Source of the DNA: an uncultured Clostridiaceae bacterium
GTDB taxonomy: Bacteria > Bacillota > Clostridia > TANB77 > CAG-508
Length of the DNA stretch: 64,000 nucleotides
Direction of reading: 5' to 3'
Assembly (NCBI GenBank): GCA_948356915.1
Contig: CAOJCG010000004.1
Coordinates: 32,163-96,162, forward strand
Within the stretch, counting starts at the first letter, position 1. Every line of letters begins with the position of its first letter. The position numbers were made by a program, and so were the translations under genes. Below, one piece after another: positions 1 through 64,000 of this stretch. The notes below the pieces were generated by a model that searched no databases, was not told the DNA's origin, and worked only from the letters and a program-made list of their open reading frames with translations.

Positions 1-10868: not shown

Positions 10869-11216
10869 ATGAGACCAGAAGATATAATAATAGCACCTGT
10901 TATAACAGAAAAAAGTAATGATAGTATGCAAGAAGGTAAATATACTTTCGAAGTAAACAAAAAAGCTACAAAAGTTGATATTGCAAACGCAGTAGAAAAA
11001 CTATTTGAAGTAAAAGTAATAAAAGTAAACACAGTTACTGTAAAAGGTAAAACAAAAAGAATGGGAAGATATGAAGGAAAAACATCAGACTGGAAAAAAG
11101 CAATCGTAACAATTGATACAAACCCAGGAGAAAAAACATATCTTGCAAAAGGCGGAAAAGCTACAAAAATGACTAAGAAATATAAAGATTCAATAGATGA
11201 ATTTATGGGAGCTTAG
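10869..11216 (+). CDS. rplW: 50S ribosomal protein L23 (with an atypical ~20 aa C-terminal extension)
   Basis: 115 aa; L23 core up to WKKAIVT, then [34 protein letters not shown]. Confidence 0.85.
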
Positions 11217-11220
11217 AAAT

Positions 11221-11409
11221 ATGATTAATTATAAACCAATAAATCCACATGGATTAAGTATAGGAATATGCAAAGACTGGAATTCTGAATGGTATAAAAA
11301 CGAAGATATATCACAAGAAATAGATATTAATCTTGAAAGCGTAAAAAACAATCCTAAATCTCCTATAAATAAAATTGGAAAAGTAAAAGATTGGGATGAA
11401 GAAAGATAA
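11221..11409 (+). CDS. Small ORF encoding a diverged copy of the N-terminus of ribosomal protein S3 (paralogous fragment or pseudogene)
   Basis: MINYKPINPHGLSIGICKDWNSEWYKNEDISQEIDINLE aligns with the rpsC start [39 protein letters not shown]. Shares the nucleotide 14-mer ccacatggattaag with rpsC. Confidence 0.4.
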   Translation: MINYKPINPHGLSIGICKDWNSEWYKNEDISQEIDINLESVKNNPKSPINKIGKVKDWDEER

Positions 11410-11590
11410 AAGTTATCGAGAAATAACTCGGAAAACAAAGAATATCTGCTAATACGAGGCAGGAAAAGAAAACCGTAAATAAAATTAGAAGTTAGCTGTA
11501 GGGGGCTTAATCAGTCAGGAATACTTAAGAGAATTTACCGAATTACGCCCATAAAATGCAAAACTTCCATAAAAAGGAGAGAAAAACAAA

Positions 11591-12418
11591 ATGGGAATGA
11601 AACATTTTAGACCAACAACTCCATCACTAAGAAACATGACAGTTTCTACATTTGATGAAATAACAAAGAAAACTCCTGAAAAATCTTTATTAACAGTAAA
11701 GAAAGAAAAAGCAGGAAGAAACTCATATGGTAGAATAACTGTACGCCATCAAGGTGGAGGAAACAGACAAAAATATAGAATAATTGATTTTAAAAGAAAT
11801 AAAGACGATATGAACGCTACAGTAATAGGAATCGAATACGATCCAAACAGAAGTGCAAATATCGCATTAATCGAATATGAAGATGGAACAAAATCTTACA
11901 TATTAGCACCAGTAGGGTTAACAGACGGAGATAAAGTAGTATCTGGACAAAAAGTAGATATAAAACCAGGTAACTGTATGCCAATAGAAAGCATACCAGT
12001 AGGTACATTAATACACAATATCGAATTAAACCCAGGTCAAGGTGGAAAAATGGTTAGAGCAGCAGGTCAAGAAGCTCAATTAATGGCTAAAGAAGGAAAA
12101 TATGCTCACGTAAGACTTCCATCAGGAGAAATGAGATTAGTTCTAGCAAGATGTAGAGCAACAATCGGAACAGTTGGAAACACAGACCATGAAAATGTAA
12201 AAATAGGAAAAGCAGGAAGAACAAGACATATGGGAATACGTCCAACAGTTAGAGGTTCTGTAATGAACCCAGTAGATCACCCACATGGTGGTGGTGAAGG
12301 TAGAGCACCAGTAGGACACGCAGGACCAATGACACCTTGGGGTAAACCAGCTCTAGGATACAAGACAAGAAAGAAAAATAAACAATCAAACAAAATGATA
12401 GTTAAGAGAAGAAAATAG
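11591..12418 (+). CDS. rplB: 50S ribosomal protein L2
   Basis: 275 aa, canonical L2. Confidence 0.95.
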
Positions 12419-12420
12419 AA

Positions 12421-12545
12421 TAAGTTAGAAATTAGAAGTCAGAAGTCAGAATGAAATGCATTGTATGGGCGACTAGTAGTCGTCCGCACTTCCAAGGGAA
12501 TACCCTAAATTCCGACATCCGACATCAAATTTTCGACACACAACT
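12421..12545. repeat. Heptamer-armed hairpin element (AGAAGTC arrays / TGTAKGGGCGAC hairpin core / inverted GACATCC arrays)
   Basis: agaagtcagaagtcagaa - tgaaatgcattgtatgggcgactagtagtcgtccgcacttccaagggaataccctaaa - ttccgacatccgacatc. Confidence 0.7.
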
Positions 12546-12583
12546 TTTAAAATTAATCAAAAGGGAAAGGAGAAAATTAAAAC

Positions 12584-12859
12584 ATGTCAAGATCAAGCAA
12601 AAAAACTCCATTCATTGCACCAGAATTAATGAAAAGAATTGAAGCAATGAACGAAACAGGAGCTAAAGAAGTATTAAAAACATGGTCAAGAGCTTCTACT
12701 ATATACCCTCAAATGGTAGGACACACAATAGCTGTTCATGATGGTAGAAAACATGTACCTGTTTATATAACAGAAGAAATGATAGGTCATAAATTAGGAG
12801 AATTTGCTCCAACAAGAACTTTCAAAGGTCATGCAGGAGAAAAAACAACTAAAAAATAA
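12584..12859 (+). CDS. rpsS: 30S ribosomal protein S19
   Basis: 91 aa. Confidence 0.95.
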
Positions 12860-12864
12860 ATAAT

Positions 12865-12960
12865 AGTGATACCCCCGCGCGGGACATATCTTGTCACGGG
12901 AGAAATGACCTTAGGGAAAGATGTGTCCCCGTCAGGAACTTAAACAAGATAGAATAAAAC
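12865..12960. repeat. GGGACATATCTT...AAGATGTGTCCC hairpin repeat (family G), copy between rpsS and rplV
   Basis: cccgcgcgggacatatcttgtcacgggagaaatgaccttagggaaagatgtgtccccgtcaggaacttaaacaagataga. Near-identical copies lie at 14915-15000, 15340-15525 (x2), 17875-17995, 18555-18720 (x2), 25742-25850 and 56163-56350 (x2). Confidence 0.75.
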
Positions 12961-13022
12961 ACAAAAAAAGTTAGGAACAAATTAAAATTTCTAACATCCA
13001 ATTAAACAAGGAGGGAAAAAAC

Positions 13023-13382
13023 GTGGAAAACCAAGAAGTTATAATACCAGAAGCAGTAGCAACACTTAAATATGCTAGAATTTCATCAAGAAAAGTTAAA
13101 ATAGTAGCAGATTTAATAAGAGGTAAAAATGTTGACGAAGCTTTAGCAACAGTTAAATTTACACCAAAAGTTGCATCTGAAATAATAGAAAAATTATTAA
13201 AATCAGCAATAGCAAATGCTGAAAACAACCACAATATGGCACATGAAAAATTATATGTAGCTGAAATATATGCAAATCAAGGTCCAACATTAAAAAGAAT
13301 AAGACCAGCAGCAAAAGGTTCAGCAGTTAGAATTCGTAAAAGAACAAGTCATATAACAGTGAAGTTAAGAGAAAGAGAATAA
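13023..13382 (+). CDS. rplV: 50S ribosomal protein L22 (GTG start)
   Basis: 119 aa; RBS GGAGGG. Confidence 0.9.
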
Positions 13383-13389
13383 TAAATAG

Positions 13390-13560
13390 GACAGAAGTCA
13401 GAAGTCAGAAGTCAGAATGAAAGGCATTGTAGGGGCGACTATTTCTTAGCTCTTCGAGCGTTAGCGAGTTAGAGATAAGATATGCGTTAGTGTAGTCGTC
13501 CGCACTTCGAAGAAATTACCCTAAATTCCGACATCCGACATCCGATTTCCGACATCCAAA
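13390..13560. repeat. Heptamer-armed hairpin element (same family; enlarged core loop)
   Basis: (agaagtc)x3 - ...attgtaggggcgact...agtcgtccgcacttcgaagaaattaccctaaa - (tccgaca)x3. Confidence 0.7.
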
Positions 13561-13582
13561 AAACAAGGAGGGAAAACAAAAC

Positions 13583-14242
13583 ATGGGACAAAAAATGGAT
13601 CCACATGGATTAAGAGTTGGTGTAATAAAAGACTGGGACTCAAAATGGTTTGCAAATAAAAAAGATTTTGCTAACTACCTAGTAGAAGACCACAAAATCC
13701 GTGAGTATGTTAAGAAAAAATTATATGTTAGTGGAATTTCAAAAATAGAAATTGAAAGAACTGCTAAATTTGTAAAAGTTAATGTTAACACTGCAAAACC
13801 AGGATTAGTAATTGGTAAAGGTGGAAACTTAGCAGAAAACTTAAAAAATGAATTACAAAAAATGATAGGAAAAGAAGTAAACTTAAATATAGTTGAAGTT
13901 AAAGATGTTGATTTAAATGCACAATTAGTTGCAGAAAACATCGCAGGACAACTAGAAAGAAGAATTTCATTCAGAAGAGCTATGAAACAATGTATGCAAA
14001 AAACTATGAAAGCAGGTGCTTTAGGAATAAAAACTGCAGTATCTGGAAGATTAGGTGGAGCAGACATGGCTAGAACTGAATTCTATAAAGAAGGAACAAT
14101 ACCACTTCAAACATTAAGAGCTGATATAGACTATGGATTTGCAGAAGCAGATACAACATATGGAAAAATCGGTGTAAAAGTTTGGATATATAAAGGAGAA
14201 GTTCTTCCAGCTAAGAAACAAGTGGAAGGAGGAGACAAATAA
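13583..14242 (+). CDS. rpsC: 30S ribosomal protein S3
   Basis: 219 aa, [18 protein letters not shown]... Confidence 0.95.
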
Positions 14243-14670
14243 TGCCATTAATGCCAAAAAGAACAAAATATAGAAAACAACAAAAAGGTAGAAATAGAGG
14301 AAAAGCAACAAGAGGAAATTTCGTATCAGATGGTGAATACGGACTTCAAGCAATAGAAGCAGGGTTAATTACAACAAACCAAATAGAATCAGCCCGTGTT
14401 GCTATGACTCGTTATATAAAAAGAGGTGGAAAAGTTTGGATAAAATTATTTCCAGACAAACCAATAACAAAGAAACCAGCTGAAACTCGTATGGGTAAAG
14501 GTAAAGGTGCCGTAGAATACTGGGTAGCAGCTGTAAAACCAGGTAGAGTAATGTTTGAAATAGCAGGAGTACCAGAGGAAACTGCAAGAGAAGCACTAAG
14601 ACTTGCTTCAATGAAACTATCTGTAAAAACTAAGTTTGTAAAAAAAGAAACTGAAGTAGGTGGTGAATAA
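14242..14670 (+). CDS. rplP: 50S ribosomal protein L16
   Basis: 142 aa; start overlaps the rpsC stop (TAATG). Confidence 0.95.
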
Positions 14671-14671
14671 G

Positions 14672-14875
14672 ATGAAGATAAATAAAATAAAAGAAATGTC
14701 TTCACCAGAACTAGAAAAAGAATTAGGAGAATTAAAATCAGAGCTATTCAAATTAAGATTTAGTTTAGCAACAAATGGATTAGATAATCCTATGAAAATA
14801 AAAGAAGTTAAGAAAGACATTGCAAGAATAAATACAATATTAACACAAAGAAAATTAGCAGAAAAACAAAACTAA
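14672..14875 (+). CDS. rpmC: 50S ribosomal protein L29
   Basis: MKINKIKEMSSPELEKELGELKSELFKLRF...; GTG 14660 is an alternative start. Confidence 0.85.
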   Translation: MKINKIKEMSSPELEKELGELKSELFKLRFSLATNGLDNPMKIKEVKKDIARINTILTQRKLAEKQN

Positions 14876-15011
14876 AAAATATGCGGTGGAAGGGGCTAAG
14901 CGTAGAAAAATTGACATCATTAATTCACACGTGGGGACATATCTTGTCCCAAGTGGAAATGACTTAAAATAAAGATGTGTCCCCATACCGAGGAAAGGAG
15001 ATTCATAAATC

Positions 15012-15275
15012 ATGGAAGAAAGAAATCTTCGTAAAACTTATACAGGAATTGTTAAATCAAATAAAATGGATAAAACAATAGTTGTAGCAGTAGAAACAAG
15101 TGAGAAAAACAAAACATATGGAAAAATTCAAAAAAGAACATATACATTAAAAGCTCATGATGAAAATAATGAATGTGGAATCGGAGATAAAGTAGAAGTA
15201 ATGGAAACAAGACCTTTATCAAAAGATAAAAGATTCAGACTTGTAAAAATAGTAGAAAAGGCAATTATAAAATAA
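15012..15275 (+). CDS. rpsQ: 30S ribosomal protein S17
   Basis: 87 aa. Confidence 0.95.
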
Positions 15276-15339
15276 TAAAGATATTATAACGAGACATATA
15301 TTAATCCAAGAGTGATCTTAAAAGAAAAGATGAGTTCCG

Positions 15340-15525
15340 TCATAAATAATGCGAGGAACCCCGAGTGGGACAATTTAAAGAAATGAATGCCCGGCGTGGG
15401 ACATATCTTATCCTTTAAGGAATACCATGGGGAAAGATGTGTACCCGTTAGAAATTAAAAGAATAAGTAGGGAAAAGATGTGTCCCCGTCAGAAACTAAA
15501 ACAAGATAGAGAAAAGGAGGCCAGC
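15340..15525. repeat. Two tandem family-G hairpin repeats between rpsQ and rplN
   Basis: Two units, each with gggacatatctt(a/g)tc...aaagatgtgt(a/c)ccc followed by gt(c/t)agaaa(c/t)taaaa(c/g)aa. Confidence 0.7.
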
Positions 15526-15530
15526 TAAAA

Positions 15531-15899
15531 ATGGTACAACAACAAACTATATTAAAAGTAGCCGACAATACTGGTGCAAAAGAAATAATGTGCATTAGAT
15601 GTTTAGGTGGTTCATATAGAAAATATGCTAGAGTTGGAGATGTTATAGTTGCTTCTGTTAAATCAGCAACACCAGGTGGAGTTGTAAAAAAAGGTGATGT
15701 TGTAAAAGCAGTAGTAGTAAGAACAGTAAAACCAATAAGAAGAGCAGATGGATCATATGTAAGATTTGATGAAAACGCAGCAGTTATAATAAAAGAAGAT
15801 AAAAACCCAAAAGGAACACGTATATTTGGACCTGTTGCAAGAGAATTAAGAGATAAAGATTATATGAAAATATTATCATTAGCTCCAGAGGTTCTTTAA
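15531..15899 (+). CDS. rplN: 50S ribosomal protein L14
   Basis: 122 aa. Confidence 0.95.
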
Positions 15900-16160
15900 G
15901 CTGTTAACGAAAATGTCTACTAGACATTAGAGTGTTACAGATTAAAGATGCAGGAACTTATAATTTGTTTCCGAGAGAAGCCCTTAGGCTGAAAGAGAAA
16001 TTACAAATTATTAGTTATCGCATGACTGTATAAAGAGTAGTATCTAATTAAAGATGCAAGTGAGCAAAGCGAACTTGCATACCTTAGAAAAGGCTACTTC
16101 TGACTAGCTAAAATAAAATTAAAACCTTAAAATGAAGAAAAGAAGAGGTGAAAAATAAAA

Positions 16161-16469
16161 ATGAAAATAAGAAAAGGTGACAATGTTAAAGTTTTATCAG
16201 GAAATGATAAAGGTAAAACAGGAGAAGTTTTAGAAGTAATACCAAAAACAGAAAAAATAATAGTAAAAGGTATTAATATAAGAAAAAAACATGTTAAACC
16301 AAGAAAACAAGGAGAGGAAGGCGGAATAATACCAGTAGAATGCGCTATTCACTCAAGCAAAGTAAACGTAGTTTGCCCAAAATGCGGAAAAGCTACAAGA
16401 ATTGGTTATGAAATAGAAAAAGATCAAAAAGTACGTGTTTGTAAAAAATGCAACGAAAAAATAAAATAA
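16161..16469 (+). CDS. rplX: 50S ribosomal protein L24
   Basis: 102 aa, KOW motif. Confidence 0.95.
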   Translation: MKIRKGDNVKVLSGNDKGKTGEVLEVIPKTEKIIVKGINIRKKHVKPRKQGEEGGIIPVECAIHSSKVNVVCPKCGKATRIGYEIEKDQKVRVCKKCNEKIK

Positions 16470-16494
16470 TCAGAAAAGGAGGAAAACATAGACC

Positions 16495-17034
16495 ATGGAA
16501 ACATTAAAAGAACAATACATAAACGAAGTAGTTCCAGCAATGATGAAAAAGTTTAACTATAAATCTATAATGGAAGTTCCAAAGTTAGAAAAAATAGTTT
16601 TAAACGTTGGTTTAGGAGATATAAAAGACAATCCAAAATCATTAGAGAATGCTATGAATGATATAAAATTAATTACAGGTCAATCACCAATCATAACAAA
16701 AGCAAAAAAAGCTATAGCTGCTTTTAAAATAAGAGAAGGTGTAAATATGGGATGTAAAGTTACATTAAGAAGTGGAAAAATGTATGATTTCGCATACAAA
16801 CTATTTAATGTAGCACTTCCAAGAGTTAGAGATTTTAGAGGAGTATCAAAAAATTCATTTGATGGTAGAGGAAATTACTCTATGGGTGTTAAAGAACAAC
16901 TAATATTCCCTGAAATCGAATATGACAAAGTAGATAAAGTAAGAGGTATGGATATAATCTTCGTTACAACAGCAAAAACAGACGAAGAAGCAAGAGAATT
17001 ACTAACATTATTAGGAATGCCTTTTAAAGCATAG
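16495..17034 (+). CDS. rplE: 50S ribosomal protein L5
   Basis: 179 aa. Confidence 0.95.
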
Positions 17035-17185
17035 AAGATAGAAGTCAGAAGTCAGAAGTCAGAAGTCAGAATAGTGTAAATATTAAAATGAGATTGTAGG
17101 GGCTTTTCATCGCTCTTAATTACTTCGAAAAAATTACCATAAATTCCGACATCCAACATCAGACATCCGACAGAAGAAAGGAGAA
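17035..17185. repeat. Heptamer-armed hairpin element (same family)
   Basis: (agaagtc)x4 - ...attgtaggggc...cttcgaaaaaattaccataaa - ttccgacatccaacatcagacatccgaca. Confidence 0.7.
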
Positions 17186-17190
17186 AGCCA

Positions 17191-17376
17191 ATGGCTAAAA
17201 AATCTTTAAAAGTAAAACAACAAAGAGATCAAAAATATAAGACAAGAGAATACAATAGATGTAAAATTTGTGGAAGACCACATGCTTATATTAGAAAATT
17301 TGGTATATGCCGTGTATGCTTTAGAGAATTAGCACATAAAGGTGAAATACCAGGAGTTAAAAAAGCAAGTTGGTAA
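17191..17376 (+). CDS. rpsN: 30S ribosomal protein S14 type Z (zinc-binding)
   Basis: 61 aa with CKICGRPH...CRVCFRE. Confidence 0.95.
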
Positions 17377-17408
17377 AATAGAAGCAAGAAAAGGAGGGAA
17401 AAAAGTTA

Positions 17409-17807
17409 ATGAATACAACTGATCCAATAGCAGATATGCTAACAAGAATAAGAAATGCAAACAGTTCAAAGCATAAAACAGTTGATATCCCAGCATCAAA
17501 TATGAAAAAGGCAATAGCTAAAATATTATTTGAAGAAGGATATATAAAATCATTTGAAGAAATAAAAGATGATACTCAAGGAGTTATCAGAATAACAATA
17601 AAATATGATGAAAAAGGTGTTAGAGTAATCGATGGAATAAAAAGAATTAGTAAACCAGGATTAAGAGTATATGCATCTAAAGACGAATTACCACAAGTAC
17701 TAAATGGTTTAGGAATTGCTTTAATATCTACATCAAAAGGAATAAAAACAGATAAACAAGCAAGAGCCGAAGGTTTAGGAGGAGAAGTCCTAGCTTATGT
17801 TTGGTAA
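17409..17807 (+). CDS. rpsH: 30S ribosomal protein S8
   Basis: 132 aa. Confidence 0.95.
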
Positions 17808-18012
17808 TGTAATAAAAGGGAGAATACTATAACTATTTGAACATTAATTCATAAGGGAGGGTACAGGATTTTAAGAACCTAAACCCCGCGTAGAACATAT
17901 CTTGTCACAGAAGAAATGACCATAAGAAAAGATGTGCCCTCATCAGAAACTATAAGAATTAGTGTTAAAGGTAAGGTGTCCCCTGACATTAGAAAAAGGA
18001 GGGAAAACTAAA

Positions 18013-18552
18013 ATGTCAAGAATAGGAAACAAACCTATTACTGTACCAGAAGGTGTAGAAGTAAAATTAGATGGTATGCACTTAACAGTAAAAGGACCTA
18101 AAGGAACATTAGAAAGAGAAATTCATAAAAATATGACTGTTTCAATAGATGGAAATGTTATAACAATAACAAGACCAAATGATGAACCAGAAAATAGAAG
18201 TTTACATGGATTAACAAGAACATTAATACATAACATGATAGAAGGTGTTCTAAACGAATACAAAAAAGAATTACAAATAGTTGGTGTTGGATATAGAGCA
18301 CAATTACAAGGGAAAAAATTAGTAATGAATTTAGGATATTCTCATCCAGTAGAAATGGATGCTCCAGAAGGAATTACATTTGAAGTTCCAAATGCAAACA
18401 CAATTATAGTAAGAGGAATAGATAAAGAAGTAGTTGGTCAAACAGCAGCAGTTGTAAGAACAAAAAGACCACCAGAAGTTTACCATGGAAAAGGTATTAA
18501 ATATTCTGATGAACATATTAGAAGAAAAGAAGGTAAAGCTGGTAAAAAATAA
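18013..18552 (+). CDS. rplF: 50S ribosomal protein L6
   Basis: MSRIGNKPITVPEGVEVKLDG...; RBS AAAGGAGGG. The longer ORF from 17962 runs through a repeat element and is not used. Confidence 0.9.
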   Translation: MSRIGNKPITVPEGVEVKLDGMHLTVKGPKGTLEREIHKNMTVSIDGNVITITRPNDEPENRSLHGLTRTLIHNMIEGVLNEYKKELQIVGVGYRAQLQGKKLVMNLGYSHPVEMDAPEGITFEVPNANTIIVRGIDKEVVGQTAAVVRTKRPPEVYHGKGIKYSDEHIRRKEGKAGKK

Positions 18553-18554
18553 TA

Positions 18555-18720
18555 GTTAGAACCCCGCGCGGGACAATTTAAAGAACCAAATACTCGGCGT
18601 GGGACATATCTTGTCACGGAAGACATGACCATAGGAAAAGATGTGTACCCGTTAGAAATCAAAAGAATGAGTATTAGGGAAAGATGTGTCCCCGTCAGGA
18701 ACTTAAACAAGATACATTTA
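18555..18720. repeat. Two tandem family-G hairpin repeats between rplF and rplR
   Basis: ccccgcgcgggacaatttaaag...gtgggacatatcttgtcacggaagacatgaccataggaaaagatgtgtaccc...gggaaagatgtgtccccgtcaggaacttaaacaagata. Confidence 0.7.
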
Positions 18721-18757
18721 AATTGGCAAAAACTAATTTAAGAAAGGAGAAAAGACT

Positions 18758-19117
18758 ATGATTACTAAAATAGATAGAAAGCTTACAAGAGAAAGAAGAC
18801 ATATTAGAGTTCGCAGAAAAATAAGTGGAACAAGTGAATGTCCAAGACTATGTGTATATAGAAGTAATAAAAACCTATTTGTACAAATAGTAGATGATGT
18901 TAAGCAAACTACATTAGTAAGTGCATCAACACTTGATAAAGAAGTAAAAACAAAGCATGCAAATAAAGAAGCTGCAAAAGAAGTAGGAGCTTTAATTGCG
19001 AAAAGAGCTTTAGAAAAAAATATAAAAAATGTTGTTTACGACAGAGGTGGATACGTATACCACGGTGTAGTAAAAGAACTAGCAGAAGCTGCAAGAGAAG
19101 CAGGACTAGAGTTCTAA
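18758..19117 (+). CDS. rplR: 50S ribosomal protein L18
   Basis: 119 aa. Confidence 0.95.
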
Positions 19118-19253
19118 AAAAATAAAATAAAGGAATGTAGGGGCACCGTTTGTGGGAATACCACTTTGGAAATGACACCACTGTGCCCAAGGTAGAAGAT
19201 ATATATAATTCTATAATTTCTAATATCCAAAACAGAAAAGGAGGAAAATAAAA

Positions 19254-19745
19254 GTGCAAACAGAAAATACATCTGAATTAAAAGAAAAAGTAGTTGCTAT
19301 TAACAGAGTTGCAAAAGTTGTTAAAGGTGGTAGAACATTCAGATTTAGTGCTGTAGTTGTAGTTGGAGACGAAGCTGGACACATTGGTGTTGGTAACGGA
19401 AAAGCAGCAGAAGTTCCAGATGCAATCAAAAAAGCAATAGAAGAAGCTAAAAAGAATTTAATAGAAGTTCCAGTAGTAGGAACAACAATACCACATGAAT
19501 ATCTTGGAAAATTTGGTAGTGCTACAGTAATGCTAAAACCAGCAGCAGAAGGTACAGGACTTATAGCAGGTGGTAGCGTAAGACCAGTTCTAGAACTTGC
19601 AGGTTACAAAGATATTCGTACAAAAGTACTAGGAACAAACAATCCAAGAAACGTAGTATATGCTACAATAGAAGGATTAAAGAAAATGCAAACAATAGAG
19701 CAAGTAGCTAAAAAAAGAGGAAAAAAAGTAGAAGAAATATTATAA
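19254..19745 (+). CDS. rpsE: 30S ribosomal protein S5 (GTG start)
   Basis: 163 aa. Confidence 0.9.
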
Positions 19746-19774
19746 TTTTTTAACAAGGAGGTGTAATCTCAGAA

Positions 19775-20209
19775 ATGAAATTAGACGAATTAAAACCAGC
19801 GCAAAAAACAGAAAGCAAGAAAAGAGTAGGACGTGGAATAGGTTCAGGTCTAGGAAAAACATCTGGTAGAGGTCATAAAGGACAAAAAGCAAGATCAGGT
19901 GGCGGAGTTAGACGTGGATTTGAAGGTGGTCAAACACCACTATATAGAAGATTACCAAAAAGAGGATTTACAAATATACACGCTAAAAACTATACAGAAG
20001 TAACTTTAACAATGCTTAATAAAGCTACAACTGAAGAAGTTACAGCTGAAAGCCTAATAGCAGATGGAATCATTTCAAAAGCAAATGATGGAATAGTAAT
20101 CCTTGCAACAGGTACTTTAGACAAAAAATTAACTGTTAAAGCTGTAAGATTCACTAAAAAAGCTAAAGAGACAATCGAAGCTTTAGGTGGAAAGACAGAG
20201 GTGATTTAG
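19775..20209 (+). CDS. rplO: 50S ribosomal protein L15. No L30 gene lies between rpsE and rplO.
   Basis: 144 aa, Gly/Arg-rich N-terminus. Only 29 bp separate the rpsE stop from the rplO start. Confidence 0.95.
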
Positions 20210-21526
20210 TTGTTTAAAACATTAAAAAATGCTTTAAAAACACCAGATGTTAGAAAAAGATTAATGTACACATTAATTCTAATAGTAGTGTTTAGATTAG
20301 GATGTTATATAACTGTACCTGGAGTAAATTCATTCCAGTTAGCAGAAGCTTTTAGTGGGCAAGGAATAGGGTCATTAATAGACTTAATCTCAGGAGGAGC
20401 TTTCTCAAGATTATCTATATTTGCAATGTCAATTAGCCCATATATCACAGCTTCAATTGTTATTCAATTACTAGCAATGGTAATACCAGCACTAGAAAGA
20501 TTAACAAAAGAAGGTGGAGAAGAAGGTAGAAGCAAAATAAACCGTTATACAAAAATGCTTACAGTAGTACTAGCATTAGTAGAAGGTTTAGGAATATACC
20601 TATCATATAAAAATTCAGGAATATTCATAAATTCAGAATTTATAACAGGTTTAACAGTAGTTATTTCATTAATGGCAGGAACAGCAATATTAATGTGGCT
20701 TGGAGACCAAATAACAAACAAAGGAATTGGTAATGGAATATCAGTAATTATCTTTGTTGGTATTATAGCAGGACTTCCAAGTGCAGTAACAACAATATGG
20801 AATTTAATATTCACAGCAGTAGGTTTCTCAACAACAGGACTTCTTACTGCGATAGGAATAATAATAGGTGCTATTTTGTTAGTAGCAGGAGTTGTATTTG
20901 TACAACAAGCAGAACGTAGAGTACCAGTGCAATATTCAAAAAGAGTTGTAGGAAGAAAAATGGTAGGGGCACAAAATACACATATACCATTAAAACTTGT
21001 AATGGCAGGTGTAATGCCAGTAATCTTTGCAAGTAGTTTTATGACATTCCCAGCAATGATTATTCAAATGTTTGTAAGTGACATAGCTACAAAAACAGGT
21101 TTCTGGGCAGGAGTATATAAATTCTCAATTGCAACATCAACATCAAATGTTCCTGTTGGGTATTCAATAGCAAATGCAATAGTGTACTTACTATTAATAT
21201 TAGGATTCACATACTTCTATACTTATGCTACATTCAATCCAGCAGAAGTATCAAACAATATAAAGAAAAATGGTGGATTCATACCAGGAATAAGAGCTGG
21301 AAAACCAACAACAGAATATTTATCATCAATAATATCAAAAATAACATTATTTGGTGGAATATTCTTATCAGTAATAGCAGTAATACCAATGTTATTAAGG
21401 TTTACAACACTAAATCTAGCATTTGGAGGAACATCAATATTAATCGTAGTTGGTGTAGCTTTAGAAACAGTACAACAATTAGAATCACAATTAGTAATGA
21501 GACATTACAAAGGATTCTTAGAATAA
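20210..21526 (+). CDS. secY: Preprotein translocase subunit SecY (TTG start)
   Basis: 438 aa, 10 TM, canonical SecY. Confidence 0.95.
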   Translation: MFKTLKNALKTPDVRKRLMYTLILIVVFRLGCYITVPGVNSFQLAEAFSGQGIGSLIDLISGGAFSRLSIFAMSISPYITASIVIQLLAMVIPALERLTKEGGEEGRSKINRYTKMLTVVLALVEGLGIYLSYKNSGIFINSEFITGLTVVISLMAGTAILMWLGDQITNKGIGNGISVIIFVGIIAGLPSAVTTIWNLIFTAVGFSTTGLLTAIGIIIGAILLVAGVVFVQQAERRVPVQYSKRVVGRKMVGAQNTHIPLKLVMAGVMPVIFASSFMTFPAMIIQMFVSDIATKTGFWAGVYKFSIATSTSNVPVGYSIANAIVYLLLILGFTYFYTYATFNPAEVSNNIKKNGGFIPGIRAGKPTTEYLSSIISKITLFGGIFLSVIAVIPMLLRFTTLNLAFGGTSILIVVGVALETVQQLESQLVMRHYKGFLE

Positions 21527-21540
21527 AAATAAACAATAAA

Positions 21541-31990: not shown

Positions 31991-33478
31991 ATGGAAAATA
32001 ACCAAGAACCAGAAGTAGATTTAAACCAATTATTACAAATAAGAAGAGATAAATTATCAAAATTAAAAGCAGAAGGAAAAGACCCTTTTGAAATAACAAA
32101 ATTTAATAGAACACACACAAGTAAGCAAATTGTACAAAACTATGATGAACTAGAAGGAAAAGATGTAACTATAGCTGGAAGAATAATGGCAAAAAGAATA
32201 ATGGGGAAAGCTTCATTTTGCCACATTCAAGATGGAGAAGGAAAAATACAAAGCTATGTAAGTATAAATGAATTAGGAGAAGAAAGTTATAAACAATTCA
32301 AAGAAGATGATATAGGAGACATTATAGGAATAACAGGTTTTGTATTCAAAACAAGAACAGGAGAAGTATCAATACACGCTAAAGAAGTAACATTACTTTC
32401 AAAATCATTAAGACCACTACCAGAAAAATATCATGGATTAAAAGATACAGACTTAAGATATCGCCAAAGATATGTAGACTTAATAGTAAACCCAGAAGTA
32501 AAAGATACATTCCTAAAAAGAATACAAATTCTTGGGGAAGTAAAAAACATATTAAACGAAAAAGGATACTTAGAAGTAGAAACACCAATATTAAACACAA
32601 TAGCAGGAGGAGCAGCAGCACGCCCATTCATAACACACCACAATACATTAGATATGGACATGTACCTAAGAATAGCAAATGAACTATACCTAAAAAGGCT
32701 AATAGTAGGAGGTTTCGACAAAGTATATGAAATGGGAAGAATGTTCAGAAATGAAGGAATGGACATAAAACATAATCCAGAATTTACAAACATAGAATTA
32801 TACTCAGCATATGAAGACTACAACGACATGATGGATATAACAGAAGAAATAATATCAAAAGTTGCATTAAAAGTATTAGGAACAACAAAAATAACATATC
32901 AAGGAACAAAAATTGACTTAACTCCATCATGGAAAAGAATATCAATGATAGATTCTATAAAAGAAGTAACAGGAGTAGATTTCAACAAAATAGAAACAGA
33001 CAAAGAAGCACTAAAAGCAGCAAAAGAACTAAACGTAGAATTAGACGAATTAAAGCTAACAAGAGGAGAAATAATAAACCAAATATTCGAAGCAAAAGTA
33101 GAAGAAACACTAATACAACCAACATTTATATATGATTACCCAGTAGAAGTATCACCATTAACAAAAAGAAAACCATCAGACCCACGTCTAACAGAGCGTT
33201 TCGAAATATTCATAGGAACAAGAGAATATGGAAATGCATATTCAGAACTAAATGATCCAATAGATCAATATGAAAGATTTAAAAAACAAGTAGAAGCAAG
33301 AGAAGCAGGAGACGAAGAAGCAAACATGATGGACGACGACTTCATAAATGCACTAGAATACGGAATGCCACCAACAGGAGGATTAGGAATAGGAATAGAT
33401 AGATTAGTAATGTTACTAACAGACTCAGCTTCAATAAGAGATGTATTACTATTCCCAACAATGAAACCACTAAACTAA
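31991..33478 (+). CDS. lysS: Lysine--tRNA ligase (class II)
   Basis: 495 aa, class II motifs, anticodon-binding OB fold. Confidence 0.95.
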
Positions 33479-33499
33479 TATATTGCTAAGGAGGCAAAG

Positions 33500-34105
33500 A
33501 TGATTTTAGAAAATAAATTAAATATTACTGACCAAGCAGAATTAGCAAGAGAAGAAGAAAAAATTAGTAAAATATGTGCAAAGAAGATGTTTGAAACAGG
33601 ATATTTGAGTACATTAGAACCAGGAACATTTGAAACTTTAAAGAAGATACACAAATATTTATTTAAGGAAATATATGAATTTGCAGGAAATTTAAGAAAA
33701 GTAAATATAGCCAAAGGAAACTTTAGATTTGTACCTCTTGCTTATCTTGAAGAAGCAATTAAAAACATCGAAAAAATGCCTCAATCTAACTATGAAGAAA
33801 TAATTGAAAAATATGTTGAAATGAATATTGCACATCCATTTAGAGAAGGAAATGGAAGAAGTACACGAATATGGCTTGATTTAATTTTAAAAAAAGAATT
33901 AAACTTAGTAGTTGATTGGAGTAAAGTAGATAAAACAGATTACTTACTTGCAATGGAGCGTAGCCCTATAAAAGATACAGAAATTAAACAATTATTAAAA
34001 CAAAGTTTAACAGATAAAATAAATGATAGGGAAGTATATATGAAAGGTATAGATAACAGCTATTTATATGAAGGATATTTATCATTTAAAACAGAAGAGT
34101 TATAA
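33500..34105 (+). CDS. Fic-family protein, class III (C-terminal inhibitory motif SxxxEG)
   Basis: FIC motif HPFREGNGRSTR; C-terminal SYLYEG. Confidence 0.8.
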   Translation: MILENKLNITDQAELAREEEKISKICAKKMFETGYLSTLEPGTFETLKKIHKYLFKEIYEFAGNLRKVNIAKGNFRFVPLAYLEEAIKNIEKMPQSNYEEIIEKYVEMNIAHPFREGNGRSTRIWLDLILKKELNLVVDWSKVDKTDYLLAMERSPIKDTEIKQLLKQSLTDKINDREVYMKGIDNSYLYEGYLSFKTEEL

Positions 34106-34132
34106 ATTGTAAAAATAGAAAAGAGGAAAACT

Positions 34133-34855
34133 ATGAAGATACCTATTAATGTTATGCAAAAATTATCCAAAATAAAAAATTCGCTATATGATGACATAAA
34201 GATAGAATATTTATATCATTCAAATAAGTTAGAAGGCAGTACATTTAATATTGAACAATTAAATATTCTTTTAGAAGAAAATATGGTAGTTGGAGAGCAC
34301 TCAATTAATGATGTACAAGAAACTATTAATTCATTAGAATTATTTGATTTTGTTGTAGAAACTTTAAATGAGAAATTAACAGATAGATTACTTAGAGAAT
34401 ATCATTCGATTTTAAAGAAAAACACAAGCGATGAGAATTATGGGTTTGTAGGAGTATATAAAAAGATTTCTAATAAATTAAGAAATGTAGATATTAAATT
34501 AGCTGAGCCATATGAGGTTGAAGAATTAATTAAAGGTTTATTAGAAAATAAGATAAAAAGTATAGAAAATATAGCCGATTTTCATCAAAAATTTGAACAG
34601 ATACATCCTTTTCAAGATGGAAATGGAAGAATAGGAAGATTTATAATACTAAGACAATGTTTAGAAAATAATATCGATTTAATTGCTATTGATGACGAGT
34701 ACAATAAAGAATATAGAGAAGCTTTATATAAGGCTCAAACTTCAGGAAATTTAGAACAATTAGTCCAAGTATTTGAAAAATGTCAAAAAAGACTTGATGA
34801 AAAATTACAAAATTATATGCCAACAATAGAACAACTATCTAAGGAAGTTGAATAA
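34133..34855 (+). CDS. Fic-family protein, class II-like (N-terminal inhibitory motif SxxxEG)
   Basis: FIC motif HPFQDGNGRIGR; N-terminal SNKLEG. Confidence 0.8.
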   Translation: MKIPINVMQKLSKIKNSLYDDIKIEYLYHSNKLEGSTFNIEQLNILLEENMVVGEHSINDVQETINSLELFDFVVETLNEKLTDRLLREYHSILKKNTSDENYGFVGVYKKISNKLRNVDIKLAEPYEVEELIKGLLENKIKSIENIADFHQKFEQIHPFQDGNGRIGRFIILRQCLENNIDLIAIDDEYNKEYREALYKAQTSGNLEQLVQVFEKCQKRLDEKLQNYMPTIEQLSKEVE

Positions 34856-34881
34856 TATTTTTATTAGAAAAGGAGATTTAA

Positions 34882-35658
34882 ATGTTTTCATTTGGATATG
34901 ATAAAAGAATATTATATGTAATACTAGCAATATTCATAATAATGAATATTGGCAGTTACCTTACAAGCCAAGATAAATTATTAAGTTTAGTACTAACCTT
35001 GCCAGCAGTGTTAATAGCAATAACCTTCCACGAATTTGCCCATGCATTTGCAGCAGATAAGCTAGGAGATGATACACCAAGAAGACAAGGAAGGCTAAAC
35101 CTAAATCCGCTATCACATTTAGATCCAATAGGATCTATAATGCTAGTATTTGCAGGTTTTGGATGGGGAAAACCAGTAGAAATAAACCCAAGAAACTTTA
35201 ATAGAAACAGAAGTATGTCTGCTAGTGAAGCAATAGTTTCATTTGCAGGTCCAGCTATGAATTTTATACTAGCAATAGTATTTTCTATAATAATAGGAAT
35301 AACATTAATAGTAACTAACAGCTATATAAATATAACTTCATACACAATGCAAATAGTAACAGCAAACCAAATAACGGCAGTAATAATACAAATGCTAATG
35401 ATATGTGTATCTGTAAATTTAGGATTAGGAATATTTAACCTAATACCACTACCACCATTAGATGGTTCAAAAATACTAAGAAACTTTTTACCATACAATG
35501 CAAAAGAATGGATGGATAGGAACTATCAAATATTATATATAATATTTATAGTAATATGGATAACACCAATAGCAGGAATGATAATATCTCCTATAATATC
35601 AGGTGCATATGAAGGAATACTAAAACTTATATTAAGTTTGTTTGGAAGAATAATATAA
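34882..35658 (+). CDS. Site-2 protease family (peptidase M50) membrane metalloprotease
   Basis: HEFAH zinc motif, LDG motif (NLIPLPPLDGSKIL), multiple TM helices. Confidence 0.8.
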   Translation: MFSFGYDKRILYVILAIFIIMNIGSYLTSQDKLLSLVLTLPAVLIAITFHEFAHAFAADKLGDDTPRRQGRLNLNPLSHLDPIGSIMLVFAGFGWGKPVEINPRNFNRNRSMSASEAIVSFAGPAMNFILAIVFSIIIGITLIVTNSYINITSYTMQIVTANQITAVIIQMLMICVSVNLGLGIFNLIPLPPLDGSKILRNFLPYNAKEWMDRNYQILYIIFIVIWITPIAGMIISPIISGAYEGILKLILSLFGRII

Positions 35659-35667
35659 TAGAAAGAA

Positions 35668-36669
35668 ATGAAAAAGATGAAAGATATATTAATATTAGGA
35701 ATAGAATCAAGTTGTGATGAAACAGCAGCAGCCGTAGTAAAAAATGGAAGAGAAGTTTTATCAAATGTAATAAGTTCACAAATAGAAATTCACGAAAAAT
35801 TCGGTGGAGTAGTACCAGAAATAGCTTCTAGAAATCATGCAGAAGCTATTTCAAATGTTGTAAAAAAAGCATTAAAAGAAGCAAATGTAACATTACAAGA
35901 GATAGATGGAGTGGCATGTACTTATGGACCAGGACTAGTAGGAGCTTTACTTGTAGGGGTGTCATATGCAAAAGCGGTTTCATATGCATCAAACAAACCA
36001 TTAATAGGAACAAATCATATAGAAGGACATATAGCAGCAAACTACATAACACATAAAGAACTAAAACCACCATTTTTAGCATTTGTAATATCAGGAGGGC
36101 ATACACACCTAGTACATATAAAAAACTACAAAGAATTTGAAATAATAGGAAAAACAAGAGATGACGCAATAGGAGAAGCATTTGATAAAGTGGCTAGAGT
36201 AATAGGATTAGGTTATCCAGGAGGACCAAAAATAGACAAGCTAGCAAAAGAAGGAAAACCAAACATACAACTACCAAAAACACACTTCGAAAACCTAGAC
36301 TTCAGTTTCAGCGGAATAAAAACAGCAGTAATAAACTTAAACCACAAAACACCAGACCTAAACAAAGCAGACTTAGCAGCAAGCTTTGAACAAGCAGTAA
36401 CAGATGTACTAATAGAAAATGCAGTTAAAGCATGTGAAAAATTAAATTTGAAGACAATAGCACTAGCAGGTGGGGTATCAGCCAATAGTTATATAAGAAA
36501 TAGATTTCTAGAGTTAGAACAAACAAACCATATAAAAGTATACTACCCAGAACCAATATTATGCACAGATAATGCTGCAATGATAGCTTCAGCAGGATAT
36601 TTCAACTACATAAATAAAATAACATCAAATTTGGAATTAAATGCAGTACCAAATTTAAAAATCAACTAA
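35668..36669 (+). CDS. tsaD: tRNA N6-adenosine threonylcarbamoyltransferase TsaD
   Basis: 333 aa Kae1/Gcp family, [14 protein letters not shown]... Confidence 0.9.
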
Positions 36670-36722
36670 AAGGACGCCATTTTTTCGAAAAAAACAACTA
36701 AAAGGGACGCCCCTTTTTCGAA
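36668..36722. terminator. Two tandem hairpin terminators, probably bidirectional
   Basis: aaaaggacgccatttttt and aaaagggacgcccctttttcg. The same aaaagggacgNcccctttt core recurs at 43445. Confidence 0.55.
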
Positions 36723-36780
36723 AAAATTTGCCAAAAAGGAAGTTTCTTTGGTAGAATATGAAGATAGAAGGGAAAAGAAT

Positions 36781-37497
36781 ATGGCTATATATGTTATAGG
36801 AGATTTACACTTGCCTTTTGGAATTGATAAGCCCATGGATATTTTTGGTGAAAAATGGCAAGGGTATACTGAAAAACTAAAGGCAGATTGGAAAAGTAAA
36901 GTAAAACCAGAAGATACAGTAATTATTGCTGGTGATTTTTCATGGGCAACATATATAAAAGATACATATAAAGACTTTGAATATATATGTAATTTACCAG
37001 GGAAAAAAATAATACTAAAAGGTAACCATGATTACTGGTGGACTACAGTAAAAAGTATGAAAGAATATTTAGAAGAAAATAATTTTGAAAATATAGACTT
37101 TTTATACAATAATAGTTTTTACATTGAAGATAAAATAATAGTAGGAACAAGAGGTTGGGCTTTATTAGACAGCGAAAATAGTAGTAAAATGATAAAACGA
37201 GAGAGTCTAAGATTAGAACTATCAATACAAAATGCTATTCAAAACTATGGAGAAAATAAAGAAATAATATGTATAATGCATTATCCACCAATTACAAAAA
37301 CAAAAATGAAAAATGAATATACATATGATTCTAAATTTTTAGAAATTATGAAAAAATATAATGTAAAAAAGTGTTATTATGGACATTTACATGGAACATC
37401 ACATAGTGATGCAGTAGAAGGAATAGTAGAAGAAATAGAATTCTATTTAATTAGTGGAGATTATATAGAATTTAAACTAAAATTAATTGACAAATAA
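36781..37497 (+). CDS. Calcineurin-like metallophosphoesterase
   Basis: GDLHL...GDF...GNHDYWW motifs. Confidence 0.7.
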   Translation: MAIYVIGDLHLPFGIDKPMDIFGEKWQGYTEKLKADWKSKVKPEDTVIIAGDFSWATYIKDTYKDFEYICNLPGKKIILKGNHDYWWTTVKSMKEYLEENNFENIDFLYNNSFYIEDKIIVGTRGWALLDSENSSKMIKRESLRLELSIQNAIQNYGENKEIICIMHYPPITKTKMKNEYTYDSKFLEIMKKYNVKKCYYGHLHGTSHSDAVEGIVEEIEFYLISGDYIEFKLKLIDK

Positions 37498-37509
37498 GTA
37501 AATATATGA

Positions 37510-37618
37510 TAGAATAATAAACTGTAAGCCGCCTGAGTCGGGCTAAAAATGCTAAATATATTTAGCTGCCTAGTATTTTATGCTTAGCGAGTATACATAT
37601 AAAGGGAGGTGTACGTTA
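37510..37618 (+). promoter_or_regulatory. Probable L21 (rplU) leader region
   Basis: Structured leader (gccgcctgagtcgggc, gctaaatatatttagc) directly upstream of rplU, as for the Firmicutes L21 leader. Confidence 0.35.
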
Positions 37619-37987
37619 ATGTACGCAATAATCGAAAGCTGTGGAAAGCAATACAAAGTATCAGAAGGAGATATAGTATTCTTCGAAAAATTAGATACAG
37701 AATTAGGTAAAAAAGTTACATTTAAAGAAGTAGTATTAGTATCTGATGACAAAAAAGTAGAAGTAGGTGCTCCTTACGTAAAAGGTGCTAAAGTAGAAGG
37801 AAAAGTAGTTGAACATGGTAAAGGTAAAAAAATTATAGTTTACAAATACAAAGCTAAAAAGAACTACAGAAGAACACAAGGTCACAGACAACCATATACA
37901 AAAGTTCAAATTACAAAAATAGCACTAGCTGCTGAAAAAGCTACAAAAGCAGAAACTGCTACAAAAAAAGAAACAGTAGAAGCTTAA
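37619..37987 (+). CDS. rplU: 50S ribosomal protein L21 (with a C-terminal A/K/T-rich extension)
   Basis: [18 protein letters not shown]... Confidence 0.9.
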
Positions 37988-38048
37988 GTTTAATTAGTAA
38001 ATAAATAAGAGATATAAAAAAACAAAACCAAGAAGGGAGTGAGAAAAC

Positions 38049-38318
38049 ATGGCTCATAAGAAAGGTCAAGGTAGTGTTAAGAACGGTAGAGACAGTGAGT
38101 CAAAACGTCTTGGGCTAAAAAGAGCTGACGGACAATTTGTTCTAGCAGGAAATATCCTAGTAAGACAAAGAGGAACAAAATTCCATCCAGGAACAAATGT
38201 AGGAATTGGAAGCGATGATACATTATTTGCATTAAAAGATGGAACAGTTAAATTTGAAAGATTAGGAAAAGATAAAAAGAAAGTAAGTGTTTACCCAGCA
38301 GAGGAAGCACAAGCATAA
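38049..38318 (+). CDS. rpmA: 50S ribosomal protein L27 (no N-terminal propeptide; no prp/ysxB gene between rplU and rpmA)
   Basis: [22 protein letters not shown]... starts directly at the mature N-terminus. Confidence 0.95.
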
Positions 38319-38325
38319 AAAAATA

Positions 38326-38366
38326 AGAAACTCTTCTTAAAGGAGTTTCTTATTTTTTTGTTTTTT
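38326..38366 (+). terminator. Intrinsic terminator after rpmA
   Basis: aagaaactc/gagtttctt stem followed by a T-run. Confidence 0.7.
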
Positions 38367-38536
38367 ATAGTATAGGAAAAATCGATTTCAAATGTAGGGG
38401 CACGGGGCACCGTGCCTTTTGTTTCTATACTAAGAAAGTACCATATTTAAATTTACAATTAATCTACCATTATAATTTGCATTTTATACTAACCGCTGAA
38501 TAGTAACCTAATAATAGTAAATGCACCAAAAAAACC

Positions 38537-38565
38537 TTGACATTCTAGTACTTTAGTGGGATAAT
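38537..38565 (+). promoter_or_regulatory. Sigma-A-like promoter for scpB (TTGACA-17-GATAAT)
   Basis: -35 at 38537-38542, -10 at 38560-38565. Confidence 0.5.
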
Positions 38566-38593
38566 AATGTGGAATAAAAGGAGAAATTTTAAT

Positions 38594-39301
38594 ATGGAAA
38601 TAGAAAAAGCAAAAGCCATAATAGAAGCGATATTATTTGCATGTGGAAGAGAAGTAAAAGTAAATGAATTAATGTCGGCATTAGAACTTAGTGGAGAAGA
38701 TGTATTAAATATAATAGAAAGTCTAAAAGCAGACTATGAAATGAATAATAGAGGAATTGAAATAATAAGGGTAAATGATGGTTTTCAATTAACTACTAAA
38801 AAAGAATACTATGAATACATATATCCAATATTCGACAAAAGAAGTAAACCAAACCTAACAAATGCAGCATTAGAAACACTATCAATAGTAGCATATAACC
38901 CAAAAATAACAAGACCAGAAATAGAAGCAATAAGAGGGGTTAACTCAGATGGAACAATGTATAAGCTATTAGAATATAACCTAATAGAGGCAGTAGGAAA
39001 AGCAGATGCTCCAGGAAGACCAACAATGTATGAAGTAACACCAGACTTTTATAGAATGTTTGGTTTCTCAAATATTGAAGAACTACCAGAGCTTCCAAGA
39101 TATAAATTAGATGAGAATCAACAAATAGTTATAGATGAGATAATAGAGGAAAATAAAGAACAAGAGGAAATGCAAGAAACTGAAAATCAAAAATCAGAAG
39201 AAAATGAAGAAAGTAATAATGAAATAGAAGATAAACAAACAAGCGAAGAAATAAATGAGGCTCCAATGCCCGAAAGGGAAGAAGAGAAAAATAATGAATA
39301 A
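38594..39301 (+). CDS. scpB: Segregation and condensation protein B
   Basis: Winged-helix ScpB motifs (AIIEAILFA, LETLSIVAYNPKITRPEIEAIRGV) and an acidic C-terminal tail. Confidence 0.85.
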   Translation: MEIEKAKAIIEAILFACGREVKVNELMSALELSGEDVLNIIESLKADYEMNNRGIEIIRVNDGFQLTTKKEYYEYIYPIFDKRSKPNLTNAALETLSIVAYNPKITRPEIEAIRGVNSDGTMYKLLEYNLIEAVGKADAPGRPTMYEVTPDFYRMFGFSNIEELPELPRYKLDENQQIVIDEIIEENKEQEEMQETENQKSEENEESNNEIEDKQTSEEINEAPMPEREEEKNNE

Positions 39302-39385
39302 TAAATTTGTTGTAGGGGCTTAATCGGTTAGGAATACCAAGGAGAATTTACCGAATTACGCCCTAAATATATTAAAATTAATTTA

Positions 39386-39655
39386 GAGATAAATGTGTTA
39401 AATAGTCCGCTCCCAGGAGGTTTAATTTATTTTTTTAAAATTTAATTCCTAGCCTCTTAACTCAACTCTAAGTAAAATATTCCGTTATACTCCATATTTA
39501 ACTTAGAGTAAGCGGTCCCCACCGCCTTAACGGAATATTCAATTTTAAAAAAATAAATCAAACCTCCCTCGCGCTACTCTATATGTTAAGAATACTACTA
39601 TTTTAAAAATAAGAAATAAAATTTGAAAATTAGGTAAGATTTAAAAATTAAATAA
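39386..39655. mobile_element. MITE-like inverted-repeat-bounded element, copy 2 (upstream of proS)
   Basis: Same terminal sequences as copy 1, including gtccgctcccaggaggtttaatttattttttt and aaaaaaataaatcaaacctccctcgcgctactctatatgtt. Confidence 0.55.
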
Positions 39656-39803
39656 GAAAAGAAAATAAAAGGAAATTGAAGATTAGAAATGATTGTAATG
39701 GAGTGCTATCAACACGTCAGTTCTTCGAAGAGATTACCTGAATTCCAACATCCAACTTCTAACTTCCAACTTCCATAAAATAAAAAAGGAGAGAAAACAA
39801 AAA

Positions 39804-41228
39804 ATGAAAAATAAAGCAATAACACCAAGAAATGAAGATTTCGCAAAATGGTATACAGATGTAGTAAAAGCAGCACGTTTAGCAGCATATTCAAATGTAA
39901 AAGGATGTATAGTAATAGAGCCAAATGGCTATGCAATATGGGAAAAAATGCAAGCAACACTAGACAAAATGTTTAAAGAAACAGGACACAAAAATGTATG
40001 CATGCCAATGTTAATACCAGAAAACCTAATTAGAAAAGAAGGAGAACTAATAAATGGTTTCGCACCAGAAGTAGCATGGGTAACACAAGGAGGAGAAAAA
40101 GAGCTAGACGAAAGAATGTGTATAAGACCAACCTCAGAAACATTATTTAGTGATTACTATGCAGGAGTAGTAAACTCATATAGGGACTTACCACTAAAAT
40201 ACAACCAATGGTGTAGTGTACTAAGATGGGAAAAAGAAACAAGACCATTCTTACGTTCAAGAGAATTTCTATGGCAAGAAGGACACACAATACATGAAAC
40301 TAGCCACGAAGCAGAAAAAGAAACAAGGCAAATGCTAGAAATATACAAAAAATTCTTTGAAGAATACCTAGCAATACCAGTAATAACAGGAAGAAAAACC
40401 GAAAAAGAAAAATTTGCAGGAGCAGAATACACTTTAACAGTAGAAGCATTAATGTATAATGGAGTATCACTTCAATCAGGAACATCACACTACTTTGGTC
40501 AAAAATTCTCTAAAGCATATGATATATCTTTCTCAAACAGAGAAAATGAGCAAGAATATGTATATCAAACTTCATGGGGAGTTTCAACTAGAATGATAGG
40601 TGGCTTAATAATGGTACATAGTGATGAAGCAGGTTTAGTACTTCCGCCTAAAATAGCACCAAGACAAGTAGTAATAGTACCAATAGGAGGCTCAGAAGAA
40701 GTTAAAAACTTAAGTCAAAAAGCATATAACGAGCTAAAAAATGCAGGAATAACTGTATACATAGACGACTCAGAAAAATCACCAGGTTTCAGATTTGCAG
40801 AAAGTGAAGTAAACGGAATTCCAGTAAGAATAGAAATAGGAGAAAGAGACCTAAAAGAAAACAAAATAACATTTGCACGTAGAGATACAAGAGAAAAACT
40901 AGTAGAAACAGCAGATGTAGACTTTGCAGAATATGTAGAAAAACTATTAGAAGAAATACAAAATAATCTATACAATAGAGCATTAGAAAGAAGAAATGAA
41001 TTAACATATGAATGTACAAAACTAGATGAAGTAGAAAAAATAATGAGCGAAAAACCAGGTTTTGTAAAAGCAATGTGGTGTGGAAGCGAAGAATGTGAAC
41101 TAAAAATGAAAGAAATAAAAGGCACAAAATCAAGATGTATACTAGAAAATGAAAAACATATACATGATAAATGTATAGTATGTGGAAAAGAATCTAAATA
41201 TTTAGTAGTTTGGGGAATACAATATTAA
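39804..41228 (+). CDS. proS: Proline--tRNA ligase (archaeal/eukaryote-like type)
   Basis: 474 aa class II ProRS without the bacterial insertion domain; C-terminal zinc-binding Cys residues. Confidence 0.9.
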   Translation: MKNKAITPRNEDFAKWYTDVVKAARLAAYSNVKGCIVIEPNGYAIWEKMQATLDKMFKETGHKNVCMPMLIPENLIRKEGELINGFAPEVAWVTQGGEKELDERMCIRPTSETLFSDYYAGVVNSYRDLPLKYNQWCSVLRWEKETRPFLRSREFLWQEGHTIHETSHEAEKETRQMLEIYKKFFEEYLAIPVITGRKTEKEKFAGAEYTLTVEALMYNGVSLQSGTSHYFGQKFSKAYDISFSNRENEQEYVYQTSWGVSTRMIGGLIMVHSDEAGLVLPPKIAPRQVVIVPIGGSEEVKNLSQKAYNELKNAGITVYIDDSEKSPGFRFAESEVNGIPVRIEIGERDLKENKITFARRDTREKLVETADVDFAEYVEKLLEEIQNNLYNRALERRNELTYECTKLDEVEKIMSEKPGFVKAMWCGSEECELKMKEIKGTKSRCILENEKHIHDKCIVCGKESKYLVVWGIQY

Positions 41229-41282
41229 AAATGAATGAATTTAACATTAAAATACAATAATAAGCATTAAAGGAGGAAGTAA

Positions 41283-41498
41283 AAAAGTTACTCGAAAGAA
41301 CAAATAGAAAACTTAGAAAAATTCTGCAAAGAAAAAGGCTTATATATGAGTGGAGGTAGTGATTTCCATGGTACAAGAAAGCAAAACCACGAATTGGGAA
41401 TAGGAAGAGGAGACCTATATGTACCAAAGGAAATAGTAGAAGAATGGATAGATAAACTAAAAGTTATATATAAACCAAAAGAAATAGGAGAAAATTCT
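41283..41498 (+). pseudogene. 5'-truncated remnant of a PHP-domain gene, fused in frame to the following PHP gene
   Basis: The frame opens right after a stop with no start codon and encodes ...EKFCKEKGLYMSGGSDFHG, the C-terminal metal-binding motif of PHP phosphoesterases. Confidence 0.4.
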
Positions 41499-42650
41499 AT
41501 GGAAGAAAAATTTGAGATAATGCCAATAGAACTAAATACAGATACACACAACCACACAAGGGGCTCAGATGGAAGACAAACAACATTTAGAACTATGCTT
41601 AGAGCATATAATAAAGGAATTAATACAATAGCAATAACAGACCATGATAGTGTGAAAGGTTTTAGAAATTTAGAAAGAGATATGTATTCTGTTATGGGAA
41701 CTATAAGAGCAGATAAATCCTATGATGCTTCAAAGATATTAGAAATGCTAGAAAATATGCATATAATAAAAGGTACAGAATTAATAACTTCATATAATGG
41801 TGTTATTGTAGAAGTGTTAGGGTATAACTTTGATATTGAAAAAATGGAAAGTGAGATAGCAAATTTAAAAACTACTGTTAAGGAAAAGCCATATGAAGCT
41901 TTATATAAAGGTTTCAATAAAATAATAGATGAAAAAGGTTTAAAATTTGATAAAACTGTTTTAGATGAAGCATATGAAAAAATTAAAAAAGAAGGAAAAG
42001 GTGGAGTAGTTGGTACATTCTATAATGAATTAATAAAACATGAAGAAAATAAAAAATTACTAAAATATACAGATGAAAATGGAGAAGAAAAAGAAGCGGA
42101 TACATTAAAATTATTTATAAATAAACACTTATATAACAAAGAATCTCCTTTATTTGTAGATATGTCAAGTACAAGACCAACATTCAAAAATACAATAGAT
42201 GCAATTCATAGAGCAGGAGGACAAGCATTTTTAGCACATGCAGGAAGATATAAAGATAAAATGCCAGTAGAAGAATATATTGATGATATGATACAAGAGG
42301 GGCTAGATGGTTTAGAAGTATACTATCCAGATCATACAGATGAGTTTAGACAGTTTTTATTAGGAAAAGTAAAAGAACATGGAATTAAAGCCTCAGGGGG
42401 AAGTGATGACCACCACGCTATAAAAGAAGGAATACAATACGAAACAGGAAGAGTAGCAGTTCCAAATATTCAAGAAACAAGTTGGATTTTCGAAACTTGT
42501 CAAAGTGGAAAAGACTTCTTAAATGAATCTATAGAAATTGTAGAAACTATAAAAGAGTTAAGAGAATTAAAAGAAGTTAGAAGTAAGAAAGTTAAAGAAA
42601 ATAATGAACTGGATAGACAAATAAATGAAAAACAGGAGATTTCTAGATAG
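41499..42650 (+). CDS. PHP-domain (polymerase/histidinol-phosphatase-like) metal-dependent phosphoesterase
   Basis: N-terminal HNHTRGSDG...ITDHD motifs; RBS GGAG 9 nt upstream of ATG 41499. Confidence 0.65.
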   Translation: MEEKFEIMPIELNTDTHNHTRGSDGRQTTFRTMLRAYNKGINTIAITDHDSVKGFRNLERDMYSVMGTIRADKSYDASKILEMLENMHIIKGTELITSYNGVIVEVLGYNFDIEKMESEIANLKTTVKEKPYEALYKGFNKIIDEKGLKFDKTVLDEAYEKIKKEGKGGVVGTFYNELIKHEENKKLLKYTDENGEEKEADTLKLFINKHLYNKESPLFVDMSSTRPTFKNTIDAIHRAGGQAFLAHAGRYKDKMPVEEYIDDMIQEGLDGLEVYYPDHTDEFRQFLLGKVKEHGIKASGGSDDHHAIKEGIQYETGRVAVPNIQETSWIFETCQSGKDFLNESIEIVETIKELRELKEVRSKKVKENNELDRQINEKQEISR

Positions 42651-42662
42651 GAGGCTTCATTT

Positions 42663-42935
42663 ATGTTTGAAAAAATAAAAAATATATTAAGAAGATTATT
42701 TAAAAAGCAAAAGCTACTAGAAGAAAATATACTAGAAAACGAAGTGAAACAAATTAATTTTAAAAAAGAAATAAGTCAAAATACAGCAATATATAATATA
42801 CAAAAAATGTATGAAGAAGGAAAAATAACAGAAGACGATATGAAAATAAGCGAAATACGAAAATTGATAAGCATATATAAAGAACAAATAAATATGCTAG
42901 ATAGAGAAATTGCAATTAAAAAAGCAAATAATTAA
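42663..42935 (+). CDS. Hypothetical protein (90 aa)
   Basis: Intact ORF in the accessory island; charged, coiled-coil-like. Confidence 0.35.
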   Translation: MFEKIKNILRRLFKKQKLLEENILENEVKQINFKKEISQNTAIYNIQKMYEEGKITEDDMKISEIRKLISIYKEQINMLDREIAIKKANN

Positions 42936-42971
42936 AATACAATTAAATTTTTTACATTTATTAAAATAAAA

Positions 42972-64000: not shown

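Follow-up and report, generated by a model that had tools for sequence, protein, structure and literature searches.

The spacer between rplW and rplB in the S10 operon of an uncultured Clostridiaceae bacterium contains a small open reading frame (ORF) that is homologous to the extreme N-terminal segment of ribosomal protein uS3 and belongs to an unannotated family of small genes that we denote S3N. The ORF (11221..11409, plus strand; 62 codons plus TAA; translation MINYKPINPHGLSIGICKDWNSEWYKNEDISQEIDINLESVKNNPKSPINKIGKVKDWDEER) was detected in a contiguous stretch of 64,000 nucleotides, hereinafter the window. Judging from comparative sequence analysis, there is about an even chance that it is a translated, dispensable passenger gene, for which the property that is maintained is translation across the inserted segment.

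The program-made ORF list gives this frame as 11197-11409 (70 aa), but the likely start is the ATG at 11221 (62 aa, MINYKP...). The ATG at 11197 falls inside rplW, in a different frame, and is absent in the orthologs from L003 and L040, and the equivalent of ATG 11221 is the start in the gene calls of three lineages. The rplW/ORF junction reads TAG-AAAT-ATG, placing the ORF start 4 nt past the rplW stop; the last rplW codons, ATG GGA GCT TAG, carry a Shine-Dalgarno-like sequence, GGGAG (11208..11212, plus strand, as read from the sequence), 8 nt upstream of the ATG. This near-adjacent start, with a Shine-Dalgarno-like sequence in the upstream gene, is the geometry of coupled cistrons, and the same geometry is seen in L003, L040, L011, L031, L044, L063 and L075. 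At its other end, the ORF stops 7 nt before a hairpin of the rplB leader and so fills the whole insertion of about 190 nt. No promoter-like or terminator-like sites were found between rplW and rplB, so the ORF is part of the S10-operon mRNA. These signals, together with the conservation of the frame, suggest that the ORF is translated, in which case its tryptic peptides would include PINPHGLSIGICK, DWNSEWYK and IGKVK/DWDEER. The upstream gene itself, rplW (uL23; 10869..11216, plus strand; 115 aa; Pfam Ribosomal_L23 over residues 5-83, E = 3e-33), has the atypical C-terminal tail that the original prediction had pointed out, an extension of about 24 residues (~92-115) past the chain ends of solved bacterial L23 (PDB chains align over ~3-91). 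All 115 residues match in 80 of the 80 relatives retrieved, so the tail is a trait of the clade that is unrelated to the ORF.

The proposed homology to the uS3 N-terminus is borne out by several searches. In a BLASTP comparison with the full-length uS3 of the same operon (rpsC, 13583..14242, plus strand), the ORF product shows 11/24 identities and 20/24 positives (E = 5e-9), with a second, internal match at KIGKVKDWDEE. A profile built from the ORF and two orthologs and compared with 177,635 PDB sequences returned uS3 as all of the top 46 matches (residues ~4-30, best E = 3e-5), the only NCBIfam match was TIGR01009 (rpsC; positions 5-32 of 212, E = 3e-4), and the ORF profile matches rpsC in every related locus that includes this gene. 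The similarity is concentrated in motif 1 (11233..11304, plus strand; homologous to uS3 residues 3-26, KPINPHGLSIGICKDWNSEWYKNE; counterpart in rpsC at 13592-13663), such that the ORF contains the conserved N-terminal segment of uS3 (GQKxxPxGxRxGxxxxWxSxW). Its reach is short: the ORF corresponds to uS3 residues ~3-30 and takes in only the initial ~30-45 residues of S3 instead of the proposed N-domain; in the longer relative P0079, the homology reaches ~59. The TIGR01009 score of 20.5 bits is below the 114.5-bit cut-off for whole-protein uS3 membership, the Pfam domains KH_2 and Ribosomal_S3_C are absent from the ORF and present in rpsC, and AlphaFold2, given an alignment of 21 sequences, predicts no independent fold (pLDDT 55, pTM 0.16). 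Thus, the ORF shares with uS3 the N-terminal homology, the operon and the strand but, with 62 residues, no domains and no predicted fold, cannot replace it.

Also unlike uS3, the ORF has a second motif of its own, KIGKVKDWD (motif 2; 11371..11397, plus strand), which in the window reads NKIGKVKDWD (residues 50-59) and which, in the family alignments, is a derived signature common to the whole S3N family. The family, which is defined in this analysis and is nameless in databases, includes roughly 30 clusters of small ORFs from metagenome-assembled genomes of uncultured gut Clostridia, in which motif 1 lies within the first ~30 residues and motif 2, (L)KIGKVKDWD, follows 12-25 residues later; the window ORF contains both (family alignments; profile search alignment over query positions 6-62). 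A profile search of 1.84 billion cluster representatives retrieved small proteins that align via both motifs (P0006 at 6.7e-8, P0007, P0020, P0056 and others), and a second profile search aligned about 30 clusters in the same manner; motif 2 is present in P0006, P0007, P0009, P0020, P0021, P0056, P0064, P0086-P0090 and others. P0001 is identical to the window ORF, and L003, P0011, P0100 and P0106, which have N4/T9 in common with P0020, connect the window form with the MGQ-type forms, MGQN/PHT-L being derived characters in the L003/P0020 forms. Descent from a 5' fragment of rpsC appears to be the best explanation for the origin of the family; motif 2 could be a repeat of motif 1 or could derive from helix 1 of S3 (KIREYVKK).

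Outside the window's clade, S3N genes stand alone at non-ribosomal loci, with an architecture that consists of a -10 box, a 5' hairpin, a pairing between the hairpin loop and the 3'-UTR with compensatory changes, and a terminator (L094, L096, L099-L103, L111); P0061 and P0015 are among the stand-alone members. The 5'/3' pairing has a fixed position and compensatory changes across eight loci and is recovered in 5 of 6 minimum free energy folds; shuffle tests at single loci are mostly not significant because chance helices in AT-rich sequence dominate the null. Messenger RNAs of type I toxins, such as hok, fold back so that the 5' end pairs with the 3' end, and the stand-alone S3N units are similar in that a small ORF is enclosed by 5'/3' pairing and followed by a terminator. 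Unlike the hok-type systems, the S3N peptide is hydrophilic and is not a membrane toxin, and the window copy, which abuts rplW, lacks the stand-alone, fold-back architecture. The family is dispersed and patchy, with some members beside recombinase and defence genes. Its subfamilies keep conserved C-terminal tails (…FIRAV…RLILPRxRLLT), and one of them adjoins pth-mfd in conserved synteny. For the 91-aa subfamily, AlphaFold2 predicts a long C-terminal helix only (pLDDT 61). The possibility that the subfamily of ~90 aa is a diverged whole S3 N-domain with a KH fold was rejected, with an hhalign probability of 1.3% for the tails against S3 30-110 and AlphaFold2 models without the KH fold, and an L34-like reading of the tail (…LPRRRLLT) was dropped for want of Pfam support. 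Pfam and PHROGs scans of the ORF plus its relatives matched no family, and Rfam, at E values up to 1, gave two sub-threshold, unrelated matches for six stand-alone loci. A phage or plasmid origin was rejected as well: the tblastn matches are annotated as rpsC, or align like it, on chromosome-like records, and whole bacterial S10 operons are present on the three 'Bacteriophage sp.' records that we inspected. No description of ORFs of this kind was found in a literature search; the 'novel ribosomal' small protein of Sberro et al. is DUF4295, located beside L28/L33, and is unrelated to S3N.

The slot occupied by the window ORF, between the rplW stop and the conserved rplB leader, is hypervariable. 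Syntenic orthologs are present in L081-L092, L003, L012 and L040, with the ORF intact in the window, the P0002 lineage (~70 index blocks of the collection), P0003 and L003. Samples in which the species of the window is present include ERZ14651334, SRR30218823 and SRR13921780. L040, with an L23 that is 81% identical, has an eroded but intact version of 51 codons in the same place; with orthologs as distant as this one, the insertion is old. In sister species with L23 96-99% and L2 99.6% identical, the ORF is missing or disabled, or unrelated ORFs occupy the slot: the ORF is absent in L001, L002, L005, L006 and L093, only its last ~12 nt remain in L004, and the nearest relative, L001, has a palindromic repeat where the ORF would be. 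In JGI metagenomes, no relatives were found with the ORF profile, and the leader sequence retrieved a single locus, L093, in which the ORF is missing. The ORF is, then, the unusual and lineage-restricted occupant of this spacer that it had been taken for, and the absence in close relatives with replacement by a repeat, which had been named as evidence against a real gene, is seen in part: L001 has the repeat and L002, L004, L005, L006 and L093 lack the ORF, but other close relatives keep it intact, preceded by GGGAG. The window ORF is probably dispensable.

The position is conserved in a broader sense, too. Among slots of at least 120 nt, 15 of 34 hold an ORF that covers at least 80% of the slot, and 17 of the 34 exceed at least 98.8% of shuffles (at least 99% in 16 cases), compared to none of the 24 leader-to-rplB segments and none of the 41 other long operon spacers with an ORF coverage of at least 60%; other spacers of 160-270 nt in the same operon are untranslated. 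The sequences of the slot ORFs are unrelated across lineages; their starts lie 3-13 nt past the rplW stop, and most of them terminate in ...EER*, 3-14 nt short of the leader hairpin; the final codons of the window ORF, EER*, are thus shared with unrelated ORFs in the same slot. Long slots that contain structured repeats and no ORF also exist (L014/18/22, L047-50, L054/58), so translation of the insertion is not obligatory.

The structured element in front of which these ORFs end is a candidate regulatory leader. Hairpin P1 (11416..11431, plus strand; UCGAG-AAAUAA-CUCGG) shows compensatory changes (CGAG/CUCG, CUGG/CCAG, CGGG/CCCG, CUAG/CUAG) in alignment A4 of 39 relatives and is followed by an H-type pseudoknot (11446..11477, plus strand) formed by P2 (CUG 11446-8/CAG 11460-2) and P3 (11453-6/11474-7). 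In the leader as a whole, 95.7% of the alignment cells are paired, both-side changes occur in 8 of 13 pairs, and double-change cells number 75 vs 20.8 in shuffles (0/500), with slid controls 28-51% paired. A search of Rfam 15 (4,227 families) at the gathering score gave no matches in the 64-kb window, this leader included. In the window, a copy of an intergenic repeat of family C (11477..11555, plus strand; blastn identity 83% to 39289-39367 and 81% to 24560-24632) is inserted between the leader and the ribosome-binding site of rplB (uL2; 11591..12418, plus strand; Shine-Dalgarno GGAG at 11576-11579); in L002-L006, the repeat is missing and the leader directly abuts the ribosome-binding site. 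The leaders of rpsO (S15) and of the alpha operon (S4) in E. coli are autoregulatory and contain pseudoknots. The element at 11416-11477 resembles them as a covarying hairpin plus H-type pseudoknot directly before a ribosomal protein gene but differs in being outside all Rfam families and inside the S10 operon.

Within the window's clade, the dN/dS of the ORF is about 0.6-1.7, a value derived from 8-17 substitutions and so with a wide error, compared to 0.15-0.4 for rplW and 0.03-0.07 for rplB and rplD; the variable sites are distributed over the codon positions as 9:4:7, and the two estimates taken together are based on 8-20 substitutions. The original prediction suggested conservation with dN/dS below 1 as a check, an outcome that fits the stand-alone relatives (0.12-0.7) but not the window clade. 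The indels, by contrast with this relaxed peptide sequence, are all in frame (18, 21 and 9 nt). Under the passenger-gene interpretation, ribosomes that finish rplW would re-initiate on the ORF and produce an unstructured peptide of 62 aa that carries the uS3 N-terminal segment, with the peptide sequence presumably under little constraint in this lineage. Selection would preserve the open frame, that is, translation over the inserted RNA up to the structured leader, and the operon mRNA would thereby stay covered by ribosomes. From what is established for bacterial operons, such ribosome cover would avoid transcriptional polarity or decay. Perhaps, termination of translation also transiently melts P1; the S3-like sequence would be inherited from the S3N family and not selected here. 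Translationally coupled cistrons and leader ORFs occur in bacterial ribosomal protein operons. The window ORF is similar to these in the 4-nt start spacing, the Shine-Dalgarno-like sequence in the upstream gene, the conservation of position without that of the peptide, and the termination beside a regulatory-looking leader; unlike them, it is missing from some relatives and so is not integral to the regulation of the operon.

A possible alternative, to which we assign a clearly lower probability, is functional mimicry: the peptide would imitate the uS3 N-terminus and act in trans, occupying or competing for the partner of the extended N-terminal segment of uS3. Candidate partners are the rRNA of the 30S head together with uS10/uS14, or else a factor for assembly or quality control, and residence in the S10 operon would give the peptide co-regulated expression at the level of a ribosomal protein. 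Such a role would be consistent with the behaviour of the stand-alone members, where third-position variation in the motif codons is far above that in the first and second positions, pairwise dN/dS is in the low range given above, and motif 1 has in many members retained 80-95% identity to the uS3 consensus, and also with the conserved subfamily tails and the pth-mfd synteny. However, the conservation of motif 1 in these genes could stem from gene conversion with the rpsC of each genome, and the ORF has a dN/dS of about 1 in the clade of the window, the near-invariant Arg of motif 1 is Ser in the window, sister species with near-identical ribosomal proteins lack the gene or carry stop or frameshift alleles, and L040 retains the frame although its motif can no longer be recognised. 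Five lineages of the window-type group conserve NPKSPINRIGKI and DWDEER, which could reflect real constraint on the peptide, and a lack of structure in the free peptide is to be expected if the segment folds only when bound to its partner. AcnSP of Synechocystis provides a precedent for such a regulatory or mimetic function: as described in PMC7336809, it is a 44-aa peptide that resembles the N-terminal part of aconitase and regulates aconitase. The parallel is a short ORF that copies the N-terminus of a larger, essential protein of the same genome; the differences are that the parent of S3N is ribosomal, the family is dispersed and patchy, and the sequence in the window clade is unconstrained. 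A broader version of the same idea, and a rather doubtful one, is that S3N peptides comprise an unrecognised class of trans-acting mimics of the uS3 N-terminus that would bind where the N-terminal segment of uS3 binds, whether this is the 30S head or a factor for assembly or quality control, and would thereby tune or sabotage the assembly of the small subunit, being made from very stable, end-to-end-paired mRNAs or, in the window, from inside the S10 operon. If this were true, the frequent recombinase and defence neighbours would suggest that S3N peptides are involved in conflict among mobile elements, phages and hosts.

It is unlikely, in our estimate, that the ORF is a decaying relic without selection, that is, an S3N or rpsC fragment in the spacer that is not yet destroyed. 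The dN/dS of about 1 and the even spread of substitutions over codon positions are what such a relic would display, as are the repeated independent losses and the disabling mutations in L012 (TGA at a Trp codon) and P0005 (a frameshift). In simulations of neutral drift, the frame remains open in 23-48% of the runs at the 5-10% divergence that separates the window from the P0002 and P0003 forms. At 30% divergence the simulated survival drops to 3%, and at 45% or more it is under 1%, but the actual frame is open at about 30% (L003) and at a much higher divergence (L040), which argues against full neutrality. Such retention appears higher than it is, since the orthologs were recognised via open, S3-like frames and decayed copies would score as 'empty'; on this count, the frame is intact in seven lineages including the window, where nothing disrupts it as would be typical of a pseudogene, and is disrupted in one, the two disabling mutations mentioned belonging to a single lineage. 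Other observations that speak against decay are that the length of each of the three indels is divisible by three, that neither the start position nor the GGGAG has been lost, and that significantly long, unrelated ORFs occupy the same slot in many lineages.

Far less probable still is a recent local duplication or gene conversion of the 5' end of the operon's own rpsC. The two genes share an identical 14-mer, CCACATGGATTAAG, that occurs only at 11245 (11245-11258, in motif 1) and at 13601 (13601-13614, in rpsC, 2.3 kb downstream) in the 64 kb, with none expected in shuffles, and direct repeat D6, which connects them, is 73% identical over 63 nt. The 14-mer noted in the original prediction is, then, real and a unique pair, but it does not indicate recent copying: with PHGL present in both peptides and the codon bias of the operon (CCA 0.85, CAT 0.67, GGA 0.57, TTA 0.75) taken into account, the probability of exactly these codons in one gene is ~0.25, and the DNA identity across the 24 aligned codons is only 49/72. 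Moreover, the ORF is more similar to P0100 (66%) and P0106 (62%) than to the S3 of its own genome (46% over 24 residues), contains the family motif 2 that is absent from S3, shows no similarity to the rpsC region upstream of the start codon, and has orthologs in the same position out to L040. Of the two options offered originally, a relic of rearrangement within the S10 operon is contradicted by the derived characters shared with a dispersed family at non-ribosomal loci, and a small expressed S3-N paralog is closer to the truth, though without the N-domain. Chance resemblance in an AT-rich spacer, for which the short length of the match alone could speak, is refuted by the 46 top PDB matches to uS3 and by TIGR01009 as the sole NCBIfam match.

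Textbook biology is unchanged by these findings alone. If correct, they would place three unannotated things in one 375-nt spacer of a highly conserved bacterial operon. The rplB hairpin-plus-pseudoknot, absent from Rfam, would be a candidate new autoregulatory leader of a ribosomal protein gene. S3N would represent mini-genes that arose from the 5' end of a gene for a ribosomal protein and now make up a family with promoters of their own, structured mRNAs and subfamilies, and so a clean case in nature of the conversion of a gene fragment into a gene, as well as a candidate ribosomal-protein mimic. The S10 operon would possess an insertion hot-spot where small ORFs of unrelated sequence are gained and lost among species with near-identical ribosomal proteins and where inserted RNA tends to stay translated, providing a system for the study of ORF birth and death and of polarity avoidance.

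The S10 operon of the window has the standard arrangement (9001-15275, + strand; G+C of the window DNA ~30%), with rpsJ (9001-9327), rplC (9596-10225), rplD (10245-10868), rplW (10869-11216), rplB (11591-12418), rpsS (12584-12859), rplV (13023-13382), rpsC (13583-14242) and rplP (14242-14670), beyond which the operon continues. The frame originally predicted between rplW and rplB on this strand, 11197-11409, is correct but its start is not: the ATG at 11197 lies inside rplW, and the true start is almost certainly the ATG at 11221, 4 nt past the rplW stop codon and preceded by GGGAG 8 nt upstream, which gives a product of 62 aa (P0001). Its resemblance to the N-terminus of uS3 was confirmed (11/24 identities and 20/24 positives, E 5e-9, against the S3 of the same genome), and another segment within the product, KIGKVKDWDEE, is similar to an 11-residue stretch of S3. 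A 69-aa antisense ORF overlapping this frame (11229-11438, minus strand) probably results merely from the sense strand being rich in purines and poor in stops. The C-terminal tail of uL23 is indeed atypical, as had been noticed, extending ~24 residues (~92-115) past the end of the solved bacterial L23 chains. A search of the genome collection with L23 as the query yielded 80 loci, nearly always labelled as uncultured (gut) Clostridia metagenome-assembled genomes and representing relatives of Clostridium sp. CAG:780/CAG:440 and Ca. Merdicola; in all 80, L23 has 115 residues and retains the extension. Complete bacterial S10 operons (rplB-rpsS-rplV-rpsC-rplP) are found, too, inside three GenBank records from human faecal samples labelled 'UNVERIFIED: Bacteriophage sp.' (L115, MT835564.1; L116, MT835508.1; L117, MT837789.1), probably through bacterial contamination of the virome set.

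When 1.84 billion cluster representatives were searched exhaustively with a profile, the matches comprised truncated S3 fragments along with small proteins that align not only through the S3-like N-terminus (motif 1) but also through KIGKVKDWD (motif 2), namely, P0006, P0007, P0008, P0009, P0020, P0021, P0056, P0061, P0064 and others. Another search, for which the family alignment was the query, gave ~30 clusters with both motifs, all nameless in every source except for P0113, labelled 'hypothetical protein'. The consensus of this family, which we denote S3N, consists of the 23-residue motif 1, 12-25 mostly acidic residues, (L)KIGKVKDWD and a variable tail. The window ORF belongs to the short form (~56-62 aa); the other forms are a long-tailed one (~90 aa) with the conserved tail …FIRAV…RLILPRxRLLT, the P0117 type (95-106 aa) with a distinct conserved C-terminal tail, …FEKISVKAQNF…IWHRTKRQIVVVV, and a multi-motif form (105-159 aa) that combines two or three S3-like motifs with another C-terminal module and is encoded between an rsmI-like methylase gene and pth-mfd, in conserved synteny. 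In P0015, a 105-aa protein of the latter form (4001-4318 in L107-L110; relatives up to 159 aa), the conserved module reads YISxDLIHHSLExRKIHLVKLLGKKKY..KVKTLSR, and the gene lies 5 nt upstream of pth. No support was obtained with hhalign for the long forms being diverged whole S3 N-domains. Common derived states, motif 2 among them, show the S3N ORFs to be one lineage rather than independent rpsC fragments; the state MGQN…PHT-L is common to L003/P0011 and P0020, and P0100 and P0106 link the MINYKPINPH of the window to MxxYGMGQxFNPH. Separately, P0004, a truncated JGI metagenome protein of 104 aa, is a genuine rpsC product in which codons 1 to ~25 occur twice, in tandem and in frame, showing that duplications of the rpsC 5' end do arise naturally.

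At the loci examined, none of the S3N ORFs outside the clade of the window belongs to a ribosomal operon. Several are located close to genes for recombinases or genes of the defence type: L094 has a tyrosine integrase and AAA_14/DUF4143 nearby, L103-L106 have AAA_21/RloB downstream and either a resolvase or acpP upstream, and L111-L114 have a large serine recombinase. In L100, the ORF is flanked by VWA genes on one side and the gene of a class I aminoacyl-tRNA synthetase (Pfam tRNA-synt_1c) on the other. The contigs of L103 and L104 are 99.9% identical over the P0061 gene and the downstream genes (MBL-fold hydrolase ... AAA_21/RloB), whereas their upstream flanks are wholly different (resolvase versus acpP), which suggests that the breakpoint at locus coordinates 3384-3406, ~600 nt upstream of the P0061 ORF, is an island boundary. 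The stand-alone units share a -10 box, a 5'-terminal hairpin (TATAAATTGGTA…CCAATTATA) and a terminator hairpin, and the loop of the 5' hairpin is complementary to a segment directly after the stop codon, 3-8 nt before the terminator. The pairing, with compensatory changes between loci, joins GTCGCTCGA to TCGAGCGAC in L094, GTCGCTCAAG to CTTGAGCGAC in L103, GTCGCTCGG to CCGAGCGAC in L111, GTTGCCCAAGT to ACTTGGGCAAC in L102, GUUGCUCGA to UCGGGCGAC in L101 (G-U pairs included), ACTCTAGAT to ATCTAGAGT in L096 and GCTCTAGAT to ATCTAGAGC in L100. It was found by MFE folds in 5/6 loci; single-locus shuffle tests were mostly non-significant in this AT-rich DNA. The window copy lacks this architecture, and neither a promoter nor a terminator was found between rplW and rplB. 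In the stand-alone members, most of the variation of the motif codons is at the third position and pairwise dN/dS is 0.12-0.7, indicative of constraint on the peptide; gene conversion with the rpsC of each genome could further contribute to the conservation of motif 1.

In the clade of the window, constraint on the peptide is relaxed. The dN/dS of the S3-like ORF is 0.63-1.68, whereas rplW has 0.15-0.40 and both rplD and rplB have 0.03-0.07; the check originally proposed, for values below 1, thus came out negative in this clade. The variable sites of the three closest ORF forms are split 9:4:7 among the codon positions, and from these two observations the peptide appears to drift almost freely. 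A functional peptide mimicking uS3 is possible but rather doubtful, considering this drift, on the one hand, and the apparent constraint on the stand-alone relatives, on the other hand. The suggestion that the peptide folds independently as an S3 N-domain failed in AlphaFold2 modelling (pLDDT 55, pTM 0.16); for the 91-aa subfamily, only a long C-terminal helix was predicted (pLDDT 61).

Among the 80 loci, the length of the rplW-rplB spacer varies between 62 and 775 nt, in contrast to the tight rplC-rplD, rplD-rplW and rpsC-rplP junctions. In the closest species (L2 identity 99.6%, flank dS 0.05-0.08), its 5' portion is variable and is followed by a conserved ~65-nt core and, sometimes, by an extra insertion upstream of the ribosome-binding site of rplB. 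Structured intergenic repeats of at least three families occur in the spacers of the window, both in the S10 operon and elsewhere. Family A (9330-9560, 12419-12545, 13385-13560, 17030-17170, 26400-26456, 39715-39800, 52845-52912) combines AGAAGTY heptads, a GGGCGACTA/TAGTCGTCC hairpin and complementary CCGACATCC repeats, and occupies several spacers of ribosomal-protein operons, with related copies in relatives (L081, L103). Family B, the hairpin GGGACATATCTT...AAGATGTGTCCCC, is found in many spacers (12860-12955, 14930-14985, 15390-15510, 17884-17951, 18597-18722, 25744-25837, 56160-56330), and a third type, family C, is present at 11477-11555, 24560-24632 and 39289-39367.

The distribution of the ORF itself is patchy. 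The absence from close relatives contemplated in the original prediction holds for L001, L002, L005, L006 and L093 (the last elsewhere close to the P0003 locus), where an unrelated short sequence replaces the ORF, and does not hold for P0002 (~70 index blocks of the genome collection), P0003 and L003/P0011, where it is intact, with in-frame deletions of 18 nt in P0002 and 21 nt in P0003. It is intact also in P0100, P0106 and, heavily eroded to 51 codons, in L040 (L23 identity only 81%); a TGA replaces the conserved Trp codon in L012, the related P0005 is frameshifted, and in L004 only the last ~12 nt remain. An unselected relic, which these losses might bring to mind, is an unlikely explanation: under simulated unconstrained substitution at the local base composition, the frame was still open in 48%, 23%, 3% and <1% of the runs at 5, 10, 30 and >=45% divergence, respectively, whereas it is open in L003 (30% divergent) and L040, and the length of every indel is divisible by three, an argument weakened by the orthologues having been picked by their open frames. 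A recent local duplication is very improbable; the 14-mer common to the ORF and rpsC does occur at positions 11245 and 13601 only, as reported, but it is uninformative on recency because, with the PHGL peptide in common and the codon bias of the operon, such a match has a probability of about one in four, and the overall DNA identity to rpsC is 49/72. Chance resemblance can be dismissed: Pfam, which has no model for this segment, gave no match, but the best 46 matches of a PDB-wide profile search with the ORF and two orthologues are all uS3, always at residues ~4-30 (best E 3e-5), and the sole NCBIfam match is rpsC (positions 5-32).

Downstream of the ORF, the conserved core upstream of rplB, found at the homologous place in ~65/80 related loci, forms a hairpin (11416-11431, + strand) and an H-type pseudoknot (P2, 11446-8 with 11460-2; P3, 11453-6 with 11474-7). 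Over 13 pairs in 39 diverse relatives, 95.7% of the cells are paired, both sides change in 8/13 pairs, and 75 double-change cells are observed compared to 20.8 in shuffles (0/500 as good); with partners slid, pairing falls to 28-51%. The element at 11416-11477 matches no Rfam family and is a candidate new ribosomal-protein leader. In 15 of the 34 loci where the slot between the rplW stop codon and this hairpin is long (>=120 nt), a single ORF spans at least 80% of the slot, and 17/34 have an ORF whose length exceeds that found in at least 98.8% of shuffles (at least 99% in 16/34), whereas coverage of at least 60% is seen in 0/24 leader-to-rplB segments and 0/41 other long operon spacers. The slot ORFs are of mutually unrelated types, that is, the S3N type and small ORFs of 57-178 aa, namely, the L007/L008/L024 and L073/L074 families, the singletons L011, L020, L031, L043, L044, L063 and L075, and L036, with no significant NCBIfam match; they start 3-13 nt past the rplW stop codon and, for the most part, terminate with …EER* 3-14 nt ahead of the hairpin. 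The other long slots contain structured repeats. The reading that we favour, with an even chance of being right, is that ribosomes would reach the S3-like ORF via coupling to rplW translation and that selection in the clade of the window may act not on the peptide but to keep the inserted RNA translated as far as the structured leader.

Follow-up and report, generated by a model that had tools for sequence, protein, structure and literature searches.

Intergenic spacers in the window, by which we mean the whole analysed stretch of 64,000 nt of DNA from a low-GC gut Clostridiaceae bacterium, harbor inserts made of tandem 7-nt repeats, in which an array of one unit is followed, after a middle part, by an array of its inverse complement. 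These heptamer inserts are genuine and are located where an earlier, sequence-only reading had put them. Covariation of the two arms is one of types: it is seen at heptad position 7 and between entire families. The evidence points away from selection on the stem, which that reading had put forward. We suggest, at about even chances, that the elements are non-coding palindromic microsatellites of the foldback (MITE-like) type that have settled and are tolerated in the spacers of highly expressed operons.

Heptamer elements in operon spacers

The window has a G+C content of 29%, with 45% A on the + strand and 61% A at third codon positions of the sense strand. The S10, spc and alpha ribosomal protein operons are located at 9001-28800; the other gene blocks are proS and tig-clpP-clpX, and nearly all genes are encoded on the + strand. 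TRF found head-to-tail 7-nt units with period 7 and copy numbers of 2.3-5.9 at 18 places (9331, 9462, 9529, 12422, 12511, 13392, 13527, 17040, 17145, 24902, 25001, 26308, 27151, 27272, 39743, 52088, 52766 and 52870). A TRF match at 42572, absent from the earlier reading, is coding sequence and was rejected as an element.

The complete architecture of left array, middle and inverse array is present in seven spacers, and there are in addition two partial elements (26372-26466 and 39664-39777) and three solo arrays (Table 1). The sequence-only reading had given ten sites one shared architecture. This stands for the seven complete elements; its entries at 9328, 26283 and 52080 are solo arrays, and the left arm at 39660 is degenerate. 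The 26283 entry consists of a solo AATGAAT array and the separate, adjoining short-armed core element at 26372-26466.

Table 1. Heptamer elements, solo arrays and REP-like cores located in the window
Feature	Positions	Strand	Left arm or array	Core or loop	Right arm
Solo purine-rich array, begins 3 nt past the S10 stop codon	9330-9360	+	GGAAGTT AGAAGTT AGAAGTT GGAGGTT AGA		
Complete T-type element	9462-9564	+	9462-9501, TTAGAAG x5.9	core right half 9502-9528 (CTTTAAAGAAATTACCCTAAT)	9529-9564, TCCAACC-type
C-type element, flagged in the sequence-only reading	12422-12545	+	12422-12451, AGAAATT AGAAGTC AGAAGTC AGAA	core 12452-12507, REP-like hairpin TTGTATGGGCGAC-TAGTA-GTCGTCCGCAC, plus CTTCCAAGGGAATACCCTA	12508-12526 (TTCCGACATCCGACATC); degenerate tail 12527-12545
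C-type element	13392-13557	+	13392-13417, CAGAAGT x3.7	core 13418-13523, REP-like hairpin of the 12422 element with a ~57-nt insert in the loop	13524-13557, TCCGACA x4.4
C-type element	17033-17172	+	17033-17071, AGAAGTC x4.6	core 17072-17141	17142-17172
AATGAAT-type element	24896-25037	+	24896-24930	loop 24931-24996	24997-25037, TATTCAC x5.3
Solo AATGAAT/AGTGAAT array, one unit fewer in locus L404	26308-26345	+			
Short-armed T-type partial element	26372-26466	+	AGAAGTTAGATAG	REP-like core	CTAACTTCAGAAT
T-type element	27147-27305	+	27147-27187	78-nt loop	27266-27305, TCTAACC x4.7
Partial element upstream of proS	39664-39777	+	39664-39692, degenerate	core 39693-39742 (TTGTAATGG...CTTCGAAGAGATTACC)	39743-39777, strong, TTCCAAC x4.7
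REP-like core upstream of clpP, first of an inverted pair	51962-52005	+			
REP-like core upstream of clpP, second of the inverted pair	52036-52085	-			
Solo AATGAAT/AGTGAAT array upstream of clpP, after the inverted cores	52086-52116				absent
Mixed C-type element, clpP/clpX spacer	52759-52897	+	52759-52792, GAGGTCG GAAGACA GAAGACA GAGGTCG GAAATT	loop with core right half (CTTTGAAGAAATAACCCT)	52863-52897

The elements span ~95-165 bp and contain no ORF. Their inverted arms are 25-40 bp long and separated by spacers of 27-109 nt. On the 5' side the unit consensus is purine-rich, (A/G)GA(A/G)GT(C/T) or AATGAAT, and the 3' side is the inverse complement, so that the same unit lies on opposite strands, close by and as a convergent pair, in all seven complete elements. 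The repeats are strongly over-represented: AGAAGTYAGAAGTY has 15 matches at up to one mismatch, where 0.19 are expected, and the right-arm pattern TCYRACMTCYRACM has 13, where 0.38 are expected, i.e. counts ~30-80 times those of chance, with 14 of the 15 and 12 of the 13 on the + strand. A search of the whole 64 kb against Rfam 15 gave no matches at the gathering score, and the region 9000-28000 gave none at E<=1. Neither a transposase domain nor a RAYT (Y1 transposase) gene was found among the ten ORFs of the window that were tested against Pfam.

The placement is narrow. The left arm begins 0-9 nt past a stop codon in all but one of the seven complete elements; between the right arm and the following start codon there are 16-31 nt in six of these seven and 57 nt in the one at 12421. 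The flagged element is flanked by the stop codon of rplB (12418) and the ATG of rpsS (12584). The first unit of the 17033 element overlaps the TAG stop codon of rplE; the 27147 element follows directly on the TAG stop of rpsD, with the rpoA ATG at 27322; and the 24896 element, from which the shared core is absent, lies between infA and rpmJ. The S10>L3 spacer holds two arrays that, in the predicted fold, compete for one right arm: the 9330 solo array and, ~100 nt further downstream, the left arm of the complete 9462 element. The latter element sits inside the loop of an older hairpin, GCTA(A/G)TG...CATTAGC.

The shared core is a separate REP-like hairpin module and not part of the arms. The core hairpin, TTGTAGGGGCGAC-loop-GTCGTCCGCAC, has the REP signature of a 5' GTAG followed by a GC-rich imperfect palindrome, and it is dispersed in intergenic DNA, as REP/REPIN sequences are: TTGTAGGGGC has 12 matches at up to one mismatch against 1.07 expected, and CTTCGAAGAAATTACC has nine at up to three mismatches against 0.6 expected. 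The core was described earlier as present "often"; it is full only at 12421, 13390 and 26283, and partial at 17035 and 39660; only its right half occurs at 9328 and 52757, and the elements at 24892 and 27125 lack it. Near-identical cores carry different arms, GTC/GAC-type at 12421 and GTT/AAC-type at 26372, with the core 23-mer at 26408-26430 identical to that at 12467-12489. That units differ around a near-identical core (12421 vs 26283) disfavours a fixed protein-binding iteron, as had been argued before.

Cores also occur without heptamer arms, on three metagenome contigs (L407-L409), in one of which the copy is located between rplN and rplX of another low-GC organism, and likewise in L007 and L398. 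A metagenome scan with a core 21-mer returned three copies, all of them arm-less, and is thus useful for the separation of core and arms and rules out a large covariation set. A core copy can stand on the minus strand (Table 1), and inverted core doublets are found at 51962/52036 and in L398. Elements without the core (L140 and L010) have instead a perfect inner palindrome, GGTAAAT-A-CTTCGAAG-A-ATTTACC, centred on TTCGAA.

Covariation of the arms and selection on the stem

The heptamer unit differs between elements, as the sequence-only reading held, and left and right arms are matched by type. Among 17 distinct elements, all nine GTC left arms are combined with GAC right arms, all seven GTT left arms with AAC, and the single AATGAAT left arm with ATTCA; in the window, AATGAAT arms are paired with TATTCAC. 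The summed own-arm score of these 17 elements is 576, compared with 440±29 for permuted partners (p<5e-5), which contradicts a random pairing of heptamer types. The own partner is nevertheless the best partner in only 3 of the 17. The statement that the right arm "always" matches the inverse complement of its left arm is too strong, as arm identity is 62-82% with systematic mismatches.

Automatic pairing of TRF arrays proved too strict (14 elements) and was replaced by an autocorrelation detector combined with spacer-wise alignment. The resulting covariation alignment holds 16 elements and 21 pairs in heptad phase. In this alignment 74.7% of the cells are paired, compared with 67.4% in shuffles (0/500 as high) and 29-43% in a slid register; changes on both sides are seen in 14 of the 21 pairs, and the covariation score is 0.282 compared with 0.153 in shuffles (0/500), figures that show co-inheritance of the arms and not numbers of independent events, as the aligned elements are paralogues and orthologues.

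For the seven complete elements, these permutation and slid-register tests refute chance or the simple expansion of a microsatellite. As a general account in which the partners have no real relation, we give it hardly any credence: three arrays are indeed without a partner (9330, 26308 and 52086), arbitrary heptamer arrays are common in public data and the number of units varies, but this reading has to face counts ~30-80 times chance, the own-arm p value below 5e-5 and the drop from 75% to 29-43% paired cells when the register is slid.

Folding predicts a long, 7-periodic hairpin, as the sequence-only reading had proposed, with a mismatch every few pairs. The MFE of this predicted long imperfect hairpin on the sense strand is -25 to -39 kcal/mol. 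The predicted folds of the sense strand have z-scores between -2.0 and -5.3; those of the antisense strand are the more stable in every case, at -3.0 to -6.6. The Shine-Dalgarno sequence is mostly unpaired in the predicted folds. The elements are probably transcribed, judging from their position between co-directional operon genes.

The sequence-only reading saw in the stem a selected cis-acting RNA hairpin, i.e. a long 7-periodic imperfect stem kept in the operon transcript. We regard this as a serious rival, if a rather unlikely one. By analogy with the hmw 5'UTR of H. influenzae, such a hairpin might act in RNase III processing, in stabilisation of mRNA segments, in tuning of downstream translation or in translational coupling. 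It would fit with sense-strand z-scores down to -5.3, with covariation above both controls, with the constant placement between stop codon and a free ribosome-binding site and with the uniform orientation relative to the genes. Both arms are longer together in two relatives (L007 and L010), which also speaks for it; the hmw hairpin is a precedent (PMC12721329), and regular mismatches could limit cleavage.

The pattern of change in the arms speaks against it. Heptad position 4 is unpaired in 12-14 of the 16 aligned elements and position 1 in 8-9 of the 16, and each heptad is therefore divided into 2+3 pairs split by single mismatches. On the transcribed strand, transition differences between the arms are of A·C type in 32 cases and of G·U type in 12. 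This A·C excess is predicted by the A-skew of the sense strand, through G-to-A erosion of the left arm, whereas selection on an RNA helix predicts the reverse, and it is the antisense strand that folds better. In locus L391 the ClpP protein is identical to that of the window and the third positions of clpP differ by 16%; the orthologous arms diverge by ~12-14% (manual count), which is close to the synonymous rate. None of the seven changed columns is compensatory, and pairing goes from 28 to 26 of 34, in what is a small sample of orthologs. Changes can also be confined to one arm, as in L402 with ~5 changes in the left arm and none in the right. Each site is dispensable in some close relative, and the solo arrays at 9330, 26308 and 52086 stand against the RNA hairpin as well. 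Based on these observations, we do not find support for the earlier claim that the covariation of the arms reflects selection on the stem. An attempt to relate the A·C bias to gene orientation in other phyla gave contradictory results (TT vs BB classes) and was discarded; this cross-phylum strand test was confounded because the left arm was chosen as perfect AGAAGTY and ORF orientation in high-GC DNA was crude.

The arrays could also be sites in double-stranded DNA that are bound cooperatively, as convergent pairs, by a nucleoid-associated protein, a global regulator or a transposase. We find this improbable. Heptad positions 2, 3, 5 and 6 (G, A, G and T) are near-invariant across C- and T-type elements, the AGAAGTC-type unit recurs in distant phyla with a fixed polarity of the pairs, and PMC2700814 proposes Geobacter class 1-3 arrays as regulator or IHF/HU sites. 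A binding protein would, however, have to accept AGAAGTC, AGAAGTT and AATGAAT in one genome, even around one core, and the two arms are not one site, as shown by AGAAGTC against the reverse complement GGATGTC. The 7-bp spacing places successive sites on different faces of the helix, and the elements are located inside operons and not at promoters. The Pfam test of ten window ORFs gave no transposase, and no candidate binding protein was identified.

A structure at the DNA level, i.e. cruciform or hairpin extrusion acting in replication, recombination or supercoiling control, seems very unlikely. Inverted arms of 25-40 bp around short to moderate spacers would suit extrusion, and a polarity rule that is equal on both strands is what a DNA-level property would lead one to expect. 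Extrusion is nevertheless unfavourable because two of seven positions are mismatched and the spacers measure 27-109 nt; the sites are dispensable between strains, and we see no link to an origin or a recombinase gene in the window. We consider both a protein-binding and a cruciform function less likely than a selected RNA hairpin.

Spacer occupancy in relatives and a proposed origin

Relatives were represented by 26 further contigs from MAGs and metagenomes, encoding exact RpsS, ClpP and RpsD proteins. Their ribosomal protein genes are 94-99% identical to those of the window (84-96% in L005). Each spacer alternates between ~16-30 nt and 100-260 nt among 11 loci, and in relatives whose genes are 94-99% identical it may be empty, filled or differently filled. 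A filled spacer may hold instead a heptamer element of another type, a core without arms or a member of one of two or more unrelated, hairpin-rich families of inserts. The loop of the older hairpin in the S10>L3 spacer is occupied by a different insert in L001.

We did not see a target-site duplication or a flanking direct repeat at the filled and empty alleles compared. These alleles differ also in their flanks and in the stop codon, leaving no clean insertion junction. The insertion into the S10>L3 hairpin loop is clear, yet it too is without a duplication.

Array length varies between strains by gain and loss of whole units, a point on which the sequence-only reading had wanted a check. The L007 element in the L2>S19 spacer is longer by one unit on each arm, and that of L010 in the L5>S14 spacer by many units on each. 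L404 is one unit short. The S8>L6 element of L001 differs from that of L002 by one additional left unit only, the right arm being identical. The joint expansion of both arms in L007 and L010 requires either selection or a coupled mechanism.

Our preferred reading, foldback-type palindromic microsatellites, would account for these data as follows. Each element is one imperfect palindrome, with the heptamer arms outside and a palindrome on TTCGAA (GGTAAAT-CTTCGAAG-ATTTACC) inside, into which a separate REP-like GTAG hairpin has often been inserted. Both arms would descend from one inverted duplication; each arm would then be kept uniform by slippage, perhaps with a contribution from template switching inside the palindrome. 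The match between the arms would follow from shared descent, with no need for purifying selection on the helix, and the covariation would be a signature of common origin, possibly with templated repair in the palindrome. The A-skew of the sense strand would erode G to A in the left arm, giving A·C mismatches and an apparently uniform orientation. Fold-back of the transcript would bring the upstream stop codon near the next, mostly unpaired, ribosome-binding site, and this may be why operons tolerate the inserts. In eukaryotes, Foldback transposons have inverted arms of a similar make, composed of short tandem repeats.

In favor of this reading are the polymorphism of spacer occupancy, the whole-unit changes, the match of the arms by type, the arm-less cores and the occurrence in many phyla and in viral contigs. 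The periodic fixed mismatches, the A·C excess, the near-synonymous drift of the arms with no compensation, and the stop-to-start geometry with its mostly free ribosome-binding site count for it as well. The elements are small, non-coding and bounded by terminal inverted repeats, as MITEs are, and at least 17 distinct copies are present in the lineage. Against it stand the missing target-site duplications and clean junctions at the alleles compared, together with the absence of a transposase among the tested ORFs of the window. The uniform polarity relative to transcription and the exact stop-to-RBS placement of all full elements would fit an RNA function too, and covariation and helix register lie clearly above the shuffled and slid controls. 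It should be noted that the right arms contain 36% C in a genome with 12% C, and they are therefore either young or constrained.

Distribution across phyla and comparison with known systems

Exact (AGAAGTY)x3 occurs in 69 viral-contig stretches, with a G+C content of 27-70%, and in at least 120 stretches in genomes. The matches listed come from Acidobacteriota, Cyanobacteriota, Bacteroidota, Planctomycetota, Verrucomicrobiota, Nitrospirota, Chloroflexota, Proteobacteria and Firmicutes. AGAAGTY is not a special heptamer, as there is no specific enrichment over controls: against the 69 of AGAAGTY, the viral contigs yielded 47 and 26 stretches for two control heptamers of matched composition and over 120 for ARTGAAT. 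Since the control heptamers are about as frequent, heptamer arrays are generic and not specific to AGAAGTY.

Many AGAAGTY arrays are followed by an inverse array after 10-140 nt, the centre not being conserved. At the public loci, 52 purine-rich arrays have their inverse partner on the 3' side and 4 have it on the 5' side. The same polarity is seen among 114 bystander arrays with partners: 81 have a purine-rich 5' arm, compared with 4 in which that arm is pyrimidine-rich and 29 in which it is neutral. Two other explanations of the units were set aside. Mimicry of the Shine-Dalgarno or anti-Shine-Dalgarno sequence finds little support: AGAAGUC pairs poorly with the anti-SD, and only GGAGGTT-like units are SD-like. 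Stop codons in all three frames are provided by TAGAAGT and AATGAAT units but not by AGAAGTC, and are thus not a general property.

A broader reading, which we think unlikely, would unite the paired heptamer arrays of different phyla in a single class of palindromic microsatellites that template themselves and that have, in nearly all pairs and on both strands, the purine-rich arm 5'. Hairpin-templated copying, or a process coupled to transcription and RNase III like the one suggested for H. influenzae, would keep the register, and the polarity would come from a co-transcriptional constraint, e.g. that the C-rich arm is never exposed unpaired to Rho. In the present lineage, essential operons would have taken them up as hairpins that bridge the distance from stop codon to RBS.

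The lineage is a compact natural experiment, with dozens of spacers, in essential operons that are themselves near-identical, being empty, filled or differently filled, with several unit types. Two things can be measured directly in this lineage: joint change of the two arms, and any effect of the RNA hairpin. The cross-phylum polarity rule constrains models for the origin of paired arrays. For annotation, the message is that these spacers are repeat inserts and not conserved leaders of ribosomal protein genes.

The elements belong to a little-studied type of repeat that has already been noticed in other bacteria. The sequence-only reading did not recognise a described repeat class, but convergent or paired heptamer arrays have been reported in Xanthomonas (PMC4692102) and Geobacter metallireducens (PMC2700814). 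A full-text literature search found no paper in which AGAAGTC or AGAAGTT arrays are printed. Replication iterons, which are ~17-22 bp long, of fixed sequence and located near rep or an origin, were rejected: the unit here is 7 bp and varies in sequence, the arms are inverted, and the elements lie in ribosomal protein and clp operons.

According to Aklujkar et al. 2009 (PMC2700814), the genome of Geobacter metallireducens has eight class 3 opposite-strand pairs with a variable spacer, one of them in an operon, proB/proA. A class 3 site consists of five tandem heptamers with the consensus MTYCTGA, and sister classes with other unit sequences are paired too. The reverse complement, TCAGRAK, covers TCAGAAG, a rotation of AGAAGTC, in a comparison by published consensus alone. 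In the same paper, class 1-3 arrays are proposed as regulator or IHF/HU sites, with IS elements at fixed distances from class 1. The arrays are thus read there as sites of a global regulator, a REP-like core is not described, and the host is a high-GC deltaproteobacterium.

In Xanthomonas, there are 70-75 pairs of nearby GGGAATC arrays, which are described as "always convergent" (Rehm et al. 2015, PMC4692102); the status as solo or paired array is usually kept across species, and most arrays are transcribed. They resemble the present elements as intergenic heptamer arrays that are paired on opposite strands and vary in length between related species. They differ in having a single G-rich unit, studied for G-quadruplex formation; unit variation and arm covariation are unreported, and a core is undescribed.

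Among long simple repeats in prokaryotes, those with 7-nt units are over-represented most strongly (Mrazek 2007, summarised in PMC4679880). The features of LSSR/STRR repeats, at least three head-to-tail 7-nt units and whole-unit variation between strains, are both found here. STRR arrays of TAACTGA are intergenic, often located just upstream of start codons, including those of ribosomal protein genes, and patchily distributed across phyla (MacGregor 2015, PMC4679880). They are mostly single and direct, with 169 direct sets and one indirect set, and neither a palindromic partner nor a core is described for them.

In the hmw 5'UTR of H. influenzae, a transcribed (ATCTTTC)n array forms one arm of an imperfect RNA hairpin that is cleaved by RNase III and needed for expression (PMC12721329). 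A heptamer array as arm of a long, mismatch-bearing hairpin is common to both systems, the hairpin being a prediction here. In hmw the partner arm is non-repetitive and G-rich, the pyrimidine-rich arm is 5', and the array belongs to a single locus, in a phase-variable promoter or UTR, and is not dispersed; its function was established experimentally. With REP/REPIN sequences and MITEs (e.g. PMC3116915), the present elements share the GTAG core and the inverted doublets, the form of small non-coding palindromes and a presence that varies between strains. The arms of these elements vary between copies, whereas a MITE family has terminal inverted repeats that are conserved.

Other inserts in the ribosomal protein spacers

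The heptamer elements, each a purine-rich 7-nt array, a core and an inverse array, are not the only inserts between the ribosomal protein genes. Other spacers, both in the window and in the operons of the relatives (L001-L010), are occupied by a second insert family that is unrelated to the heptamer elements and has the form CCCCGCGCGGGACATATCTTGTCAC...GATGTGTCCCCGTCAG(A/G)AAC. Some spacers carry two copies of it, and its presence or absence differs among the relatives. A search of this family against Rfam gave no matches. A third insert family, of the form GGAGAACACTATAGCTATTTGAACACTAATTCACAAGGGGAGGGG...GTGTCCCCTGACAT, has other inserts nested inside it in some loci.

The rplN>rplX spacer of 261 nt is nearly base-for-base identical to that of six relatives (L001-L004, L006 and L008). 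The 261-nt filling is missing in L005, where the spacer is 18 nt, and L007 has a different filling. The spacer had no match in Rfam; possible readings are a structured leader and another old insert. Elsewhere in the window, a 52-nt unit is duplicated in tandem almost perfectly (98% match over 2.1 copies, TRF score 209) in the spacer that precedes the ORF at 49868.

Positions of the features described, in the window and in other loci
Feature	Window	Other loci
Second insert family	12860-13022, 14876-15011, 15276-15530, 17808-17961, 18553-18757	L001-L010
Third insert family	17808-17870	L001-L010, spacers L24>L5, S14>S8, S17>L14, L6>L18, S5>L15
S10>L3 spacer	9330-9564	
rplN>rplX spacer	15900-16160	
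52-nt tandem duplication	49579-49686	
Array-supplied or array-overlapping stops	17032-17034, 27144-27146	L001 rplE end (L5>S14), L010 rpmC end (L29>S17)
Gene fragments (- strand)	61109-61832, 43940-44197	
Adjoining heptamer arrays		L066, approximately 4830-4960

Array geometry, stop codons and base composition

The S10>L3 spacer holds a single right array opposite two left-type arrays, at 9330 and 9462. In the predicted minimum-energy fold the right arm pairs with the distal array, and with two left-type arrays available two alternative structures are thus possible.

An array can also extend into the upstream gene at its 3' end, and the TAG stop of that gene is then derived from the array, as in rplE of L001, which ends ...ttt aga agt TAG AAGTTGG, and in rpmC of L010. 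Arrays of TAGAAGT or AATGAAT close all three frames with a stop codon within three units; AGAAGTC arrays do not. Seven genes that adjoin arrays in the window were checked, and four of them (S10, L2, L5 and S4) have TAG as their stop codon, a frequency that seems unusually high for a genome of 29% G+C.

The window as a whole shows an extreme excess of A on the sense strand (45% A overall). At third codon positions of the ribosomal protein genes A reaches 61%, with G and C at 6-7% each. An acyl-ACP thioesterase gene is broken into two overlapping ORFs and a HAD hydrolase is represented by an 85-aa piece, which suggests that the lineage is undergoing gene decay. Searching the entire 64 kb against Rfam at gathering score, including the regions upstream of proS and of the ribosomal protein operons, gave no RNA families.

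Paired arrays in other phyla

In the viral and genome contigs of many phyla (L011-L390), the 5' arm of paired heptamer arrays is the purine-rich one, on both strands. This polarity holds for the queried units (52 versus 4) and for bystander arrays of other units (81 versus 4). About one quarter of the bystander arrays have an inverse partner at most 250 nt away.

One viral contig of 49% G+C (L066) carries adjoining arrays of TCAGTTA, AGAAGTT and AGTGAAT/AATGAAT. The latter two unit types are also found in the window, and the TCAGTTA array is the reverse complement of the TAACTGA repeat of Beggiatoaceae.

Follow-up and report, generated by a model that had tools for sequence, protein, structure and literature searches.

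What is a palindromic sequence of about a hundred nucleotides doing, in copy after copy, between genes that normally leave each other almost no room? Few operon arrangements in bacteria are as tightly packed or as conserved as the S10–spc–alpha cluster of ribosomal protein (r-protein) genes. We analysed a stretch of 64,000 nucleotides from an uncultured Clostridiaceae bacterium (the window), in which several junctions of this cluster are filled by such a sequence. The window has 29% GC, and its genes lie nearly all on the + strand.

A hairpin between rpsS and rplV

The gap between rpsS and rplV holds the copy that we use as a reference.

12858..12952, + strand: type II element, reference copy, in the rpsS/rplV gap; 66.4 bits
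12881..12929, + strand: core hairpin of the reference copy; −27.4 kcal/mol, z −3.0, pair probabilities 0.79–1.0

The element consists of a AAATAATAG box that overlaps the rpsS stop codon (12857–12859), TGATA, the clamp CCCCGCGC (12873–12880), the hairpin, CGTCAGG and the tail AACTTAAACAAGATAG (12937–12952). The 5' arm GGGACATATCTT (12881–12892) and the 3' arm AAGATGTGTCCC (12918–12929) enclose a 25-nt loop, and the clamp contributes three more pairs (GCG/CGU) past a 1-nt bulge. These letters agree with a preliminary description of 12865–12960 as a clamp, a 12-bp stem, a loop of about 25 nt and a tail. Across the family the stem is GGGACAUAUCUU/AAGAUGUGUCCC, 13–15 bp long and reaching 2–3 pairs past the 12-mer arms, with a conserved U.G wobble and a variable loop of 24–29 nt. 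The whole hairpin spans 47–53 nt, and an element measures about 95–120 nt, or up to about 150 nt where it is partly duplicated.

Copies in the window and their two architectures

The 12-mers of the 5' and 3' arms have 22 and 19 matches in the window at up to two mismatches, against 3.9 and 1.9 in shuffled sequence, and none of 100 shuffles gave counts as high. A covariance model built on the hairpin (R1) was run over both strands of the window. It detects eight strong copies, all on the + strand (46.7–66.4 bits, E 1e-11 to 1e-16), starting at 12871, 14924, 15388, 17882, 18591, 25754, 56170 and 56254, together with two marginal, decayed copies at 8916 (E 0.11) and 15281 (E 0.5). At the same places on the − strand the score is merely 13–28 bits. 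The hairpin is the minimum-energy fold in six of the eight firm copies; at 17882 and 56254 it forms in part or not at all. Its folding z-scores range from −2 to −4.6. Arm counts, model matches and folds all support the earlier view that this is a true repeat family built on a strong hairpin. The figure of about 11 copies given with it is fair for eight firm and two or three decayed copies, less a match at 8535 that we rejected as chance.

Two architectures share this one stem, a point that the preliminary description missed. Type II, which is more frequent in the window than type I (12858, 15359, 17884, 18562, 25743 and 56159), is laid out as a AAUAAUAG box, 5 nt, a CCCSGCGY clamp, the hairpin, CGUYAG and the tail AACUUAAACAAGAUAG; this tail is fixed, at a distance of 63 nt from where the 5' arm begins. 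In two type II copies the 3' arm and tail are duplicated with a period of 41–43 nt, and a solo clamp lies upstream. Type I has a 5' motif of the approximate form aAGGGTAAYCACnnnTTCAYAAGGGnAG, the hairpin, a 3' flank YTKACA, an A-rich spacer and the SD. It is represented in the window by the copy at 14904 and, in decayed form, at 8896, 15281 and around 17830–17990. A clamp and a AACTTAAACAAGATAG tail had been ascribed to each copy. That holds for type II, but the type I hairpin at 14934 has neither; the clamp is present at eight sites in the window, two of them solo boxes (15359 and 18562), and the tail at five or six.

8896..8980, + strand: decayed type I element in the rpsJ leader, directly 5' of the SD; E 0.11; 5' motif GAACACTTACTCATAAGGAGAG, then AGGACATACCTT ... 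AAGGTACCCCTGACA
14904..14989, + strand: type I element before rpsQ; 62.7 bits, z −4.55; 5' motif TTGACATCATTAATTCACACGTG, hairpin 14934–14983, 3' flank CATACC; SD and start codon (15012) 28 nt past the stem
15281..15348, + strand: decayed type I hairpin, GAGACATATATT / AAGATGAGTTCC, just past the rpsQ stop; E 0.5
15359..15509, + strand: composite type II before rplN, from R1 match, fold and repeat analysis; solo clamp 15359–15371, clamp 15390–15397, 5' arm 15398–15409, 3' arm copies 15434–15445 and 15475–15486, tail 15494–15509
17830..17990, + strand: nested copy before rplF; 46.7 bits; decayed type II (clamp 17884, arms 17892–17903 and 17929–17940) within a split type I (5' motif GAACATTAATTCATAAGGGAG ... 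3' remnant AAGGTGTCCCCTGACA); junction in the relative L146 empty, 28 nt
18562..18715, + strand: composite type II before rplR, from R1 match and fold; junction empty in L146; solo clamp 18562–18574, clamp 18593–18600, 5' arm 18601–18612, 3' arm copies 18638–18649 and 18681–18692, tail 18700–18715
25743..25836, + strand: type II element in the rpsM/rpsK gap; 60 bits; box AATAATCG, clamp 25756–25763, arms 25764–25775 and 25801–25812, tail 25821–25836
56159..56251, + strand: type II element after ftsX; 65.5 bits, z −4.07; box AATAATAG, clamp 56172–56179, arms 56180–56191 and 56217–56228, tail 56236–56251
56264..56373, + strand: diverged copy adjoining the 56159 element; 47.8 bits; arms GGGACATATTTT / AAGACGTGTCCC, then decayed 3' modules; the gene of a PcsB-like M23 peptidase is next (start 56382)

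All copies in the window are intergenic, lie on the + strand and precede r-protein genes or the PcsB-like gene that follows ftsEX. Their flanks are r-protein genes, or ftsX and the PcsB-like M23 peptidase gene, as expected from the earlier statement that they sit between translation-machinery or division genes. What had been described as frequent tandem pairs is a mixture. The copies at 56170 and 56254 are indeed adjacent, those at 15281 and 15388 are a decayed copy beside an intact one, and part of the effect is the internal duplication of 3' arm and tail (15430/15471 and 18634/18677).

Stem covariation in related gut Clostridia

Gut metagenomes were scanned with both exact arms, which gave 59 loci (human, rumen, marmot and shrew gut). 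A genome collection of 596 Gb was scanned with the 14-base pattern GGGACATATCTTNTC, which is too short: 117 of its 120 loci are chance matches. The remaining three (L033, L048 and L062) contain the hairpin and belong to MAGs labelled uncultured Clostridia or Clostridium. Loci with the hairpin, in metagenomes and MAGs, have 26–37% GC, and viral contigs gave no matches. R1 detects further copies in these loci, roughly 15 secondary ones, chosen by the model and not by the pattern. Because exact arms were required, the conservation of the arms across loci is partly a matter of ascertainment, and only these secondary copies are unbiased in this respect.

In the unbiased copies, paired changes of the stem convert A-U to U-A (L062:2491) and U-A to C-G (L048:6699). 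Further paired changes are C-G to U-A (L174:3663) and double or multiple replacements (L163:2484, L062:5451). Over 52 type I sequences 98.2% of cells are paired, and compensatory change occurs at 4 of 13 pairs (21 cells), which none of 500 shuffles match. The closing pair alternates between G-C and A-U (12 of the 52 sequences), and the U.G wobble is kept in 50. The variants form subfamilies, in which the paired changes are common to several copies of one genome. Taken together, the covariation argues that the stem is real and selected.

Rfam release 15 has nothing at gathering score in the window and, at E≤5 over 8400–19000, nothing that overlaps the copies; the one relevant weak hit in that interval is the S10-Clostridia leader at 8670–8764. 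A literature search for the arm sequences returned unrelated eukaryotic primers only. Without an Rfam match or a paper that matches by sequence, the family is apparently undescribed, and the matches indicate that it is spread widely in related uncultured gut Clostridia. As an easily recognised new repeat family, it could be of use for strain typing and assembly checks in these organisms.

Alternative pairing and termination

The preliminary description proposed mutually exclusive structures, as in attenuators or riboregulators, in which the 5' arm would pair either with the 3' arm or with the ACAAGAUAG tail further downstream. In three copies (12881, 18601 and 25764) AUCUUGU can form 7 pairs with ACAAGAU. 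When forced, this pairing yields −19.6 kcal/mol against −27.4 kcal/mol for the hairpin, a loss of 7.8 kcal/mol, and in the ensemble it has a probability of about 0. The tail remains ACAAGATAG no matter whether G or A follows the arm (A is the partner in L162, L148, L146 and 56180) and also when the arm mutates (L146:1263, L146:2838), and no covariation of the tail with the 5' arm is seen. Type I copies are without any tail. No terminator or SD-sequestering helix hangs on the choice of pairing, and pairing of the SD does not change systematically between the minimum-energy fold and folds with the 5' arm forced unpaired. A switch of this kind is very improbable.

The suggestion that the elements are intrinsic terminators between cistrons, to which the stable, GC-clamped stem would lend itself, is scarcely credible. 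The sequence following the stem is CGTCAGGAAC or CTTACAAA, with no T-run, and CGUCAGGAAC or CUUACAAA stands past the stem in place of a U-tract. Terminator prediction gives nothing on the + strand at any copy; its only hits at the elements are on the − strand, at the clamp. Essential genes lie downstream in the same operon. The elements are neither attenuators nor terminators.

A different pairing involves the 5' motif of type I. In about 20 of the 52 type I copies this motif complements the loop of its own copy markedly better than it does the loops of other subfamilies. The resulting fold lies within 3–7 kcal/mol in a few copies, and in a few leaders (L161, L146:3813) the motif–loop hairpin is the predicted minimum-energy fold. 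Being interleaved with the main stem, such pairing would suggest a pseudoknot or a switch. It has no conserved register, with 42–58% paired against 33–52% expected. This residue keeps a functional-RNA reading alive, as a doubtful possibility. We rejected a long-range helix between GGTAA of the 5' motif and TTACC of the 3' flank, which shows many mismatches on inspection and is attractive in a few cases (L062:5953, L179). The 5' motif and the YTGACA flank were also rejected as promoter elements; a reading of the sequence shows no suitably spaced −10, and the only −10-like box lies on the start codon.

Position and orientation of the copies

None of 87 distinct copies lies inside a genuine gene, in sampled DNA that is 82% coding, and wherever a downstream gene can be called, the element is co-oriented with it. 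The stem usually ends 20–50 nt before the start codon (20–34 nt in most type I copies), at a median distance of 55 nt from the upstream stop. The elements occupy the few bases from stop codon to SD or the SD-proximal end of a 5' UTR. The earlier placement of the copies after r-protein genes and before the next RBS is therefore accurate in that they lie past one cistron and ahead of the next RBS. Random placement on both strands and inside genes, which was to be the mark of a purely selfish element, is not observed: no copy interrupts a real gene and all are sense.

Downstream genes include tuf, dnaK and clpX (translation and protein folding), ackA, uppS, nrdG, yabP, ybaB, about 15 different r-protein genes, and the genes of a pilin-like protein and a 690-aa membrane protein. 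An r-protein autoregulatory leader was rejected because the same stem precedes about 15 r-protein genes plus tuf, dnaK, ackA, clpX, uppS and nrdG.

All copies are on the G-rich strand (skew +0.09 to +0.28 in loci with any opposite-strand ORF), which in the sampled loci also holds about 95% of all coding sequence, so that orientation relative to replication and to transcription is inseparable here. Given this coding bias, one and the same orientation is expected from insertion coupled to replication and from selection acting on the transcript. Nearness to the SD is also partly forced, since a compact operon offers no viable insertion point but the few bases between stop codon and SD. Gaps of this kind also hold repeats of other, unrelated families.

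A promoter that matches the consensus at 12 of 12 positions (8626–8654) and a terminator (21538–21563) are separated by 13 kb. No near-consensus (11–12 of 12) promoter match is found on the + strand between them; weaker matches of 9–10 of 12 are scattered through 8626–21563, and overall there is no enrichment of promoter-like sites (67, with 81 expected). Since there is no near-consensus internal promoter and no + strand terminator at the copies, consensus scans place the window copies of the S10–spc stretch very probably within one polycistronic mRNA. In most folds the SD is left unpaired by the stem, and in some the downstream fold engaged it.

Turnover at orthologous junctions

We compared the S10–spc junctions of 12 loci from about ten related genomes, in which the genes are 74–96% identical to those of the window. 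Orthologous junctions are patchily occupied, with the hairpin in some genomes and not in others; empty junctions are mostly 20–45 nt long and filled ones 120–260 nt. L146 has 85–96% nucleotide identity to the window in genes, yet six of the eight occupied junctions differ, with clean filled/empty pairs at rplX-rplE, rpsN-rpsH, rpsH-rplF and rplF-rplR. A type II element lies within a type I element at 17830–17990 and also at the rplR-rpsE junction of L146, and in L146 type II replaces the 3' half of a type I copy. Internal-deletion remnants (L152, L062) have the 5' motif fused to ..GTGTCCC-YTGACA, and solo clamps and duplicated 3' modules are other signs of turnover.

Loops from different sites of one genome have a mean identity of 0.70; for the same site in different genomes the mean is 0.60, with a background of 0.59. 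For the 5' flank the corresponding values are 0.66, 0.64 and 0.60. Such very fast gain and loss at orthologous junctions is the behaviour of a mobile repeat, and, read from these comparisons, the pattern is one of a proliferating repeat with birth and death and not of individually conserved regulatory sites. In this clade the S10–spc–alpha cluster holds kilobases of repeat-derived spacer that turn over from one close relative to the next without breakage of the operon. Such turnover is a natural experiment that bears on the degree of translational coupling and spacing required by these operons.

Mobility machinery and known repeat families

No transposase or RAYT-like gene, Y1 included, was found among 30 ORFs scanned. 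The sole transposase seen belongs to the IS110 family (L127) and is not adjacent to a copy. The four clean filled/empty junctions between the window and L146 show no consistent target-site duplication; ATA or ATAG is present at some junction ends, but AATAATAG seems to belong to the element itself. The two arms could function as inverted repeats, and no parent IS was found.

Repetitive extragenic palindromes (REPs) are palindromes of 20–40 bp with a stem of 6–13 bp and a loop of 4–5 nt (PMC3733652). REP and BIME sequences carry GTAG and CGTC tags (PMC3733652, PMC3333891); REPs lie near the 3' end of the upstream ORF, at a variable distance from the downstream ORF, and often form inverted dimers (PMC3733652, PMC3333891). 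The survey of REPs does not mention Firmicutes or Clostridia (PMC3733652). The elements described here resemble REP/BIME in being short, high-copy, co-transcribed extragenic palindromes with conserved stem irregularities, subfamilies defined by paired stem changes and fast turnover. GTAG stands at the 5' foot in 13 of 52 type I copies, overlapping the two outer pairs (G[TAG]AG precedes the stem in 25 of 52), and CGTC or CGTT follows most type II stems. Unlike REPs, the hairpin is about 50 nt long, with a loop of 24–29 nt and conserved flanking modules. Copies face one way, abut the downstream SD and form no inverted pair, and a RAYT gene was not seen among the 30 ORFs. The family thus departs from the REP definition in size, loop length, location and dimer organisation, and the tag is only partly present.

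Correia/NEMIS of Neisseria, ERIC of enterobacteria and BOX, RUP and SPRITE of pneumococcus are bacterial MITEs that are transcribed into mRNA. Some are targets of RNase III or RNase E, or stabilise the mRNA. Their insertions have either orientation and lie at varied distances from genes, usually with target-site duplications and known parent ISs or transposases. Our elements are likewise non-autonomous, lie near genes, form stable RNA hairpins and include nested, truncated or composite copies. They differ in having one orientation and in that no consistent duplication, parent IS or adjacent transposase was found.

In the MIRUs of Mycobacterium, small ORFs overlap the flanking stop and start codons. 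The present family shares with MIRUs an intercistronic location within operons and one orientation relative to transcription. A MIRU-like coupling mini-ORF that begins at the ATG of the 3' arm was rejected: such frames end near the next start (within −12 to +4 of it) in 30% of cases against 16–18% for control frames, and covarying variants replace the ATG by AAG, GTG or GAG. RNase III hairpins between the early genes of phage T7, and the 5' stem-loop stabilisers in the ermC and aprE leaders of Bacillus, provide a plausible functional analogy, as stem-loops that are repeated, intercistronic or at the 5' end and upstream of a free SD; here, in contrast, gain and loss of elements are too rapid for every copy to be necessary. 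The nearest class is that of REP/BIME and transcribed MITEs. Given these departures from REPs and MIRUs and the Rfam result, we file the family as a new form of intergenic palindromic repeat that behaves like a co-transcribed REP or MITE hairpin, under no named family.

Origin and possible role of the repeat

The best reading of the comparisons is that the family is a sense-oriented, SD-proximal mobile hairpin repeat carried in mRNA, real and of a known general kind. To the fuller account, in which these are lineage-specific non-coding palindromic repeats, a proliferating, co-transcribed hairpin of REP/MITE-like character, we give about an even chance. The elements would spread as DNA through a hairpin-dependent step carried out by a putative enzyme. 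Such a step would account for loops that drift around a stem that retains its sequence and its single mismatch. Once transcribed in the operon mRNA, the stem would fold 10–25 nt upstream of the SD and leave it free. The effect on expression would probably be small, with the elements separating adjacent cistrons. After an endonucleolytic cut upstream, the hairpin could form a 5'-proximal block to 5'–3' decay, possibly acting as a 5' stabiliser or insulator. If purely selfish, the element would be a mobile repeat with an unusually narrow niche, from the stop codon to the next SD. We count against the mobile reading that the 30 ORFs contain no transposase or RAYT gene and that no target-site duplication is clear.

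Selection on RNA function could equally account for the strict sense orientation, for the short distance to the SD and for the conservation of 24 stem bases across species. It is possible, if doubtful, that the element is a selected cis-acting mRNA element whose hairpin is the recognition site of a putative endoribonuclease or RNA-binding protein. Such a factor would cut or mark the r-protein polycistron ahead of individual cistrons, giving protective 5' stems, or co-regulate translation-machinery genes. This would fit copies that are 100% sense, a stem 20–34 nt from the start codon in most type I copies, R1 scores of 47–66 bits on the + strand against 13–28 on the −, and targets enriched for tuf, dnaK, ackA, clpX and about 15 r-protein genes. 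The antisense strand has A.C where the transcript has U.G, so that with U.G kept in 50 of 52 sequences, only the sense transcript has a stem free of that mismatch. The compensatory changes, stem bases that at the same sites in different species are far more conserved than the loops, and the preference of the 5' motif for its own loop (about 20 of 52 type I copies) point the same way. However, junction occupancy varies among close relatives, and many copies are decayed or deleted, so that no individual copy is required. Copies are closer to others of the same genome than to their positional counterparts elsewhere, and the same kind of gap is also occupied by the unrelated repeat families. One-sided stem changes do not favour G.U over A.C (2 versus 5), and the 5' motif/loop pairing lacks a conserved register.

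We consider it unlikely that the elements act as cistron punctuation, in which a putative clade-specific endoribonuclease or RNA-binding protein would read the stem with its U.G and cut or mark the 13-kb S10–spc polycistron ahead of chosen cistrons. Downstream mRNAs would then keep a protective 5' stem, and the element would spread because of that function, as a natural counterpart of engineered Csy4-hairpin insulators. Should a dedicated factor recognise the hairpin, it would represent a new punctuation of polycistronic mRNA and a ready-made insulator part.

A role of the palindrome in DNA, as proposed for REP/BIME, is quite improbable. It would be a putative site for gyrase, a nucleoid protein or a recombinase, with a binding or structural role in highly transcribed leading-strand regions. 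The palindrome has a conserved sequence, its copies are concentrated in heavily transcribed operons, and GTAG before the stem in 13 of 52 type I copies recalls the tagged REPs (PMC3733652). Two other local repeat families also start with GTAGGGG. Against such a site, the arms lie 24–29 bp apart, which is awkward for a dimeric binder of duplex DNA, and they differ systematically at one position (T versus C), a difference that would be pointless in a symmetric site.

Further repeat families and inserts between genes

The window contains a second intercistronic repeat family, unrelated to the hairpin family. Its core, GTAGGGGCGACTA..GTAGTCGTCCGC, is flanked by (AGAAGTC)n arrays on the left and (TCCGACA)n arrays on the right. 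Copies of this family, together with those of a third one, GTAGGGGCTTAATCGGTTAGGAA...GAATTTACCGAATTACGCCC, are located at the following positions.

9461-9561, heptamer-array family
12406-12545, heptamer-array family
13372-13560, heptamer-array family
17026-17177, heptamer-array family
26417-26484, heptamer-array family
39722-39776, heptamer-array family
52744-52899, heptamer-array family
11502-11566, third family
24583-24647, third family
39315-39379, third family

The heptamer-array copy at 12425-12545 is predicted to fold into a single long imperfect hairpin (-31.4 kcal/mol, z -3.5). In the close relative L146, the corresponding junctions lack this family. The third family, which also carries GTAGGGG at its start, has weak predicted folding (z about 0 to -1). 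In addition, a 140-nt intergenic stretch without an Rfam match is present in two far-apart copies, 3780-3919 and 39479-39616, with an identity of 83-86%.

Further long inserts of 200-390 nt can be observed at the rpsN-rpsH junctions of L062, L177 and L176, all loci of relatives, and at the rpmC-rpsQ junction of L146. They contain common motifs such as GCACATTTTCG...CGATGTACA. As these inserts too lie at ribosomal-protein junctions, several repeat families are in competition for one type of site.

Read in antisense, the clamp of the type II hairpin element and its AATAATAG box resemble a terminator, with a hairpin and then a T-run (12869-12887 and 15387-15404, - strand). A type II element inserted in reverse might end transcription of the operon, and the orientation bias of the elements could be due in part to this.

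Ribosomal-protein leader match and secY-adk insert

Shortly 3' of the 12/12 consensus promoter (8626-8654) and 5' of a decayed type I copy, the region 8670-8764 matches the S10-Clostridia ribosomal-protein leader below threshold (26.3 bits vs a gathering score of 35.1, E 0.05). An insert of variable content separates secY from adk.

21538-22756, secY-adk insert, with a DUF2442 gene and a 250-aa ORF without a Pfam match
21538-21563, bidirectional terminator
21647-21675, promoter of the insert

The same spot holds different inserts in relatives: 889 nt in L048 and 1389 nt in L157, the latter with a WG-repeat protein gene on the opposite strand.

Other loci

The region 49491-50479 contains a nuclease gene preceded by repeats.

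49491-49519, consensus promoter TTGACA-17-TATAAT
49576-49679, two tandem 52-nt units, 98% identical
3' of the units, T-rich hairpin
3' of the hairpin, ORF encoding a PBECR4 nuclease domain (E 2e-33)

With a repeat RNA ahead of a nuclease, the arrangement is reminiscent of a type III toxin-antitoxin locus.

In the related locus L127, an IS110-family transposase gene (8063-9220, - strand; DEDD_Tnp_IS110, E 2e-40) is separated by ~7.5 kb from the hairpin copy of that locus, to which it is not adjacent. In the window, ftsE-ftsX is followed by two tandem PcsB-like paralogues (56382-58761), each combining a coiled coil with an M23 peptidase, which have a 245-nt stretch in common with 71% identity.

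Follow-up and report, generated by a model that had tools for sequence, protein, structure and literature searches.

Adjacent class III and class II Fic genes in a high-turnover operon slot of an uncultured gut Clostridia bacterium

Two Fic genes lie side by side in a housekeeping operon of an uncultured gut Clostridia bacterium. Our analysis of the window, that is the whole 64-kb stretch of DNA surrounding them, suggests that they encode separate, competent and self-blocked AMP-transferases that are independently gained and lost as cargo of a single operon slot, and that their role may be toxin-like or, as a candidate, defensive (probability about 0.55). The first gene, Fic1, is a class III enzyme and the second, Fic2, a class II enzyme, and both belong to already well-known Fic families.

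Results

Locus organization

The two adjacent genes with canonical catalytic motifs described in the earlier note were recovered as open reading frames exactly where it had placed them (Table 1), and a six-frame scan of the whole window with the pattern H.F.[DE][GA]N[GK]R..R gave only two matches, HPFREGNGRSTR in Fic1 and HPFQDGNGRIGR in Fic2. Their position downstream of lysS and upstream of a site-2 protease gene and tsaD agrees with the Pfam matches, and lysS is syntenic with M50-tsaD in the relatives. The genes are tightly spaced (21 nt between lysS and Fic1, 27 nt between Fic1 and Fic2, and 26 nt between Fic2 and the M50 gene), each Fic gene is preceded by a Shine-Dalgarno-like sequence of its own, and no terminator-like site was found between lysS and tsaD. 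The promoter-like site upstream of lysS would be the likeliest origin of read-through transcription into Fic1 and Fic2, and it is weak evidence, since the number of such sites in the consensus scan equals the shuffle expectation. Neither a T-box nor a riboswitch was detected in the lysS leader, nor any Rfam family or tRNA within the window, and a search for repeats that would flank a cassette, or for recombination sites near the pair, returned only shared FIC-motif DNA and chance AT-rich matches. The GC content is 24-26% in the Fic genes vs 29-35% in the flanks, a contrast in favour of accessory genes.

Table 1. Features of the Fic locus, with positions counted from the first nucleotide of the window.
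Feature	Coordinates	Strand	Evidence
Promoter-like site TTTACT-17-TATAAT, upstream of lysS	31927..31955	+	Consensus scan, 10/12 matches
lysS, class II lysyl-tRNA synthetase, upstream backbone gene	31991..33478	+	Pfam tRNA-synt_2 1e-94, tRNA_anti-codon 2e-16
Fic1, single-domain class III FIC AMP-transferase, EfFIC/NmFic type, 201 aa	33500..34105	+	PDB, NCBIfam and PADLOC matches
Fic1 FIC catalytic motif HPFREGNGRSTR (H112, E116, R123)	33833..33868	+	Motif scan
Fic1 C-terminal inhibitory-helix motif SYLYEG (S187, Y188, E191)	34058..34075	+	Alignment to EfFIC/NmFic
Fic2, class II FIC AMP-transferase, CdFic type, 240 aa	34133..34855	+	PDB, Foldseek and PADLOC matches
Fic2 N-terminal inhibitory-helix motif SNKLEG (S30, E34)	34220..34237	+	Alignment to CdFic
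Fic2 FIC catalytic motif HPFQDGNGRIGR (H158, D162, R169)	34604..34639	+	Motif scan, alignment
Peptidase_M50 (site-2-protease family) membrane metalloprotease, downstream backbone gene	34882..35658	+	Pfam PF02163, 5.8e-16
tsaD, tRNA t6A threonylcarbamoyltransferase, backbone gene	35668..36669	+	Pfam TsaD, 3.8e-98

The gaps of 21-27 nt leave no room for an antitoxin gene, as expected from the earlier statement that neither enzyme has a separate antitoxin-like partner. The arrangement is not that of a class I FicTA pair either, given that both Fic proteins carry the inhibitory motif themselves and that the gaps measure 21, 27 and 26 nt. A search for small partner ORFs and for overlapping antisense genes brought up only low-complexity antisense ORFs of 45-79 aa; such ORFs are typical of AT-rich DNA and selection on the sense frame is strong, and both possibilities were therefore rejected.

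Class assignment of Fic1 and Fic2

Profile searches, which the earlier note had suggested for subclassifying the genes, placed Fic1 above the cut-off of the NCBIfam equivalog NF046029 (protein adenylyltransferase Fic, NmFic type; 301.1 bits vs 230), with the match spanning model positions 2-177 of 177, and Fic2 well below that of the SoFic equivalog NF046030 (27.2 bits vs 550). Both proteins exceed the Pfam cut-off of 24 bits for PF02661 (52.8 bits for Fic1 and 59.4 bits for Fic2). Fic1 matches EfFIC (PDB 5NV5) over residues 2-201 with an E value of 7e-83, and NmFic (2G03/3S6A) with an E value of about 3e-63. Its H112 is aligned with the catalytic H111 of EfFIC (PMC6408439), and its single [ST]xxxE[GN] motif, SYLYEG at residues 187-192, corresponds column for column to SYYYEG in EfFIC (5NV5) and NmFic (2G03), whose inhibitory glutamates are E190 and E186, respectively (PMC6408439). 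With one FIC domain, a length in the range of 190-200 aa and the inhibitory glutamate in a C-terminal helix, Fic1 has the features of class III. The catalytic motif is present in 118 and the inhibitory motif in all 120 of its closest cluster representatives.

Fic2 matches CdFic (PDB 4X2E) over residues 11-214 with an E value of 1e-54. Its only [ST]xxxE[GN] motif, SNKLEG at residues 30-35, aligns with SNKIEG of wild-type CdFic, so that S30 and E34 correspond to CdFic S31 and E35, and the same columns read ANKIAG in the S31A/E35A mutant (4X2C). The motif is invariant in alignment A1 and was found in 119 of the 120 closest Fic2 representatives, among which the catalytic motif is near-invariant (118-120 of 120 over the motifs of both genes). 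An AF2 model of Fic2, built from a 13-sequence alignment and of moderate confidence (pLDDT 72.8), was used for fold matching only and not for geometry; in Foldseek its top matches were 4X2E, 4X2D and 4X2C (E about 1e-11, TM 0.68-0.8), followed by BT_2513, FICD and SoFic. Confidence is low at the inhibitory motif, the flap and the catalytic loop, with a pLDDT below 50 at residues 32-35, so the position of the inhibitory motif rests on the sequence alignment. The inhibitory motif in a helix N-terminal to the FIC core, along with the class II fold match, assigns Fic2 to class II. Both motifs thus occupy the inhibitory-helix position and align with experimentally defined inhibitory glutamates, and the order proposed earlier, class III then class II, holds. 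That both enzymes are self-inhibited stands insofar as the inhibitory glutamate is aligned in each; for Fic2 the claim is only partly safe, since CdFic is reported to auto-AMPylate despite its inhibitory glutamate (PMC8097203).

Integrity and selection

Fic1 and Fic2 are colinear with their solved homologues, with no gaps in the core, and neither is decayed. The canonical AMPylation-competent motif HxFx[D/E]GN[G/K]RxxR is present in both, and because they share 50-70% identity with auto-AMPylating enzymes (PMC6408439, PMC8097203), we infer that both transfer AMP from ATP to a protein hydroxyl. The two genes are under strong purifying selection, with dN/dS values against orthologues of 0.075-0.15 for Fic1 and 0.08-0.17 for Fic2. 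At the protein level they are more conserved than lysS and tsaD, and their synonymous divergence is about half that of these genes, which speaks for accessory genes, though codon bias instead of exchange could be the cause. A recent tandem duplication was rejected, as the proteins are only 27% identical over 104 residues and belong to different subfamilies.

The lysS-M50 slot in relatives

The gap between lysS and the M50 gene is a high-turnover slot in related gut Clostridia. It may be empty, with the M50 gene directly 3′ of lysS, or contain one of the two Fic genes by itself (Fic1 or Fic2), the pair in one order or the other, or different cargo. Among 30 species-level relatives with Fic2 in a lysS/M50 context, 22 are without Fic1, four have a Fic1 stub and four an intact Fic1; in the last group Fic1 either follows Fic2 or stands separate from it. 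Loci L179-L182 have the order Fic2-Fic1, and lysS-Fic1-M50 without Fic2 is represented by one protein, listed in 47 collection blocks. In a metagenome scan anchored on tsaD, no more than about 15 loci belonged to the right clade, and just six were informative; the slot was vacant in four of these and occupied by different cargo in two, and the slot census is small as a result. The pair does not prove to be a conserved unit, a point that the earlier note had left to be checked: the nearest relatives (Fic2 93-98% identical) have kept Fic2 and lost most of Fic1, which is reduced to a 3′ stub, and the contigs with a 98% identical Fic2 carry a Fic1 remnant of 96 aa only. The exact Fic1-Fic2 arrangement is found in only two other contigs (runs SRR30218823 and SRR30218847), and two runs gave the same sequence in independent assemblies. 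Given that the slot is empty in several members of the clade, the backbone operon works without either Fic gene, and since each gene has been gained or lost on its own, they are ordinary accessory genes and not a fixed two-part signalling module.

The other cargo in relatives includes a HipA-like kinase, DUF3990, a weak PemK/MazF-like match and an integrase/transposase, as well as the clearly non-defence TetR with a P-type ATPase and thioredoxin-like genes. In an unrelated context (locus L085), a Fic1-like gene (74% identity) lies 43 nt ahead of an HTH-class II Fic gene, and this tandem is flanked by AAA_21/RloB and a type I R-M system in a defence-island-like contig. The recurrence of the same two subfamilies in tandem there counts against their independence and is a hint of a functional link. 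Elsewhere, the other Fic type was within reach in none of 50 Fic2-type loci and in one of 10 Fic1-type loci of the viral collection.

Genes of the Fic1 type were found on 1017 plasmid records and those of the Fic2 type on 228. Both proteins match PADLOC models of PDC-S04 over their full length (PDLC04842, 331 bits, positions 1-200 of 202, for Fic1; PDLC04837, 291 bits, positions 9-231 of 234, for Fic2), PDC-S04 being an unverified defence candidate class whose models carry no curated cut-off. One test of PDC-S04 in a native host gave no defence activity (bioRxiv 10.1101/2024.12.20.629700). Single-protein defence has been reported for class II Fic proteins of the SoFic type (PMC12249575); the PADLOC SoFic model scores only 72 bits with Fic2. 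Considering the plasmid-borne families, the PDC-S04 candidate and the toxin-antitoxin-like neighbours in the slot, the context points towards accessory toxin-like or defence cargo over a housekeeping signalling unit.

Split Fic2 orthologues

A further observation lies beyond the window: at least 10 sister species, in a sister subclade, have a Fic2 gene that is interrupted immediately behind the inhibitory helix by a single additional C. The added base corresponds to the C preceding GGT and generates CGG-TGA, in which a CGG codon not used otherwise runs into a stop. Both parts remain under selection, which suggests a +1 frameshift or a gene fission; slippage on an A-run was rejected because the run is not conserved (CGAAAAC, CAAAAGC, A8). 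A programmed +1 ribosomal frameshift would let one gene give rise to two alternative products, a free inhibitory-helix peptide of 54 aa or the full-length enzyme, while fission would produce a class I-like antitoxin/toxin pair. It could be argued from these orthologues that the Fic genes of the slot are translationally gated toxins and that the class III and class II enzymes are possibly functionally linked, with Fic1 and Fic2 of the window paired in AMPylation and de-AMPylation, as antagonists or in a hierarchy, and coupled to the lysS-tsaD operon, a reading that we consider unlikely.

Discussion

Comparison with known Fic systems

Fic1 is about 70% identical to EfFIC, the class III enzyme of Enterococcus faecalis (PDB 5NV5, 6EP0), over some 200 residues without gaps, and shares with it an equal length, the HPFREGNGRxTR motif, the S-Y-x-Y-E-G inhibitory helix and the acidic motif residue that binds metal in EfFIC (PMC6408439). 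It differs in having SYLYEG instead of SYYYEG and in its chromosomal location, inside a lysS operon of an uncultured Clostridia MAG. The Ca2+/Mg2+ switch and auto-AMPylation of EfFIC may extend to Fic1. In NmFic of Neisseria meningitidis (class III; PDB 2G03, 3S6A), the auto-AMPylated Y183 and E186 are conserved in Fic1 as Y188 and E191. Fic1 has about 25 additional N-terminal residues. The tetramer interface, GyrB targeting and concentration-dependent activation of NmFic may apply to Fic1, in which the trace of this regulation visible in the sequence is Y188, the equivalent of Y183.

CdFic (Clostridioides difficile CD0569, class II; PDB 4X2E/4X2C/4X2D) is the best fold match of Fic2, with about 50% identity over residues 11-214, the same HPFQDGNGRIGR motif and a matching position of the inhibitory motif; the approximately 25 C-terminal residues differ. 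That its motif-independent auto-AMPylation and dimer regulation (PMC8097203) carry over to Fic2 is an assumption. SoFic, a validated single-gene phage defence, has the class II architecture in common with Fic2, but is 361 aa long with an extra C-terminal domain (vs 240 aa), and no AS1-like small gene follows Fic2. The class I FicT/FicA systems (VbhT/VbhA, EcFicT/YhfG) share the FIC core and a [S/T]xxxE[G/N] glutamate that acts alike; in the window, however, the inhibitory helix lies inside the enzyme in both genes and an antitoxin ORF is absent. It is the split Fic2 orthologues of some sister species, cut after the helix, that resemble the class I layout.

A working model

In the reading that we favour, Fic1 and Fic2 would probably be transcribed through read-through from the lysS promoter, and each product would be blocked intramolecularly, by E191 in the C-terminal helix of Fic1 and by E34 in the N-terminal helix of Fic2. 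The mechanistic steps are taken from the literature on EfFIC (PMC6408439) and on NmFic and CdFic (PMC12894286, PMC8097203). Judging from the characterised homologues, relief of the glutamate block would allow transfer of AMP from ATP onto a hydroxyl side chain of the target and slow growth. For Fic1 the likely route, as in NmFic/EfFIC, would be loss of the oligomer, auto-AMPylation in cis of the buried Y188 and unfolding of the inhibitory helix, and the likeliest targets, extrapolated from NmFic (about 57% identical), would be GyrB/ParE-type topoisomerase subunits; E191 could also support metal-dependent de-AMPylation. Fic2 would likely follow CdFic, as a dimeric enzyme whose auto-AMPylation depends little on the motif. 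The two enzymes would not depend on each other, and the most likely role would be a single-gene, toxin-like conditional growth arrest, or a candidate defence.

Alternative explanations

The earlier note had read the locus as a stress-signalling module, in which the two enzymes, co-regulated with lysS, the M50 protease and tsaD, would cooperate to tune translation or envelope stress by reversible AMPylation and would not be toxins. The operon-like spacing with housekeeping genes, the lack of an internal terminator, and the strong purifying selection that leaves the Fic proteins better conserved than lysS/tsaD are all in keeping with this idea, as are the capacity of EfFIC-type enzymes to both AMPylate and de-AMPylate (PMC6408439) and the reported occurrence of Fusobacterium Fic loci beside tRNA-modification genes (PMC11796403). 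It is nevertheless quite unlikely, since the slot is empty in several clade members or filled with unrelated cargo, each Fic gene is found alone and in variable order, Fic1 is truncated in the nearest relatives, no regulatory RNA was found upstream of lysS, and elsewhere the two families are mostly carried on plasmids. The close, operon-like packing of the Fic genes among translation-related housekeeping genes and their higher protein conservation would also fit physiological regulation, and to that extent they count against our explanation. An antagonistic pair, i.e. a toxin-antitoxin system by enzymology in which one enzyme AMPylates a target or its partner and the second takes the AMP off again or activates the first, could likewise call upon the ability of glutamate-bearing FIC enzymes to de-AMPylate (PMC6408439), upon the tandems of the same two subfamilies that recur in the clade in both orders, and upon the single tandem in the defence-island-like contig. 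We hold it to be very improbable, given that most relatives have one Fic gene only and tolerate the loss of Fic1 beside an intact Fic2, and given the near absence of the other type around Fic2-type (0/50) and Fic1-type (1/10, viral collection) loci elsewhere.

Both genes might also be dedicated single-gene anti-phage systems acting by abortive infection, like SoFic, and parked in a defence hotspot. The full-length PDC-S04 matches (331 and 291 bits), the single-protein defence reported for a SoFic-type class II Fic (PMC12249575), the HipA-like, DUF3990 and MazF-like genes in the slot of relatives and the L085 tandem between AAA_21/RloB and a type I R-M system make this possible, if doubtful: PDC-S04 is a candidate class only and came out negative in one experiment (bioRxiv 10.1101/2024.12.20.629700), neither protein reaches the SoFic equivalog (27 bits vs 550 for Fic2), the slot also holds non-defence cargo (TetR with a P-type ATPase, thioredoxin-like genes), and the immediate neighbours in the window are housekeeping genes. 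Finally, the truncation of Fic1 in the closest relatives and the restriction of the exact arrangement to two other contigs (SRR30218823, SRR30218847) could be taken to mean that one copy is a decaying pseudogene, as the earlier note had allowed, or an assembly artefact. We give this hardly any credence, as each ORF is of full length and colinear with homologues of known crystal structure, both motifs are intact, dN/dS is 0.075-0.17 and independent assemblies of two runs agree on the sequence.

Significance

The pair adds two members to the structurally characterised EfFIC/NmFic and CdFic families. One conserved operon slot offers a natural series of states (vacant, with a single Fic1 or a single Fic2, with the two genes in either order, and with truncated forms), which is usable to seek phenotypes and targets of Fic enzymes in gut Clostridia and which argues against tandem Fic genes being read as a unit. 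The split Fic2 is a more interesting lead than the pair in the window, as it could exemplify a conversion between Fic regulatory classes or a recoding-controlled toxin expression, and it would thus be relevant to toxin-antitoxin evolution and programmed frameshifting.

A variable slot in the lysS-M50-tsaD operon

Our main result is that the two Fic genes lying between lysS and the M50 protease gene, here called Fic1 (class III) and Fic2 (class II), are not conserved as a pair in relatives, each being found singly while the content of the gap between lysS and M50 (hereafter the slot) varies. The host belongs to an uncultured gut Clostridia lineage of low GC (29%), and the genome records closest to it are MAGs that carry the labels Clostridia, Clostridiaceae or Candidatus Merdicola. 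In a census anchored on Fic2, a homologue was found in 80 species-representative loci, 30 of which adjoin lysS and/or M50-tsaD. Fic1 was absent from 22 of these 30 (L-numbers below denote related loci or contigs from other genomes or metagenomes), present as a 3′ stub alone in four (L003, L004, L018 and L063) and intact in four, lying 3′ of Fic2 in L006, L020 and L068 and apart from it in L016. None of the 50 Fic2 homologues in other genomic contexts had a Fic1-type gene within 8 kb. The arrangement lysS-Fic1-M50-tsaD without Fic2 was seen in all six contigs displayed, with a Fic1 protein 92% identical and present in 47 collection blocks, and the exact arrangement of the window was found again in two sequencing runs only. 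Given the census, the Fic1-only contigs and the stub-bearing relatives, Fic1 is dispensable beside Fic2 and each gene occurs alone.

In a tsaD-anchored sample, where loci were chosen independently of Fic, M50 directly follows lysS in four loci and unrelated cargo is present in two (TetR with a P-type ATPase; a membrane protein). The slot is empty in L183, L187, L188 and L194. Inspection by eye revealed further cargo in or beside it, namely a NUDIX-like protein and thioredoxin-like genes. The slot acts like a hotspot of integration or turnover within a housekeeping operon, with toxin-antitoxin-like and mobile-element cargo in other species.

Genes and features of the operon in the window and of the corresponding region in related loci
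Feature	Position	Strand	Remark
Best promoter-like site	window 31927-31955		5′ of lysS
lysS	window 31991-33478	+	ORF and profile search
Fic1, 201-aa ORF	window 33500-34105	+	
Fic2, 240-aa ORF	window 34133-34855	+	
Peptidase_M50 gene	window 34882-35658	+	
tsaD	window 35668-36669	+	
Fic1 replacement	L267:2727-3017, L003:1215-1640, L004:7555-8005		position of window 33500-34105
HipA-like kinase (HipA_C)	L007:6812-7690, L062:8784-9698, L053:9950-10840		in slot
DUF3990 and partner	L003:3190-4096		in slot
PemK/MazF match	L074:7303-7821		in slot; weak
bPH_2 protein	L054:8726-9430		in slot
Integrase/IS91-like transposase	L053:11086-13076		in slot; by eye
Split Fic2	L061:8001-8733, L068:7995-8733, L079:7986-8733, L054:8001-8733, L080:276-1008, L063:7761-8493		
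Further split Fic2	L274:577-1306, L275:1442-1730		

From lysS to tsaD the genes are separated by 21, 27, 26 and 9 nt in order, every one is preceded by a Shine-Dalgarno-like sequence, and no terminator-like site was found between lysS and tsaD. Fic1 and Fic2 are probably transcribed by read-through from lysS. The 64-kb window showed no T-box, riboswitch or any other Rfam family at gathering score and no tRNA gene (1-64000), nor was an Rfam match obtained just ahead of rplU (about 37500-37620), a place where one could expect a ribosomal-protein leader. A 361-aa ORF on the minus strand (30726-31811), with neither a Pfam nor a PADLOC match, is placed between recN and lysS; in L184 and L193 recN lies directly 5′ of M50, and the recN-lysS region is therefore likewise variable. 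The M50 gene appears to be broken into two ORFs of 99 and 137 aa, whose matches to the window protein overlap, in L179 (5630-6371), and it appears in two parts also in L008, L010, L018 and L063, and tsaD is broken in some MAGs (L008, L014, L017, L063 and L074); these could be either real disruptions or assembly errors.

In the nearest relatives, Fic1 survives as a remnant. Fic2 is 98% identical to that of the window in four contigs from other samples, 97% in L003 and 93% in L004, and in all of these an unrelated stretch of about 270-300 bp stands in place of the first 146 or 170 codons of Fic1. The junctions coincide with two copies of a microhomology, AGATAAAA, near Fic1 codons 145 and 171. 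The remnant ORF of 35-96 aa comprises the C-terminal inhibitory-helix part only. The replacement segment encodes a 79-aa ORF, intact in L004 only, for which a Pfam search gave no match.

Class and integrity of the two Fic proteins

A six-frame scan of the 64 kb found the FIC motif twice, once per Fic ORF and nowhere else, and the [ST]xxxE[GN] motif exactly once in each protein, in agreement with the earlier note. Fic1 aligns without gaps to EfFIC of E. faecalis (PDB 5NV5) over residues 2-201 (E 7e-83, about 70% identity) and over about 170 residues to NmFic (2G03/3S6A; E about 3e-63), and scores 301 bits on the NCBIfam NmFic-type equivalog (cut-off 230). Its SYLYEG (187-192) coincides with SYYYEG in both structures, its H112 and E191 being the counterparts of the catalytic H111 and inhibitory E190 of EfFIC (PMC6408439) and its Y188 that of Y183, the auto-AMPylated residue of NmFic (PMC12894286). 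Residues 11-214 of Fic2 align to CdFic of C. difficile (4X2E; E 1e-54), with SNKLEG over SNKIEG; in the same columns the S31A/E35A mutant, as deposited, has ANKIAG. When a moderate-quality AlphaFold model was compared by fold, CdFic ranked first and other class II proteins came next. Both class labels, III for Fic1 and II for Fic2, thus hold, both motifs being in the inhibitory-helix position. The description as self-inhibited is less certain for Fic2, since CdFic is reported to auto-AMPylate despite an intact glutamate (PMC8097203). Both proteins are additions to already known families. They share only 27% identity around the motif, which rules out a recent duplication as their origin.

The possibility that one copy is a pseudogene or artefact is contradicted by purifying selection on both genes and by their intact motifs. 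Comparison with orthologues from eight related loci gave a dN/dS of 0.075-0.15 for Fic1 and 0.08-0.17 for Fic2, equal to or below that of lysS and tsaD, and of the 120 database clusters closest to each protein, 118-120 retain both motifs. Elsewhere, at L263:4001-4285 (P0288, 88 collection blocks), a widespread 94-aa fragment corresponds in frame to the N-terminal part of a Fic2-type protein; it has the inhibitory helix and two more helices, lacks the catalytic motif, and is encoded on its own 5′ of a gene for a GNAT acetyltransferase, in another genomic setting.

Split Fic2 orthologues in sister species

Fic2 is intact in the window. Ten species-representative MAGs (L054, L059, L061, L062, L063, L068, L074, L077, L079 and L080) have an orthologue that breaks after residue 54. 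The first ORF of 54 aa (MKISIN...YHSNKLEGSTFSKENLIDLLEQKQVNR*) carries the inhibitory motif SNKLEG, and the Fic core runs on in the +1 frame; none of the ten has another stop there, and in most species about 115 nt of this frame pass before a start codon. Purifying selection acts on every part: dN/dS was 0.03 for the first ORF, 0.11 for the 39 second-frame codons before any ATG, GTG or TTG and 0.105 for the remainder, as compared to 0.5 and 5.9 in wrong-frame controls. Short ORFs of this type form 72 protein-database clusters from many assemblies.

The split could reflect either programmed +1 frameshifting at a hungry Arg codon or fission of the class II gene into a class I-like inhibitor peptide and enzyme. 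Compared with in-frame sister sequences, the split genes have exactly one added C ahead of GGT (GTT AAT C GGT GAA), which makes the zero frame AAT CGG TGA. CGG is used at 0 of 6017 codons in neighbouring genes (AGA, 236), the added C persists throughout the ten, including those with a changed overlapping codon (ATC, ACC, AGC), and a +1 shift at CGG would give back the colinear protein (...QVN-GEHF...). As for fission, the divergent lineage L274 has GTT AGG TGA and a second ORF with a GTG start and an 11-nt overlap, and in L080 the second ORF can start at a GTG 16 nt further downstream; both look like true two-gene, class I-like layouts.

Accessory character and possible role

The GC content of the Fic genes is 24-26%, against 29-35% in flanking genes, and at synonymous sites they have diverged from relatives roughly half as much as lysS and tsaD (dS 0.07 against 0.21 for L003, 0.66 against 1.3 for L005), which fits a more recent exchange, codon bias being an alternative. 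At the protein level Fic1 and Fic2 are more conserved across species than lysS, M50 and tsaD; in L173 the identities are 92% for Fic1, 82% for lysS and 67% for TsaD. Together, the high protein conservation, low dS and low GC suggest exchange among related species, or unusual constraint. Fic1-type genes occur in 1017 plasmid records, 797 of them from Enterococcus and many mobilisable, and Fic2-type genes in 228, including Helicobacter, Piscirickettsia and Clostridium.

Both proteins match PADLOC PDC-S04, a candidate single-gene defence class, over their full length (Fic1 331 bits, Fic2 291 bits); this class is unverified, and one native-host test gave no protection (bioRxiv 10.1101/2024.12.20.629700). 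SoFic, a related class II protein, was reported as a defence gene (PMC12249575). Fic2 does not qualify as a SoFic equivalog, at 27 bits against a cut-off of 550.

These observations fit two independent, self-contained and conditionally active AMP-transferases carried as cargo of a high-turnover slot, with the mechanism of Fic1 presumably that of EfFIC/NmFic and that of Fic2 that of CdFic; a possible phage-defence role would be compatible with this. The earlier note had proposed a cooperative stress-signalling module, which is less likely and finds no support here, since the operon functions without them and each occurs alone. An AMPylase/de-AMPylase pair is also less likely, given that the Fic genes are mostly found singly. 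A functional link between the subfamilies is possible from a single independent tandem in L085 (= contig L143, IMG/VR UViG_3300029091_000055; 5001-6543), where the gene for a class III Fic, 74% identical to Fic1, stands 43 nt ahead of one for a 298-aa class II Fic fused to an HTH. The surroundings are like a defence island, with an AAA_21/RloB pair on one side and a T5orf172 gene and type I R-M hsdM/hsdS on the other, and the tandem can also be accounted for by both families being island cargo. For the two enzymes as slot cargo, the comparative series of slots in relatives and the split Fic2 orthologues are worth following.
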